A DNA stretch of 63,525 nt, counting the filler, from Trichosphaerium sp. ATCC 40318 (lineage: Eukaryota; Protista; Tubulinea), in NCBI GenBank assembly GCA_038496445.1. It is 4 parts of 4 records of this genome, joined end to end, with 100 filler letters (N's around TTAATTAATTAA, not from the genome) between each part and the next. Parts side by side here need not be neighbours in the genome. Positions count along the whole stretch, not along the records: positions 48,605 to 60,289 come from JALMLS010000393.1; 3 more parts are not named here. One strand, 5' to 3'. How positions within the stretch are numbered: the first letter of the stretch is position 1; each line of letters starts with the position of its first letter. Under the pieces are notes generated by a model. The model had not been told where the DNA came from. It worked only from the letters and a program-made list of their open reading frames with translations, and ran no database searches. Shown here one piece after another: positions 1 through 63,525 of this stretch. Both the position numbers and the translations under genes were made by a program.

Positions 1-345
1 AGCACTGTGACTATCGGTATATTGATGTCAGTTGTATCACTCCCGTCAAGAACATACATTTCCTGAACAACAAACAAATAAGGTAAAAATACCCAAAAAA
101 CAGAATTACGTTTCCAAGTCCCGAGGAGGCCCTAATATTGCGCACAACACTGCAATGGCTCCTTCGTCTTGTAATTTACGATACTTCGGTTCGTAAGGCT
201 TGTCACAAGTTCGTATGAGAACAATTTTTCCTACAATGGACTAAATGGGCTACTAAGCTGCTTAATTTGTATGAATTACCTGTTTTATTTGAATGAGTGG
301 TGTCAACAAGCTGACCTCGGACAGGGCTGAAATCTATGGTATAAG
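1..345 (-). CDS. Partial tandem paralog of the PA-domain membrane protein (5' exons; continues off the left edge)
   Basis: 1-~335 is a near copy of 2417-~2770 (same exons GKIVLIRTCDKPYEPKYRKLQDEGAIAVLCAILGPPRDLG, same intron position). Confidence 0.6.
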
Positions 346-864
346 CCTTGGCCGGTGTAATTGCACGATATTCCGTATGGATTTTTTGTTTTTTGTTTTT
401 TGTTTTTGTTTACGGGAACTTGTTCCCCGACTTGCACGTTACCGACGGTTGCAAAACTTTTTGGCCAACGACCAACGTACCGGTTCCTTTTGACGTTGTC
501 GATGGCATAGATCTTGTTTTATTTAATTAGCGTCGTTGCCAGGGTGAACTGCGTGGAAGTCGCTGGTGTTGTCACCCCTTTCGGAGTTTTATTAATACCC
601 TGGTGACTTAAGACAAGGAAAATCCTATTCTAGAATTTCTTAGTCGATCATTTGAGCGGGTTAGAGGACATTAAGCAATAATATTTTTATCTCTTATGCA
701 TGTTGTTCGAGCAAGTTCAGAGTTGTCTATCTGTCTCACAAAAACTAACAATAACACCATCACAGGTAATTGTAAGGTGTCATTGTACCGGTTTTCTTGA
801 ACAGTATTTTTAAACCAAACATAAATACAATTTATTATTATTTTCCTAAAACATAGTGTTGTTT

Positions 865-2948
865 TTATATCTCTTCAATACTTGTAAGCTCGCCCGTAAC
901 TATAGTTTCCTCAATTTTTGTATCACTAGGTTGTTCGAGGGGTTCAGACTGACATGATATTTGTTCATTTTTGTATCTGTCATTTGTTTTCAAATTCATG
1001 TCGATGATCGTTGGCCTACACCGTTTAAATACGTTTTTATAAATCGTATAAAACAAGCGTACTTTGAAGTTGAATTGGTGCCAGACGAATCAGCTGAAAG
1101 TGCGTTTCTTGGAGGATGTAATGAAAAAAGTTGAACAGTTATTAAGGCGTTTAATATCATAGAAAAAAACCAATGCCACAATACCCAGCCAGTTGGTGTT
1201 GAAGTAACGCCAGTTCTATTACAACAAAATAAATACGAGAGCTTGCAACAAACACGTGATAACAATATAACGTACAGTAATGATACATACAGCAGGTAGG
1301 CCAAAAATATAACTATGACAACAGCGTACAGTTGTGCTCTTATCTGTATTGAATTAAGGTTAGCGGGAAATGTCAAAGTTGAAGGAACATTCGAGGTACC
1401 AGAAAAAGCTGTTTTCTTGTTTCCTTGTTTTTGGCTTGTATTTTCTTTACTCTTCGTTTTAACCGATAAAGAGTAATACAACAATAAACTAATACTATAG
1501 TGTATCCAACAAAGTACAATGTAGGAGATATACCTTGAACAACTCCTGGGAACTAAACCAAGAAATAAGTGAGAAAATGTTGGCTGCTGTTCATACCCGA
1601 AAGAAAAAGTCCGCTATTGATATTGCTATTTGTTGAACAATGAGAAATGTGACCCAAGCATAAAATATCCACCTTTGAATAAACGAAATTACTCTATAAA
1701 TTATAGAAAAGATAATACCTGAAACGTGGGAGACCTGGATGAACCTGAAACTTGAGTGACTTCAAAAGAGTGTGCCTAAAAATAAAACAATGAGGTAAAA
1801 AAACGCAGGAAAAAAGTAGGTACCACCACAAAGCCATTAAAAATAGAGGTGCAATCACAATTGGCACTGGTAATGTCTGTATAAACCTATTAATAACACA
1901 ACGTTTAGCTAGATGAAATTTAGGATAGGTAACTATACCTCGAACCCAATAAGGAGCTATTCTTCTACATCCAAAAGGATCAAGAGAAACAGCAATCATA
2001 ATTCCTTATTAAATGTTGGTTATAACTACGAAATAACATAAACAACTGTCTATACTGTACCTATGGTTGAAATCAGGCATAATATTATGCAGCATAATCC
2101 AACAGTTCTCTTACAGCCACCATAGTGCCTTACCAAGCTAACAATTCTTTGAAACAACCATTAGTATTAATTGTAGGTAAAAAAGCTTCAACGTACCTGT
2201 ACACTGCGAATCCGGCATTGAACAAACTAATTGCAATTAAAGATATTTGCCATGCCCACATCCATCCAGATTCGAATAAATCTATGAACTCATTGCGTTC
2301 TGAAATGTGTCAAAATACACAAAATAATTAAACAAATGAGTAAATAATGATTACCTGTTATCAGTTGAATGAATAGTGTTTGGTTTGGTTGTAAGATAGC
2401 TTCCATATCTTTAATAAGCACTGTGACTATCGGTACATTGATGTCAGTTGTGTCACTCCCGTCAAGAACATACATTTCCTGAACAACAAACAAATAAGGA
2501 TAGAATACCCAAAAAACAGAATTACGTTTCCAGCCAAGTCCCGAGGAGGTCCTAATATTGCGCACAACACTGCAATGGCTCCTTCGTCTTGTAATTTACG
2601 ATACTTCGGTTCGTAAGGCTTGTCGCAACCTCGTAAGAGAATTATTTTTCCTACAACAGAAATGAATTTCATTGTAAGGTTTTTTTTTCTACACGCAAGA
2701 TTTGTTACTTTACCCGTTTTGTTTGAATGTGTTGCTTCAACAAGCTGACCTCGGACAGGGCTGAAATCTACAGTATTACCATCGTATTTTTGAGGCCACA
2801 CGCGTATAGATACGTTTGATAACGTCTGAGGTGTTATTACGTGGAATGACGCATACACGTGATAAACCAGAGTTAAAAATACTATTTGTGTAAGTTAAAA
2901 ACAGTATTTTTCGATGAGAATACCAACTACTCGCGTAAAACCTGCCAT
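865..2948 (-). CDS. Multi-exon protein: N-terminal protease-associated (PA)-like domain plus several TM helices (receptor-like)
   Basis: ORF 2427-2858 has PA-like GKIILLRGCD..K....QDEGAIAVL; downstream exons (996-1484, 1694-1999) are hydrophobic; the start is approximate. Confidence 0.55.
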
Positions 2949-3189
2949 AATTCGCGTAATCTCGCTAGCATTTAAACGGGTTCGGAGTTATTACTAAGTT
3001 AGCTTAAGCGATGATCTTTTCTGCCACAATAAGAAGTTCTTACTATCGTATATTGCCCAAATAAACCCAAAAACAAATTATATAACTTACACGTTACCAT
3101 GTGATGTGTTGCCATTCACTATAATTTACAAGAGTCAGATAAGAAAGCCATTGACCATTTGTTGCATTTGTGTCCTTTACCCTTTTGTA

Positions 3190-6100
3190 GAAATAGCCAC
3201 ATCTTACTTTATGACGTACTAGCGATGTCAGAAACACCAATAAGCACTTTAAGCCAGAATTTAGTGCTCCATATGTATCCGATCATATTTTTTTTTTGTC
3301 TGTAATTATAAGTAGTACTGTACGCGTATTTCTTTGACTCCACTAGCAAAAACATAAAGGGTAGCGTAGAAAAGTTACAAGTAAAGCCGTTAAGTCCCAC
3401 AGTACTTCCTGAGCCCGACCACAGGTACTTTAGAGGGGCTACCCGAATTCTCGCAGTTTTTAACCAAATTGAGTGGATATTTTTACATAAACGCGCGTAT
3501 TAGCATCTAAACGTTGTATTTAGTTGGGCTAAAGAAATATGCGTATCCTGTAGTTTATTCACAAGCGCAACTTGCCTATGTGCACCACAATACACGCAAT
3601 TCGCGTCTTTGGACAATCAAGAGTACAATTTTAACCAAAATATAACCTTTCCAATTAAATACAGGTAACTTCACCATTCAGCGCCCATAAAATGTTCTAC
3701 CTAGCTTATTAACTGTCAAACTGACATTCATTGTAGAGATTTGCCAATCGACAGCTTCTTATTTATTGCCATCTGGGGCGTTGCTAGTACGCGAGAATTT
3801 GTGCCTATAGCTTCAAACCTCTTGCCGCTTTTTGACAAGCAATCATGGTACAGACCGTTTTGAAAACCAAAAAACAATTCCAAAAAAAAAAACAATAATG
3901 TTTAGCTTGGATTGATTTGACGTGTGATTTTTTAGGTTGATGCGTAGAGGAAGTCAAAAGCTTACCTTGTTTCTATTGGATAGTAAATCTCTATCGTTGA
4001 GGACAGATAGCTTACACTACTCACATACAGAACACAAGAAAATACTGCAAAATGCACGTGATGAAATCATTTTTTGAAACTGAATTTTGTATTTTTTTGT
4101 TTTGTGCTCTTCAGCGAATTGTAAGAAATTCTTTTGTGACGATAATCTCAATCTATTTTCTTTAATACCATAAGAGCCAGAATTTCACAGGACAGTAATT
4201 GGCGTTAATCTGTTATTGATTCCTTTTTTTCTGCCTTCTAATTTGCTGTTTTTAGGTACTCCAACAGGCAGGTTTAGATAGTCTAACAAGAAGTACAGAA
4301 CAGCCTCTTGGTATTGAACAGCTTAAAGAGCGCGGTATTGTACCGTTAGCAAATATGGACCCGTTTTTCCAAGATGAAGTTGCTCTGTTTGTTGAGCTTC
4401 CTGTACTCCGCAACCCAATAATCTTCTATCAAAACGTTCGTACTCTGTACACAATAATTACTTGTACTTACCTTAACGTGTAGTTCTATGAGCAAGAAAA
4501 CAGTGATATGGAGTACAAACATTCTTATCCTTTTGGTAGCTATGTTTTTGACCCTGAAACTTATTGTGACAACCCAGCTGATAAAGTACGCAACAAATAC
4601 TCTCAAATACAATTACTTAAAGCAAACTCCTCAATCCTACAATGCACTTATTACCAATTTAGATGCATTGGAGTCTTATGCGCGCTGAAACAAGTGATTA
4701 TGATGCAAGAAGACTTCTTCCTAATACAGACGAACGAAAGACAATACAGGTATAGCTCCTATGTTTTTTCTTTGTAGATGGAAGTATTTCTTTGTGTGAC
4801 ATGTGTTTTAACCTACGACCTTATTAGATGATATTGGCGTACCCGCCATCAAGGGAACTGAATAACCGTGAACAGAATATTCTTTGGCGTTATAGATATT
4901 ATCTTCAAAAAAACAAGAAAGCACTGACAAAGTTCCTTCGATCTTCTGTTCGTTGGAGTCAACAAAAAGGCAAAGAAGCTGTACAGCTTCTTAAAGAGTA
5001 CGTACCTATACGATACTTTGATCAGTAAAATGATAGGTGGGAGGCATCCTCCGGCTGTTACAGGACGCTATGAATGTTGAAAAAATATTTTATTTACTAG
5101 TCATTAGGTGGGAACCTATTGAAACTGTTGATGCATTAGAGTTATTGTCAAAGGATTTTTCAAGTCTGCCTTGGCCTGAGATAAGCACAAAGATTAGACA
5201 ATACGCAGCAAGCGTACTTAAGAAATCTTCAGACGAAGTACGTGTCAGAACAGTGCCCTTTATTGTTTTTTTTGTATATATACCATTAACCACTTTGTAG
5301 GAACTTCGCTATTGCTTGCTGCAACTTGTGCAAAGTCTGCGCTACGATCGTGTAGCTTCAACGTCTGCTGTTGTTGCGTTACTAATTGACCGAGCTTCAA
5401 CTAGCTTTTACCTGGCTAATAACTTGTACTGGTATGCCTTCTTTTATTGACTCTGTTTTCTGTGAAGAAAAGTTTTTAATTTAGTTGATAGGTTTCTCAC
5501 TGTTGAAAAAACGAGTACACTCAACGACAATGACGATGTAGAATTTTTTACTCAAGTTTTTGATATGTTTTGGAGAAAACTAAGCAAGGTAACGAATGGT
5601 TGTAGAAATAATTTTAAAAAAACCTTTTTAGTTTTCAATCTCATTTTTTTCTTCTTTCCTTTCTTGTCATTTCCAACTTGCTTTGTTGCCTTTGTAAATG
5701 AAGTTACTTACTTGGTGTTAATGAATATCAATAGACGCCAAGTGGTCGTATCTTTCAAGGACACCTTCAAAAGCAGCATGAACTTGTTGATATTCTCACT
5801 TCTGTTGCAAATAAAATATCGTCAACAAGTGACTTTGATAAAAAGGTACAAACCAAACGACGTAAAAAACATTTTAGTTATTTTCAAATACTAATTTAAA
5901 AAAAAACAAGGAACGTATGGCTACAGCGGAAATAGAAAAAATATCCAATAAATTCACTGGTGTACCAATTCCTGCAAATCCTGAACTCATAATCCATAAG
6001 ATAAAACGTAAGTAAAATATCTACTAAATTTCTAACTCGTGACTAACAACCCTGACACGTGGGGTTTTTTTGGAGTTATTTGTGTTCGGTTTTTTGTTAA

Positions 6101-7499
6101 TTTGTTTATTTTAGCCAAAGTTAAGGTTTTTACATCAGCTCAAGCACCTATGAAGGTTGATATTATAACACAAGATGATTCTGTATTCAGTATTATTTTT
6201 AAGCTTGGTGATGACTTACGACAAGATCAACTTATCATACAGGTAAAACAAATAACAAAACATAAAAAAAAACTGAAGGCGAACTTTTCAAATTTTGAAT
6301 AACCGTCGCCCAAGTCTCCAAAATTTGTGAGGGCGGTAAAACATCATACCCAGATATTTATTGAATTAGCAATGGCCTATTCTATGTTTGATAACTGTAG
6401 TAAGCGCTGTCTAATGAATTTTTAGTTGATTTCATTAATGGACAATCTTTTGAAAGAAGAGAATTTGGACTTATCGTTACTTCCGTATGCTGTTCTAGCT
6501 ACTTCTTCTAGTAGTGGTATGATTTTCCCATCTTCTTAATCAAACTATATTAATACTTACCGGATAGGAATGATAGAATTTGTCCCAAAGAGCCATAATA
6601 TATCAAGCTACAAAAAAGATCTCAAAAAGTTTTTTATGAAGTACAGCCCAGATAGTACAGGTATGTCTCATTACCACGTTGTATCTAGCCTAATAAGTGC
6701 TTACTTAAATACACAGGTCCTTATGGCATCAACCCTGCTGTACACGATACATACGTAAGGTCTCTAGGTACGTAAAAACCATAAGTATTTCGAGTGCTAA
6801 TTGTTATTAGCTGGCTTTTCTGTTATAACTTATGTTCTTGGTATTGGTGATCGCCATTTGGATAACTTACTACTCACCGAAAGCGGTAACTTTTTCCACA
6901 TCGATTATGGATGGATACTCGGTACGACAAGAACAAAGAATAAGAGAAAATATTGCTCATAGTCTAATTTAGGTCACGATCCTAAAGGATGGGAATCACC
7001 AATGGTATTAAATTGTTTCTGTCTGTTTGCCTTATATTAAACAACCATACTCTCTAGCGCCTTACCTCAGAGATGATAGATGTGTTGGGCGGGTACACAA
7101 GTGAACATTATGAGTCTTTTGTACAGTATGGATGTTTGGCGTATAGCAAACTTCGGAAATCGGCGAATTTAATTTTTAATTTACTCTCACTGATGACTGA
7201 TGCAAACTTGAAACATTTGACACGAAGAGGATTGCAAGAGGTACGTTACAGCTTGTATATATCATGTTTAGATTATACTCAAAAGCTGATACACAATAGG
7301 TTGAGGATAGACTAGGACTGACGTTAACAGAGGTTGCTTCTATTGAACATATAAAGTCTATGATTGTTATCAGTGTTGAGGCGTTTGGACCAAAGGTAAT
7401 ACCTTATTTTATATTGTTCATTGTACATATTAATTTGATTAGGTCATTGAAATACTACATCACTTGAGGCAGAGATTGTATAATGTTAAAACGCCTTAA
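3190..7499 (+). CDS. VPS34: Class III phosphatidylinositol 3-kinase Vps34 (multi-exon)
   Basis: Helical domain [21 protein letters not shown] and DALELLS; kinase motifs [17 protein letters not shown] and [31 protein letters not shown]; stop TAA 7497-7499; 5' end approximate. Confidence 0.92.
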
Positions 7500-7735
7500 A
7501 ACTGTTTTTTTTTTCTTTTGATTCAAAAAAATTGGAAACTGTAAATTTTTGTAAAATTGTTACAATAGATAAGTTAGTAGATACATTTCTTGCCATGTTT
7601 CGCTTGAAACACGTTTAATTTAACCATTTGGCGATAATGATCAATAAATTTTATGTCATTGAACCAGTTCTTCGGCCAAGGACGGGAAAGGAAAAACAAT
7701 GTCAAACATTTTCAAAAGTGTCATAAAAAAAAAAT

Positions 7736-9856
7736 ATGGCATTGAATCGCACTGTACTTGTAGGCTTTGGATTTGTTGTAGCATTAATATGCGAACTAGT
7801 ATCAGGTTTTAAAAAAAGAAATGCTTTCCTTATCCTTAAATAATCGGCATCTCATTTAGGAAGTCTAAGAGGAGCATTCAACGCATACGCAGAAGGTACT
7901 ACAACATGCTTTTATTATTCTAAGCGTTTTTTAAGCGTTAAAACAGCAATTGAACTTGGATCAGCAACAAGTTACTCTTCTTGGGTCTATTAGCTTTATA
8001 GGTACCTTATACTACATCAAAGTTTAAAAATAAAGCTGCACGTGACAAGGCACATGAAATTTCTCGTATTTTTTATTCGTAGTTGTAAGAATTGGTAGTG
8101 ACTTTGCCCTATTTTAGTGCACTCCATTTTTTGGATTTAAAGGATATTTTTAGGCTTTTATGGAGTGTTTGCTGGATACATTAGCGATAATTTTGGAGCA
8201 AAGATAGGTCTGTTTTGTGGTATGGTGTGCACTACTGTTGGGTACTTGCTTTTGTGGCAACTGATGCTGGGAAACATTGCATTTAACTATGCTTTGCTAT
8301 GTTTTATATTCATACTTGTTGGCGCCGGAAATTGTTTTGGATACATCGCTGCTCTATCAACACAGGTAAATCTTGGATGTAAAGTTCAATTTAGGAGCAG
8401 TTTAAACTAACTTGACTAGGTGGTAAACTTTCCAGTTGACAAGCGAGGCAAGCAGTAGAAAACTTTGCTGAGCGTGGTTTGGTTAAGTGGTTTTGTTTAG
8501 GTTTGATCATTGGATGCTTGAGCTTCATGTTCGCTTTTAGTGGTGTTGTGTTTGCTCCTATGTACTCTCAAGTATATGGAGATACACCCTTATTTGAAGA
8601 CCACGATGTAGCGGGTTATGCATTATTCCTAGCACTTGTGCACATGGTCCGTTAAAACACATTTCTCTTAAAACTTCTCTAAACTAGAAATTAGGTGACC
8701 TACTTTGTTTGTGTTGTAGTCATTGATATCTATCCAGAGAAAAAACCATATACCAAGAAAATAGACGTACTTCTGAATTCGAACCCTGAGGATATGCCGT
8801 TAACATTGAAAGGAGACGCACCCAAAAAAAGTACTTTCCCACTTCATGTTGTTGTGCTAAAATTACTGCTAGATAATTCACTGTTGCAAGATTTTATCAG
8901 TTTAGACTTTTGGTTATACTCTTCGACATGGTGTGCTAGTTCAGCTACAAATCTTACACTCATGTATAGAAAACACATGTTTTTTCATATTATTAAGTCA
9001 TGTTTAGATATAGCATTGGATACTTGGCAGTATCGCTCCATGGCATAGATACAGATACGACTAAAACACTCATTGATGTCAATGCTACAGCTTTAGCTGT
9101 AACGGGTGGCATAGGACGTATTATAGGTGGTATACTCTACGATGTTATAAAGAAACGCTGGCCTAAATCAGGGAGCGTATGGTACGAAAATGCTCCTGAC
9201 CTGGATTTCTTTAATGTTGTTTTTTGATCCTCAGGTTACTTATTGGTTTGAATTTACTGGCAACATTCATTAATGCATTGTTTTTATTTGGAATGAAGGC
9301 AGAGTGGGTATTCTATTTTGGTTGTATACTAACTGGGTTGAATTACGGAATGGCTGGTAGCATTACACCCAGTATAGCAAGGCACGTGATTTTCGATAAA
9401 AAAGTTATACCTGCAATTTGTAAATATTTCTCCACGTGATTGTATGGTTTCACCTTACTAACTGGAATTATTTCTAGTAACTGGTTTAACGTTAAGAATT
9501 TTGGTGCAATTTGGGGAGCTGTAAGAAACATCTCTTCTTCACTCTTTTTGGATTTTTTTTTCTTTGGTACTCATTTATTGCTTAGCAATTAGGACTCCAT
9601 TCTGCAAGTTTTTTAATTCTGCAATCCATATCAAGTGCCATGTACGAAATTCCAATATCAAAAGATGAGACAACATGTCTAGGCTCTGGTACATAATAAT
9701 TTGCAAAAAAAATGAGTTTTCTTCCATTCACTTCGTCGGTCGGACTGATTTCTTTTAGAATGCTGGGAGAGTACTTTCGCTTTGTTTTTAGCGGTATCCC
9801 TGCTTAGTTTATGGGCGTCTGTTGTACTGTTAGTGAGAAAATCGCGAAGCAAGTGA
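7736..9856 (+). CDS. MFS transporter (nodulin-like/Mch1-like)
   Basis: GYISDNFGAK and GRIIGGILYD MFS loop motifs, NFPVDKRG, WFNVKNFGAIWG; many TM exons. Confidence 0.8.
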
Positions 9857-9909
9857 CTTAATAAAAACTTCGCTCTTAAACTGCCACATTCGTTTCTAGT
9901 TGACACCAA

Positions 9910-11438
9910 ATGAGCTTATTAAAGCTTCTATCGTTAGCACTGGTTACAGGAACAAGTGCCACTGCCGCTTTTGTTTATTACGGCCAACAAGAGCACAGAC
10001 CCTTCAGAAAGTCAGATATTGGTTATTTACGCGATCTAGACACCGGTGGAAGACTATTAGGGCCCAATCTGAACCCAGGCTTAAGAGCGGAAAAGGACTT
10101 CGTTAGCGAGAAAGAAGAAACAGAAGTACGCAATATAAGAGTAAAAAACGCATTGTTACAGAATAATTACGAAAATAATTCTCAGAGCTCCCAACATGAA
10201 TACCAATGCTCGGAAATAACTCTTTACATCTCCTCCACGCATAAAATTGAATCAAACAGCACTTTAGTCAAAAAAGAAATAGTTGACAGTTTCGTCCGCA
10301 AAAAAACGTTAAAACAGCTTCTCCGTGCCATAAATCTTACCTTCTAATTAAATGCAGCTCATAGAAGAACTTAAAGAAGTCATTAAACAGTATGGCATCG
10401 TCCACGACCCACAAAACTTCCATGTACATCAAATGGCCATGGACTACCTACCACATCCTCCTCCAGTGAATACAATGCGTGTAACAGGAAGATATGAAAG
10501 CCCTATTCAACGCCTGGCACCTTGGGGATACGGTGATGACTTTAAGATTGAAAACGGTACAAAACACGTTTGCTGAACAATCACGCTTCTTTTTTTTTTG
10601 GAAGAAAAATTATCAGTTTAATGGTTTTCTCCTTAGTCCCTCCACAACTTCGTAAGACATTAGATAAGATTACTAGCTCAAGCTACTATAGTCTTGGTAG
10701 TCCTAGAGATATTACAATAAACTACAGGCATTCTGGATACTTCAGGCTTGGTAAGTCCTGTTAACTTTCTTTCGCCATAGTGTCACTTTTTGTTAATTCA
10801 CATTTCTAGATCCTCACGTAGATCCCTTAAATGACGGTCCTGACGTATTCATTTTGGGGTTAAAATCGCCTACTGTACTTACTTTAGGACCTACTGGCGA
10901 ATACATTAGTGACTTGGAGTGCGAACAATCTTTTTTTTGCTTTTTTTGATTTCTATATTAGGGTTGTAGCTAAGGAGTCATGGACTGCTGAGGATATAGA
11001 TATGCTAGTACCTAGACGTACACTTGTAAATTTATCTGGAGATGCTAGATATTATAGACATCATAGTATAAGACCAGGTACGCATGAAACCTTTCAAAAA
11101 CAGAAAAAACTAACAAAACAACTTCACGAACACGTGTTGGTTGCAGATAAGACATTCTTTTTGATTTAGACGCGTGACACCTAGTATATTTGTTTTACAT
11201 TTAAAGCTCACTGTAACACCAACTAGGGGTTCAAAAAGAAGGCGACAAGGCAATGTATGATTGGTGGGGATCACCTTATACTCTAATCAAAAGAGAAGAC
11301 GAACGTTTTTCTGTAGTATTTGCGTTCGGACACGCAAACCCTGTCCTGGCACTTATACATAATGTCAAGGACTTTTTTATTGAAAAGAAACCAGTAGTTG
11401 CTATGGCTGTACCAGAAAAGGGCGTAAACAACTATTAG
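9910..11438 (+). CDS. AlkB-family 2OG-Fe(II) dioxygenase
   Basis: ITINYR..G, PHVD (HxD), ILGLKSPTVLTL, PRRTLVNLSGDARYYRHHSIR and C-terminal RFSVVF. Confidence 0.75.
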
Positions 11439-11745
11439 TTGAACACTGCACTCAGTTTTTTGTTATAAGTGCCAGTCGGCTTTTTTAAGTCTACATTTAC
11501 TCCACATAACGTCACTGCGAGTACTTCATACGTTCCTATCTGTAGTTCACATTGTACCTACTCAGCTCGATTTGGCGTACTCGCCTTATGCCCATTATAT
11601 TCTATACCTGTTGTGCTCTGCCTGTTGAATGGTTTGTCTCAGTTTTTAGTCTTCGTGAAATTCAGAGACTCTGTTACAGTTTGTTTTTAGATCAAAGCGT
11701 TCTCTGCGATATCACGTGTTTTGAAACGGCGTTATAAGATACTCA

Positions 11746-13914
11746 ATGCAACAATACGTCGATTTGGTGTCACTTGAAGAGAGTATAGCAGAAATTACAT
11801 ACAAAAGCATCCCTCAACGTACCTTTGCGTTCATACTTCGTATTGCTGTTGGTAGAAAGTTTGAAGGATGGAGTAGCATAATTCGTGTTTGTAAGGGATG
11901 GAGACGTATTTTAAATAAGCTACCAGGCGTGTACGGTGGTAAGACATAACTCACGGAGAATTTTATGTGCTGGATGATTTTTTTAAAACCTCTTCTTTTT
12001 GTTTAAAACCGAACTCTTCTTGTTTGTTCGTTTCTTCTTAACTTATGGTGACGTTTAGATATCACGTGGGATAAGAATGCAAAAGCAATGTGGCGCTATA
12101 ATTTTAAAAAGGTACATAACCACGCCGTATAGCTGTAGATGTTGTTTTTATGATTTTGGTGGAGGGTCTTCGCTTTCTTTGTTGGGTTTTTTTTTATTTT
12201 ACGTATCAACCACTTTTTCGTACATAGTTGTTACTGACACGTGATAAAAGCGGATTTTTGCTCCATGGTTGGATTTCAGGAAAGCTATTCACGAAGAAAT
12301 TCCTCCTTTGACGTTTTTGAGTGAAGGACAATGGCTCAAGCTTCGAGCATGGTTTGGTATGAATTACAAAATTCACCACGTTTCGGAAACATTCCACAAA
12401 ATCGCGTGTGATTTTTTTGATGGAAGATTATCTTCTTTATTTACTGTCTTGTTGGATGGTGCATGGCTTGCTGACCTTCTTTTTAGATCCAAAGAATACT
12501 GGATTCGTTACTCTTCTGAGATTTGAAGCATTTCTACATATGAATGGCGTTATTGCTGATACATATCATAAGCAGCTTGTTTGTAGGCTTAGTTTCGATT
12601 GGTTCCTTCCTCAGTTTAATAGAAAAGAAGCTCTCTTTTTACTGAAGAATGAAAAAAGAAGTACTTTTGTTGTTCATTGTAATCATGATATTGATGAAGA
12701 TAAACACGAAACATTATTGACGCCATACACAGTCAACACTTTTGTGATTACAGTGTACAATTTAAAAAAATAATTAAAAAAAACAAAAGTATTCATCACG
12801 TCATACTAACACGTGTTTTAGGAATAATGGAGATCTTCGAACAAACCATTATGTGGTAACATCAATGAGAGGTAAATAACGAAACAAATTTTGAAGGCAA
12901 AGCAAAAAAATACGATTGAAGTACAAACGTCTTCTTTCGCATTTGAAGTGGAATTCTTCCTCTTGTTTCACTTCGTTTAATTTTACTTTTTATTAGGTTC
13001 TTACAGTGTTGCTGGATATGTCACTAAGATACCTACACTTGAGAAGGTGTTCGTAGCACTCAATAACGATCTTATTTACTTGTACGATAAACAGTGGCCT
13101 TCAGCAAGTTGGTTTCTTGGAACGATAACACAGGTATTTTTTCAAATGTTTTTTTAGCGTCAATTCAACATAACTAAAAGCTGTTGTAACCTAGGATCAA
13201 GCTATAGATATTTTAAAAGACGAAGATGATGGAACGTACCTAGCAAGATTTGGTAGACGCGGAAATTATATAACAGTTGCTTACAGAGTCGAAGATGCAA
13301 TACTTCAAGGTATCATCAAAAGAAAAATATACAGCTCAAGAAAATACATGACACCTCCTTTATCATACTTTGCTGATCACGTGATTTTCTAGACAGAGTT
13401 TTTCTTGACTTAATGGCTATTCAAAATGCAAATGGATATAAACAGTGTACGCTATATTTAAAAGAGTCAAATCAAACGTTGAGTGTTAACAAAAAATCTA
13501 GATGAAAATATCAATAGTTTCGAGGAGTTAATCATCCAACGTAACCATCGATATGTTAAGCCTTATAACCCACCCGCTCCTAAAATATCACCTTCTATAC
13601 TTCGACCAAGAAAAACACTAGCAAGGCATCCAAGTGATAGTAGTAGCAGCTTTAGCAGTAGCTTCAGTAGCGCTGATGAGAGATCATCACTTTTTGCTGA
13701 AAATACAATCAAACGTGTCGTTTCGAATTCACATAGAAATCTTATTCCTAAGAAAACACAACGAACTGCAAAGTTCTCGCCAACCAAGAGGAGGAAATCA
13801 ACACTTCGTAATACTGTTAATAACGTAATGAAGAAGAAAAGAAGCCAAGCAAAACTTAAACATAAGAAGCGTAAAAAGAAGAGCAGTGTAATCTCTGTGG
13901 AAGTAAAGGCTTGA
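11746..13914 (+). CDS. F-box protein with tandem SH2 domains and a basic C-terminal tail
   Basis: F-box-like IPQRTFAFILR...IIRVCKGWRRIL; SH2 starts WFLPQFNRKEALFLLKNEKRSTFVV and WFLGTITQDQAIDILKDEDDGTYLARF; Lys/Arg-rich end. Confidence 0.7.
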
Positions 13915-16900
13915 AAGCCAAGCGACCACGTGGTAAAAAAACCTTGTAAATATATTCACAGAAGATAAAGTACTTGATCCACCTTTACAGGTCGGATATT
14001 TTTTTAAGGTTGCTTTCTTTTTATATTCTTCATGTCAAATTGCTTGAGCACTTGTTAAAATTCATCAAGTACAAAGGAATTACCTAAATATTACTTCTTT
14101 ACTTCATCAGAGGCACTCCAACAAGTGTTGAATTGACGGCGCCTTATTGAGGGGAACTTTTGTTCGGACCAAAGAACACCTGTATGGATGAAATTAAATC
14201 AACGGCGACTACTATTTTGTTGATATCAATACTGGTTCTCTGCGCCAAGGAGCCATGGCAGCTTTAACTTCAACCCTTTTCCAATCACTCCTTAGAAACA
14301 GCCGCTTTAGCTGAACCAATCGAAGCGATAGCTTCAATAGAACCAGTCTCTACGGTAGAGCCAGTGGAAGCTGTACAAACGCCAGTATTTGTTGATATAC
14401 GCCCGCTGTAAGACCCTTGTCACAAATCTCTTAAACGTGTAAAACGTGATTGTCAAACAGTTTTTATTCATGTTGCGTTTATCTAAGAACCAGTACTTCA
14501 TCGCCAAGCTGCATGTTATGTTTTTGAGTATGCCAATGCGTGATAAAGCTCCATACTAAAAGTTTGTTTACATCATTAAGTTGCAATAGCATTGCTAGCA
14601 ATACAACCGTCACGAAATTGATTATGATAACACTTTACCCTCACATAGTATATTGTTCACATAACGGTTTACTCAACCGACTATTATAAGACTGCCAATT
14701 TCGTCTTACTCTGTTCAATTATATTGTTTCGTTTGACTAATTAAATTGTTTCAAAAGAAAAAATGACTTTCAAAACCGACACGTTGTACACGTGACTAAA
14801 ATTTGTCGGAAACCACTTTAAATAGTATCACATGATTGGAATAGATATTTGTAGTACATTTGATCTTAATAAACCTAACTCCCAAAAGGAAGTCAACGCT
14901 CTTCCAGTTGTAAACAATTTTGAATACGAGGTCAGAACATGAAAGCCACAGGCATATTCCTCTTTATATCTTGTTTTTTGGCCTATACACTCGCGCAAGA
15001 GAACAACGCTTATATCTCTATACGCTGAATAAGCCAAACTCACTGTTATTAATTAAAAGCCTCCGGAATCATCTCCGCTGTTCTTTTATAGTGCTACTGT
15101 GCTGTTTCTAGCAGTGGCGAAAATGCAAAAAATATGCATCCAAATGGGCATGGATGTTAGCCTTTTTTATAAAAATGCAAAAACATTTTAACTTAATCTC
15201 TCACGTAGAGGTGTCTTGCTACTTACCTGTCAAACTCAAAAACCCATTAAGAAATACTGACTACTCACTAAACTCAATAAAGAACGTGTAGACAGGTTAG
15301 CGTGCCCAAGAGTTGCTTTTGAATCTCTTGGAGAAAATTAACTTTTTGGGGTATTGCCGTTTGGGTTTGGAAGCTTTGCTTTGAGTTAAGCCTCAATTGT
15401 AAGGTGCCTCTGCGGTTGCTTAAAAAAGGTAAAATAAAACAATGTACACTTGCATATTGTAAAACGATGTGGTATATGCTGCTTCCATACGAGTTGCATT
15501 TATAATCCAAAATGAGATAATTCCTGGAATAGACTAAAGTAATGCTGTAGTATTATTGTTGGTTCTAAAGAGAGTCATGAATAGCAAGCACGTGCCTTAT
15601 TTACTACTATTGGATTTGTCTGCCAAAGCACAGACTTGGCCATATTTGTTTGGAAGTAGAGAAGTAGAACTAGACACATCAACTTTAGTATCTCGTTAGT
15701 CTGTTACACCTAAAACTAAGTGTCAAATACAAGTAGTTAAAACCCAATTGATTATTTAGTGCAAAGCATACATGCGTATGTGCTCCTTCAAGTACCAGGC
15801 AGAGTTAACTTGTTTTCCACTTCAGATTGCACTCAAATAGTGTAGCATGTCAAAGGTATCATAACATATCGCCACAACCAGTTGCAATCTGTTCTATTTC
15901 AACATGTTAGAGTTGGGGCTTACAATTGTCCATCTGAGATTGAGATTACGGTTGGTTAACATGTACTTGTAGATGCCCTTTCCTTGCTGATAAACGATTG
16001 TTCTGAGTTTGTGTACTGGAGGACAACAAACATTAGTACATAACAACAAGGTTGAGCAAGAGAGATAGGGGTGGGGATAATATACAGGGTAACTGTAACT
16101 AGCACGAAATAAGCAAAAAACCTAAAAATAAGTGGGCGTGCTAGTAGATTAGGGTTGGGGTTAATAACTGCCCGTAGGAATATGCCCTCATCTACCACTA
16201 CATCATTTTCTTCTCCCTCCACCTCTTTCTTGCCTTCTTTCGTAGTCATAAGGCTGTCTTGTGGGTTTTGGGAAGTTGATTTACTACTGCTACCTCTGAG
16301 AAGCTCAAAGTACCGGTTCTTGTAATACGCTTGTGCTTAGGTTGTTTGCCTGTTCAGAAAATTGTTAGTGTTTGGTGTTTGTAGTCTCTACAGGGACGAA
16401 AATGAGCGCTAACCATAGCACTAGATTCATGTGATTGATACTAAACGAAAACAAAATAGATTGACAACTAGATGGCACAGTACCTCTCCTAGACACTGTC
16501 AAGCTCTCCTTTCGCATATAACGATGTTTTTGGTACAAGGGTCCTCAAAATCAATACAATTCCATGTTAGAGCACTGCAATATGACGATATTTAAAAAAG
16601 ACCCAAAAATAAAAACAACTTTTTTACCTTGTTGTTACTTACCTTCTACTTCCTCTATTTCGGCTGAAACCTGTCTGTGCCTATTCAAAACATTCTCAAA
16701 CACCTCTTGGGTTGCTTGATGCCCTTTTCAAATTCCACTCGGCCTTTGTAGTCACTAGAAAGAAGAGTGAGTGAGATTTAATTTGATTAACGAGATGGTG
16801 TTATGTTGTTTACACTGGGTAAATACTAATGCTAGCACTAGATTAATACTTACTTGACATTCTACATGTCAAAGAACAACTTCAACATTTGAAAATGTCA

Positions 16901-17129
16901 AGTGTTGTGCCAGGTGATGTCTGGATGGCAAGTCACATTGTTCACAGAGAATACGAATGTACCAGAAACTTGAAAACAAAGAGGTGCTAATACAAATAGC
17001 AAGTATACCAGGCGTCAAAAATAGACAACACAGTTTAACGACTGCAAACCCCAGTACACAGCATCTTAATCGCATATATGACCATTCAATCTAACAAGAA
17101 CCCGTTTAATAGCATCTGCTACAAATTTA

Positions 17130-19581
17130 TGTTCTGGTGCTTATTGGAAAGCTTGAAGTAGATGTGTTACCTAGTTTACGCATAAGCGTGTTTGGCGTAC
17201 TATTCCGCAGAATTATAATTCAACAGGTAGGCAGTTTACCTTATTTAGCGTTTTCACTTCTGTATGTTTGTTTAATAGTGTTTCAGAGCTGCTTAGTCCC
17301 AAACCATAGCAAAAAATTCCCGTTTGACAAACTTAGAACTGATAAAATATGGAACACGTGCGAACCACAAACCGTTTTTTTAATTCTCTATATATTATGA
17401 GCTGTACTTACAGTTGGTGGTTCTACAGTATGTTGTAAGTTGGTTGACACTATTCGGAGCGTCAGAAATCCCCTTTTAGCTATTCAGCGCACAGAGATAT
17501 TATTAGCGGGTCAACTAACACAGGGTTTGAAATACGATCGATAGAGAATGACTCGCTCATACTACAATGTACGTTCAACTGAATATTATTCACAATAAAA
17601 TTACTAGCGAACGCAATCTGCATTACCAACTTTAGACCTAAACGTCTGTAGCATGCCACTCAAGCCTTCGCGCAGTTTCTTCAATGTCTTATTTACCATC
17701 GACTCAAACACTATTTGTAAGAGCACTTGGAGCTCTGGTACAAGTCGATCCATACACGTGTCTAGTAAAGGTACAATAATAAAAGGCCAGTACAAAAATA
17801 TTACTTGTTTTACCACTTTTAGAATTCTTGTCCTTTGAGCACTGAATTTCGAGATATTGCAGTTGATAAGACTACTCAAGTATTATATGGCATCACAGAA
17901 CTAGGTTACATAGTCGAAATCGATCCCACAGATTGCTCCTTTTGTCATTTTTGTAAAGTGAACACAACGAATATTGGAATATCAAGTGGAAGTGCGCCTT
18001 TTGTGCTTTTTTTTTTCGTGACTGCGCGATCTCATTTACTGTCGTAGTTGCGATAATTGGAGATACTTTATATGTTAACGGAGTTAGTGGATTTGCCATA
18101 TCGCCCTTAACAGGTCCTACGTCTTGTATCGCTACTGAAACAGTGGACTATCTTTCAACACAAAATTTCGCTGGAGGTACATTTTTTTGAGCATTAATAT
18201 TCAATATCACGTTTCCCCAGTTTCATTTCGTAGACATCACTGCAGTATCAGATACTCAAATTATTGGTTATCTCGATGAGTTTTTTACTATGGACATTGG
18301 GACGTCAACGATAACTGAGTTTACAACATCATTACCCTATCGAAAAGGTGGTATTGATGCAATGTTCTTTGATGAAACATCGCCACCTCCAGTTGATACA
18401 ACACCTCCTCCTGTTGCCCCTGTAACACCAAAACCCCTTCCTACAGTAGCGCCTCAAGGTGGTATGATTGATACCCTTATTACATCTCAAGGAGACGGAA
18501 TACCAGGATTCGACTATCGCTTGATATCAGAACCTAATACTATTTTTGGATGTACGCACACGTGCCAGATTATATTTTCCAACTAACAGTACAAGCATGT
18601 AACAATTCAGAACTGATAACAGATCCAGAGGCATTGGAGTATAGCTTTGTACTTGATAGGGTGCTGTACATACCTTTTAAAGGCCGAGAAATATTCATAA
18701 TTGATCCCTACACTTGTCAAATAGTACATCACTCCTTTAACTTTATAGCTAATGGTAACTCCTACTTACGCTTTCGTTTGTAGGAGAAAAAATGCATCAC
18801 TAGTGTTAGGATGTATGGATTGATGATAGACAAAGAGAGCGGAAGGATATTCTCATATGGTGCTAGTCGCATTTTTGAACTTGATTTACAAAACTGTAAA
18901 GTTAGCACTATTTGTGCAACTGTGGGAACTGATCGTGCTGGCACGTGTTTTGAACAAAGTTTCACAAAGAAATGTGGTTTATTTTATTAAAACATTACTA
19001 GCAACAATAGCAGATGGTGTTCTCTACCTTGGCGGCAGTCGTGAAATAGAAAATTATCCTGGTTTTCTAACTGGTTCATGTAGAACACAACGTTCAATTG
19101 AAGTAGCTTGTAGTGCAATTACCGGTATGTATCTCATTTATTGTAAGCAATCAGTTTGTGTTGTGACAGTTCCTTAGGTTTAACATCAATATCAACAAGT
19201 ACTTTAATTGTATCTTGTTTTGATGAAGACATATTTTCTGTTGATGTCAATACAGATGATGTAAATTTACTGCCTATCAATGCACCACTAAGTCGTGGTA
19301 TATCTGCCTTCAAATTCAATCCTCCGCCTACAGTGTCACCAACCACTGACGCTCCGAATACAGAAGCTCCAAGTATGGTAACAGAAGAACCAACCACAGA
19401 AACTCCAGCCGAATCTGGAACCACTGAATCACCTACCACTGAAGCGCCAACTGATGTACTGACTATTGCACCTACATCAACAGAGCCAGCGTCACCAAGC
19501 ACTGACATAGGAAGCACTAGCAACATTCTTACTGCTCGTTTGTCATTGTTCATGCTTGTTTTATTCTTGGCATTTATGTAA
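17130..19581 (+). CDS. Secreted, probably GPI-anchored surface protein with beta-rich repeats and Pro/Thr-rich stalks
   Basis: Repeated DIAVD...LYGIT...IDP..C modules, two PT-rich linkers (18380-18460, 19320-19510), terminal hydrophobic LSLFMLVLFLAFM; 5' end uncertain. Confidence 0.55.
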
Positions 19582-20052
19582 ACGTTGCCTTACAATATGA
19601 CAAAAAAAACTCAGTACATCAAAATAAAAACAAAAAAAAACGCGTTGGTAAATCTGTTTATGAACACAGCCATTGGAACTAACAGCTCAAGAAACTACTG
19701 AACGCCTGTATTTGTTATTATTGGTAGAGGCCTTTTGTACACAAAGCTTGTAAAATCATAATTTTTATTTGTTTTTTTGGCCTGTTTTCCCTTTGGCCCT
19801 GAGGTACAGATTTAAGCGCTACGCAGTTTATGCGATTTCTTGCGTTCGTGAACTTCACCCTCGTGGTGTTAGTTCAATAAGCCAAGTACTAAATTCACCA
19901 AAAGAAATTCTGCCAGGGCGGCCCTGGAAGAAAGAAAACCGTTATTAAACGCTCATAAAAACACTGTTTACGCTCAAATAACATCATGTCTGGCTTAATT
20001 ATTACCATTTTCGTACGCTTTTATCATCTAGACACTTGGTTACCCACAGAAA

Positions 20053-21456
20053 ATGGCGTTACACGAATATGGCTATATTATGCTCTATGCGGCTCTTATT
20101 CTACTCATTGGCTTATGTAGTACTATTATTCCGTTCATTATTAAACAACGGGGTCCTATGAATGATCCTAACGCTCTGTTGTGGTTCTTTCTATCCCTTA
20201 CGTTCAAATTCTCTGCGGGCGTACTAATAAGCGCGGGTACAGTACATATGGCAGGAGATAGCTTGTGTACGGTTTTAGAATTTTAGTTGTTTTTTATGAC
20301 CATTTGGGTTGTCATTAGTTTTAGTGGTTTTTTTTGTACTAAGCAACGCCAATAGCCAGTTGGACAGAATACTCAAACTGCACGGGACCACATTTTTCAG
20401 GTATTTTTTTGATTGAAATTTTTTTTTCGCGATTTCTCGGTTACTGACGTCACTCTTTTAGAACCTTCTTGTGATGATTTTATTTCTGTTGTAAACTTGG
20501 AGAATAACACTGTATACTTTTGTCCTGGTTCTTGCTCTTCGTACCCTTGGCAAGTCTTTTTCTTTTTTTTTCTTGAAAATTATTTGTATTTTACAAAACT
20601 GTTGAAGTGTTTTTTTCTTTTGTTCACCGACATCCTCTTGTTTTAAAGGTCTAATATTTTACTGTAGGTGGCTGGTATTTATTGGAATCGGCATTATTGT
20701 TGTGGCAACTCTAGAAGCTTTGTCTTCTCACGAACATGCCGGTAAGTGACTCAAAACAAAACACACAAGGAAGAGAAAAAGGATCTTCTTTTTCTTTTCG
20801 TTTTTGTTGTTGACGCGAGCTCTGTATTCTAATCTACAACTTTTCTAGATTTCTTTGGTGGCTCTGATGAACTAAATAGCTTACTACGGTCACAGACAAG
20901 CACTCAGTATGATACTTTACTGACCGAAGAAAAACCAAAAAAGCGTAAACACCCTCTTCTCGGCCACTCTTTTGTGTTACTATTGGCGCTTGTAGTACAC
21001 TCAGTATTGGCTGGATTCTCTCTAGGGTCTTCACTAAGAGGTGAAGGAGAAGGTTGGGGGATTTTTGGGGCCATAGTGGCTCACAAGGTAAATCACAACA
21101 GAATCACAAAAAAAATTCTGATTCTTTTTTCTGAACGTCTTTTTAAGGGTTTCGCCGGCTATGCTCTTGGTGTGAGTCTAGTAACTTCTAAAATACCATT
21201 CTGGGTACGTAATACAAAAATAACTCCTAAGTAAAGTTAACCTGTATCTAGTATTGGGGAGCAATTATGAGTGCAGCATTCTCCGCAAGTACACCTTTAG
21301 GTATGCTCTTTTTTTTTTTTTCCTTCATTTTCTGTGTTGTTTGTGATTCGTGGTAGGTGTTATCCTTGGTGGTACTTTACTCACTTTATTGGATGGACCA
21401 GCAAGGTTACTAACAGATGCTATTCTTCTTGGACTTGCTTCTGGAACGTTCATTTT
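20053..21456 (+). CDS. ZIP (SLC39) zinc/iron transporter, cut by the contig gap
   Basis: FSAGVLISAGTVHM, LALVVHSVLAGFSLG, AIVAHKGF, STPLG and GLASGTFI motifs. Confidence 0.88.
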
Positions 21457-21556
21457 NNNNNNNNNNNNNNNNNNNNNNNNNNNNNNNNNNNNNNNNNNNN
21501 TTAATTAATTAANNNNNNNNNNNNNNNNNNNNNNNNNNNNNNNNNNNNNNNNNNNN
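21457..21556. other. Artificial contig linker (44N-TTAATTAATTAA-44N)
   Basis: Six-frame stop linker inside an N run; identical at three places. Confidence 0.97.
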
Positions 21557-21956
21557 GCTACAGGGAAGCACTTGATAAAGTGGAACCACCTGCAATGCCA
21601 TTTTTTGGTACGTAAACCCAAAAGCAATTTAAAAAAAAGCTTTAGCTTAGCTACTTTGATTCTGATTTCTTTTGTTAACTTTTTATCTAGGGAGATACCT
21701 TACTGATCTTACAATGCTTGAAGAAGCACAAAGACAATTGTTCCTGCTACAGGACACATACATTTTGGTTAAAATGACTCTTATTTCGGCGTTGATATCT
21801 GGCATTCAATTTAATCAAATGCACACTTTTAACTTTGTTAAAGTTGATATTATTCAACATTATATGCGAAATGCAACTACTCTACAAGAGAAGGAGTTGT
21901 ATCAATTGTCTATTAAGCGTGAAGCAAGAAAAGGTGGAGGTCCAAAAGCTTCCTAA
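21557..21956 (+). CDS. 3' exons of RasGEF (duplicate copy, contig start)
   Basis: PPAMPFFGRYLTDLTMLEE...LYQLSIKREARKGGGPKAS. Confidence 0.8.
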
Positions 21957-22378
21957 GCGTACGTCAACCCAGTTTATGTTTTCTACTTTTCTTATTTTTT
22001 TCTTTGCTCAGTTTTATCCAGCTTGCTTGTTATCTATAGGCTTAACTCTTTCAGTTTGTACACAAAGATGAAAAAACTAAATAAAAATAAAATTGGTGTA
22101 AAAGAGTTACGAAATAAATAACTTGTGGCTATTTGGTTATTTTTTTACCTGACTACTTTGTCCATTACTGTGTAGGTTCTCCAAAAAAGAGCTCTTTACT
22201 GTATACCATATTCCCCTGTCATGTATTTGCAAGCTTAAGCTAGCATACTAGTATTTACTAAAAGAAACGTAAGCGAGTTCAATCAATTTCCATTTAAGGC
22301 TTGACTTGATTGATTGTATAAAAAAAAAAGCGAAGAAAATTCAATTTGCAAAACAAAATTAACACACCGAATCGTACA

Positions 22379-22995
22379 ATGAAACCAGTAAAGAGGGTAA
22401 AACTAATTTACCTGTTTAATTAATTCAAACAAAAAGTAGGTACTGGCAACCGCAAACGTTCAAGGTATATCTGTACTAGAGTTGCCTACAGAACTCCACA
22501 AAGAAATGATGGAGCTGGGCAACTCAGTTTTTTTAAAATGGCCTTTGCTGTCTAAACATACAGCAACAACAACAAGATTTAGCGCACGACTCGAGAAGCA
22601 TGGGAAATGGGTTAAACCAAGGAAGGGCAACCTCCCAAAAAATAAATTAGCTGAAGAGCACTGGAAAATGGACTCCAGAACGGCAAGTGCAAGGAGGGCA
22701 CAATAATGACCAATTGAAGAGAGAATATAGTGTCGTCAATGGTACCATTGAAGGAGAATACATAGAGTGGCACCACAACGGCGTGATAGCTATTAAAACC
22801 TACTATCGCCATGATAAGATACATGGCAAGTACCTCAAGTGGGCGTGTAGTAAGGCTAAACTCGAGCAGGCCACTTTCGTAGATGGCAAACGTCATGGAA
22901 AATGCTCCAAGTGGTTTTTCGGCAAGCGTGAACTTGTTGCAAATTATAACAATGGCGTACGAGTAACTGCTGTAGAGATTTGTGATTTGAAGTAG
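22379..22995 (+). pseudogene. MORN-variant (YwqK-like) repeat protein, frameshifted copy
   Basis: Same sequence as 42264-42883 but with single-base deletions near 22663 and 22696; could be sequencing error. Confidence 0.6.
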
Positions 22996-23109
22996 CAACT
23001 CACACACAGCAAAGTCACGTTTAATAAATCACCAAAAACGAGTGTTTACAAAAATCAGAGTTTTAATCAATCACTTTTAATGATGTGTTTTTGGATACTA
23101 GTTTGTCTA

Positions 23110-24360
23110 TTATAGGCATGGTACTCCCTTGTACGACTGCTTCAAACAACAATGTATAAACAAGTGATCATAGTGAACAATACTAACGCCTTGTAAGTCT
23201 TTATAACATCTTGCATTGATATGGGTCATGTCAGCAAAAGAAAAAACACCTTTATAAAACAATTCAGTAATTTTTGCATGAGTCACGTCTTCACAATCAT
23301 TAAGGCCAATAGTATGTACCCCGGCAATTGCCTCAATACCTTCACCTGTAACAGACGTGCTATCAAGGTTGATGGCATAAACTCCGGCGAGTGCTTTGAT
23401 GCCCTCATCTGTCACTAAAGTGCGAGAAAGGTCAATGGCATAAACACCTGCAAGTGCTTTAACTCCTTCATCTGTAACAGCTGTATCTCCAAGATGTATA
23501 ACATGAACACCTGCCAGAGTTTTTATACCTTCATCTGTCACTGATGTATTTTGGAGGTGTATAGTATGAACACCCTTTAACGATTTGATACCTTCATCTG
23601 TCACTGATGTATTCTGGAGGTCTATACTGTGGACACCTTTTAAAGCTTTGATACCTTCATCTGTTATATTTGTGTAAGCAAGGTCAATGGTATGAACGCC
23701 ATTTAAATACTTTAGGCCTTCATCTGTCACTTGTGTACAATCCATAAGATCAATTGTATGCACACTTTGAGTGATTTAAGGCCTTCATCTGTTACTTTAC
23801 ATCCAAAAAGGCTTATATCATGAACACCCTCCAGCTCTTTGATGCTTTCATCTGTTGCTGCAGTGAGAGAAAGATTAATAGTGTGCACACCTCTTAAACA
23901 CTTGATGCCTTCATCTGTTATATTTTTACAATCTGCAAGACGAATGGAATGAACTCCAGAGAGTGCCTTAAGATCGTTATCATTAATAACATTATTGTCA
24001 CGGGATACAATTCTCAAGTGCCCTGTAGCTATGTGGCGGCATCCAGATAACAATGAATACAGAGTATTGTTTTCAACTTCCATAATGACTGTACTGTTAT
24101 TCATTATGCCTTTGTACTGTCTTATCTTTAGGATGTCTGGAGTGCGTAGATATGTGGGTTTTTGTACATAACCACGTTTTTGGATAATGTCAGCCACAAG
24201 ACTGTATTGTAGTTAAGTGTGTAACTTGTATTTTGCACCTGTATGATTCAGAATAGTATGCAATAACCTCTGAGTCAAACTTGACAATATTTGATGTGTC
24301 ATGTTGTTGTCTTGCTGTCGTTTATGGTGGCCTTGGTTCGCCTTCTTGGAACAGGTCATA
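23110..24360 (-). pseudogene. F-box/LRR protein, frameshifted copy
   Basis: ORFs 23727-24197 and 23110-23763 together match 41059-42150 with one -1 shift near 23765; the F-box region is diverged. Confidence 0.65.
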
Positions 24361-24659
24361 CGTGGATTCAGGCTTGTTTTCGTTTTGGTGGCATTGCGCT
24401 AATTGGATTAGAGGCATGTTTGAGTAAGCTATGGTTACAGAATGTTCTTTGAGGCTTTGGGAGCATTAACTTAGTACTATTGTTTTTAAAAAATACAGCT
24501 TCTAGTTGTTAAAGTCACAAATTTGCAACGTTAAAATTCATTCAAGTTAGATTTAGAATATTTGTCGTGTTTTGTAATTATTACGCCAAACCTTCTGCAT
24601 AGATAAATTACAATAGTAAGCGAAAGTTACTCCAAGTGAAACGCAATAGAAAGTGTTCC

Positions 24660-25586
24660 AATGAAGCCCTGAAAATTCCATACTGAAGTAGCGAAACGCC
24701 CATCAAAAAAAGCAAAGACATCTCTCCTCTCTATGCTCCCTGCGCCTAAAAACCCATCAAAGAAGAAAGAAAGCAAGTTTTACTCCAAAGAAGACGAGGA
24801 TGAGGCCAACGCGACTACATCCATTCCAGACGAAGTACAACAACCAAGTAAACCGACAGGTCTTCGCAAACCAAATCTCGGACCTGAGCTCGGAACAGAC
24901 GTTGGCCCAGCCGCCTCTGGGGCTTCTGTAGGCCCTGCTAAACCCCCTCATTTGGCAGCTCAGGCTTCTGTTGGTCCTGCTAAACCACCACATCTTAACT
25001 CTGGTGCCTCTGTTGGCCCTTCTAAACCACCTCATCTAACTGGTGCACAACCTTCTTATAACCAAGCACAATATGATCAATATGCACAATATGCTCAGTA
25101 CGAGGCACAAAGGCAAAGGGCTGTCCAAGCCAGTAACGGCAATGTACACGTGTTTCATTTTTTTGTAACTTTATTTTAACTGTTATAGCTTCCGCCTAGA
25201 GAATTTATGGGCATTGACGACTCAATGTTGCAAACAGTTGACGCCAACAGTAGATTAGATCCAAATTGGCGTATCAATAACATGGATAACAAAGGAAGTT
25301 ATGTCCCAAAGGTACTAAACCAACTAAACTAACTAAAGTAATTTAAGCAAATAAAATTAACAAATCCAATCAGGGCGTATTTGCAGTTGGCAGTCAGAAA
25401 AACAAAATGATAAAGCGTTATGGTTCACTTACAGCTCTTGCTGCAGATGCAAGAGCAAGACAACCAGAACTCGACCAACGAAGAGCAAGTGGTATCCAAA
25501 CAAAGAGACAAACGTGCGTCAAGTGTTATAGGTACTCGGTATTTTTTCTAATAACTATAATTAGCTGGGGAAAATACGGTTGGTAA
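24660..25586 (+). CDS. PRCC: PRCC-like proline-rich protein
   Basis: Pro-rich middle with three ASVGP(A/S)KPPHL repeats; C-terminal GSLTALAADARARQPELDQRRASGIQTKRQT..KYGW matches the PRCC C-terminal domain; start approximate. Confidence 0.75.
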
Positions 25587-26008
25587 ATTTAATGTTGTCC
25601 CACGTGCTCAACACGTGATGTAAAAGTAAAAATCATTTGAAAATAGTCTACGAACAAGTTGATGTACAGCAAGGCGCAAGTATTTGTTTTTTGGTATTGA
25701 ACTAGCGGAGTTCTGTATGGTAAAAAAAGAATCAAGTTTTCGTACTTAACGGATTCGAACGTAGATAAGGTCTTTCTTCTGCTGGAGGGCATGCACTCAT
25801 GTTTTCGTGCTCCCATACAACGGATACCTCTCAACTTTGCGTAGGTGTACTCATCGCGGACACCATTGTCTCTCTGCTACAGACTACAAAGGTAAAAAAT
25901 ACAGAAAAAAAATATATGTTGGTATAATTTTTATTGTACAATCCCGTTAAAAAACCTACGGCTTCCTTTGTTCTTTTTTTTTCATCTTTTTTTTCTTGCT
26001 TTTTTCAT

Positions 26009-29000
26009 CTATTTCTTTTTCAAGAAATCTTTGAACGACACTCTAAGAGAAGCCTCCATTTCAAGCTCTGCTTTTGAAAATAAATTTCGAGAAAAATTTT
26101 CAGCAGAAACTTCTTTCTTGAGCTTTTGAAGAGTAGAATCTGTAATAGGCATCTTAGCGCTTGTATCAAATTGAAAGAATCCATCATCTTCATTATCAGA
26201 GTCATCCAAATGATCAATATATCTCTGAAAAATTTTCAATCCTTTTTTCTTTACTCTATCTTGTTGTGCAAAATCCATTTGTTGATAAGTTATAATGCTT
26301 GAATAAAACATTAACTGTTCCTCCTTATTAATCTTTGTCAAAAATTGTTTAAACTTCAAGAAAACACCTTCTGATGTCTTAATATCATCAAACTTTGGTG
26401 AATTATCTTTTTTCTTTTCTTTACGAGGAGAATCACTCTTGAATTTTGATGATTTCTTCTTTTTAGCCTTTGGAAGTGTAACACTAGAATCAGATCCCTA
26501 CAAATAGAACCCATAAATCCTCAAACTCGTTTCACAATAAAACAAGAAAAATTTAACGACAACACAGGTCTTAAACCATGTTTTCTATCATTGTTTTGTA
26601 TGTGTGCAATAAAATCAAGTTTGCGCCAAATTACAAAAAACAAGAACATGTTCAAGAAAAAACAAAAATAATAATTCGAATCTTTCAGAAAAAAAAATTT
26701 GTTTCGTACCGGCATTTTACCACGTGCAGCCTTTGCGATATTTGGATTACTTGGCATGTTCAATAGGAACAATAATAAGCTAGGATCAGCTTGGACATCT
26801 AGTGAAACACGCTGCAAAGTAGATATCTGACTATATATTTCAGAAAGTTCCTCCATTTTTGTCCAATTTATACACATTTCGTCTTTTATCACAATAGTTT
26901 GTGATTTCTTTTCGATGATATCAATTTCTGAAATAAGCGCTTCTAAACAAAAGGGAAAAAAAACATTAATAAATGATTTCGTGGTATTTTTTTTAAGGGG
27001 CTTACCATGGTACGGAATATAAACAACACCTCGCTCAAACAATGATCCATTTGTGTAATTCACAAATAGTCCAAGAGCACCAGTCAACGTTGACATTTCA
27101 GTCCATAGTTGCTTAAAATGAGCGTCAACACCCTTGAAAAAGATTAGTACAATCAGACATAAAAACCCAAGTAAAAGATAAAATGTTTCGAAACATACCT
27201 TCCAGGCTTTCTTCAAATCCAATACACTTGGATGTTGTAAACCATGCTGAACCTGCGTTAAACCTTCAAAATTATTCTGTCTACGCAGAGCCTACATTTA
27301 AATTAAACCATTGACAAATTTAGCAAAATCGTCGTACCTGCATTAAGTGAATGAAACTTGTTATCCGTTGACATTGAACTTTAGGTTTGTCTTGCTTGAG
27401 AACTTCACTTGTCACCCAACCACTGACCTGCAGCGTTGAATTAGTACCTTTTTAACACTATAAAATATATATTAAGGAAACACTCACCTGACCAAACCGA
27501 GCACGCAATTTTTTAAGTCTGTCACTTCCTTTTGATATTTCAGTAGAAAATTGTATTAGAGGTGTTCTCCGTAATAAATACATATCAATTAACGTCATTT
27601 GAGCTATAAAAAATTAAGTACAATAACAAAACAGATAAATAAAAACAATAAAAATAAATTTCATAAAAAAACAGGAAGCGTACAGGCCATATCAAGTAGG
27701 TTAACAGTTGCAAAATTAAACTCGACTCTATAGAACTTAAATAATTTAGAGTTCGTTCCACCTTGTACCAAGGCTTTTGTGAGCTTTTCAGACTAGAAAA
27801 GAAAATGTCATTAATTTACTTTTGCTAGGCATGCAAATACAACGTACGAATGTGTCAATTTTTTCTTTCATAAGCTTTGTCCACTTTGAAATACGTGAAC
27901 GTCCACCATTATCTAAGTCCTCCAATAAATCTCTCCAAAGAACAACAAACTCATCATCAAGTACAACATCGTGAGCACGATATCTCACCCAGGATTGCAA
28001 TATAGACTGCAACCTTTTCTTATTCGGTCTTTCTGCATCCTCTAGAAGTTGTTCACGAACTTCACGAAACAGTGTTTGCTTCGTCATAAAATACTTGTAT
28101 GTCAGCAGAAAACCCTTTTCAAAAGAGCCGCCTGTAAGTGAATAAAATTAGCCACAACAAACAAATAGAAAAAAAAGAAACGTTCACAAACTCACCACTT
28201 CCACCAGTGCTTAATAACTTTTTCGTGAGCATAGTCACAGTGTAATCATTACCAAGAGGTTCATCACGTCTATCAGTAGATGCTGCTGAACTATTAGAGC
28301 TCAGCTTTGTATACAACCCACTGCTCGACTTTGTTGAAGATTTGGATACTGATCTACTAGATGCATGTCTCGCTTTGGTACGACTACTTCTTGGGGATGT
28401 AGCATCCTACACAAAAGATATTAAGTATCACCATTAAACAAATATTATCTTCATACCCTGACTTTATTACGAGGCGTACTGCCATTGTTGCGCTTTGAAG
28501 TGCTACGATTTTCTTCTGACGAACTCGATTGTTCAAATTTCCTGTTTCGTCGCCGTTTTGCAGGTTTCGGTTCTGGCGCGACTGGCTACAGTAGATGTTA
28601 AAAATAATAGTTTCGACTGAGTTTAATTGTGCCTCTTCTTCTTCTTTTTTTTCCAATAACACAGCGTAATCTTCGTTAACAACATTCTAATGCCACTGTG
28701 TCAGCAAGTATTATTACACTAATACTCTCTATTGTACCTCAATATCTACACCTGCATCGCCACCAGGATTTATCTTGCCATTAAACAGTACTAATAAACT
28801 TGTAAGCAATTGCAACAATTTGTTGTATTAAATAGACAAGCATACCTATAATTGCACTGACGTTGTCGGTACTACCTTCATTAATAGCATGATCAGCTAG
28901 TTCCTGCAAACATAGTTTAATATAAACAAATACACGTAAAGAACTGCAAAAACTCTAACCATTGCAATGTCATCAAGCGTTGATCCTGAAGCCAATTTTG

Positions 29001-30164
29001 GCAATTTCTTAGCAACAAAATCCCTTGCTTGCTGACTTGATAAAACATCCCAAACGCCATCACATGCAAGCAATATAAATTCATCCCTACGCACAGGGCG
29101 ATTAGAACAAGTATAAACTAAATATAACGTACTTGTTCGATAAATAACGCCTTTGAACTACAGGTTCGCTGCTAACAAGACAGTTTGATGCTCTACGCCA
29201 TTATTACCACAGCTTGTAACGAGTAAAGCTACTTACTTATTTAAATCTTTGTTCTTGAAAAATGCGTCGCCCAAGGAACGAGAAACGCCCAGTAATCCCA
29301 AAACTCTTCCACTTTTGGTAACAAAACCACCTACGCCGCAATTAAGCATTCATTACCTATTAACGGTGTGCTATAACAATACAAACCTTCTTTTATGATT
29401 CGCTTTGATTCAAACTCTGCACTTGGTTTCTGGTCTACACTAAGGTCTATTGCCTCACCGTTACGAGATAAAATCGCTCGAGAATCTCCTAAATTGATGG
29501 TATATAGTACATTATCTAGTGAAGTGTTAGTAACGCTAGGAATGATAAGTTACAGTGGTGACGCACCTATCATGAATACAGAAATCGCTGTACAGCCATC
29601 TTCTACCTCTTCTTCGTCTCGAAATGAGGAGAGGAATTGCTGATCAGTGGCAACTAATGCGTCACGCAACTTTCGAGATGTGTTTACTTCCAAATCGTCC
29701 TATACACGATTAGTTCGCGTAAAGGTGCGAGTGTATATGTCATCGCACCATTTTGACAATATTTTGGATCAAGCGCTTCTCAGCAAACCTAAATTTATCA
29801 GAGGGCTCGAACAATCGACACGTTACAAAGCGTGGGTGCTATAGCAAAGCACAACATCGCCAAATATTGTTTTCAGGTAGCTTGATAATACAACAAACGC
29901 ACAGTGCCGCGCGATCTCCTGTGTGGCCATCGAATACTGCAAAGAAAGCGGTCCTTTTCTTGTGCAGGGGATGACCGTCTTTAAAGTGTTCCACCAGAGA
30001 TGGGTGCAAAGCGTGGGCATCTTCCATCGATTTACGCCTTCCTTGCAAACCTGCAACGCCAGCACTAAAAAAACCAATTACACTTTTCCTTTTGCGCAAC
30101 GCGATTGTATTGGCGCTATTCAAGACGCAAAACCACAAACGTACAGTAAAAACTCTTTCGACAT
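26009..30164 (-). CDS. PP2C phosphatase - REM/RasGEF - RGS multidomain protein
   Basis: PP2C: QGRRKSMEDAH, FFAVFDGHTG, NLGDSRA, LGVSRSLGD, ILLACDGVWD, GSTDNVS. REM: FLLTYKYFMT. CDC25: QMTLID, WVTSEVL, NNFEG, INWTK. RGS: FKQFLTKINKEEQLMFY..KIFQRYID. The linker exons splice in frame. Confidence 0.75.
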
Positions 30165-30308
30165 TGTTAGTCTTAATTTGGCGCTTCAACGTTTTCAGCT
30201 ACTACTATGTATGGGGTGTACGCACAGACCACTTTTAATTAAAACTAGACTAAAGTCTTTAAGCTTCTCTTTAGGAATTTTTTTATTTTGTGTCACCAGC
30301 AATACGCT

Positions 30309-30924
30309 TTACTTCTTTTGGCTAGCTTTTGTCATAAAACGCTTTTCATCGAGTACTACACGGTCATGCTTGCCTTTTATTGTTTTTTCTTATGTTAGTA
30401 CACTTTGCGTAACTTATATTACGACAATACATACCTTCACCGATCTTTTCCTTGTCGTCATGAGCCTCAACGTCGAAGCTAATTTTACGTCCTGAATAAG
30501 TTGTCAAAATAACAATAATTTTTTTGATTTTATTTTGCAACGCGTATAAAAATAACAACGTACCATTTACAGCTGTTACAGTAGCTGTGGCGGTGACAGT
30601 TAAACCAACTGGTGTAGGTGCCCAATGTTTCGTGTTGACACTTGTCCCTACTGATGTTTCTTCCGCAGTTAAATGTTTTGACAGGCAATCAACAGCGGCA
30701 GCTCAAAATTTTTTTAGTCTACAATCATTGTTTGGCACTTATTACCTTCCATTACACAGACCATCATAGGTGTTGCGAATACCTGCTATAATTTAACAGT
30801 CAAACGCGTTTTAGTGGCTTACTTCAACAGAACCACTCCCCATGTGCTTTGCAGTATGCTCTGCACCCACTTTTAAAGTGTACGTGCCTTTTTGACCAAC
30901 TAAAGTCGCATATTTTTCGCTCAT
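30309..30924 (-). CDS. Fluoroacetyl-CoA thioesterase (FlK)-like hotdog-fold thioesterase, 5 exons
   Basis: Spliced: TAKHMGSGSVEVFATPMMVCVMEAAAVDCL...TSVGTSVNTKHWAPTPVGLTV...GRKISFDVEAHDDKEKIGEGKHDRVVLDEKRF. Confidence 0.85.
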
Positions 30925-31117
30925 ACTACCGCCATTAACTTGGAATATATCGTGGACGTACACTGCTGTCACTGTTTTAATACGAGATTTTTTTTGACGT
31001 TTAAGTGTAACTTACCAAGTTTTTTTTGCTGACGTCGACCATATTATTCGGTGTCTGGAATACAGTGTAACGCACGGCTAGTAATTTAATATTTGCAACG
31101 TTGTAATTTCGTGAGAC

Positions 31118-34100
31118 ATGGACGACCATAAGAAACAAGAGGAGAATGAATATTTGCCTCTCCAAGACATTGACAAGGGCCAAGTATTGCAAGAAACGAA
31201 GATATTTAGCCATGCACCAAAAACCAAGAGATCTTACCACCTGTTGACCAAAATACTGTATTTGATTGTCCAAGGTAATATTCTCACTACCAAGGAAGCC
31301 ACAGATGTGTTTTTCGCCGTTACAAAGCTATTTCAAGCGAAAGATGTACGCCGACGCTTCAAAGTACGCGTTTTACTTACTATAGTAAGGTACAACTTCG
31401 CAGGATGGTATACATGGTCCTTAAAGAGTTGACGGGTATAGCTGAAGACACCATCATGGCTACCGCGTCACTTTGTAAGGATATAAACTCCAAGGTCGAT
31501 TCCTACAAGGCAAATGCCATCCGAGTCATAAGCAGAATAATTGACGTCAGTTCAACATTTCATTTTATTATCCACTCACACTCACGTAGCCTACCATGCT
31601 CGGTCAAATTGAGCGGTATTTAAAACAAGCAATAGTTGACAAGGATCCATACGTATCTAGCGCTGCTTTAGTATCTGGTTTTCATTTAATGAGTGCGTTC
31701 GCAACCCCTTACACTAGGTAGTATGTGCGCTTTGTTGACATGTTTAGGCTCAAGCGGTGATGTGGTGAGACGGTGGATTGGTGAAGTACAAGAAGCCATG
31801 AACTCTAGGTTGGTGATCACATTAGAAACATTTTTTATTAATTTATTCACCCATAGATCTGTAATGGTTCAATATCATGCGTTGGGATTACTACATAGAA
31901 TACGCAGAAAAGATAAACACGCTATTGTAAAATTGGTAGCATCTTTAACTCGGTACTTGGCTGTTGTTACTTATTTGGTTTTTTTTTTTGGTTGAATGAA
32001 AAAAACATTACACAGCGTTATTATTTGCTCATACTATCTATAGTGGAACCTCTATTCGATCGCAATTTGCCAACTGCTTATTGATCAGATTTGTTGTACA
32101 GGTTATCGAGAGCTCAACCCAAGGGTAAGTGCAGTTCGTTTTCATGAATGGTCTTTGCTAATTACTTTGTTTAGACCACATGTCGCTCAATTATACGAAT
32201 ATTTGGAAAGCTGTCTACGACACAAGAGTGAGATTGTAGTGTATGAAGCAGCACGAGCTATTTGCAACTTAAAAGACATTGAAGTCAGGAACTTATCTCC
32301 AGCTGTTACCGTTTTGCAGGTATGATGTGCTCTTGAATTCATTTGTACACCTCTTGTTAAGTACGTTATAGTTATTTTTGAGCTCTCCTAAAACGACAAT
32401 ACGATTCGCTGCAGTTAGAACTCTCAACACTGTCGCCACAACTCATCCACACTTGGTTGCTAGGTACTGTGATAATCCTCTCATTCACTTGCTAATAATT
32501 CACTATAGACAATGCAGCTTTGAAATGGAAAATCTTATTTCTGATGTAAACAGATCTATCGCAACCCTTGCTATTACAACACTCTTAAAGGTGAGTAAAT
32601 TTCTTATATATCGAAAGTATAAACCTTATACTTACAACCATTAACAGGTCGAAGCTGAAAGTAGCATTGACAGACTCCTTAAACAAATTGCAACATTTAT
32701 TAATGAAATTTCAGATGAATTTAAGATTGTAGTTGTTGATGCCATCAGAACGTTGGCTCTTAAATTCAAACAACGGCATTATAGTATAATGGCTTTCTTA
32801 GCAAATATGCTACGTGATGAGGTACATGAAATCATTGATCTCAACTACTGACACACTCAGGGCGGTTTCACATACAAGAGAGCTATAGTTGACACAATAC
32901 TTATTATAATTGCCGAAATTCCAGACTCTAAAGAAACTGGTACGCTCGTTACAGTGAAGATAGTACTTATACTCATCTAGGATTATCTCATTTGTGCGAA
33001 TTTATTGAGGATTGCGAGTATCCTTACCTCTCATCTAAAATCCTTCACTTGCTTGGTAAAGAAGGAGCAAAGACTTCTTCTCCAGCAAAATACATTAGAT
33101 ATATCTACAACAGGTACCTCCTACCCTTTGTTTATGCTACCAAGTGCTTACAGTTATATAGAATTATTTTGGAAGGTCCTACAGTGCGTGCCTCGGCAGT
33201 AAGCGCCCTTGCCAAGTTCGGTATCAATCACGAAGCTCTACGCACTAAAGTTATTATTGTACTGAAGAGGTACGTTAATTATTGTTTCAGAAAGTTAGAT
33301 TTACTTTTATGTCAAGGTGTTTATTGGATACAGATGATGAAGTCCGCGATCGAACAACATTTTATTTAAGTATCCTAGAAGACCACAAGAGCGCTAAAGC
33401 GCTTCTTGTTGAAGGTATGTTTTTATCGCTTGTTAAACCGTATTAAACTATGAGCGTAGATCTTGGCGTACCTCTCACCAATATGGAACTCAGTCTACGT
33501 GAGTATTTGGATGTAGGAGCAAAGACAGAGCGGTGGTCAATTGAAAACGTTCCTGCTATTCGTACGTAGCTTACTTTTCAGGTAATATCTAACTGGTCTA
33601 CAGCACTACCAGAACCAAAGCCAGCCACAAGTACAAAGCCAAAGCCAGGGCAAAGAGCACAACCAGTTGTCATCCCAGCACCAGCACCATCTGTATGTTC
33701 GTTTTATGTTGGTAATACTAATCTAATAATTAGCTATCCCAATTTTCAGGTCTGGGACCACTATTTAGATCCACAGAAGCTGTAAGTTTGTTTAAGTTGG
33801 TAGTATTGTTCTGACTGTTACAGGTTGCATTGACTGAACTGGAAACAGAATACGTTGTACACTACACTAAGCATTTATTCCAATCTGGCTATGTTGTATT
33901 GCAGGTATTGTTACGACAAACTGTTGGAGAATTTTAATCTAACAACTTTGTAGTTTGATTGTAAAAATACTCTTGAAGAGCAATTGTTGGAGAATGTTAC
34001 AGTCGATGTTGTATCAACTGGGGCAAACGATTTTGTGTACGATATGATTGCTAAAAAATTGTCACTAACTGACGTCTGTAGTGTTGAATCTACTGTAAAC

Positions 34101-34805
34101 GCACCTTCAATTGGATTTGACGAAACAAAACAAATTCTTGTTAAAGTTAAAATGAACGTACCAGCTACATCAATGCCATTTGGTACTTTCACTGCTACCC
34201 TAAAATTCACTACCAAAGATGTTGATGTTGATACTGTGCGTAGAGTATTTGTTTTATAAGAGCGCAGCTAATAAGTCTATGTAGGGCATGCCAGATGATG
34301 ATTCTGGTTATCAAGATGATTACCAACTTGAGAACGTAGAAATTCGTTTGAATGATTACATTCAAGGTTGTATTGTTCCAAACTTCAAGCCAGTATGGGA
34401 TAGCCTACAAGGTAGCGATGGTGTCGCTGGATTTAAACTGGCAACATTACATACTTGTCAAGGTAAGTTCAAACAGTTCTTTGTGAGAAGGCTACCGCTT
34501 ACATTTTTTGTACAGCTGCTGTGAAGCAATTGATAACGTTTTGGGGTATGCAAGCTTGTGAACGTAGTGATCAAGTTCCATCTGGCAAAAAAAATCACAC
34601 GTTGTTCTTTGCCGGTAAACATGTTAGTGGCGTACAGTTGTTGGCTGTTGCTCGTATGAAGGTTGCTCCTAATGGTACTAACTAATCACTTATTGTGTGC
34701 ACTCTTCTTACTTTTTTTGTAGGTGCTGGTATGCTCATCAAGCTTATGGTTCGTTCCGAAGATCCGGAATTGAATAAGATAATTGCCGAGGCTTTATACG
34801 CTTAA
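31118..34805 (+). CDS. COPG: Coatomer subunit gamma
   Basis: [69 protein letters not shown]. Confidence 0.95.
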
Positions 34806-35076
34806 AACTGGTAAATTTTTACCCCTAGTTGTACTTCAAAAAAAAAAATAAACAGTTTACTACATACGTTATTAACAACATGGGGATCATTCGACAATTG
34901 ATTTAGTTTGTTTACAAAGGGTTGATTGATGAGATTGCGGTTAGTTTTCGACATGGTTGTTGCAAAGACACTATGCTCTACATTCAACTACAGTCATACC
35001 AATTCCGTGTTAAGTAACAGTACAGCACAACACCATTTTGTAAGTTTGACAAATCTGTTTTCGCCCAAGCAGCATC

Positions 35077-36597
35077 ATGGTACTACGATTTTGGTGGTTC
35101 TTCGCTAGTGATGCTGACATTGACGCTAGGATAACGACGTAATTGAAGATTTTATTGCCGGAAAGAACACAGCTACCATGGTTAATGTTGCTGCTCTTGA
35201 TGGACCACGTAAACGGAAATATCTGTTGGAAGGGGACAGAGAAGTGGACAGTGGCGCCCCTGCGCAGTTTAAACTCAAGTGCCTAGGCGTGTAGACCTAT
35301 CCCTTTCCGTTTTAATATCAAAATAGACGAATTTGACGAGCGTGTTACAATAGCGGATAACGCAGTAAAAGTACGGTTCGAGGGCGAAGGCATGCAAACC
35401 GTAATGCCACGAGGTATGCACTTGCACCAACAAAGATCTGAATGATAACAAACGCGTCCTAGTTACGGATAGTGGCGTAGGATCACTACAATTCGAAGTT
35501 TTACCATTTAAAGCTGGCAGATACACTTTAACTGTCAACTTTGAGGTAAATTGAACAAAACTAACTAATGCAATGACTGTATGAAATAGGGGAATGATTT
35601 ATTTACAGAAACAGTTCGTGCTGTCAAAAAGGTTTCTTCAAGGAATTCCAACTTGACATTCAGAACAAAGATAAAACTCAAAGGCGCTGGATTATTGGGT
35701 GGTCCAACTGGTAGGTCTTTAAGTTGTTCTATACCTTTGATTCTAATTCATATTTTATAGGTCAGGCTACTGACTTTACTGTCACAGCAGTAGATGCTGA
35801 TGATGGACGACCAACACCTCTATTAGATAGTGATCTAAAGATCACTATCCGCGCAGATGGTATTGTAGTGCTTAGTCAGTACCGGTTATTTTACTTACTC
35901 TTTGTAGGACAAGGTACCTTCAACTACACGTTGAAGAGAGTGGATGCATCGTCAGTCAGATGCTGCTACTTTGTGCGCTAATGTCTCATTCTGAGCGCTT
36001 TCTTATGCGATAATTTTAGCCAGAAAAGTCTGGAGGTTACAATATCGAAGTAATATACAAGGACAAACCAGTATTGCGTAGGCCACAACGCGCAAAATTT
36101 TCTGGGAGTACGAAGTGTTATTTGGTTTTATATCTAATATTCGCGCTTGTAGAGGCTGCTGCCGACCAATCTACAGTGAATATGCCTGTAGCAATTGTAC
36201 CTGCAGGTATACCAGCTAAGTTTAAAGTACGTTTAGTTACATGTAGTTAAAATGTACTGATTGCTTTAGATTGCTGCCAAGGATAGTCAAGGATTTCCTT
36301 GCGGACAGGGTGGAGACAACTTCGCTATCTCCAGTACGTGTTTTCTTTTCTGGTACGTGGGTTGTTTTGACATAGAGCGTAGTTGGTGGACCTGAGGGAG
36401 AATTTGAAAGACCTGAGATTGTGGACGCAGAAAATGGCACTTATCCGTGCTCTATTGTTCTAACTCAACCAAACGAGAATTATGATATTAGTGTTTACTT
36501 GAATGGAGTTGGTACGTACAATTGAGTTGTTTTTCGCTGACGTAGTGTAGAAATAAGGAACAGTCCGCTTAAAATTCAAACGACAGATCGTCGTTAA
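35077..36597 (+). CDS. Filamin/ABP280 Ig-repeat protein
   Basis: Repeats DSGVGSLQFEVLPFKAGRYTLTV, GAGLLGGPTGQATDFTVTAVD, DAENGTYPCS...IRNSPLKI. Confidence 0.7.
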
Positions 36598-36709
36598 TAT
36601 TTGTACTTATTGCATTGAATAAACAGCCATAACTTATGCCTTGTGACTTAACCTTTTTTTAAAAAAAATTGATCGTTGGCGCCAAAAACTTCAAAATTTT
36701 GCAGGAGCT

Positions 36710-40185
<3,476 letters not shown>

Positions 40186-40581
40186 TTAGCTTTGTATGAA
40201 TCTGAGCGAATGTAAATAAAATAGTTTAGCTTTTAATTGCTGTCTGTACATGTGCAATGCTTTTCAACTGATTTTTTGTGCTTTCTACGTGACGTTTCTG
40301 TTTTTGCTGAAATTGGCAAAACCCTCGTGGTCCACCGACAAGTCGGTATCGCAAGCGTTGTGAACGTCGAGAGGCAGAGGTCAAGGACTTACAACTCATC
40401 ATTGTTGACGGAAATGTGTTGCCCTGGTAAAATAGCAAAAAAGAATATGACACAATTTATTGTGGAGTACTATTCTTACCACAACACATTTGTTGCATTG
40501 AGGCCGATGACTTAATGTCTTTAAAGAAGACTAAGTTAAGGCCGTTTCACTACTTGAATTTTCACGGGCGTTTGGAACAAC

Positions 40582-42150
40582 ATGAAATTGGTTTCAGTAG
40601 AGCAAGCTATCGCGTACTATTGTAATAACTATGCAGAAGAGTTTGGCGTAATAATTACAAAACAACGAGAAGTATTCATAAAGCAACTTGAAAGTATCTT
40701 AAACGTTGCAAATGCGAGACTTGTACAACAACTAGAAGAATACCTCTTTAAAAACATAGATACAGAAGTTAATGCAACCAAACGCCACAAAGAACAGTCT
40801 GGTAACCATAGCTTACCAGAACAAGTGCACACAAGACAATCTGAGGGCATACATGCACCAAAACTAAAACAAGCAAGAGGGTACGTATGACCTGTTCTCA
40901 AGTAGAGGCTACTAACAACGAGGCAACCATAAAGGTCACAGACACAGACAACAACATGCACACAGCATAATATTGTCAAGTTTCCTCCAGAGGTTATTGC
41001 AACTATTCTGAATCATACAGATGCAAAATCAAGGTTCAGTGTTGCTCAATCGTGTCATTTGATGGCTGACATTATCCACCAAGTGGTTGGATACAAAAAG
41101 ATATATATCTATGACATTCCAGATATCCTAAAGATAAGACAGTACAAAGGCATAATGAATAACAGTACAGTCATTATGGAAGTTAAAAACAATACTCTGT
41201 ATTCATTGTTATCTGGATGCCGCCACATAGCTACAGGGCACTTGAGAATTGTATCCCGTGACAATAATGTTATTAATGATAACGATCTTAAGGCACTCTC
41301 TGGAGTTCATTCCATTCGTCTTGCAGATTGTAAAAATATAACAGATGAAGGCATCAAGTGTTTAAGAGGTGTGCACACTATTAATCTTTCTCTCACTGCA
41401 GCAACAGATGAAAGCATCAAAGAGCTGGAGGGTGTTCATGATATAAGCCTTTTTGGATGTAACGTAACAGATGAAGGCCTTAAATCACTCAAAGGTGTCC
41501 ATACAATTGATCTTATGGATTGTACACAAGTGACAGATGAAGGCCTAAAGTATTTAAATGGCGTTCATACCATTGACCTTGCTTACACAAATATAACAGA
41601 TGAAGGTATCAAAGCTTTAAAAGGTGTCCACAGTATAGACCTCCAGAATACATCAGTGACAGATGAAGGTATCAAATCGCTAAAGGGTGTTCATACTATA
41701 CACCTCCAAAATACATCAGTGACAGATGAAGGTATAAAAACTCTGGCAGGTGTTCATGTTATACATCTTGGAGATCCAGCTGTTACAGATGAAGGAGTTA
41801 AAGCACTTGCAGGTGTTTATGCCATTGACCTTTCTCGCACTTTAGTGACAGATGAGGGCATCAAAGCACTCGCCGGAGTTTATGCCATCAACCTTGATAG
41901 CACGTCTGTTACAGGTGAAGGTATTGAGGCAATTGCCGGGGTACATACTATTGGCCTTAATGATTGTGAAGACGTGACTCATGCAAAAATTACTGAATTG
42001 TTTTATAAAGGTGTTTTTTCTTTTGCTGACATGACCCATATCTATGCAAGATGTTATAAAGACTTACAAGGCGTTAGTATTGTTCATTATGATCACTTGT
42101 TTATACATTGTTGTTTGAAGCAGTCGTACAAGGGAGTACCATGCCTATAA
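40582..42150 (+). CDS. F-box plus 22-24 aa leucine-rich repeat protein (GVHTIDL..TDEG.K.L repeats)
   Basis: In-frame F-box IVKFPPEVIATILNHTD...VAQSCHLM upstream of ORF 41059; about 11 LRRs in one exon; the link to the 40582 exon is inferred. Confidence 0.8.
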
Positions 42151-42263
42151 TAGACAAACTAGTATCCAAAAACACGTCATTAAAAGTGATTGATTAATAC
42201 TCTGATTGTTGTAAACACTCGGTTTTTGGTGATTTATTAAACGTGATTTTGCTGTGTGAGTTA

Positions 42264-42883
42264 CTACTTCAAATCACAAATCTCTGTAGCAGTTACTCGT
42301 ACGCCATTGTTATAATTTGCAACAAGTTCACGCTTGCCGAAAAACCACTTGGAGCATTTTCCGTGACGTTTGCCATCTACGAAAGTGGCCTGCTCGAGTT
42401 TAGCCTTACTACACGCCCACTTGAAGTACTTGCCATGTATCTTATCATGGCGATAGTAGGTTTTAATAGCTATCACGCCGTTGTGGTGCCATTCTATGTA
42501 TTCTCCTTCAATGGTACCATTGACGACACTATATTCTCTCTTCAATTGGTCATTATTGTGCCACTCCTTGCACTTGCCGTTCTGGAGTCCATTTTCCCAG
42601 TGCTCTTCAGCTAATTTATTTTTTGGGAGGTTGCCCTTCCTTGGTTTAACCCATTTCCCATGCTTCTCGAGTCGTGCGCTAAATCTTGTTGTTGTTGCTG
42701 TATGTTTAGACAGCAAAGGCCATTTTAAAAAAACTGAGTTGCCCAGCTCCATCATTTCTTTGTGGAGTTCTGTAGGCAACTCTAGTACAGATATACCTTG
42801 AACGTTTGCGGTTGCCAGTACCTACTTTTTCGTTAGAATTAATTAAACAGGTAAATTAGCTTTACCCTCTTTACTGGTTTCAT
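42264..42883 (-). CDS. MORN-variant (YwqK-like) repeat protein
   Basis: WENGLQNGKCKEWHNNDQLK, GTIEGEYIEWHHNG, DGKRHGKCSKW repeats; one short 5' intron. Confidence 0.8.
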
Positions 42884-43330
42884 TGTACGATTCGGTGTGT
42901 TATTTTGTTTTGCAAATTGAATTTTCTTCGCTTTTTTTTTATACAATCAATCAAGTCAAGCCTTAAATGGAAATTGATTGAACTCCGCTTATTCTAACCT
43001 GACCTCACATCTTTACGTTTCTTTTAGTAAATACTAGTATGCTAGCTTAAGCTTGCAAATACATGACAGGGGAATATGGTATACAGTAAAGAGCTTTTTT
43101 TTTGGAGAACCTACACAGTAATGGACAAAGTAGTCAGGTAAAAAAATAACCAAATAGCCACAAGTTATTTATTTCGTAACTCTTTTACACCAATTTTATT
43201 TTTATTTAGTTTTTTCATCTTTGTGTACAAACTGAAAGAGTTAAGCCCTATAGATAACAAGCAAGCTGGATAAAACTGAGCAAAGAAAAAAATAAGAAAA
43301 GTAGAAAACATAAACCTGGTTGACGTACGC

Positions 43331-46300
43331 TTAGGAAGCTTTTGGACCTCCACCTTTTCTTGCTTCACGCTTAATAGACAATTGATACAACTCCTTCTCT
43401 TGTAGAGTAGTTGCATTTCGCATATAATGTTGAATAATATCAACTTTAACAAAGTTAAAAGTATGCATTTGATTAAATTGAATGCCAGATATCAACGCCG
43501 AAATAAGAGTCATTTTACCAAAATGTATGTGTCCTGTAGCAGGAACAATTGTCTTTTGTGCTTCTTCAAGCATTGTAAGATCAGTAAGGTATCTCCCTAG
43601 ATAAAAAGTTAACAAAAGAAATCAGAATCAAAGTAGCTAAGCTAAATCCTTTTTTTTAAATTGCTTTTGGGTTTACGTACCAAAAAATGGCATCGCAGGT
43701 GGTTCCACTTTATCAAGTGCTTCCCTGTAGCATTTAAAATTATCATCAGTCTCAAATAAAGCTTCAATTTCTCCATAAATCTCGAAATATTCCGCTGTGA
43801 GTTGCTACAACAAACATGTAAATAAACAAAAAAACGTCAACAAAAAAGAGGTTTTCAGCCTGCTCTGTTACAAGTAACAAGTATGCAAACGTACATTCCA
43901 AGTTTCTGTAAGTCTATGTACAGATGCACATCGTAAAGCAGATAATACTTCAAAGGCACCATTAAAGTTCTGAAGCTTTACAAGCTTCTTTGACATTACA
44001 ATAATGTTCTTTAGAACAAGAGCACGTTGCTTTATATCCTCAGGGTATACAATTTCCCAAGCGAGAAAGTTTATAACCTAATACACCCAAAGTAAGTCCA
44101 GACAAGCAAGAGAAAAAAGAGAAGAGGAAATGGGTACTGGTCAGAACTAAAACAAAGTTTTTTTCGTCAAGGTTAAGAGGATGCCTCCGTGACAAAAGTA
44201 GATAGAGAAATGTTATCAACGTACATGATTTGACCATTGAATGAGGTTGTGAATATTTGCAGAAGCATCTTTATCTTTTGTCCACGTTAGCCCTACAAAA
44301 AATAGTTTAGATACACATTTAAGATTGATGTTTCCATGCTGTGAGGCATACCTAAAAGTTCATGTGGTTGGATATCTCTGAATAACTCATGCTCAACAAG
44401 TGTTAATTGCCTGGCAAACTCTGTTGGATTGAAATCTTTCATTGTCACCCTTAAAAAAACGTCAATAAAAACGCTCACTCGTTATCCTTGTTCTACAATA
44501 CATACCTACTACTCTTTGGTAACAGAGGTTTTGGTGCCTTTCTAGTTGAGTTAAGTACAACTGTGTCTCTGACAACTTGTTGCTAAACAGTTGTATAAGT
44601 GTTTAAACTAAACAGAAATAGATTTTCAAAAAATATTATGGTACTAACCCTACGAGCAATTAAGCCTAATAACTCAGCACCAGTTTCAGGAAATTGACCT
44701 TTCACTTCATTAACTAAACTAAGAAGTAATTGCTCAGCTTGTTGATTTGCTTTAAAGTCTTTATAATGTTCATCAACCCAAATACGTAGCACTTTCGAAA
44801 TCCTATTTATAAAATTAACAAAATAGAATTAACGATCTTATTTTGCTTTTCGCTAGTTATGAGCAATCGCATGGATGGCTATACTTACCTATGGCGAATA
44901 CGTGCTAAACGTCCGGATGTCCAAAACGACAATTCAACATTTTTAGGAGGTGTACTGTGCCACCTAGTAATACAAGTCAGAAAACTGAATGATCACTTCT
45001 ATTGCTCATACCGTAATGTCAACAGTTTTAGAACTTCACTTTCATTTGTAAATAATCTAAATGTAAGCAAGAATGTATTTACAAAATCGTTATCTAAATA
45101 AAGTCAGAATAAACAACAACACATAAAAACAAAAAACAAGAAAAAAACACAAACGAAACTGTTCTTTTTGTTTACCTGGATATAAATCGTATGTAAGCCG
45201 TTGAATGAGCTTAGGTAACGAAGCACTTGCAACAATTAGTTTCTCATCAGTAGTAAATACAATAGTCTCTGGAGTGTTTGTAGCTTCAAATAAATCAACG
45301 GTAGGATCATCTAATTTTTCAAACTACAAAAGACATGTGAGCACAACACCTTAAAATAGACAGTAGTATGCATACCTTTACTTTGGCAGGAATTCTTGGA
45401 GGCGCTCTATGTGTCCTTGGAGATCTCTTTGGGCGAGCTGGAACAGGCGGAGGTCTTACACCTTGAGGAGACAAAAGTGGCAAGGTAGGCACTTTTCGTG
45501 AACCTGCAAGTGTTTGCTTTGGATGTACACGCTAAAACACATTAATATTAGAAAGGCAAACTATCTCGTTATCATTACCTGCCACGGGGTCGCTCCAGAA
45601 TTACTTGTTTTTCTTGGAGGTATTGGAGCAGGTCTACGTGGTGTTGGTGCAGATTCTCGCCTTGGTCTTTTTGGACTTTGTGGTTCTGAAGGGAGAGGAG
45701 GAAGAGGAGGCTTTACTAATTGTACAGTTATTTATCGAAATATTATGAAATGATTGATTCTTTACCTCTTGGAGATGTCGTTTTTTCAGGCAGTCGAGCT
45801 GATTGTATATCCCTTCTTTTAGGAATTGGAGATGACCTAGGTGATGTAACCGGACTGAAAGCTCCTACAGAGGAAAAAAATAAGAACAAATCCAATTGAG
45901 TCGGAGTTTATAGACATACTCGGTCCTGTAGGCGAAGCTATTGAAGCTGCTACTCTGATAGGAACCTATTTATAATTATCTTACTGCAAATGCGTGCTTG
46001 ATTTAAAAGAGGTAGAAAGAAACTTACTTCAGGCTTGGTTCTTAGCTTGGCCATCTACGATTATAATATTAGTATCTTGTTATTGTCTTTGAAGCGTACA
46101 TTAATAGGTTGAACTTTTATTTGCTTTTCATTAGCAGCTAAAGAATGCATACTAGTACCAGGACCAGGAACCACATCAGTTGCATCTTCACTGAAAACTT
46201 GACTTTCAATTTCAGCTAAATGATCAGAATGATCGTCGCTTATATTTTTAAAAGACTCTTGAGGCACATTATGGCTACCAACTGTATCAATTTGAGGCGA

Positions 46301-47686
46301 TTCCTCTTTAACTGTAATAGTTGGAACTGTAACACCTTGATCTAGTGAAATACTTAGTTGACATACTTTCTGAGAGATTAATATCTCAAACCTTCTCTGT
46401 TGACATCTAGCTAGAAAAAAATTAACAAAAGTTGGTCTCACAATAACATGCAACTTACGTTCTGAGCTTCAGTTTCTCCTGTAGATGATCTTCTCTAACA
46501 AGCTCATTAATGTTTCTACATTGAAGGAAATAAATGTAACATTCGCGTACGGCCATGAGGTCTTTTTTATGTTGCACATCACCAATCATCTCTTTCATTC
46601 GGTCAGAACATTTGTGCATCCATTCTTCCATATTTGCAGTTGTAATATCAGTTTGTCTATCGTATGCTATCTTTACAATTTGCAAAGTAGAATCAATAGT
46701 ATCCTAGTAGCTCAAGATAAGCCTTCACAAACTCCAAAAAAAGGCAGTACAATAAAAACAAAAAGAAATATCTGTTCGTACCTTGATCATGTCTGCGTAA
46801 TTTGGAAAGTTTGGTGAGAGTGCGTCATGCAATTCATCTATTGCATCTACACACTCGTTCCATGCCTCTTCGAAACCACCACTTTGTGTATCACCACCCA
46901 TAACTTCTGCGCGTAACTTCTAAATGAAAAAGTCAATAAAAATGTCACTAAAAAAACTATCAATGTTTACGTACTTGTAATGCTTGTACAATGTCTACCA
47001 CTTGTTTTAGAATGTCTTTCATTTTTGTCTAAATACATGTTAATTACTACCACAAAAATTAATCGCTTATCGTACCTCAACAAGCCCAAGATCGCGCTGA
47101 ATGGTCTAAGGGAGAGGTGTTAGTTAGGTTTTTTTTTTAGTCAGACGCGACAAACAATTATCGACGTACTCTTGAAGCTGTAATAAGCAGCTTGCTTTGC
47201 ATGGCTACAGCACTGGTGTGTTCTAACACTTTGTACTAAAAAGCTGTTGATAAACATTTTGGAAATAGGAAAGTACCTTTGATTCCTCCTTTTCTGCGTC
47301 ATCAGCGCCAATGGCTGCACAACTGGCGAAAATGAGGCCGTGCACAATTTGTGTAAACGCTTGCATTTGTTTTCGTAGTTGCTCAATGCCCTCTTCGTCT
47401 ATGTTTGTCAAAAATGAGAAGGAGAGTTCTGTCTGAAATAAAGAAATGAATACACACCGTAATGCGCCATAGATGCTATAAGGTGATCGCAGCGCTCTCG
47501 TAGTATCAAAGACGTTTCTTGGACCACCTGTTCAAGTACTGCCGCTTGAGCATTTTCAAAAACTGCCTGTAATTGCTGAACATCACGGTTTATCTGTTGT
47601 GTGGTGCGTAATATATTTTTTAGGCTCCGCCCTAAATCGCGAGCATTTTGGTCACTAGAGCCAGTATTTCGCTCGATTTCAGCCAT
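43331..47686 (-). CDS. Ras guanine nucleotide exchange factor with N-terminal helical bundle and Pro-rich linker
   Basis: REM: IVASASLPKLIQRLT, FVNTFLLTFRLFT, VLRIWVDEHYKDF. CDC25: EFARQLTLVEHELFRDIQPHEL, LQNFNGAFEVLSA, PFFGRYLTDL. Confidence 0.88.
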
Positions 47687-47899
47687 ATGTGATGTATTCT
47701 AGCATGGCAACAATGCACGTTGGGTTACAGGACAAATAACGCTCTTCGAAACGGTTAAGTTAGAGTTTAAAACGCAATCAAAAACACTTGTTTTGGTAAA
47801 AAATAATTGATCGGGCTCTTTTTTTAATTCATTTGTTAATCTACAACTTTCTTTACGCAGTTATAATGGTTGTTCTTCAACCCAATAAATAACACTTTA

Positions 47900-48504
47900 T
47901 TAGTTGTGTTTCTTTTGGCTTGCAGTGTAGCGCTTTTGGTAAAAGTTAAGGAACAACAAGAGCAAAGAGATCATGTAGGTATCCATAGCATAGGCCATCC
48001 AGCGTGGGAAAGGAGAATTGACGTATAGAGCTTTGAGAAAAAAAAACGTAAGTACAGTGCGAGAATCTACGTGTAACAAAATTAAAACGGAGGTCTTATA
48101 AACGTACCAACTGACACATGGAACATGTTGATAAAAAATTGGCCCATTTGTAATTGAGTAAGGTATTTCTTCCACCACAAGTTCTTGACGCCCTTTAAAC
48201 AAGTGTAAACAACAATGAGCGGCGTTAATTTAAATTAAAAAACGTACCATAGCTGTAAGGCAGTAGTATGAGTACATAACTACGTGTACAAAAGAGTTTT
48301 GAACGACAGAAACCCAAGCTAAAGCAAGCTTTGTTAGAATTGAACCATTCAATCAAAACGCAAAAAATAAAAAAAACGTCTGTTATTTACCTTCACCACC
48401 AGCGGTAAATCTGGCACCAACCCACCATAATGAGAAGACTGATACGTGATGGTAGAGATGGAGAAACGATACTTGATTATTTTTTTTCCGAAGAATCATG
48501 AAAA
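47900..48504 (-). CDS. ELO: ELO/GNS1 fatty-acid elongase, 3' part (cut by the gap)
   Basis: [16 protein letters not shown] histidine box, [30 protein letters not shown], terminal KKHN. Confidence 0.92.
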
Positions 48505-48604
48505 NNNNNNNNNNNNNNNNNNNNNNNNNNNNNNNNNNNNNNNNNNNNTTAATTAATTAANNNNNNNNNNNNNNNNNNNNNNNNNNNNNNNNNNNNNNNN
48601 NNNN
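48505..48604. other. Artificial contig linker
   Basis: N-TTAATTAATTAA-N. Confidence 0.97.
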
Positions 48605-48722
48605 TCGTGTTGTTTGACACCTTCAAATATACCACGTGGTAAGTGTCTGTTTCGGGCAAAAGATTGTCCTCGCTGAAAACGACTGACTGCAATTGGCTCT
48701 GTCTTAAAAAGGATTCTACAGC

Positions 48723-51002
48723 ATGCTATCGTCCATAACTGCAGATATAAACGCTCGTTTAGCAACGTACGAGCCGTGGAAATTAGTAGTCGGCGGTGCG
48801 GGTGTTACGCTCGCTGGGGTAGCGTTATACAACCACTACTTCGCTGACTTGGGTTCGTAATACATTTCGTACAAAATGGTGCTAAAAATTACGCAAGACT
48901 TAAAGGACGCGCTATTCAAGCAGATACGTAATATTCCGGGAGTGTCAGGGAAAATACAGGATGAACATGTCAAAATTGCCCAAAAGATACGCCAAACCGT
49001 GTCTAGTTTCGACGACAATCCATTGAGCGATTTACCAGAGGTACTCCCGTTTTGTTTGCTGACGGAACGTTTCGGCTCATTTTGATTGAACAACTAGGAA
49101 GGCCTTTCACACGCAGACGTAATACAGGTCATGACCAAGCTCAAAGAGAAAGAAGGCACCACGTGGAAGGATGGTTACGTGTCAGGAGCCGTCTACAGCG
49201 GTGCAGATGATCTTGTTCAACTCTCCGCAAAGGTGCTTGCATCCCTTCTCTGTAAGCTGCTAACTACCCTTCGCACAAGGCGTACGAACTGTTTTGCTTG
49301 GCGAACCCGCTGCATTTGGACTTGTTCCCAGCCGTAAGAAAGTTTGAAGCCGAAATTGTGCGCTTTACGCGAAGTATGCTCAACGGCGACGAGGGAGTTT
49401 GTGGTGTGGTTACTTCTGGTGGCACGGAGAGGTATTTTTTTTTGTTACCAGAATTGTTGTCATCTTACTTCGTACCTAGCCTATTGATGGCATGCAAGGC
49501 ATACCGAGATCAAGCATTGGCCAAGAAAGGCATCAAACATCCAGAAATGTACGATGATGACTTTTCTAAAAACTTGTTTTTGGTCAGAGTTTAAGACTTT
49601 TCTTGTTTACAAACATCTGCTTTAGTGTTTTGCCCGTTACGGCACATTGTGCGTTTGACAAGGCAGCGCATTACTTTGGCATTAAACTAGTTAAAATACC
49701 AGTCAAATCCGATTTCAAAGTAGACATGGCTGCACTTGAAGGCGCTATTACCAAGTAAGAACATCCCCAATTATGCCTTTTCCTGAATGTGCGCTCCTAG
49801 GAATACGATAGCTCTTATTGGATCAGCACCTGGATATCCACACGGGACCATAGATGATATTTCAGGCTTGTCGGACCTTGCCATCAAGTATAGTGTGCCA
49901 CTACATGTAGACATGTGCCTTGGAGGGTAAGTTTTGTTTATGTATTCGCTTTACTCTTTTTTGTTGTTGTCAGGTTATACAACCGCGCCTCACAATTTTA
50001 TGTTTCTTCACCAACTACAGGTTCACTAATTATTTATGGGCAACAGGTTCATTTTACCATGGGCAAAAAGAGAAGGATGGGACCTTCCAGAATTTGACTT
50101 TAGTCTACCGGGTGTCACATCCATCTCAGCTGATACACACAAGTACGCTTTTGCACCAAAAGGTACATCTGCGCTTCTATTCAGAAACAAGGTATGTAGT
50201 TGCATCGCACACCTGCCAAGCGTTGACGTTTTGTGTAGGACATTCGCCACTACATGTTTTTTGTAGCGACTGAGTGGCCAGGTGGTATTTACCCAAGTCC
50301 AACCATGCCTGGCTCGAGGTAATTAACATCTAAACGCCAATATCTCTGTCTCACATACGCGTTTAGGCCAGGTGGAGCTATTGCAGCGGCATGGGCAGTG
50401 ATGATGGTTAACGGCAAAAAAGGGTATCTTGACGCCTCTAACAAGATAATGCAGACCGCAAAGGACATCAAAGAAGGCCTTAGAGCCATTAGAGAAATTA
50501 AGTTGATGGGCGATTCGCTCTCGCCAATAATAGCATGGGATACTATTGACTCGATAAACATTTACAACCTCAATGACTACATGTCAGAAAAGGGCTGGAA
50601 CCTGAGTGCCTTGCACAAACCAAAAGGGTAAGTCTACTATATTACCTAACCGTTATATCACCATAATCGTCTGTGTAGATTGCATCTTTGCGTTACTCTA
50701 CGCCAAGTTGGTAAAGTAGACAAATTCTTGGCGGATATCAAGGACTCCATAGAACTCGTTAAGAAGAACCCTACTGTCAAAGTACTTAACCGCCACTTTC
50801 TTTTATTACCTCTTTTTGTGGAGTAAAGTCAGCTCACTAATTTTTACATAGAATGGCAGTGCACCAGTCTATGGCATGTGCGCATCTCTTCCAGATCGGT
50901 ACTATCTCATTTTTATTTGTTTAATACCTGACATACCTATGCGCTAGGGGTCTCATCAAAGAGATAACATGGACATACATGGATGCTTTACTGGACGCTT
51001 GA
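48723..51002 (+). CDS. SGPL1: Sphingosine-1-phosphate lyase
   Basis: [63 protein letters not shown] (PLP lysine), GSRPGG. Confidence 0.95.
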
Positions 51003-51234
51003 GATGGGTAGTTGCCACAAACAACACTTGTAACAACCACATTCAACAACCATTTGTATCACTTTCCTATTATGATTAAAAATAAATGAGTCGCCGTTGC
51101 ATTTTTATCAAAATTCAGGGTAACGGTTTAAGTCACGTGTCATTTTTTTTTGTAGCGACACTTTATTATTTCGCTTTAAAACAGTGTACATTGCCGCCTA
51201 CACCTAGGTAGTGGCTCGCCAGTATAGTAGCAGT

Positions 51235-54200
51235 ATGGAAAAATCCTACAAGGTACTAGAACGCAAAGTTCTGGAGTGGGTAGGCGCCGTACTTGAACAG
51301 AAACTCCCCGCCAAGGACTTCCAATCACTATTCGGCGACGGCGTGCTTCTTTGTAGGTACGTTGTTATGTTTAGCATCAACTCTTTTGCACATTGAGTGC
51401 GTGTCAGCGTAACAGGCATTAGATTGTTGAATAAAATAAAGTCCGGGAGCGTGAGGCGCATCAATGAAGGCGTAAACCTAAAGCATAAGTTAAAGCAAGT
51501 AGTAAGCAAACGGGTATCGTACAACAAGCATTAAACGCGTGCTAGGATAACATAAACAGCTACGTTGACGGTTTTAAAAAACTGAGTCTTGGGATATACG
51601 TTTTCGATACCATCAGTCTCTCTGAAGGCAGGGATCTATACTCTGTTATTGTGCACTTGTACTCCTTTGGCCAACGCGTAAAGAGAGCGCCTGGGTGAGT
51701 AATCACAGCCCTGCACCAAGCAAAGCTCGAGGGCAATGATATCACGTGTAACAATCTTGTAGGTACTGTGGTCCCTTCATATCAAGGGGTGGTTCAATTG
51801 CCATCGCTAAACAGCATCAAGTACGAAAGAGCGATAAACGGAAGAGCGAAAAGCGCAGGAGCGAAAAGCGACCTAAGCGAGGTTTGAGACGCCAAACTCA
51901 AGAAACGCCTCAATCCATCGCTCCTGCTATCAATGTCAAGCCTGCCACGGTAAGCCATTTCTTGGCGTTGTTGTAGCCCCTTTGAACTTACAGTCGCCGA
52001 GATACCAAAGGAACCCACACCAAAACTTAAGAGAAGATTTAAAAGGTATGGTAGTAATCGATACACTTTAAGCCATGCAGCACACTAACAGGATTCGTAG
52101 AGTGAGGCCAATGAGTTGGTTTGCTGGCCCCGCCAAAGGAGTACAAATCTCAGTAAGTGTCGAGCAGTGGCTCTGTATGCTGCACAGTCTACTGATAGCT
52201 CACCTACCCTCAGGTTCCATCTCTAGAAAAATCGGTGCAAGCCAAAGAAGCTCTAAAGCACGATTCAGGCCTTGAACAGGCAACAAGAAAGTGGATTGAA
52301 AGCGTGCTTGACACCAAATTTGAAGGGTCGTTTGCATCATTCCTGAAATCAGGAGTAATACTGTGCAACTTGGCAAACGCTGTCATTCCAGGAAGCATTG
52401 ACGGCGTTCAAACCGCCAGAAATCCTTTTGTACACAGGGTACACAAAACGCAAAAAATGAAAAAGGGGTGTGTTCTATTCACACCTTTGTACAGGAAAAC
52501 ATTGCCAAGTACCTCGCATTTTGTAAGAAGATTGGCATGTCTCAGAGCTTTGACACCAATGACTTGTATGAAGGCACGTGCCCAAAAATTTATACGATGT
52601 AAACAGGTAGCTGTTTTCTTAATACCAAGCCCAGAACAAAACCTTATGCGCGTCATCATCAATATCTATTCAATTGCTGACAAAGCCGCCAAACTTGGAT
52701 ACAAAGGACCAACAATACAGCCTGAGAATGAGGCTTCAACGAATAAGCACCTGTACGGCCTGCCACAGGATCACAAAGACGATCATGATTCAGTACGTCT
52801 TCTCTCTTGCACCCACAAAGCACAAGGGTTTTTTCCTTGATTCTACGCGTTATTACGGTGTACTAACATTTGCAATTAGACACCAGACACAGAAGAAGAG
52901 AAGGTACGCTTGGAAATGTACATTCATAGCCTCTGACAATACATAGAAATTGGTTGTGTGGGTGAACAAGCACATCACTCAAGAAAACAAAGTGCAGTCT
53001 TGTACGTGCATACTTACCTACTACGTATTTCACGTGTGACTCACCATCATCAAGTTGGCCAATGCAAACGAGGCTCTATTCTGGTTCAGTTGTGCGAGAA
53101 TCTGAGTGGAACCGAATTGATAACGTGCGCTATAATCATATTATCATTTTTTTCCTCGTGAGAATCCAGCAAAACTAAAACACTTTTTACAGCTATGGTG
53201 GATCTAAAGACATCTCAGACTCTGGCGTTTTCTTAAATTCGGAAGCTGAAACTGGTATACTCAATGTAATGGAAGTGTATCGATCAGTCACACAGATTAC
53301 GATGAAGCCTCCTCCGGTTCAAGCCAAAGGTACATAGACCATCCTGTCATGCTGCATCACTCCGATTGCTAAACCCAGTGTAGATGTCGTACTAGGCAAT
53401 AGAGATGCTCTTGCCCAACTTCTCCAATTCATGATGCAACACCTCGACCGCGACAACTACCTTAAATCACGTACAATCTTTAGAATATTTTCTTGTTGTT
53501 CAAAGCTAACGTAATATTCGGATTGTAGTGAAACAAGACACACGCTGTCTCAAGATAACTGAAGAGATCATAGAATCCGAAGAGAGCTACTTGAATTACC
53601 TCACTATTCTATGCCAGGTACACACACACAGTGTTACTAGTCGCGCCACTACATGGATGAGTACCTTACTGAAATGAATAGAACTTTGTTAAGCCGTTCC
53701 AAAGCGATCCTTCATTGCAGTCGATACAACCCTACATCAAGAAATTGCCAGATTTACTTGATATATGCGAAGAACATAAAGCACTCATAGAACGCATCAA
53801 GGTAAAGAAAGTGTTATAAGCAACCAATCAAACCAATGAGCGTTTTAGAAAAATCGTAAAGAAGACCAAAGAGAGGATTACAAGGCACTTGCGCACGTTT
53901 TCCAAAATCACGTGCGCCATGTAAGATACAGTTAACCAACTGATCACGTATTTTAGACACAATTTCTTTTGAACTATTCAGCATACTTGAACAACTACGA
54001 GGCAAACTACTACTCCATAAAGGTACTACGTAGGGAAAATCAAGGCTTGGATAAATTGATTGAGGTACACACATTACACGGCGCTTGCCTGTTTCTTGTC
54101 TTTTGCTGAGTACCCTTACAGGGATTCGAATCCAGTTACGGTGCTGGCCTCGATCTGCTATCGTTCTTGATTATGCCCGTCCAGCGTGTGGGAAGATATG

Positions 54201-55101
54201 TTCTGCTCTTCAGAGTATGCGGCCCAGTATCAGTCTCTACGTTGATAAAATTCTAGGAGCTAAGGACCAACGTACCCAAACAAGATGAAGATGTGATTGC
54301 AAAGGCGGAGTCTCACCTACAAACATGTGCTGATACGCTGAACGAGAAGCAACGCGAGTTTGAAAAAACGTTTTCAGACATGCACAAGTTGATCGAGCTA
54401 CAAAAACAGCTCAAGGACTTTGATGTACGGACGGAGTACACGCCGAATTAATGCGATGCGTGCCTTCACTAAATAACCCATGCTTAGGACTTGATACACC
54501 CAAAACGCAAGTTTGTGAGGGAAGGTGCTGTGACGTTGATACAAAGAGACGAAGAGGAGGTACCCACTTTAAAGTTTGAGTTGGTTACTCTAACACGGCG
54601 TTTCTCTTCAAGTACACTGATGAAGACTACTCCGATGAGGAAGACAGCGACGATCAAGGAGGAGACGACGAGGACAGTGAAAGTGAAGAAGAAGAAGAGT
54701 GTGAAGCCATTGATGGCATGGTGCGTACCTACTTTTTTTTTTTTGAACATCAAGTTAATCTTTTCTCAGGCATTCCTACTTTGTGACTACCTTTTGTTTG
54801 CATCACACAACCAAGCCAAGGACAAAACGAAGTTCCCTCTAATATTCGAAACATACTATCCGCTAGCCTTTGTCGAAGAGACGTGCATTGCAGACGATGG
54901 CACGCAATCCATACCTCTTACTATCACAGCCGCTAACACCAAGGGATAGATGATTGCGCAGTTGACATTACGTTCGAAGAAGGATCGATAACCTTGAAAT
55001 GTACCGATTCCGCCGATGCTGATGCTTGGCTGGCGGACATTGAGAATGCAGTCAAGCACGTCGCAGAAGTTGATATTCTATTGTTCCAGAGCGAATGCTA
55101 A
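51235..55101 (+). CDS. RhoGEF with multiple calponin-homology domains, DH and PH
   Basis: CH: FGDGVLLC, LKSGVILCNLAN, DLYE. DH: KIIESEESYLNYL, LLSFLIMPVQRVGRYVLLF. PH: RKFVREG..WLADIENA. Confidence 0.85.
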
Positions 55102-55189
55102 GTCACAAAATATTGTGGTTTTTATGGCTATGTTTTTTGTACCATTAAAAATAACCGTAGAATGTAGTATTCGATTGTGTACACAACGT

Positions 55190-56445
55190 CCCTTTATTAC
55201 AACGCCACAAGACTGCTCCTTACTCTGGTGGGGGCTGAAATTCACCAGTTGGGTTACTTTCGGTGGTAGCAACAGGTCTATTTTGCCCTGGGCGAGGTTC
55301 TTCTGGAGGAGGCTCGAATTCACCATCATTTGAATTATCCTTGTCAGTCTAGGCACGTGTTAGTAAATCCAAAAAACGTGCTTGTGCCTCTCAAGACAGT
55401 TAACATACCTGTTTCCAGTCCGTTTGTTGTAAAACTTTAAGCGCGTTGCAAGCCCGTGGTGTACAAAACGCAAAGTGCCAAAATGCTGGTATTAACTGGG
55501 TGTCGTCAGCGCCGTGAATCGCCCACGGTCCTTCTACAATATCATATGGGTGATTCTTTTCCTGTTTTGGTAGCAAACGTTAGCCATCTTTGTACAAGTA
55601 CTATATGTGTGGGGGTTACCTTTTTACCACCTTTTGTGCATTTGAGGCAAAATTCATTCCATTCCTCCAGCGATGAAAACGTTTTCCACTTGAGATTTGG
55701 GTTGTTTCTCAGCATCTCGGTCAAGTCCCATCTAAAATACACTAGGTTGGCGGTTTCCTGCCTCTCCTTGACAGATTGTATTGTCGAGGCAACTTCCGCT
55801 ACAATACAAATGATTCAGAACAAAAGTGAAAAAGCAAAGCAAGCATAATCATTTTTGCATAAACATAAAAACAGAAAACAAATGAGTAGCTGTGCTGTTG
55901 TCCACGCACCTAATTCAGGATCAGCTGTAGTGTAGAAGGCACCAGGGCTGTTCGCTGTGACGAATACACCTTCTTTTCGCCTAAATATACCGCTCTACAG
56001 GGTGTCAGAAGTTTGTCTTGTGGTTTTGTATATTTATGTGTTGGGCCTTGGAAGAAGCAAACCCTGTGCTTGATGACACCAATAAAAAAAACAGTGAGCG
56101 CACTTGACTTATTTTTATAGAATCAGTGTAGACACAACCATGCCAATGATCCTCTCCTACTGTGGCGTGACCTTCCTTGTTGACACCATATAAATGCAAG
56201 ATGTCTCTCCACGCCTCTTGGCGCGTGTGGTAGCCAGTTTGTACAAGCGCTGCCATCATGTATCCATTGAAAACACGCGATGGTTTATACTTTGGAGGCC
56301 TTGTCGGCACCTCCTTGTTCGGAAAGGCCAACGTGAATGCAAGTTCCCAAGGATCTTCGTTACCAATTGTTAGCACCAAGTCCTTGCAATCCCTCTCGGT
56401 GTTAGCTTCCCTCAGCCTTTTTGTCATGTCCGTCCAATTTGTGCC
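55190..56445 (-). CDS. Hypothetical intron-containing nuclear gene; its 5' part is replaced by the mitochondrial block
   Basis: Open exons 56005-56427 and 55542-55742 with GT-AG boundaries; no family recognised. Confidence 0.4.
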
Positions 56446-56456
56446 TGCAGGCGGTG

Positions 56457-57883
56457 TGTGATTTACTGATATTTCTTATATTTTTGGGATGATAGAGGAA
56501 GATACATGAAAAAAAAAAAAGGTCAGTATTAGGTTTTTTTGTTGAGAATTAACAAGCACATATATGACAAGTGTATTCAGTGTGCTAGTGTGTTTTGTTT
56601 AGCTTAGAAGTATTTGGTAGTTTTGGTTTAGTTTTTTAGGTCGTGGCATGTTTTTAGAATTAGTACGTATAGAGAAAAAATAATTACGGAGAATTAACAA
56701 CAAATTTTATAGCAGTATGTCCTGTAGAGCATTTACCTTGAAGCCTTTTGAGTTTGCGTCTAGAAAATGGGAGCAGTTGTTCAGGATACTTTAGATGTTA
56801 ATGATGTGTTAGAGGAAATTTAACAATGATGTAATTTTTATATATATAGTTCGAACTAAAGCAAGTTAAATGAATTTTTAATATAGAATGATTAACTAAT
56901 AAAGCAAGATTTGCGTTTACAGTTTTTATTTTAAACGGTTATGGGGATGTAGATTTAGGTTTTTTGACAAGAAAATAGAGAAAAATAAGATCAACTCATA
57001 TAAGCGTAAGTTGATCTTATTTAATCTCATGATGGTTATGACTATACAAATCGTTAAATTTTACATTTTAGTATAAGAGTAGTTTTGATATTAAAGTGTA
57101 AATAGCATTAGAAATTTTATGAATAATATAGGAGTGTAATAACAGATTGTATTGTGTAAATTATAACAAATATGGTATTTTATTTGTGAATTGATTTCGA
57201 AATTGCTTTGTTTGATTGCTTTTTTATATGTTTTCTGATATTCGTTTAGAATTGCCTTTATTAGGTTACTGATTAAGAAAGTTTGATTTGAAAAACTAAT
57301 GAAATATTTTACTGTTGGTTAGGTGTAAAGTCTATATACTTAGGTGTAATAATATAGGCTGTACTATAAAGAATTATTATATTTAGCTTTGGTGTAGGGC
57401 TAATTGTAAAGAAAGGTTCGCTGAAAAAAATCAAAATATGTTTAGTAGATGGGAAGGTATACTAATTTAAAAGAAGTGTGGTATTATACAACAAAAGTTT
57501 AAATTTAAATATAAAATGAGAAAGTAAGAATAATTTAGGAATTTTATAAGTCAAGATATTTCAAGGTTAATTTTAGTTTTTTAGGGTTATTAGGCTTGCA
57601 AAAAAAGGTGTAAAAAAAAAACAAATTCAAAGCATAATTTGAATTTGTTTTTTGGGCAAGGAGAATAAACAGAATAAATTTATTAAATATAGATTAAGTA
57701 AATTTATTCATCTAAATTATAATTTACGTAAAAATTTAGGGCGTGAGTAGATGTAGCGGTGCCAGATTGGTCTATACGGAAAAAGATGTTGATATTCTAA
57801 TATAGAAAATGTTTTACAAAAAGTTACAAGGTAATGCGTCTTTTGAGTTGAAAAAAATGTAATTTCTATTTTATTTTTCAATA
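56457..57883 (+). CDS. nad11: NADH dehydrogenase subunit 11 cryptogene (5'-truncated; needs single-nt insertions)
   Basis: With insertions it reads CDL.D...FGMDRGRY..KKRSV..VGELTSTYMTRCIQCARCV..LGFLGRG..EISTY..ELTTNFIAVCPVGAFTLKPFEFASRKWE..RLNEFLNIEWLTNKARFAFD, later SDIRLELPLLGYWLRK; 3' end approximate. Confidence 0.88.
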
Positions 57884-58002
57884 ATTTACTGTTGGTATAT
57901 TGCTCAAAATACTATACTTTTTATGAAAATATACATATTATTAATATGTATATTTTCATAAAAAGTATAGTATTTTGAGCAATATACCAACAGTAAATTA
58001 TT
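57880..58002. repeat. Perfect ~61-bp-arm palindrome at the nad11 3' end
   Basis: aataatttactgttggt...catatta t taatatg...accaacagtaaattatt. Confidence 0.9.
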
Positions 58003-58232
58003 ATTGTATTTTTCCTAGGTAATGTTTTTTTTGTTGGGGAAAAATAGTTTTATAAAAAAGTAATTATGAAAAGAAGTATAATAAAGTGTTTTTAAACTGA
58101 TTGTTATCGTAAGTTTTTTTATTTGTAATTACTTTAAGATAACAATGAATATGTTAAATCGTCAAAATATTTGCGGCAACAGGTAGAAACAGTATAGTAA
58201 TAGTATAAATTTTAAAAAAGAGTAAAAAAAAA

Positions 58233-58360
58233 ATGGAATGACAAATAGTATTAGCAGCAAAAGTATTAGCAGCAGGAGTATGTACTGTCGGTGTAGGAGG
58301 AGCAAGTATAGGTATAGTTTTTTATTTGTTTTCTTATAAATATAGTTTTAATTTAATGGA
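58233..58360 (+). pseudogene. atp9: ATP synthase subunit 9 N-terminal fragment/cryptogene
   Basis: ME(TGA)QIVLAAKVLAAGVCTVGVGGASIGI, then g[G]t..g[G]t gives GFLFGFLI; no RNP loop or second helix recognisable. Confidence 0.65.
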
Positions 58361-58631
58361 AAAAGTATATTAGAGTGAATAGGTTCTTTTGGTATTTATA
58401 ATGTTGGGTTCAAAATATAAATAAAAGAGAAATATTGTGGAAAGTGTGATATTTATAAATATTTGATTTTGTAGGTTTAGGGTTTTTTTTTTTACATTAA
58501 TTATTAGTTATAATTTATTTTTAATTTTAATTTTTATAATATTTTTTATATGAATATTAACGATTTTTTTTTTGCTTTTTTATAACAATGTTATAAAAAA
58601 GCAAAAAAAAAATGTTATTATGTTATGAGGA

Positions 58632-59570
58632 ATGGATCCTATGGCGTTAGCTGTGGGAGGTATTGGGTATGTAGACATAGGTTTTGGTTTTGCAGCCACT
58701 TGTATTATAGGAGTAATAGTAGGCGTGATGGTGGTAGTAAATAGAAGATCAGCATCAGAAGAAGGAGAAAAAAATATAGAAGGAGAAAAGAAAGAAGAAG
58801 AAAAAATAGAAGGAGAAAAAATAGAAGGAGAAGAAAAAATAGAAGAAGAAAAAATAGAAGGAGTAGAAAAAATAGAAGGAGAAAAAATAGAAGAAGAAAA
58901 AATAGAAGGAGTAGAAAAAATAGAAGGAGAAAAAATAGAAGGAGAAAATATAGAAGGATTAGAAAAAATAGAAGGAGAAAAAATAGAAGGAGAAAATATA
59001 GAAGGATTAGAAAAAATAGAAGGAGAAAATATAGAAGGAGAAAATATAGAAGGATTAGAAAAAATAGAAGGAGAAAATATAGAAGGAGAAAATATAGAAG
59101 GATTAGAAAAAATTTTTGATTGAATAAAAGAGTGAGAATTGTATAACAGTGAAAATTTAAAAATTTATTTAGAAAACAGTGTTTCAGCATTATCTAAAAA
59201 AAATGTAGTGTGTTATATAGACGTCTGTATAAATAGTCTGAAATTGAAATTAGAAGAATTATTTGCTTATTTTAATACTAAAGAAAACATAAAAACCTTA
59301 GATTTAGAAAATTTAAGAGCAATAAAAAAAAATTTATATGATTTGATAGAAGTTTTTGACTGGCAAGCTACAGATGTAGGAAAACTGTCCAAGTATTTTA
59401 AGGATCAAATGCATAGATTTGTGGAGAATAATGCATCGCTATTAGAGGCCCGACGTGATTTATGGGCAAAGCTTTTAGAAAAATATGGATTACTGCAAGA
59501 TATATTATGAGGGATTGTTAAGTCTAGATCAATAATAAAAGAGGCAATAAAAAAAAATTATCAATATTAG
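58632..59570 (+). CDS. Mitochondrial ORF312 (code 4): N-terminal TM, acidic EKIEG tandem repeats, helical C-terminus
   Basis: Track ORFs 58632-59123 and 59139-59510 share a frame and are separated only by TGA codons; reading TGA as Trp gives one ORF ending at TAG 59568-59570. Confidence 0.7.
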
Positions 59571-59899
59571 ATAAAGAAATAGAAAACAGATGAAGCGAAT
59601 GATTTTATGAAAAAGGCGTTGATTTTTATTATTTTATAACCAACATGCTGGGAAATATATATGAATTTTTTTCTTATTTTTTTACTTAAACTACTTATAG
59701 TTTAAGTAAAAAAATAAGAAAAGTGTGTAAATTTTGAAAAAAAAAGAATGTTATTTGTATTATAAATGAATATTTAAAAAAGATAGTTATTTGTTTATAA
59801 TTTTTTATAGTTTCAAGGGAAGAAGCGAAATTAAAAATAAATTAAGTTCTTTATTTTATTTTTTTTGTTTTTTAGTAATTTTAAATATATTAATAAATA

Positions 59900-60289
59900 A
59901 TGTTAGTTATTTTAAAGTTTATATTTTATATTATTTTAATGTTTCCGTTTATTTTTGCGGAGCATTATTAACTTTATGGAAAGAAAAGTTATGGCTGGTA
60001 TCAAAGAAGGAAAGGACCTATGTAGTAGGTTTATATGGTTTATTACAGCCATAGCTGATGGGTTGAAATGATTTGAAAAGAAACAATAATTCCTCAATAC
60101 GCTATGGTATTTTATTTGTTTTTGCTCCTTGTGGTTGTTATTTTTATCTTAGTTCTTTTATCCTTATTACCTTTGTCTTTTTAAAATGTAATCATAGATA
60201 TAGATATAGTTTGATGTTGATATTTGTTATATCGTCATTAGGTGTTTATGTTTAATTTTTGCGGGTTGGGCAAGTAACTCAAAATATGC
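59900..60289 (+). CDS. nad1: NADH dehydrogenase subunit 1 cryptogene, 5' part (cut by the gap)
   Basis: With 11 single-nt insertions it reads [49 protein letters not shown]...ISSLGVYGLIFAGWASNSKYA. Confidence 0.92.
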
Positions 60290-60389
60290 NNNNNNNNNNN
60301 NNNNNNNNNNNNNNNNNNNNNNNNNNNNNNNNNTTAATTAATTAANNNNNNNNNNNNNNNNNNNNNNNNNNNNNNNNNNNNNNNNNNNN
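60290..60389. other. Artificial contig linker
   Basis: N-TTAATTAATTAA-N. Confidence 0.97.
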
Positions 60390-60544
60390 AGGCCGTATAA
60401 TCAACGAACTTGGAACATAAGACTTTTATAAATGTACAGGCAATAAGAATCAATCGGGAATAGAATGGTTAGTTTTGAAGGAACTTCCCAAGTGAAGAAC
60501 AGTCACCCGCCCTATCGGCCTTATTTGGGCTTCTCTTTTTGGAC

Positions 60545-60610
60545 GAACCTGCGCGGGACGAATCCCATACGGACCTTAACCGTACGCCTTAACCACTCGG
60601 CCAAACATGC
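60545..60610 (-). pseudogene. 3'-truncated tRNA-Leu(AAG) copy
   Basis: Identical to the first 66 nt of the intact gene; breaks at GGTTC in the T-loop. Confidence 0.85.
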
Positions 60611-60895
60611 CTTAACACACTAGATAGGCGTTTTGGTGCGGATTGGATACCCAAAAAGCAGCCTAAAAGTGCTACCTTGTTTTACCCCGAATTTCAAATC
60701 AATTTATGGTACATTGTTATTGTCATATATGTAGTTATCTGAGCTTCTGTGCTTCCTACAATATCATTAATCCTTTTTGAAAGTCCTAGAAGCCTATTTT
60801 TCTCACATCTTTCCTGAAACGCTTATTGTACCATCTTGTAACATGTTCAGAGACAGATTTAACTATTTATTACAATTATTTGTACAATCTGCTTG

Positions 60896-61156
60896 CGGAC
60901 CCACGTTTTTTCCGAATTTTTCGAAAGAAAAGATTCGAAAAAATAGAATTCGATACAAAAACCGAATGCCTATACCCACCAATGGATCACTATATGTGAG
61001 CGAAGGTCGGGTTCTAGTTCCGAGCACAGCGAGGACCCGACCGTAAGTGAACCAGGCGCTTTCTAGTTTAGTGGACTGCCCTAGCTATGCATCTTTCTAC
61101 GAATTCTATTTTTTCGAATTTTTGTTTTCGGAAAATTCGGAAAAAACTATGGCCCC
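60896..61156. mobile_element. MITE with ~48-57-bp imperfect TIRs and 8-bp TSD TCTGCTTG (second copy at 62362-62622)
   Basis: TIR core 60905-60952 vs 61100-61147; TCTGCTTG at 60888-60895 and 61157-61164. Confidence 0.75.
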
Positions 61157-61620
61157 TCTGCTTGTAAAGGACATAGCCTATAATTTATTGGCACACGTGT
61201 TAGAACTTTACAAGATACAGAGAATTCTGATTTTATTGTGTCAGGTTATGCCTCTCAAAAACAGCTACTCAATTATGTACAACATTCATAGTAACCAGGT
61301 AACTATCCAAGAAAACTAACACACTTTTCTGAAGTTCTCGTACATTCTTTGTGCTTTCATAATGTTTGTTTTGAAACAAAGTAGACAGTTTTAAACTGAA
61401 CTTTGAAAAAGTGCAAGTTTCAGGTATTTCATCACGTTGTTAACATTATAAAATAAACAGCCACATGCAAAAGCGTACAAGTGCGTTTACCAGTACAAAG
61501 AAATAATTCAGTGAATAATTTGTAAAAAACGCAGAAAGGGTAGCGAAAAAAAAATAAGTCTGTGGAATCGGCTAAAAACACTTTCAAAAAGTATGGCAAG
61601 TGCATAGAAGCAAAAACGGA

Positions 61621-61703
61621 TGCATGCTGCAGGACTTGAACCTGCGCGGGACGAATCCCATACGGACCTTAACCGTACGCCTTAACCACTCGGCCAAACA
61701 TGC
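61621..61703 (-). tRNA. trnL(AAG): tRNA-Leu(AAG)
   Basis: GCATGTT/AGCATGC acceptor stem, TGGCCGAGTGG A-box, TACGG-TTAAGGT-CCGTA anticodon arm, long variable arm, GGTTCAAGTCC B-box. Confidence 0.93.
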
Positions 61704-62907
61704 CTTAACACACTAGATAGGCGTTTTGGTGCGGATTGGATACCCAAAAAGCAGCCTAAAAGTGCTACCTTGTTTTACCCCAAATTTCAAATCCCCCGAC
61801 TACACAGTATTTTCTTTATTGCAATCAAGTCCATAAACGTTGTTATTAAAAGCACGCATACTGTGGTTGTGCAAGTTTGCTACATTGTAATTCTGGTGTC
61901 AACATTTAAATTGTCTGTTTTCACTTTACAGATTAGGTTGGAAATTGCTTCGTCTTTCCTTCTATCAAACCCTGTAGGCAGTGATCTTCTATTTTGTGGG
62001 GAAGTCGCGACTTCAGTTTTTCAGCTTGAATCATTTGGAAATTATTTTTAGGAGGGCACTGCCTTTTTTTAATGCAATACACGTGATGAAATACCTGAAA
62101 CTTGCACTTTTTCAAAGTTCAGTTTAAAACTGTCTACTTTGTTTCAAAACAAACATTATGAAAGCACAAAGAATGTACGAGAACTTCAGAAAAGTGTGTT
62201 AGTTTTCTTGGATAGTTACCTGGTTACTATGAATGTTGTACATAATTGAGTAGCTGTTTTTGAGAGGCATAACCTGACACAATAAAATCAGAATTCTCTG
62301 TATCTTGTAAAGTTCTAACACGTGTGCCAATAAATTATAGGCTATGTCCTTTACAAGCAGAGGGGCCATAGTTTTTTCCGAATTTTCCGAAAACAAAAAT
62401 TCGAAAAAATAGAATTCGTAGAAAGATGCATAGCTAGGGCAGTCCACTAAACTAGAAAGCGCCTGGTTCACTTACGGTCGGGTCCTCGCTGTGCTCGGAA
62501 CTAGAACCCGACCTTCGCTCACATATAGTGATCCATTGGTGGGTATAGGCATTCGGTTTTTGTATCGAATTCTATTTTTTCGAATCTTTTCTTTCGAAAA
62601 ATTCGGAAAAAACGTGGGTCCGCAAGCAGATTGTACAAATAATTGTAATAAATAGTTAAATCTGTCTCTGAACATGTTACAAGATGGTACAATAAGCGTT
62701 TCAGGAAAGATGTGAGAAAAATAGGCTTCTAGGACTTTCAAAAAGGATTAATGATATTGTAGGAAGCACAGAAGCTCAGATAACTACATATATGACAATA
62801 ACAATGTACCATAAATTGATTTGAAATTCGGGGTAAAACAAGGTAGCACTTTTAGGCTGCTTTTTGGGTATCCAATCCGCACCAAAACGCCTATCTAGTG
62901 TGTTAAG

Positions 62908-62973
62908 GCATGTTTGGCCGAGTGGTTAAGGCGTACGGTTAAGGTCCGTATGGGATTCGTCCCGCGCAGGTTC
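62908..62973 (+). pseudogene. 3'-truncated tRNA-Leu(AAG) copy
   Basis: Mirror of 60545-60610 in the inverted repeat. Confidence 0.85.
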
Positions 62974-63205
62974 GTCCAAAAAGAGAAGCCCAAATAAGGC
63001 CGATAGGGCGGGTGACTGTTCTTCACTTGGGAAGTTCCTTCAAAACTAACCATTCTATTCCCGATTGATTCTTATCTCCTGTAATGGGTAAAAGTCTTAT
63101 GTTCCAAGTTCGTTGATTATACGGCCTCTTTGGATAGAATAATACACTATTAAACTGTCTAAAAAGTTAAGACAAGTATAAATGTAAGGCAATAAAACGT
63201 GATAA

Positions 63206-63525
63206 TTAATTGTTTATTTGTTTTATGCCATTAACATAAAAAGAAGGAGGGTTTAGTCTATCTATATTACCATTAAAGTGCCAATTACGATCCATGCCTT
63301 CTTTTAAACCTTTTGAATACATGCATTTTTGTTTGAGTTGTCCATTAACATGCCATAACTTACTTTCTCCTTCAATAGCACCACTAACATAAAACCGATG
63401 CTCATGAATTTGTCCATTTTCATACCATCCTTTGTACTCTCCATGGAGCTTTCCGTTGACATAAAAGCACTTTCTAGTCAGTTGCCCATTCTCTAACCAA
63501 TTTCTTAGCTCCCATCCTTTTTACA
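63206..63525 (-). CDS. MORN-variant repeat protein, 3' part (runs off the right edge)
   Basis: WLENGQLTRKCFYVNGKLHGEYKGWYENGQ..GAIEGESKLWHVNGQLK..GLKEGMDRNWHFNG; not in the ORF track. Confidence 0.8.

Follow-up and report, generated by a model that had tools for sequence, protein, structure and literature searches.

Candidate cryptogenes nad11, atp9, and nad1 in mitochondrial-type DNA of a Trichosphaerium contig: one-base deficits consistent with mostly-G, neighbor-copying RNA insertion

Three standard genes of Trichosphaerium sp. ATCC 40318, nad11, atp9, and nad1, are probably cryptogenes, i.e., genes whose DNA lacks single bases that are required in the mRNA. Judging from the reading frames, the transcripts would be repaired by insertion of mostly G, each added base copying an encoded neighbor, with UGA read as tryptophan, and the copy at hand is joined to nuclear DNA. 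Frameshift-aware alignment of nad11 and nad1 calls for 25 one-base deficits and no surplus, and the insertion is placed at the RNA level because supplying the bases restores protein conservation. The window, a stretch of 63,525 nt assembled from four records of the genome, contains these genes in an 11.7-kb piece from JALMLS010000393.1 (positions 48605 to 60289), of which the right-hand 3.8 kb is mitochondrial-type DNA. All positions below refer to the window.

RESULTS

Genomic context of the mitochondrial-type DNA

Maximum-likelihood analysis with Markov models of order 0 to 2 places the change point from nuclear-type to mitochondrial-type composition at 56455 to 56469. The SbfI/PstI palindrome CCTGCAGG at 56444 to 56451 lies inside the junction interval, and one of just two PstI sites in the 11.7-kb piece is the one at the junction. 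The left-hand part is nuclear-type eukaryotic DNA with intron-split genes (Table 1); a protein atlas look-up confirmed the family of one nuclear exon and nothing further, and a word search with the nuclear open reading frame (ORF) 56008 to 56427 returned zero relatives.

The nad11 gene is truncated at its 5' end at ~56455 to 56457, with the first ~107 codons absent from the contig. Upstream of 56457, frameshift-aware scores for similarity to the N terminus of NuoG equal the shuffle level (z about 0), and a P-I-C at 56434 to 56442, considered as a remnant of nad11, was indistinguishable from chance. Since mitochondrial-type DNA abuts nuclear DNA at ~56455, this nad11 copy is either a nuclear insert of mitochondrial DNA (NUMT) or an assembly or cloning chimera. 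The junction is a warning that the contig does not equal the mitochondrial chromosome, and the truncated, nuclear-joined copy may differ from the expressed one; the mitochondrial gene structure of the organism is still reported by this copy.

Identification and repair of nad11

The gene was characterized with our own frameshift-aware protein-to-DNA alignment, using NuoG of Sphingomonas, Sinorhizobium, Neisseria, and Escherichia coli as references. A frameshift penalty of 5 overran into junk on both sides, and penalties of 7 to 13 were adopted. Across 56457 to 56941, the alignment requires 16 one-base deficits and no surpluses, with symmetric penalties in both directions, and scores 235 compared to 31 ± 4 in dinucleotide shuffles; the nad11 and nad1 scores exceed those of shuffles by 40 to 50 standard deviations. 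Adding the 16 bases yields a single 167-codon frame that is 44%, 40%, and 39% identical to NuoG of Sinorhizobium, Sphingomonas, and Neisseria, respectively, and gapless in the Sinorhizobium and Sphingomonas comparisons (blastp E = 4e-42 for 167 residues at 44% identity, with the database size set nominally to 1e8). The repair restores C-I-Q-C-A-R-C and C-P-V-G-A, giving the cluster N4 signature of Nad11/NuoG, C-x-x-C-x-x-C ... C-P. The alignment begins at residue ~108; the N-terminal 2Fe-2S ferredoxin-like domain is missing from the contig, as is most of the cluster N5 His/Cys motif, along with the first ~107 residues.

Conventional searches did not recover the gene: the stop-free nad11 pieces had zero matches in Pfam and the longest of them zero matches in PDB (phmmer), as expected from pieces that span merely 10 to 15 codons. 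Downstream, nad11 extends to about 57860. No significant alignment to NuoG was found for 56942 to 57749, the middle domain being too diverged or too edited; it is assigned to nad11 as probable because it sits between two NuoG-like stretches on the same strand. The C-terminal motif beyond it again contains lone-G glycine sites. Searching the piece for Rfam families and tRNA genes yielded no tRNA and, on the palindromes, chance miRNA-like matches only.

Deficits in atp9 and nad1 and intact neighboring ORFs

In atp9, the lone G at 58317 must be doubled to obtain G-I-G, and this extra site arises only with G in the alignment to AtpE, a reference distant enough that it resolves a single atp9 site. 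Read by eye against the general GxGxGxG motif of c subunits, the lone Gs at 58328 and 58345 would also be doubled, and one further site would lie near 58365.

The repaired nad1 is 46 to 51% identical to NuoH (E about 1e-29); as with nad11, the repaired frame is continuous and the identity extends along all of it. When stop-free pieces of the three genes were compared with Pfam, one weak NADHdh fragment (nad1) and nothing else was found. Two features of nad1 fit less well. At one place (60127 to 60132), two bases are needed within 4 to 6 nt, which counts against an explanation like that for the heterolobosean amoeba BB2, where no such place is seen, and an in-frame TAA at 60182 to 60184 counts against editing.

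Two long ORFs nearby are free of frameshifts (Table 1). The first, of 163 codons, has no Pfam family and no match in an exact-sequence look-up (58632 to 59120). The second, of 123 codons, has no Pfam family, no relatives in a word search, and no HMMER match among 1.84 billion representative proteins. Degenerate-pattern scans of metagenome contigs gave zero matches. Given that neither ORF requires an added base and that the nuclear exons are unbroken, the deficits are gene specific and do not reflect a general error rate.

TABLE 1 Features of the JALMLS010000393.1 piece (window positions); bracketed letters mark the added base
Feature	Position (nt)	Strand	Basis or description
Nuclear-type eukaryotic DNA (context)	48605-56456	.	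43% GC; strand skew absent; genes intron-split
Exon-like segments, nuclear-type part	49098-49591, 50030-50263, 50323-50628		Resemblance to sphingosine-1-phosphate lyase/PLP-decarboxylase
CH domain, nuclear-type part	ORF 52235-52840		Pfam PF00307
Nuclear/mitochondrial junction	56444-56469	.	Composition change point and SbfI/PstI palindrome
nad11 (NuoG/NDUFS1 homologue), Fe-S domain part	56457-56941	+	Frameshift-aware alignment, NuoG residues ~108-281
nad11 site 1	56466-56467	+	2-nt codon CT between TTA and GAT; G, A, and C each fit
nad11 site 2	56489-56490	+	AT before GAT; ATG (next G copied) equals any alternative
nad11 site 3	56506-56520	+	AT (56506-07) before GAA, or extra A in A12 run 56509-56520
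nad11 site 4	56544	+	Lone G; G[G]A = Gly, column Gly in 3/3 references; +G 11.0, next 5.0
nad11 site 5	56571	+	AG[G] = Arg of invariant T-R-C; G or A 25, C or T 22
nad11 site 6	56588	+	AG[G] = Arg of invariant C-x-x-C-x-R-C; G/A 27, C 23, T 21
nad11 site 7	56631	+	Lone G; [G]GT = Gly in L-G preceding G-R-G; alignment weaker here
nad11 site 8	56657-56658	+	GA[A] = Glu; A copy 5.7, G copy 1.0
nad11 site 9	56689-56691	+	GA before GAA; no single base favored
nad11 site 10	56727	+	Lone G; G[G]A = Gly of invariant C-P-V-G-A; +G 21, next 15
nad11 site 11	56771-56792	+	Within overlap of two open frames; no single base favored
nad11 site 12	56812	+	Lone G; G[G]A = invariant Gly of D-A-V-G; +G 10.7, next 7.7
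nad11 site 13	56826-56827	+	AT before GAT; Ile or Met
nad11 site 14	56865	+	AG[G] = Arg of P-R (Arg in 2/3 references)
nad11 site 15	56875-56880 (56878-79)	+	In or beside T5 run; A or T fits, G does not
nad11 site 16	56922	+	Lone G; G[G]T = invariant Gly of D-G-L; +G 7.7, next 3.3
Probable nad11 middle part	56942-57749	+	Poorly conserved molybdopterin-like domain; between two same-strand NuoG-like stretches
Perfect small hairpins, nad11 middle part	56983-57022, 57616-57653		
nad11 C-terminal NuoG motif	57750-57822	+	D-V-x-x-P-G-x-x-Y-T-E-K-x-G; score 38, maximum 26.7 in 25 shuffles
Lone-G Gly sites, nad11 C-terminal motif	G 57765, G 57788		GGA; GGT, respectively
Perfect palindrome, 61-nt arms	57880-58002	.	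3' of nad11, presumably intergenic
atp9 (ATP synthase subunit c)	58233-58420	+	E. coli AtpE alignment
163-codon ORF	58632-59123	+	Frameshift-free; N-terminal hydrophobic helix, then ~21 copies of a 15-nt E-K-I-E-G-like repeat
123-codon ORF	59139-59510	+	Frameshift-free
nad1 (NuoH homologue)	59949-60287	+	First ~115 codons, runs off piece end; 9 one-base deficits, 0 surpluses
nad1 deficits, base not specified	Near 59997-60002; 60046-51; 60066-70; two within 60127-60132	+	
nad1 doubled-A site	60020-21	+	[A]AT = Asn of G-P-N
nad1 doubled-A site	60104-05	+	[A]AT = Asn
nad1 lone-G sites	G 60209, G 60250	+	Each GGT = Gly

Distribution of the nad11 sites

An earlier sequence-only reading had listed 16 positions in nad11, and all of them match alignment sites within 0 to 3 nt or inside the ambiguity range. 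That reading had missed both the truncation of nad11 at 56457 by the junction with nuclear-type DNA and the extension of the gene to about 57860. The gaps between sites are 15 to 46 nt (mean, 30.5; coefficient of variation, 0.35). Compared to a random model of 16 sites in 485 nt, a minimum gap of at least 15 nt has a probability of 1e-4, and with a placement error of ±3 nt, the probability of a minimum gap of at least 9 nt is 0.01. The minimum spacing of ~15 nt claimed in that reading thus holds in nad11; it does not extend to nad1, with its two bases within 60127 to 60132, or to atp9, where sites read by eye lie 11 nt apart. Its count of 13 of 16 sites placeable next to a G is true, and is at chance level once sites may slide by 2 to 3 nt (expected, 12 to 13.5; P = 0.45 to 0.77). 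Third positions or glycine codons describe the sites fairly (Gly codon positions 1-2 are doubled at five sites, AGG is completed at three, and another three to four fall at the boundary between xxG and G), without a silent third-position bias of the kind seen in Physarum.

Nature of the added base

At the level of protein fit, the added base in nad11, nad1, and atp9 is mostly G and not C. Of 22 informative sites, 17 are fitted better by G than by C and 5 the reverse (Wilcoxon p = 0.007), and G likewise outperforms T (p = 0.002). When a single base was allowed throughout, the local scores summed to 295 for G, 265 for A, 256 for C, and 233 for T. Across the 25 sites of nad11 and nad1, no other base outscores G at about 15, and at about 9 the fit does not discriminate the added base. 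Ten sites in the three genes have a conserved Gly (or Arg) that is obtainable only by doubling a lone encoded G; only G beside the lone G yields the conserved Gly at 56544, 56727, 56812, 56922, 60209, 60250, 57765, 57788, and 58317. In addition, of the 13 columns with invariant Gly, 5 carry a shift site (hypergeometric p = 0.003). Two nad1 sites, including that in G-P-N, require a doubled A.

At the 11 firm G sites, the insertion point is preceded by A-G in nine cases and by T-G in two. A corresponding flanking motif, with A 5' of the lone G (9 of 11 sites) and T/A 3' of it, was set aside, as it reflects codon usage (xxA followed by GGT or GGA) and the context also occurs unedited. The same context is found with and without a deficit, as TAT-GGT-TTA at 60037 and TAT-G.T-TTA at 60250. 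Since identical local contexts are edited or not, site choice needs a further specifier.

A rule in which the added base copies a neighbor retains 298 of 316 possible points (94%) and is usable at 25 of 25 sites, while generating under half the number of candidate products that the control rules do. It is not statistically separated from the control rules (e.g., transition of the neighbor); an A-to-G neighbor rule does equally well because most lone Gs follow A.

Genetic code

The in-frame TGA at 56889 to 56891 is aligned with the invariant Trp of N-E-E-W in nad11, and UGA is therefore probably read as Trp. Other in-frame TGAs occur in nad11 (57790 to 57792), at codon 3 of atp9 (58239 to 58241), and in nad1 (60074 to 60076).

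DISCUSSION

Proposed mechanism and alternative explanations

At each site, the simplest repair would be to double a single encoded base. The doubled base would be a lone G in about two thirds of the cases (GA to GGA or GT to GGT, Gly; AG to AGG, Arg) and otherwise A, more rarely T or C. Under the model proposed for BB2, the mitochondrial RNA polymerase would, at specified positions, copy one template base twice during transcription (reiterative copying, or stutter), and the ~15-nt minimum distance in nad11 might be the footprint that specifies or resets a site. The sequence-only reading had likewise preferred polymerase-coupled insertion or stuttering to guide-RNA block editing, and this is probably still the better explanation of the frameshifts, which all call for an added base, are evenly spaced, and lie beside an encoded G.

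Mostly-G insertion could also be the work of a separate machinery, nontemplated or posttranscriptional. The statistical inseparability of the copy rule would allow for this, as would the further specifier that must exist and the nad1 place that needs two bases. We nevertheless consider such a machinery unlikely, as all 25 sites can take a neighbor copy at a small cost in score, and in BB2, 475 of 475 insertions obey the copy rule and hardly any partially edited RNA occurs (PMC5421314).

Sequencing or assembly errors, for instance, G or A runs called one base short, are a quite improbable source of the deficits. Each deficit can be rendered as a run that has lost a base (GG to G, AA to A), one site adjoins the A12 run in Table 1, and the contig, itself short, breaks off inside nad1 and contains a suspicious junction. 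However, 96 GG and 18 GGG runs persist in the same 3.8 kb, and the contexts at 60037 and 60250 are identical with and without a deficit. The 163- and 123-codon ORFs and nuclear exons of ~80 to 110 codons are unbroken, surplus bases are absent, and the spacing is even instead of random.

Editing of the Physarum type, in which a nontemplated C (sometimes U or a dinucleotide) is added cotranscriptionally, would match the density, the minimum spacing, the A/T-rich mitochondrial DNA (mtDNA), the unedited extra ORFs, and the mitochondrial location of nadG/nad11 (PMC3152335, PMC10048350), and a C-only alignment still yields 16 nad11 sites. The C-only repair of nad11 scores 174, however, versus 206 for G only, and the conserved Gly/Arg residues at the ten sites cannot be reached with C. 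The insertions of Physarum comprise 1255 C, 43 U, 2 G, and 1 A, follow purine-pyrimidine, and fall chiefly at silent third positions; four of its ORFs end in UGA, a stop codon there (PMC3152335), which here stands at an invariant Trp. The gene order differs as well (PMC10048350), and the added base follows a purine (A-G) in place of a purine-pyrimidine pair. C insertion of this type is very unlikely because the added base is mostly G and UGA occurs at a conserved Trp.

The frame might instead be restored on the ribosome, through repeated -1 frameshifting or the decoding of doublets, which the sequence-only reading had already ranked below editing and which we regard as highly improbable. One shift per site would equally restore the downstream frame, and many programmed frameshifts are known in mitochondria, e.g., the +1 shifts in Perkinsus cox1. 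An in-frame slippery heptamer (X XXY YYZ) is, however, found near only 4 of the 25 sites; Val, Glu, or Ser would replace the invariant Gly/Arg residues that G doubling restores; and with more than 25 shifts in less than 900 nt, full-length protein would hardly be made unless each shift were ~100% efficient. Finally, random damage to a dead gene in a decaying NUMT, to which the adjoining nuclear genes, the loss of the first ~107 codons of nad11, and the in-frame TAA of nad1 could be ascribed, deserves hardly any credence, as 25 of 25 indels are in one direction (P about 0.002 even given an aligner bias of 78% "insertion" in shuffles), single-base, and evenly spaced, repaired frames keep 40 to 51% identity and all Fe-S motifs, and three genes share the pattern; a NUMT may well describe the location, yet it leaves the deficits unexplained.

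Comparison with known systems

The closest known system to the proposed stuttering is the editing in Heterolobosea sp. BB2, which in the literature searched is the one amoeba documented to have neighbor-copying insertional editing (PMC5421314). Its 475 insertions are single, 84% G, each identical to a neighbor, near-complete in RNA, and without a motif (PMC5421314). The deficits described here match BB2 in calling for single-base additions and no deletions, in the dominance of G with some A, C, and U, in lacking a clear flanking motif, and in lying in genes that standard searches do not recognize; the copying of an encoded neighbor seen in BB2 would be possible at all 25 sites. In contrast, the sites are about four times denser here, at 1 per 30 to 38 nt versus roughly 1 per 110 to 120 nt, the latter being our own estimate from 422 insertions in protein genes and unidentified reading frames (URFs) (PMC5421314). 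Heteroloboseans are reported to have the universal code (PMC7900873), whereas UGA appears to be a sense codon here. The two long ORFs are editing free, unlike the edited URFs of BB2, and the DNA is more A/T-rich, with looser gene packing.

It is conceivable, as a tentative reading, that editing by writing a template base twice evolved, probably independently, outside the myxomycetes and the known heteroloboseans, with a Physarum-like density and UGA as Trp. In that reading, ~3% of the mRNA bases would be added, mostly through lone-G doubling that creates Gly/Arg codons; site distances would be regular, of at least 15 nt, in at least one gene, and site choice would go beyond local sequence. If true, a second case of neighbor copying, four times denser, under another genetic code, and with ORFs left unedited next to edited genes, would allow site choice to be compared and would show that this cryptogene route arose more than once. 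Because Pfam, PDB, and word-based protein searches do not see such genes, annotation misses them or labels them pseudogenes.

The likeness to Physarum put forward in the sequence-only reading stands for density, spacing, and unedited extra ORFs and breaks down for the added base, upstream context, third positions, and UGA. Physarum and Didymium have ~1 site per 25 nt of mRNA and a minimum distance (9 nt in Physarum), comparable to 1 per 30 nt and a minimum of 15 nt in nad11; the exception here, a 4-nt pair or dinucleotide in nad1, has a counterpart in the dinucleotide insertions of Physarum. Further shared traits are a cotranscriptional model, edited standard genes beside unedited extra ORFs, nad11 (nadG), atp9, and nad1 as mitochondrial genes, and mtDNA of about 25% GC. 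In Physarum, however, C is added at 94% of the sites and G at 2 of 1333 (PMC3152335, PMC3285571, PMC10048350). The A-G or T-G upstream of the firm sites differs from the purine-pyrimidine context, in many cases the amino acid (Gly, Arg, or Asn) depends on the added base, and the gene order is different (PMC10048350).

A last parallel is the editing of paramyxovirus P-gene mRNA, where the polymerase recopies its template and places an extra G beside an encoded G (summarized in PMC5421314). The viral process differs in its single site per genome, its A(n)G(n) homopolymer tract, its variable number of Gs, and its partial efficiency, in contrast to the lone Gs and dozens of sites considered here.

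Composition and gene content

The piece (positions 48605 to 60289, from JALMLS010000393.1) consists of two compositional parts, with a likelihood change point at 56455-56469. To approximately 56455, the DNA has 43% GC, with C and G at 22% each and no strand skew; beyond this point, up to the end of the piece, GC drops to 25%, with 18% G and 6% C. The left part carries eukaryotic nuclear genes split by introns, and the right part is mitochondrial-type DNA with nad11 (NuoG/NDUFS1 homologue), nad1 (NuoH homologue), and atp9 (ATP synthase subunit c).

Features of the piece, in window coordinates
Feature	Position	Strand	Remarks
Sphingosine-1-phosphate lyase / PLP-dependent decarboxylase	49098-49591, 50030-50263, 50323-50628	+	Exon-like pieces, introns between
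Calponin-homology domain exon	52235-52840	+	ORF; Pfam
140-codon ATG ORF	56008-56427	-	Without relatives; start ~30 nt from junction
nad11 minus 5' end	56457 to ~57860	+
Perfect palindrome	57880-58002		61-nt arms; 3' of nad11
atp9	58233-58420	+
163-codon ORF	58632-59123	+	Function not assigned
123-codon ORF	59139-59510	+	Function not assigned
nad1 start	59949 to piece end	+

Perfect hairpins with 25-nt arms are found at 58563-58613, in the gap between atp9 and the 163-codon ORF, and at 59669-59722, ahead of nad1; two small perfect hairpins lie in the unaligned middle of nad11 (56983-57022 and 57616-57653). The perfect hairpins of the mitochondrial part could act as signals for processing or termination, or they could represent mobile hairpin elements.

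Single-base deficits in nad11 and nad1

The stop-free pieces of nad11 (20 to 36 codons) gave no match in Pfam or the PDB. NuoG proteins of E. coli, Neisseria, Sphingomonas, and Sinorhizobium, taken from annotated collections, were aligned to the DNA using a purpose-written aligner that permits 2- and 4-base codons at equal penalties. Across 56457-56941, the alignment contains 16 two-base codons, marking deficits where the DNA is one base short of the conserved frame, and no four-base codons, with a score of 235 compared to 31 ± 4 in dinucleotide shuffles. The count stays at 16 regardless of which base may be added. Adding 16 bases yields one frame of 167 codons, with 44%, 40%, and 39% identity to NuoG residues 108 to 281 of Sinorhizobium, Sphingomonas, and Neisseria, respectively, and a gap-free alignment to the first two. 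The 16 positions proposed in the sequence-only reading agree with the aligner sites to 0-3 nt or fall within their ambiguity ranges (56506-56520 and 56771-56792).

The gaps between these sites span 15-46 nt (mean, 30.5; coefficient of variation, 0.35). For 16 random sites in 485 nt, a minimum gap of at least 15 nt has P = 1e-4; if a placement error of ±3 nt is allowed, P = 0.01 for a minimum of at least 9 nt. Both the nad11 sites and the evenness of their spacing are therefore real. The minimum of about 15 nt put forward earlier thus holds in nad11. It is not general, as nad1 has two deficits inside 60127-60132. In atp9, two lone-G sites identified by eye (single encoded Gs whose doubling restores a conserved residue) are 11 nt apart.

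Over 339 nt, nad1 is one base short at nine places in total and has no surplus base; the repaired nad1 product is 46-51% identical to NuoH. UGA probably encodes Trp in this mitochondrial code, judging from the in-frame TGA at the invariant Trp of N-E-E-W in nad11 (56889-56891) and at three other places: 57790-57792, 58239-58241 (atp9 codon 3), and 60074-60076 (nad1). An in-frame TAA in nad1 (60182-60184), flanked by two well-aligned stretches in the same frame, could mean that this copy is dead and carries a nonsense change, that an edit went unrecognised, or that there is an error.

The ORFs of 163 and 123 codons, in contrast to the neighbouring standard genes, are free of frameshifts. The former starts with a hydrophobic helix and includes approximately 21 copies of a 15-nt unit (seven of a 48-nt unit) at 58760-59113, encoding E-K-I-E-G-like units. 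The latter (75% A+T DNA) has no relatives in any of the protein collections searched, including one of 1.84 billion representative proteins.

Identity of the added base

Every single-base insertion was tried per site in a five-codon window and scored on a three-bacterium profile. At nad11 sites 56544, 56631, 56727, 56812, and 56922, the conserved residue is obtained only by a G beside a lone encoded G, converting GA/GT to GGA/GGT, the Gly of C-P-V-G-A, D-A-V-G, D-G-L, and others. The same is required at 60209 and 60250 in nad1, at 58317 in atp9, and at 57765 and 57788 in the C-terminal nad11 motif. At 56571, 56588, and 56865 (nad11), only G or A yields the conserved residue, with AG becoming AGG, the Arg of T-R-C, C-x-R-C, and P-R. 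A doubled A is needed at nad1 60020 (Asn of G-P-N) and 60104 (another Asn).

Across the 25 nad11 and nad1 sites, G outscores C at 17 and falls short of it at 5 (Wilcoxon p = 0.007), and 5 of the 13 invariant-Gly columns coincide with shift sites (p = 0.003). Under a copy-a-neighbour rule, the sites are best assigned as 15 G, 7 A, 2 T, and 1 C, which scores 298 of the 316 points reachable rule-free. The rule is compatible with all the sites, but control rules are not statistically separated from it. Approximately 9 of the 25 sites fit more than one added base. The count of 13 of 16 nad11 sites adjacent to an encoded G is confirmed, but chance expects 12-13.5 once 2-3 nt of sliding is allowed per site; what decides the matter is the amino-acid evidence. 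As for the proposed third-position bias, there is no silent bias like that of Physarum, since the choice of amino acid often depends on the added base. A precedes the lone G at 9 of 11 sites and T or A follows, which is the pattern expected from codon usage. The same context occurs both ways, TAT-GGT-TTA at 60037 with GG encoded and TAT-G.T-TTA at 60250 with a lone G to be doubled; therefore, local sequence alone cannot mark the sites.

Extent of nad11 and the junction

Similarity to NuoG begins at residue ~108, halfway through the His/Cys motif of cluster N5 and exactly at the composition break; the N-terminal 105 residues of NuoG score as in shuffles against the DNA upstream of the break. 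No alignment to NuoG was obtained for the middle domain. The motif D-V-x-x-P-G-x-x-Y-T-E-K-x-G of the NuoG C-terminal part is present at 57750-57822 (score of 38 versus a shuffle maximum of 26.7), so nad11 extends to ~57860. The join between nuclear-type and mitochondrial-type DNA (56444-56469) lies inside the nad11 reading frame. The SbfI/PstI palindrome CCTGCAGG (56444-56451) lies only a few bases to the left of this break, and the piece has just one other PstI site. The piece may be a nuclear insert of mitochondrial DNA (NUMT) or a ligation, cloning, or assembly chimera. Either way, decay does not account for the deficits, since all 25 run in the same direction and involve single bases, and conservation is intact once they are repaired.

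Mechanism and comparison with known systems

The analysis shows the deficits in the DNA and which base restores conservation. The deficits probably reflect insertion at specified sites at the RNA level, with a second G as the usual addition; in the simplest case, the polymerase would read one template base twice at these sites. Canonical -1 frameshifting during translation, which the sequence-only reading had ranked as a less likely alternative, is unlikely: slippery heptamers are close to just 4 of 25 sites, and a shift would place wrong residues at invariant Gly and Arg. Sequencing error is also unlikely, given that 96 GG and 18 GGG runs remain, the adjoining ORFs and nuclear exons are intact, surplus bases are absent, and the spacing is even. 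The suggested likeness to Physarum editing is limited to site density, spacing, and the presence of unedited extra ORFs; Physarum-type C insertion is rejected on the added base, the upstream dinucleotide, and the use of UGA, which is a stop in Physarum (PMC3152335).

The closest system to the nad11, nad1, and atp9 deficits is that of the amoeba Heterolobosea sp. BB2, with 475 single insertions, 84% of them G and every one identical to a neighbouring base, and with no deletions and no motif (PMC5421314). BB2 editing probably takes place during transcription, with stuttering as a proposed mechanism (PMC5421314). Our literature search returned no further report of copy-the-neighbour, mostly-G editing. 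The site density here is approximately four times that of BB2 (estimated from totals in PMC5421314), and UGA is a sense codon, although the universal code is reported for heteroloboseans (PMC7900873). Further differences from BB2 are the two unedited ORFs and one place needing two bases. The deficits could, tentatively, represent an independent and denser origin of BB2-like editing in another lineage.

Follow-up and report, generated by a model that had tools for sequence, protein, structure and literature searches.

Organisation of the locus

The window (the whole stretch of 63,525 nucleotides analysed here) includes a piece at 48605–60289 that consists of two parts, nuclear-type followed by mitochondrial-type DNA. 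From about 56470 onwards the DNA is 75% A+T with 6% C and a strong skew of G over C, and this mitochondrial part contains the start of atp9 (58233), a long ORF (58632) and nad1 (from 59900). The main features are as follows.

48605–56438, no strand assigned: nuclear-type DNA, 39–47% GC, with intron-split eukaryotic genes
48861–50628, plus strand: extent of an intron-split sphingosine-1-phosphate lyase gene
49256–49591 and 50030–50263, plus strand: sphingosine-1-phosphate lyase exons (PDB 4q6r, 3mad; E 1e-17, 1e-15)
52199–52837, plus strand: calponin-homology (CH-domain) exon
55665–56427, minus strand: spliced nuclear gene with its start codon at 56427
56439–56481, no strand assigned: nuclear/mitochondrial join, nuclear-type to the left and mitochondrial-type to the right
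59900–60289, plus strand: nad1 cryptogene, 5' 390 bases, truncated by the end of the piece; corresponds to NuoH residues 8–141, up to GWASNSKY

Only about 12 bases separate the start codon of the expressed minus-strand nuclear gene from the first letters of mitochondrial type. Parts of 56000–60289 are contained in 23 public runs, four of which (X1, X5, X6 and X9) were compared over 55500–60289. The nature of these runs (RNA or DNA) was judged from their behaviour, not from the run records. X5 and X9 are RNA-like, with depths of 11402 and 47865 in the atp9 bin versus tens elsewhere, and in X9 nuclear introns are spliced, those at 55799–55909 and 55995–56103 of the minus-strand gene (CT..AC on the plus strand) being removed. 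X6 is DNA-like, and X1 is mostly DNA-like, with about 400-fold depth over the mitochondrial part; X1 may be the sample from which the window was assembled. Over 58379–58504, X1 has two contigs, one unedited at depth 326 and the other edited by four inserted G at depth 152, and DNA-derived as well as RNA-derived sequence is therefore present in this run. X9 represents another haplotype, with 15 substitutions against the window in 59103–59774. Its substitutions over nad1 (59846–60289) are all explicable by indels, as against 15 places in the long ORF and spacer (59103–59774), so that strain variation falls mainly in the ORF that is not edited and in the spacer.

The nad1 cryptogene

In three-frame translation, the Nad1 motifs hop from frame to frame in 11 jumps, every one of which is −1, equivalent to one base lacking. 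Read frame by frame, the first half gives MLVILKF..IFA / ALLTL / ERKVMAG / YQRRKGP / (ten protein letters not shown) / IADGLK, and the second half KETIIPQYA / GILFVFAP / .. / LLSLLPLSF*NVIIDIDI / LMLIFVISSLGVY / IFAGWASNSKY. A frameshift-aware alignment with E. coli NuoH (L001:4466-5443, minus strand) reached a score of 244, compared to 60.7 ± 8.6 for 20 shuffles of the same DNA and 54 when insertions were disallowed; the alignment ends at GWSSNNKY in NuoH and GWASNSKY in nad1. The series ERK..G..Q.R.GP..VG..G.LQ..AD..K...KE..IP ... AP ... D.NIG ... GW.SN.KY is found in the nad1 stretch with the order and spacing of its elements kept. The in-frame pieces are of at most 14 residues, too short for a match to the Pfam NADHdh profile, and a Pfam search with the ORF pieces as they stand in the DNA gave no match.

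The frame steps, all on the plus strand, are listed below with the place of the lacking base marked (^) where it can be set.

59959–59961: step 1, GCG G^A GCA; X9 RNA has 59961 A>G, that is, a G added beside GG
59976–59978: step 2, TTA TG^ GAA; G neighbour
59996–59998: step 3, GCT GG^ TAT; G neighbour
60019–60021: step 4, CCT AT^ GTA; G neighbour, in the same ATG^GTA context as at 60188
60048–60050: step 5, CAG CC^ ATA; CCN encodes Pro with any base, and the neighbours are G, C and A
60060–60076: step 6, with TGA in frame 0 (60069–71) and in frame 2 (60075–77)
60103–60105: step 7, GCT AT^ GGT; G neighbour
60130–60157: steps 8 and 9, in a transmembrane stretch whose sequence leaves the exact places loose
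60208–60210: step 10, ATA G^T TTG; a G beside G gives Gly, aligned with the Gly of 'NIG' in NuoH
60249–60254: step 11, TAT G^T TTA; G neighbour
59920–59929: probable masked site; X1 DNA is one base shorter, and X9 RNA has the length of the window with other letters, TATTAATTTT

A sequence-only reading of this DNA had proposed a nad1 cryptogene with 11 insertions, and its listed places agree with the 11 step intervals, the alignment score of 244 against the shuffles bearing out the homology. Its count of 11 holds for the window copy but not for the real gene, which has 13 sites in 390 bases. Only 11 steps are legible in the window because private one-base differences mask the sites at about 59924 and at 60188. 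At the former, the X9 letters (differences at 59923, 59924, 59925 and 59928) fit an A added beside A, which makes this probably a further editing site; the latter is treated with the in-frame TAA below.

Insertions in mitochondrial RNA

The DNA-like contig of X6 is identical to the window over 59969–60171, with no changes and no gaps, and the X1 contig over nad1 (2220 nt, depth 410) is unedited. As both repeat the frameshifted nad1, the steps are not errors of this assembly. Conversely, single extra nucleotides that are absent from the mitochondrial DNA were found in X5 and X9, and not in X6 or in the main X1 contigs. Over 59846–60289 the X9 contig has 12 gaps against the window, one of which (an A behind 59894) is common to X1 DNA. 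This leaves one gap per frame step and therefore no room for extra triplets of insertions, contrary to the suggestion that three further insertions nearby might remove the stop. The assemblies of the RNA runs contained no unedited form. The DNA and RNA contigs at nad1 come from different runs, not from one strictly matched strain pair.

Sequencing errors or random decay of a nuclear copy would be a most improbable source of the steps: the window copy does carry private one-base differences, but all 11 steps run in one direction, over most of them the unedited DNA is the same in two other runs, and the insertions are present in RNA contigs; on the uniform direction, the unedited DNA and the RNA insertions this reading was discarded. 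The cryptogene is real, and its insertional editing, in which G is duplicated, is of the kind described for the amoeba BB2.

The density of editing is about one site per 30 bases, both in nad1 (13/390) and in the neighbouring transcripts (45 gaps in 1403 nt of X9; 14 in 485 and 19 in 613 nt of X5). Mitochondrial nad1 DNA lacks single nucleotides that are added to the RNA roughly once every 30 bases, restoring one frame.

Identity of the inserted nucleotide

The inserted base is not identifiable from the sequence alone: models restricted to G beside G, T beside T, C anywhere and G anywhere scored 200, 210, 231 and 242, respectively. The RNA-like contigs provide letters. Upstream of nad1, insertions of G are found behind 58137, 58364, 58405, 58426, 58445 and 58470; each occurs in at least one of X5 and X9, and five are common to the two runs. 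They are absent from X6, all six stand directly before an encoded G, and at five of the six this is a single encoded G. When the five G at 58364–58470 are added, a stretch with stops in every frame becomes one ORF of 90 codons:

58233 (ATG) to 58498–58500 (TAA): edited 90-codon ORF, five G insertions added

The restoration of this ORF by five G serves as an internal check that the insertions are functional edits.

Within nad1 itself the letter is legible for only 3 of the 13 insertions (59961, 60188 and about 59924), and two of these sites can be read through having been aligned as substitutions (59961 A>G and the TAA site). Among the insertions listed, G accounts for eight of the nine with a legible letter, a small sample. 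In addition, G is the direct neighbour in 8/8 of the nad1 steps that can be placed within two encoded bases, where the chance expectation is 0.54 per site and about 0.007 for all eight, and a model restricted to G beside G gives an open frame across nad1. The earlier statement that most nad1 sites need not be G-adjacent does not survive the neighbours of the tightly placed steps, and its corollary, that collapse of GG does not explain nad1, is contradicted by the same neighbours together with the open G-beside-G frame. The added letter is G beside an encoded G wherever it is legible, and once probably A beside A; by analogy with the mechanism ascribed to BB2, the mitochondrial RNA polymerase may read the template base twice.

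Neighbouring mitochondrial features

The edited ORF at 58233–58500 is chimeric. Its first 28 codons are the start of atp9 (58224–58317), a repeat with high-depth contigs of its own, which in X6 and X9 runs into a normal atp9 (GIVFGGLLIA...). In the window and in X5 RNA, the atp9 start is fused to a different tail, in which the five G insertions give the 90-codon ORF ending in TAA. Chimeric atp9-derived ORFs of plant mitochondria resemble this fused ORF.

The long ORF at 58632–59690 (ORF312 as it stands in the window; 352 codons with A10, see below) is unedited and transcribed, with an N-terminal hydrophobic segment and three in-frame TGA. It contains a 15/48-base tandem array at 58760–59113 that encodes acidic repeats of the KIEGE type. 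No Pfam family and, by word search, no relatives were found for it. The region 56481–58232 is likewise transcribed, with 45 edited places in X9 and with 14 and 19 in two contigs of X5. No gene was recognised there by eye, Rfam or ARAGORN; ribosomal-protein genes that undergo editing, or rRNA pieces or tRNAs, may lie in this region and become recognisable only once edited.

Perfect palindromes lie between the transcription units at 57880–58002, 58563–58613 and 59669–59722, with arms of 61, 25 and 25 nt, and the TAA that ends the long ORF after correction lies within the third. The X9 RNA contig jumps over 57884–57992, with nine other letters there, and contigs of several runs break at the palindromes. 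Rfam returned no family at the gathering threshold, with only perfect hairpins as spurious miRNA matches at E≤1, and ARAGORN returned no tRNA. Exact-pattern searches of metagenome_contigs (the TAA site with T4 or T5, and an edit-free 32-mer) gave no match. For the 163-aa and 123-aa ORFs, no encoding contigs were on record, and a homologous-protein search with the 123-aa ORF gave no match.

The in-frame TAA at 60182–60184

Translation of the corrected frame confirmed that a TAA at 60182–60184 stands in frame between PLSF and NVIID, as had been noted. The window reads TCTTTTTAAAATGTAATC at this place. The X1 contig of depth 410 omits one T at 60178, giving T4, and the X9 contig has 60182 T>A, 60186 A>T and 60187 T>G, spelling TCTTTTAAAATGGTAATC (T4 A4 TGG TAATC). 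These X9 letters equal T4 plus a G after ATG. The features at this place and their translations are listed below.

60178–60182, plus strand: T5 run, one T more than in the X1 contig of depth 410 and in the X9 RNA contig
60186–60188, plus strand: further editing site, ATG then an added G in RNA; UUU AAA AUG GUA (F-K-M-V)
Window (T5) translation: PLSF*NVIIDIDI
T4 (X1 DNA) translation: PLSFKM*S*, a cryptogene short of one insertion
T4 + G (X9 RNA) translation: PLSFKMVIIDIDI

In the real gene, the frame is restored six bases past the T run by a G after ATG (60188), giving ..CCU UUG UCU UUU AAA AUG GUA AUC.. (PLSFKMVII). In the window copy the extra T substitutes for the G of 60188, with only two codons misread (TAA AAT versus AAA ATG). 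The P-to-D spacing is unchanged because the extra T stands in for this nearby insertion. The sequence-only reading had named a sense codon in the true mtDNA as a finding that would refute it, and in substance this is what was found: the high-copy contig has T4 and the RNA contig AAA AUG. It should be noted that all four runs consist of assembled contigs, which lose rare variants, and that a low-frequency T5 could be missed in them. Taken as a whole, nad1 is very probably an edited cryptogene with G added beside G, in which the in-frame TAA is a one-base change private to the window copy.

Origin of the window copy

The extra T is one of several differences that are private to the window against all covering runs. 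The others are a T at 59211 where 4/4 runs have G, A9 for A10 at 59549 (3/3), an A missing behind 59894 (2/2 runs) and a rearrangement at 59923–59928; the T run itself is T5 for T4. The window shares 58375G and 58385T with X5 against the other runs, and part of its haplotype is therefore real variation. At the join, the contigs of all four runs diverge from the window, either at 56468 or at 56481, and run on into other letters. The last 30 mitochondrial letters beside the join still align with the run contigs, albeit at the cost of five differences, of which three are missing bases, and the next 1442 bases show one difference from X1. The depth of X1 is 2.5 in the nuclear part and about 400 in the mitochondrial part, a 160-fold jump at the join.

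Two origins of the extra T can be considered. One is a faulty consensus in a contig that would be chimeric, a nuclear contig having been misextended into high-copy mitochondrial reads and poorly polished; we give this close to an even chance. The private differences cluster in runs of A or T (A9/A10, A3/A4, T5/T4), the five differences lie within 30 bases at the join as against one in the next 1442, and the depth jumps there. Against it stand the private substitution at 59211 and the absence of any difference in the roughly 580 nuclear bases that are covered by run contigs, which indicates that the assembly is not generally error-prone.

The other origin is a real mutation in a recent, decaying nuclear copy of mitochondrial DNA (NUMT), with at least 3.8 kb inserted, a tenable reading to which we would nevertheless assign somewhat less than even probability. 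In the contig, nuclear genes are continuous with DNA of mitochondrial type, the private differences include the 59211 substitution that is unseen in 4/4 runs, three of them break reading frames, the haplotype is real elsewhere (58375G and 58385T are common to X5) and the nuclear part is clean. However, no contig among the four runs crosses the join (contigs lose rare variants), and the private differences are mostly of homopolymer length, four length or complex differences versus one substitution, which looks more like consensus error. Furthermore, identity breaks down nowhere but within the 30 bases adjoining the join, the join falls about 12 bases from the start codon of an expressed nuclear gene, and the contig ends inside the mitochondrial part. 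Known NUMTs are alike in having mitochondrial-type sequence contiguous with nuclear genes and private frame-breaking changes; unlike them, the physical join here is known from this assembly alone. The run-length excess and the ragged join slightly favour the chimeric contig over the NUMT. The suggestion of a post-transfer mutation in a NUMT was the closest of the options offered earlier, in that the change does belong to a nuclear-attached copy, be it a NUMT or a chimeric contig.

Stop codons and the genetic code

Two further explanations of the TAA were considered and rejected. Substitution editing (U to C or A) that removes the stop in RNA, as had been offered, is exceedingly unlikely. X9 does have three other letters at 60182, 60186 and 60187, but together they equal a run shorter by one T plus a G insertion, and the shorter run is already present in X1 DNA; the RNA differs by run length and an inserted G. 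Among the X9 differences listed for nad1, the rest are also of substitution type only where they are equivalent to indels. T4 in X1 and T4 + G in X9 speak against the substitution at this place.

Reassignment of UAA, with the codon being sense or read through in the mitochondrion, draws on window letters only, namely the normal P-to-D spacing around the TAA and ORF312 (58632–59570 with UGA as Trp), whose window version ends in TAG. We regard it as having next to no chance of being correct. In X1, X5 and X9 alike, the run 59549–59557 is longer by one A (A10 versus A9 in the window), and with A10 the long ORF has 352 codons and ends in TAA. The TAG is due to the private A9, and this removes the argument for reassignment that had been drawn from it. 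Two ORFs thus terminate in TAA, the corrected ORF352 and the edited 90-codon ORF, and in the RNA contig AAA AUG occupies the position of the TAA. With TAA as the terminator of two ORFs and the sole in-frame TAA missing from the RNA contig, reassignment was rejected; UAA is a normal stop.

The situation for UGA is different. Between GGG TTG AAA and AAA GAA ACA (nad1 step 6), a TGA occurs in both frame 0 and frame 2. UGA must therefore be a sense codon (Trp), since one insertion at step 6 cannot escape both and the number of gaps in the X9 contig allows for no additional ones. In-frame TGA is read from the sequence elsewhere as well, three times in ORF352, twice in the 90-codon ORF and once at codon 3 of atp9. 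UGA must accordingly read as Trp.

Comparison with known editing systems

The outcome for the TAA is deflationary, as it is neither a stop-codon reassignment nor a novel form of substitution editing. Where a genome depends on insertional editing, a stray +1 near an editing site mimics an 'edited' frame with a stop, and copies such as that of the window are unfit for inferring the genetic code or for counting editing sites. What remains is the RNA-level evidence of dense G-beside-G repair of nad1 and its neighbours, with UGA as Trp.

Among systems that repair mitochondrial cryptogenes, calcaronean sponges insert U and kinetoplastids insert and delete U, both acting on U only. They are alike to the present case in that repair occurs at the RNA level and that UGA encodes Trp, and unlike it in the nucleotide used, as the legible letters here are G. 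The U insertion/deletion editing of kinetoplastids is also covered in the description of BB2 (PMC5421314). An ascetosporean paper describes substitution editing only.

The AT-rich, C-poor sequence suggested C insertion of the Physarum type, a candidate that was rejected on the legible letters (G), the sense use of UGA and a different gene order. The myxomycetes (Physarum polycephalum, Didymium) are alike in having cryptogenes with one insertion per about 25–30 bases (PMC3152335, PMC3285571), a C-poor coding strand and some unedited ORFs, and editing in Physarum is co-transcriptional. In Physarum, however, 1255 of 1333 sites are C and only 2 are G, dinucleotides are inserted too, and UGA is a stop in four ORFs (PMC3152335, PMC3285571), while the gene order nad1-cob-atp9 (PMC10048350) is not found here. 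The predominance of C was not seen either: there is no C among the legible insertions, although the sequence alone allows C at the remaining sites. A possible mechanistic parallel is the stuttering at the paramyxovirus P gene, where G is added beside an encoded G during transcription (PMC5421314). There, one site with an A(n)G(n) tract receives a variable number of G (PMC5421314); here, many sites receive a single G and no homopolymer tract is needed.

The closest known system is the editing of the heterolobosean amoeba BB2, with 475 single insertions in a 119-kb genome, 84% of them G and each next to an encoded base of its own kind (Yang et al. 2017, PMC5421314), for which its authors suggested transcriptional stuttering (PMC5421314). 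BB2 was the sole mitochondrial system with inserted G that literature searches brought up. The likeness is considerable: single nucleotides are added to the RNA, identical to the neighbouring encoded letter and mainly G (84% in BB2; eight of nine legible here, a small sample), no unedited form is assembled in the RNA runs, and some ORFs are unedited. The genetic system and density are not those of BB2. Sites occur about once per 30 bases here versus about once per 150–250 bases in BB2, making the present system about five times denser, and UGA encodes Trp here, in contrast to the universal code reported for Heterolobosea (PMC7900873). BB2 is moreover described as thermophilic, and its authors found no NUMTs (PMC5421314), while the present sequence occurs under several organism labels and in marine metagenomes (small word shares).

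The source of the piece is thus probably not BB2 itself, in which case the known range of this rare, G-duplicating type of editing widens. It is conceivable, if on balance doubtful, that a second lineage beyond BB2, with UGA as Trp and present also in marine samples, duplicates template G at myxomycete-like density while leaving neighbouring ORFs untouched. Such a lineage would offer a denser system than BB2 for asking how the polymerase is directed where to stutter.
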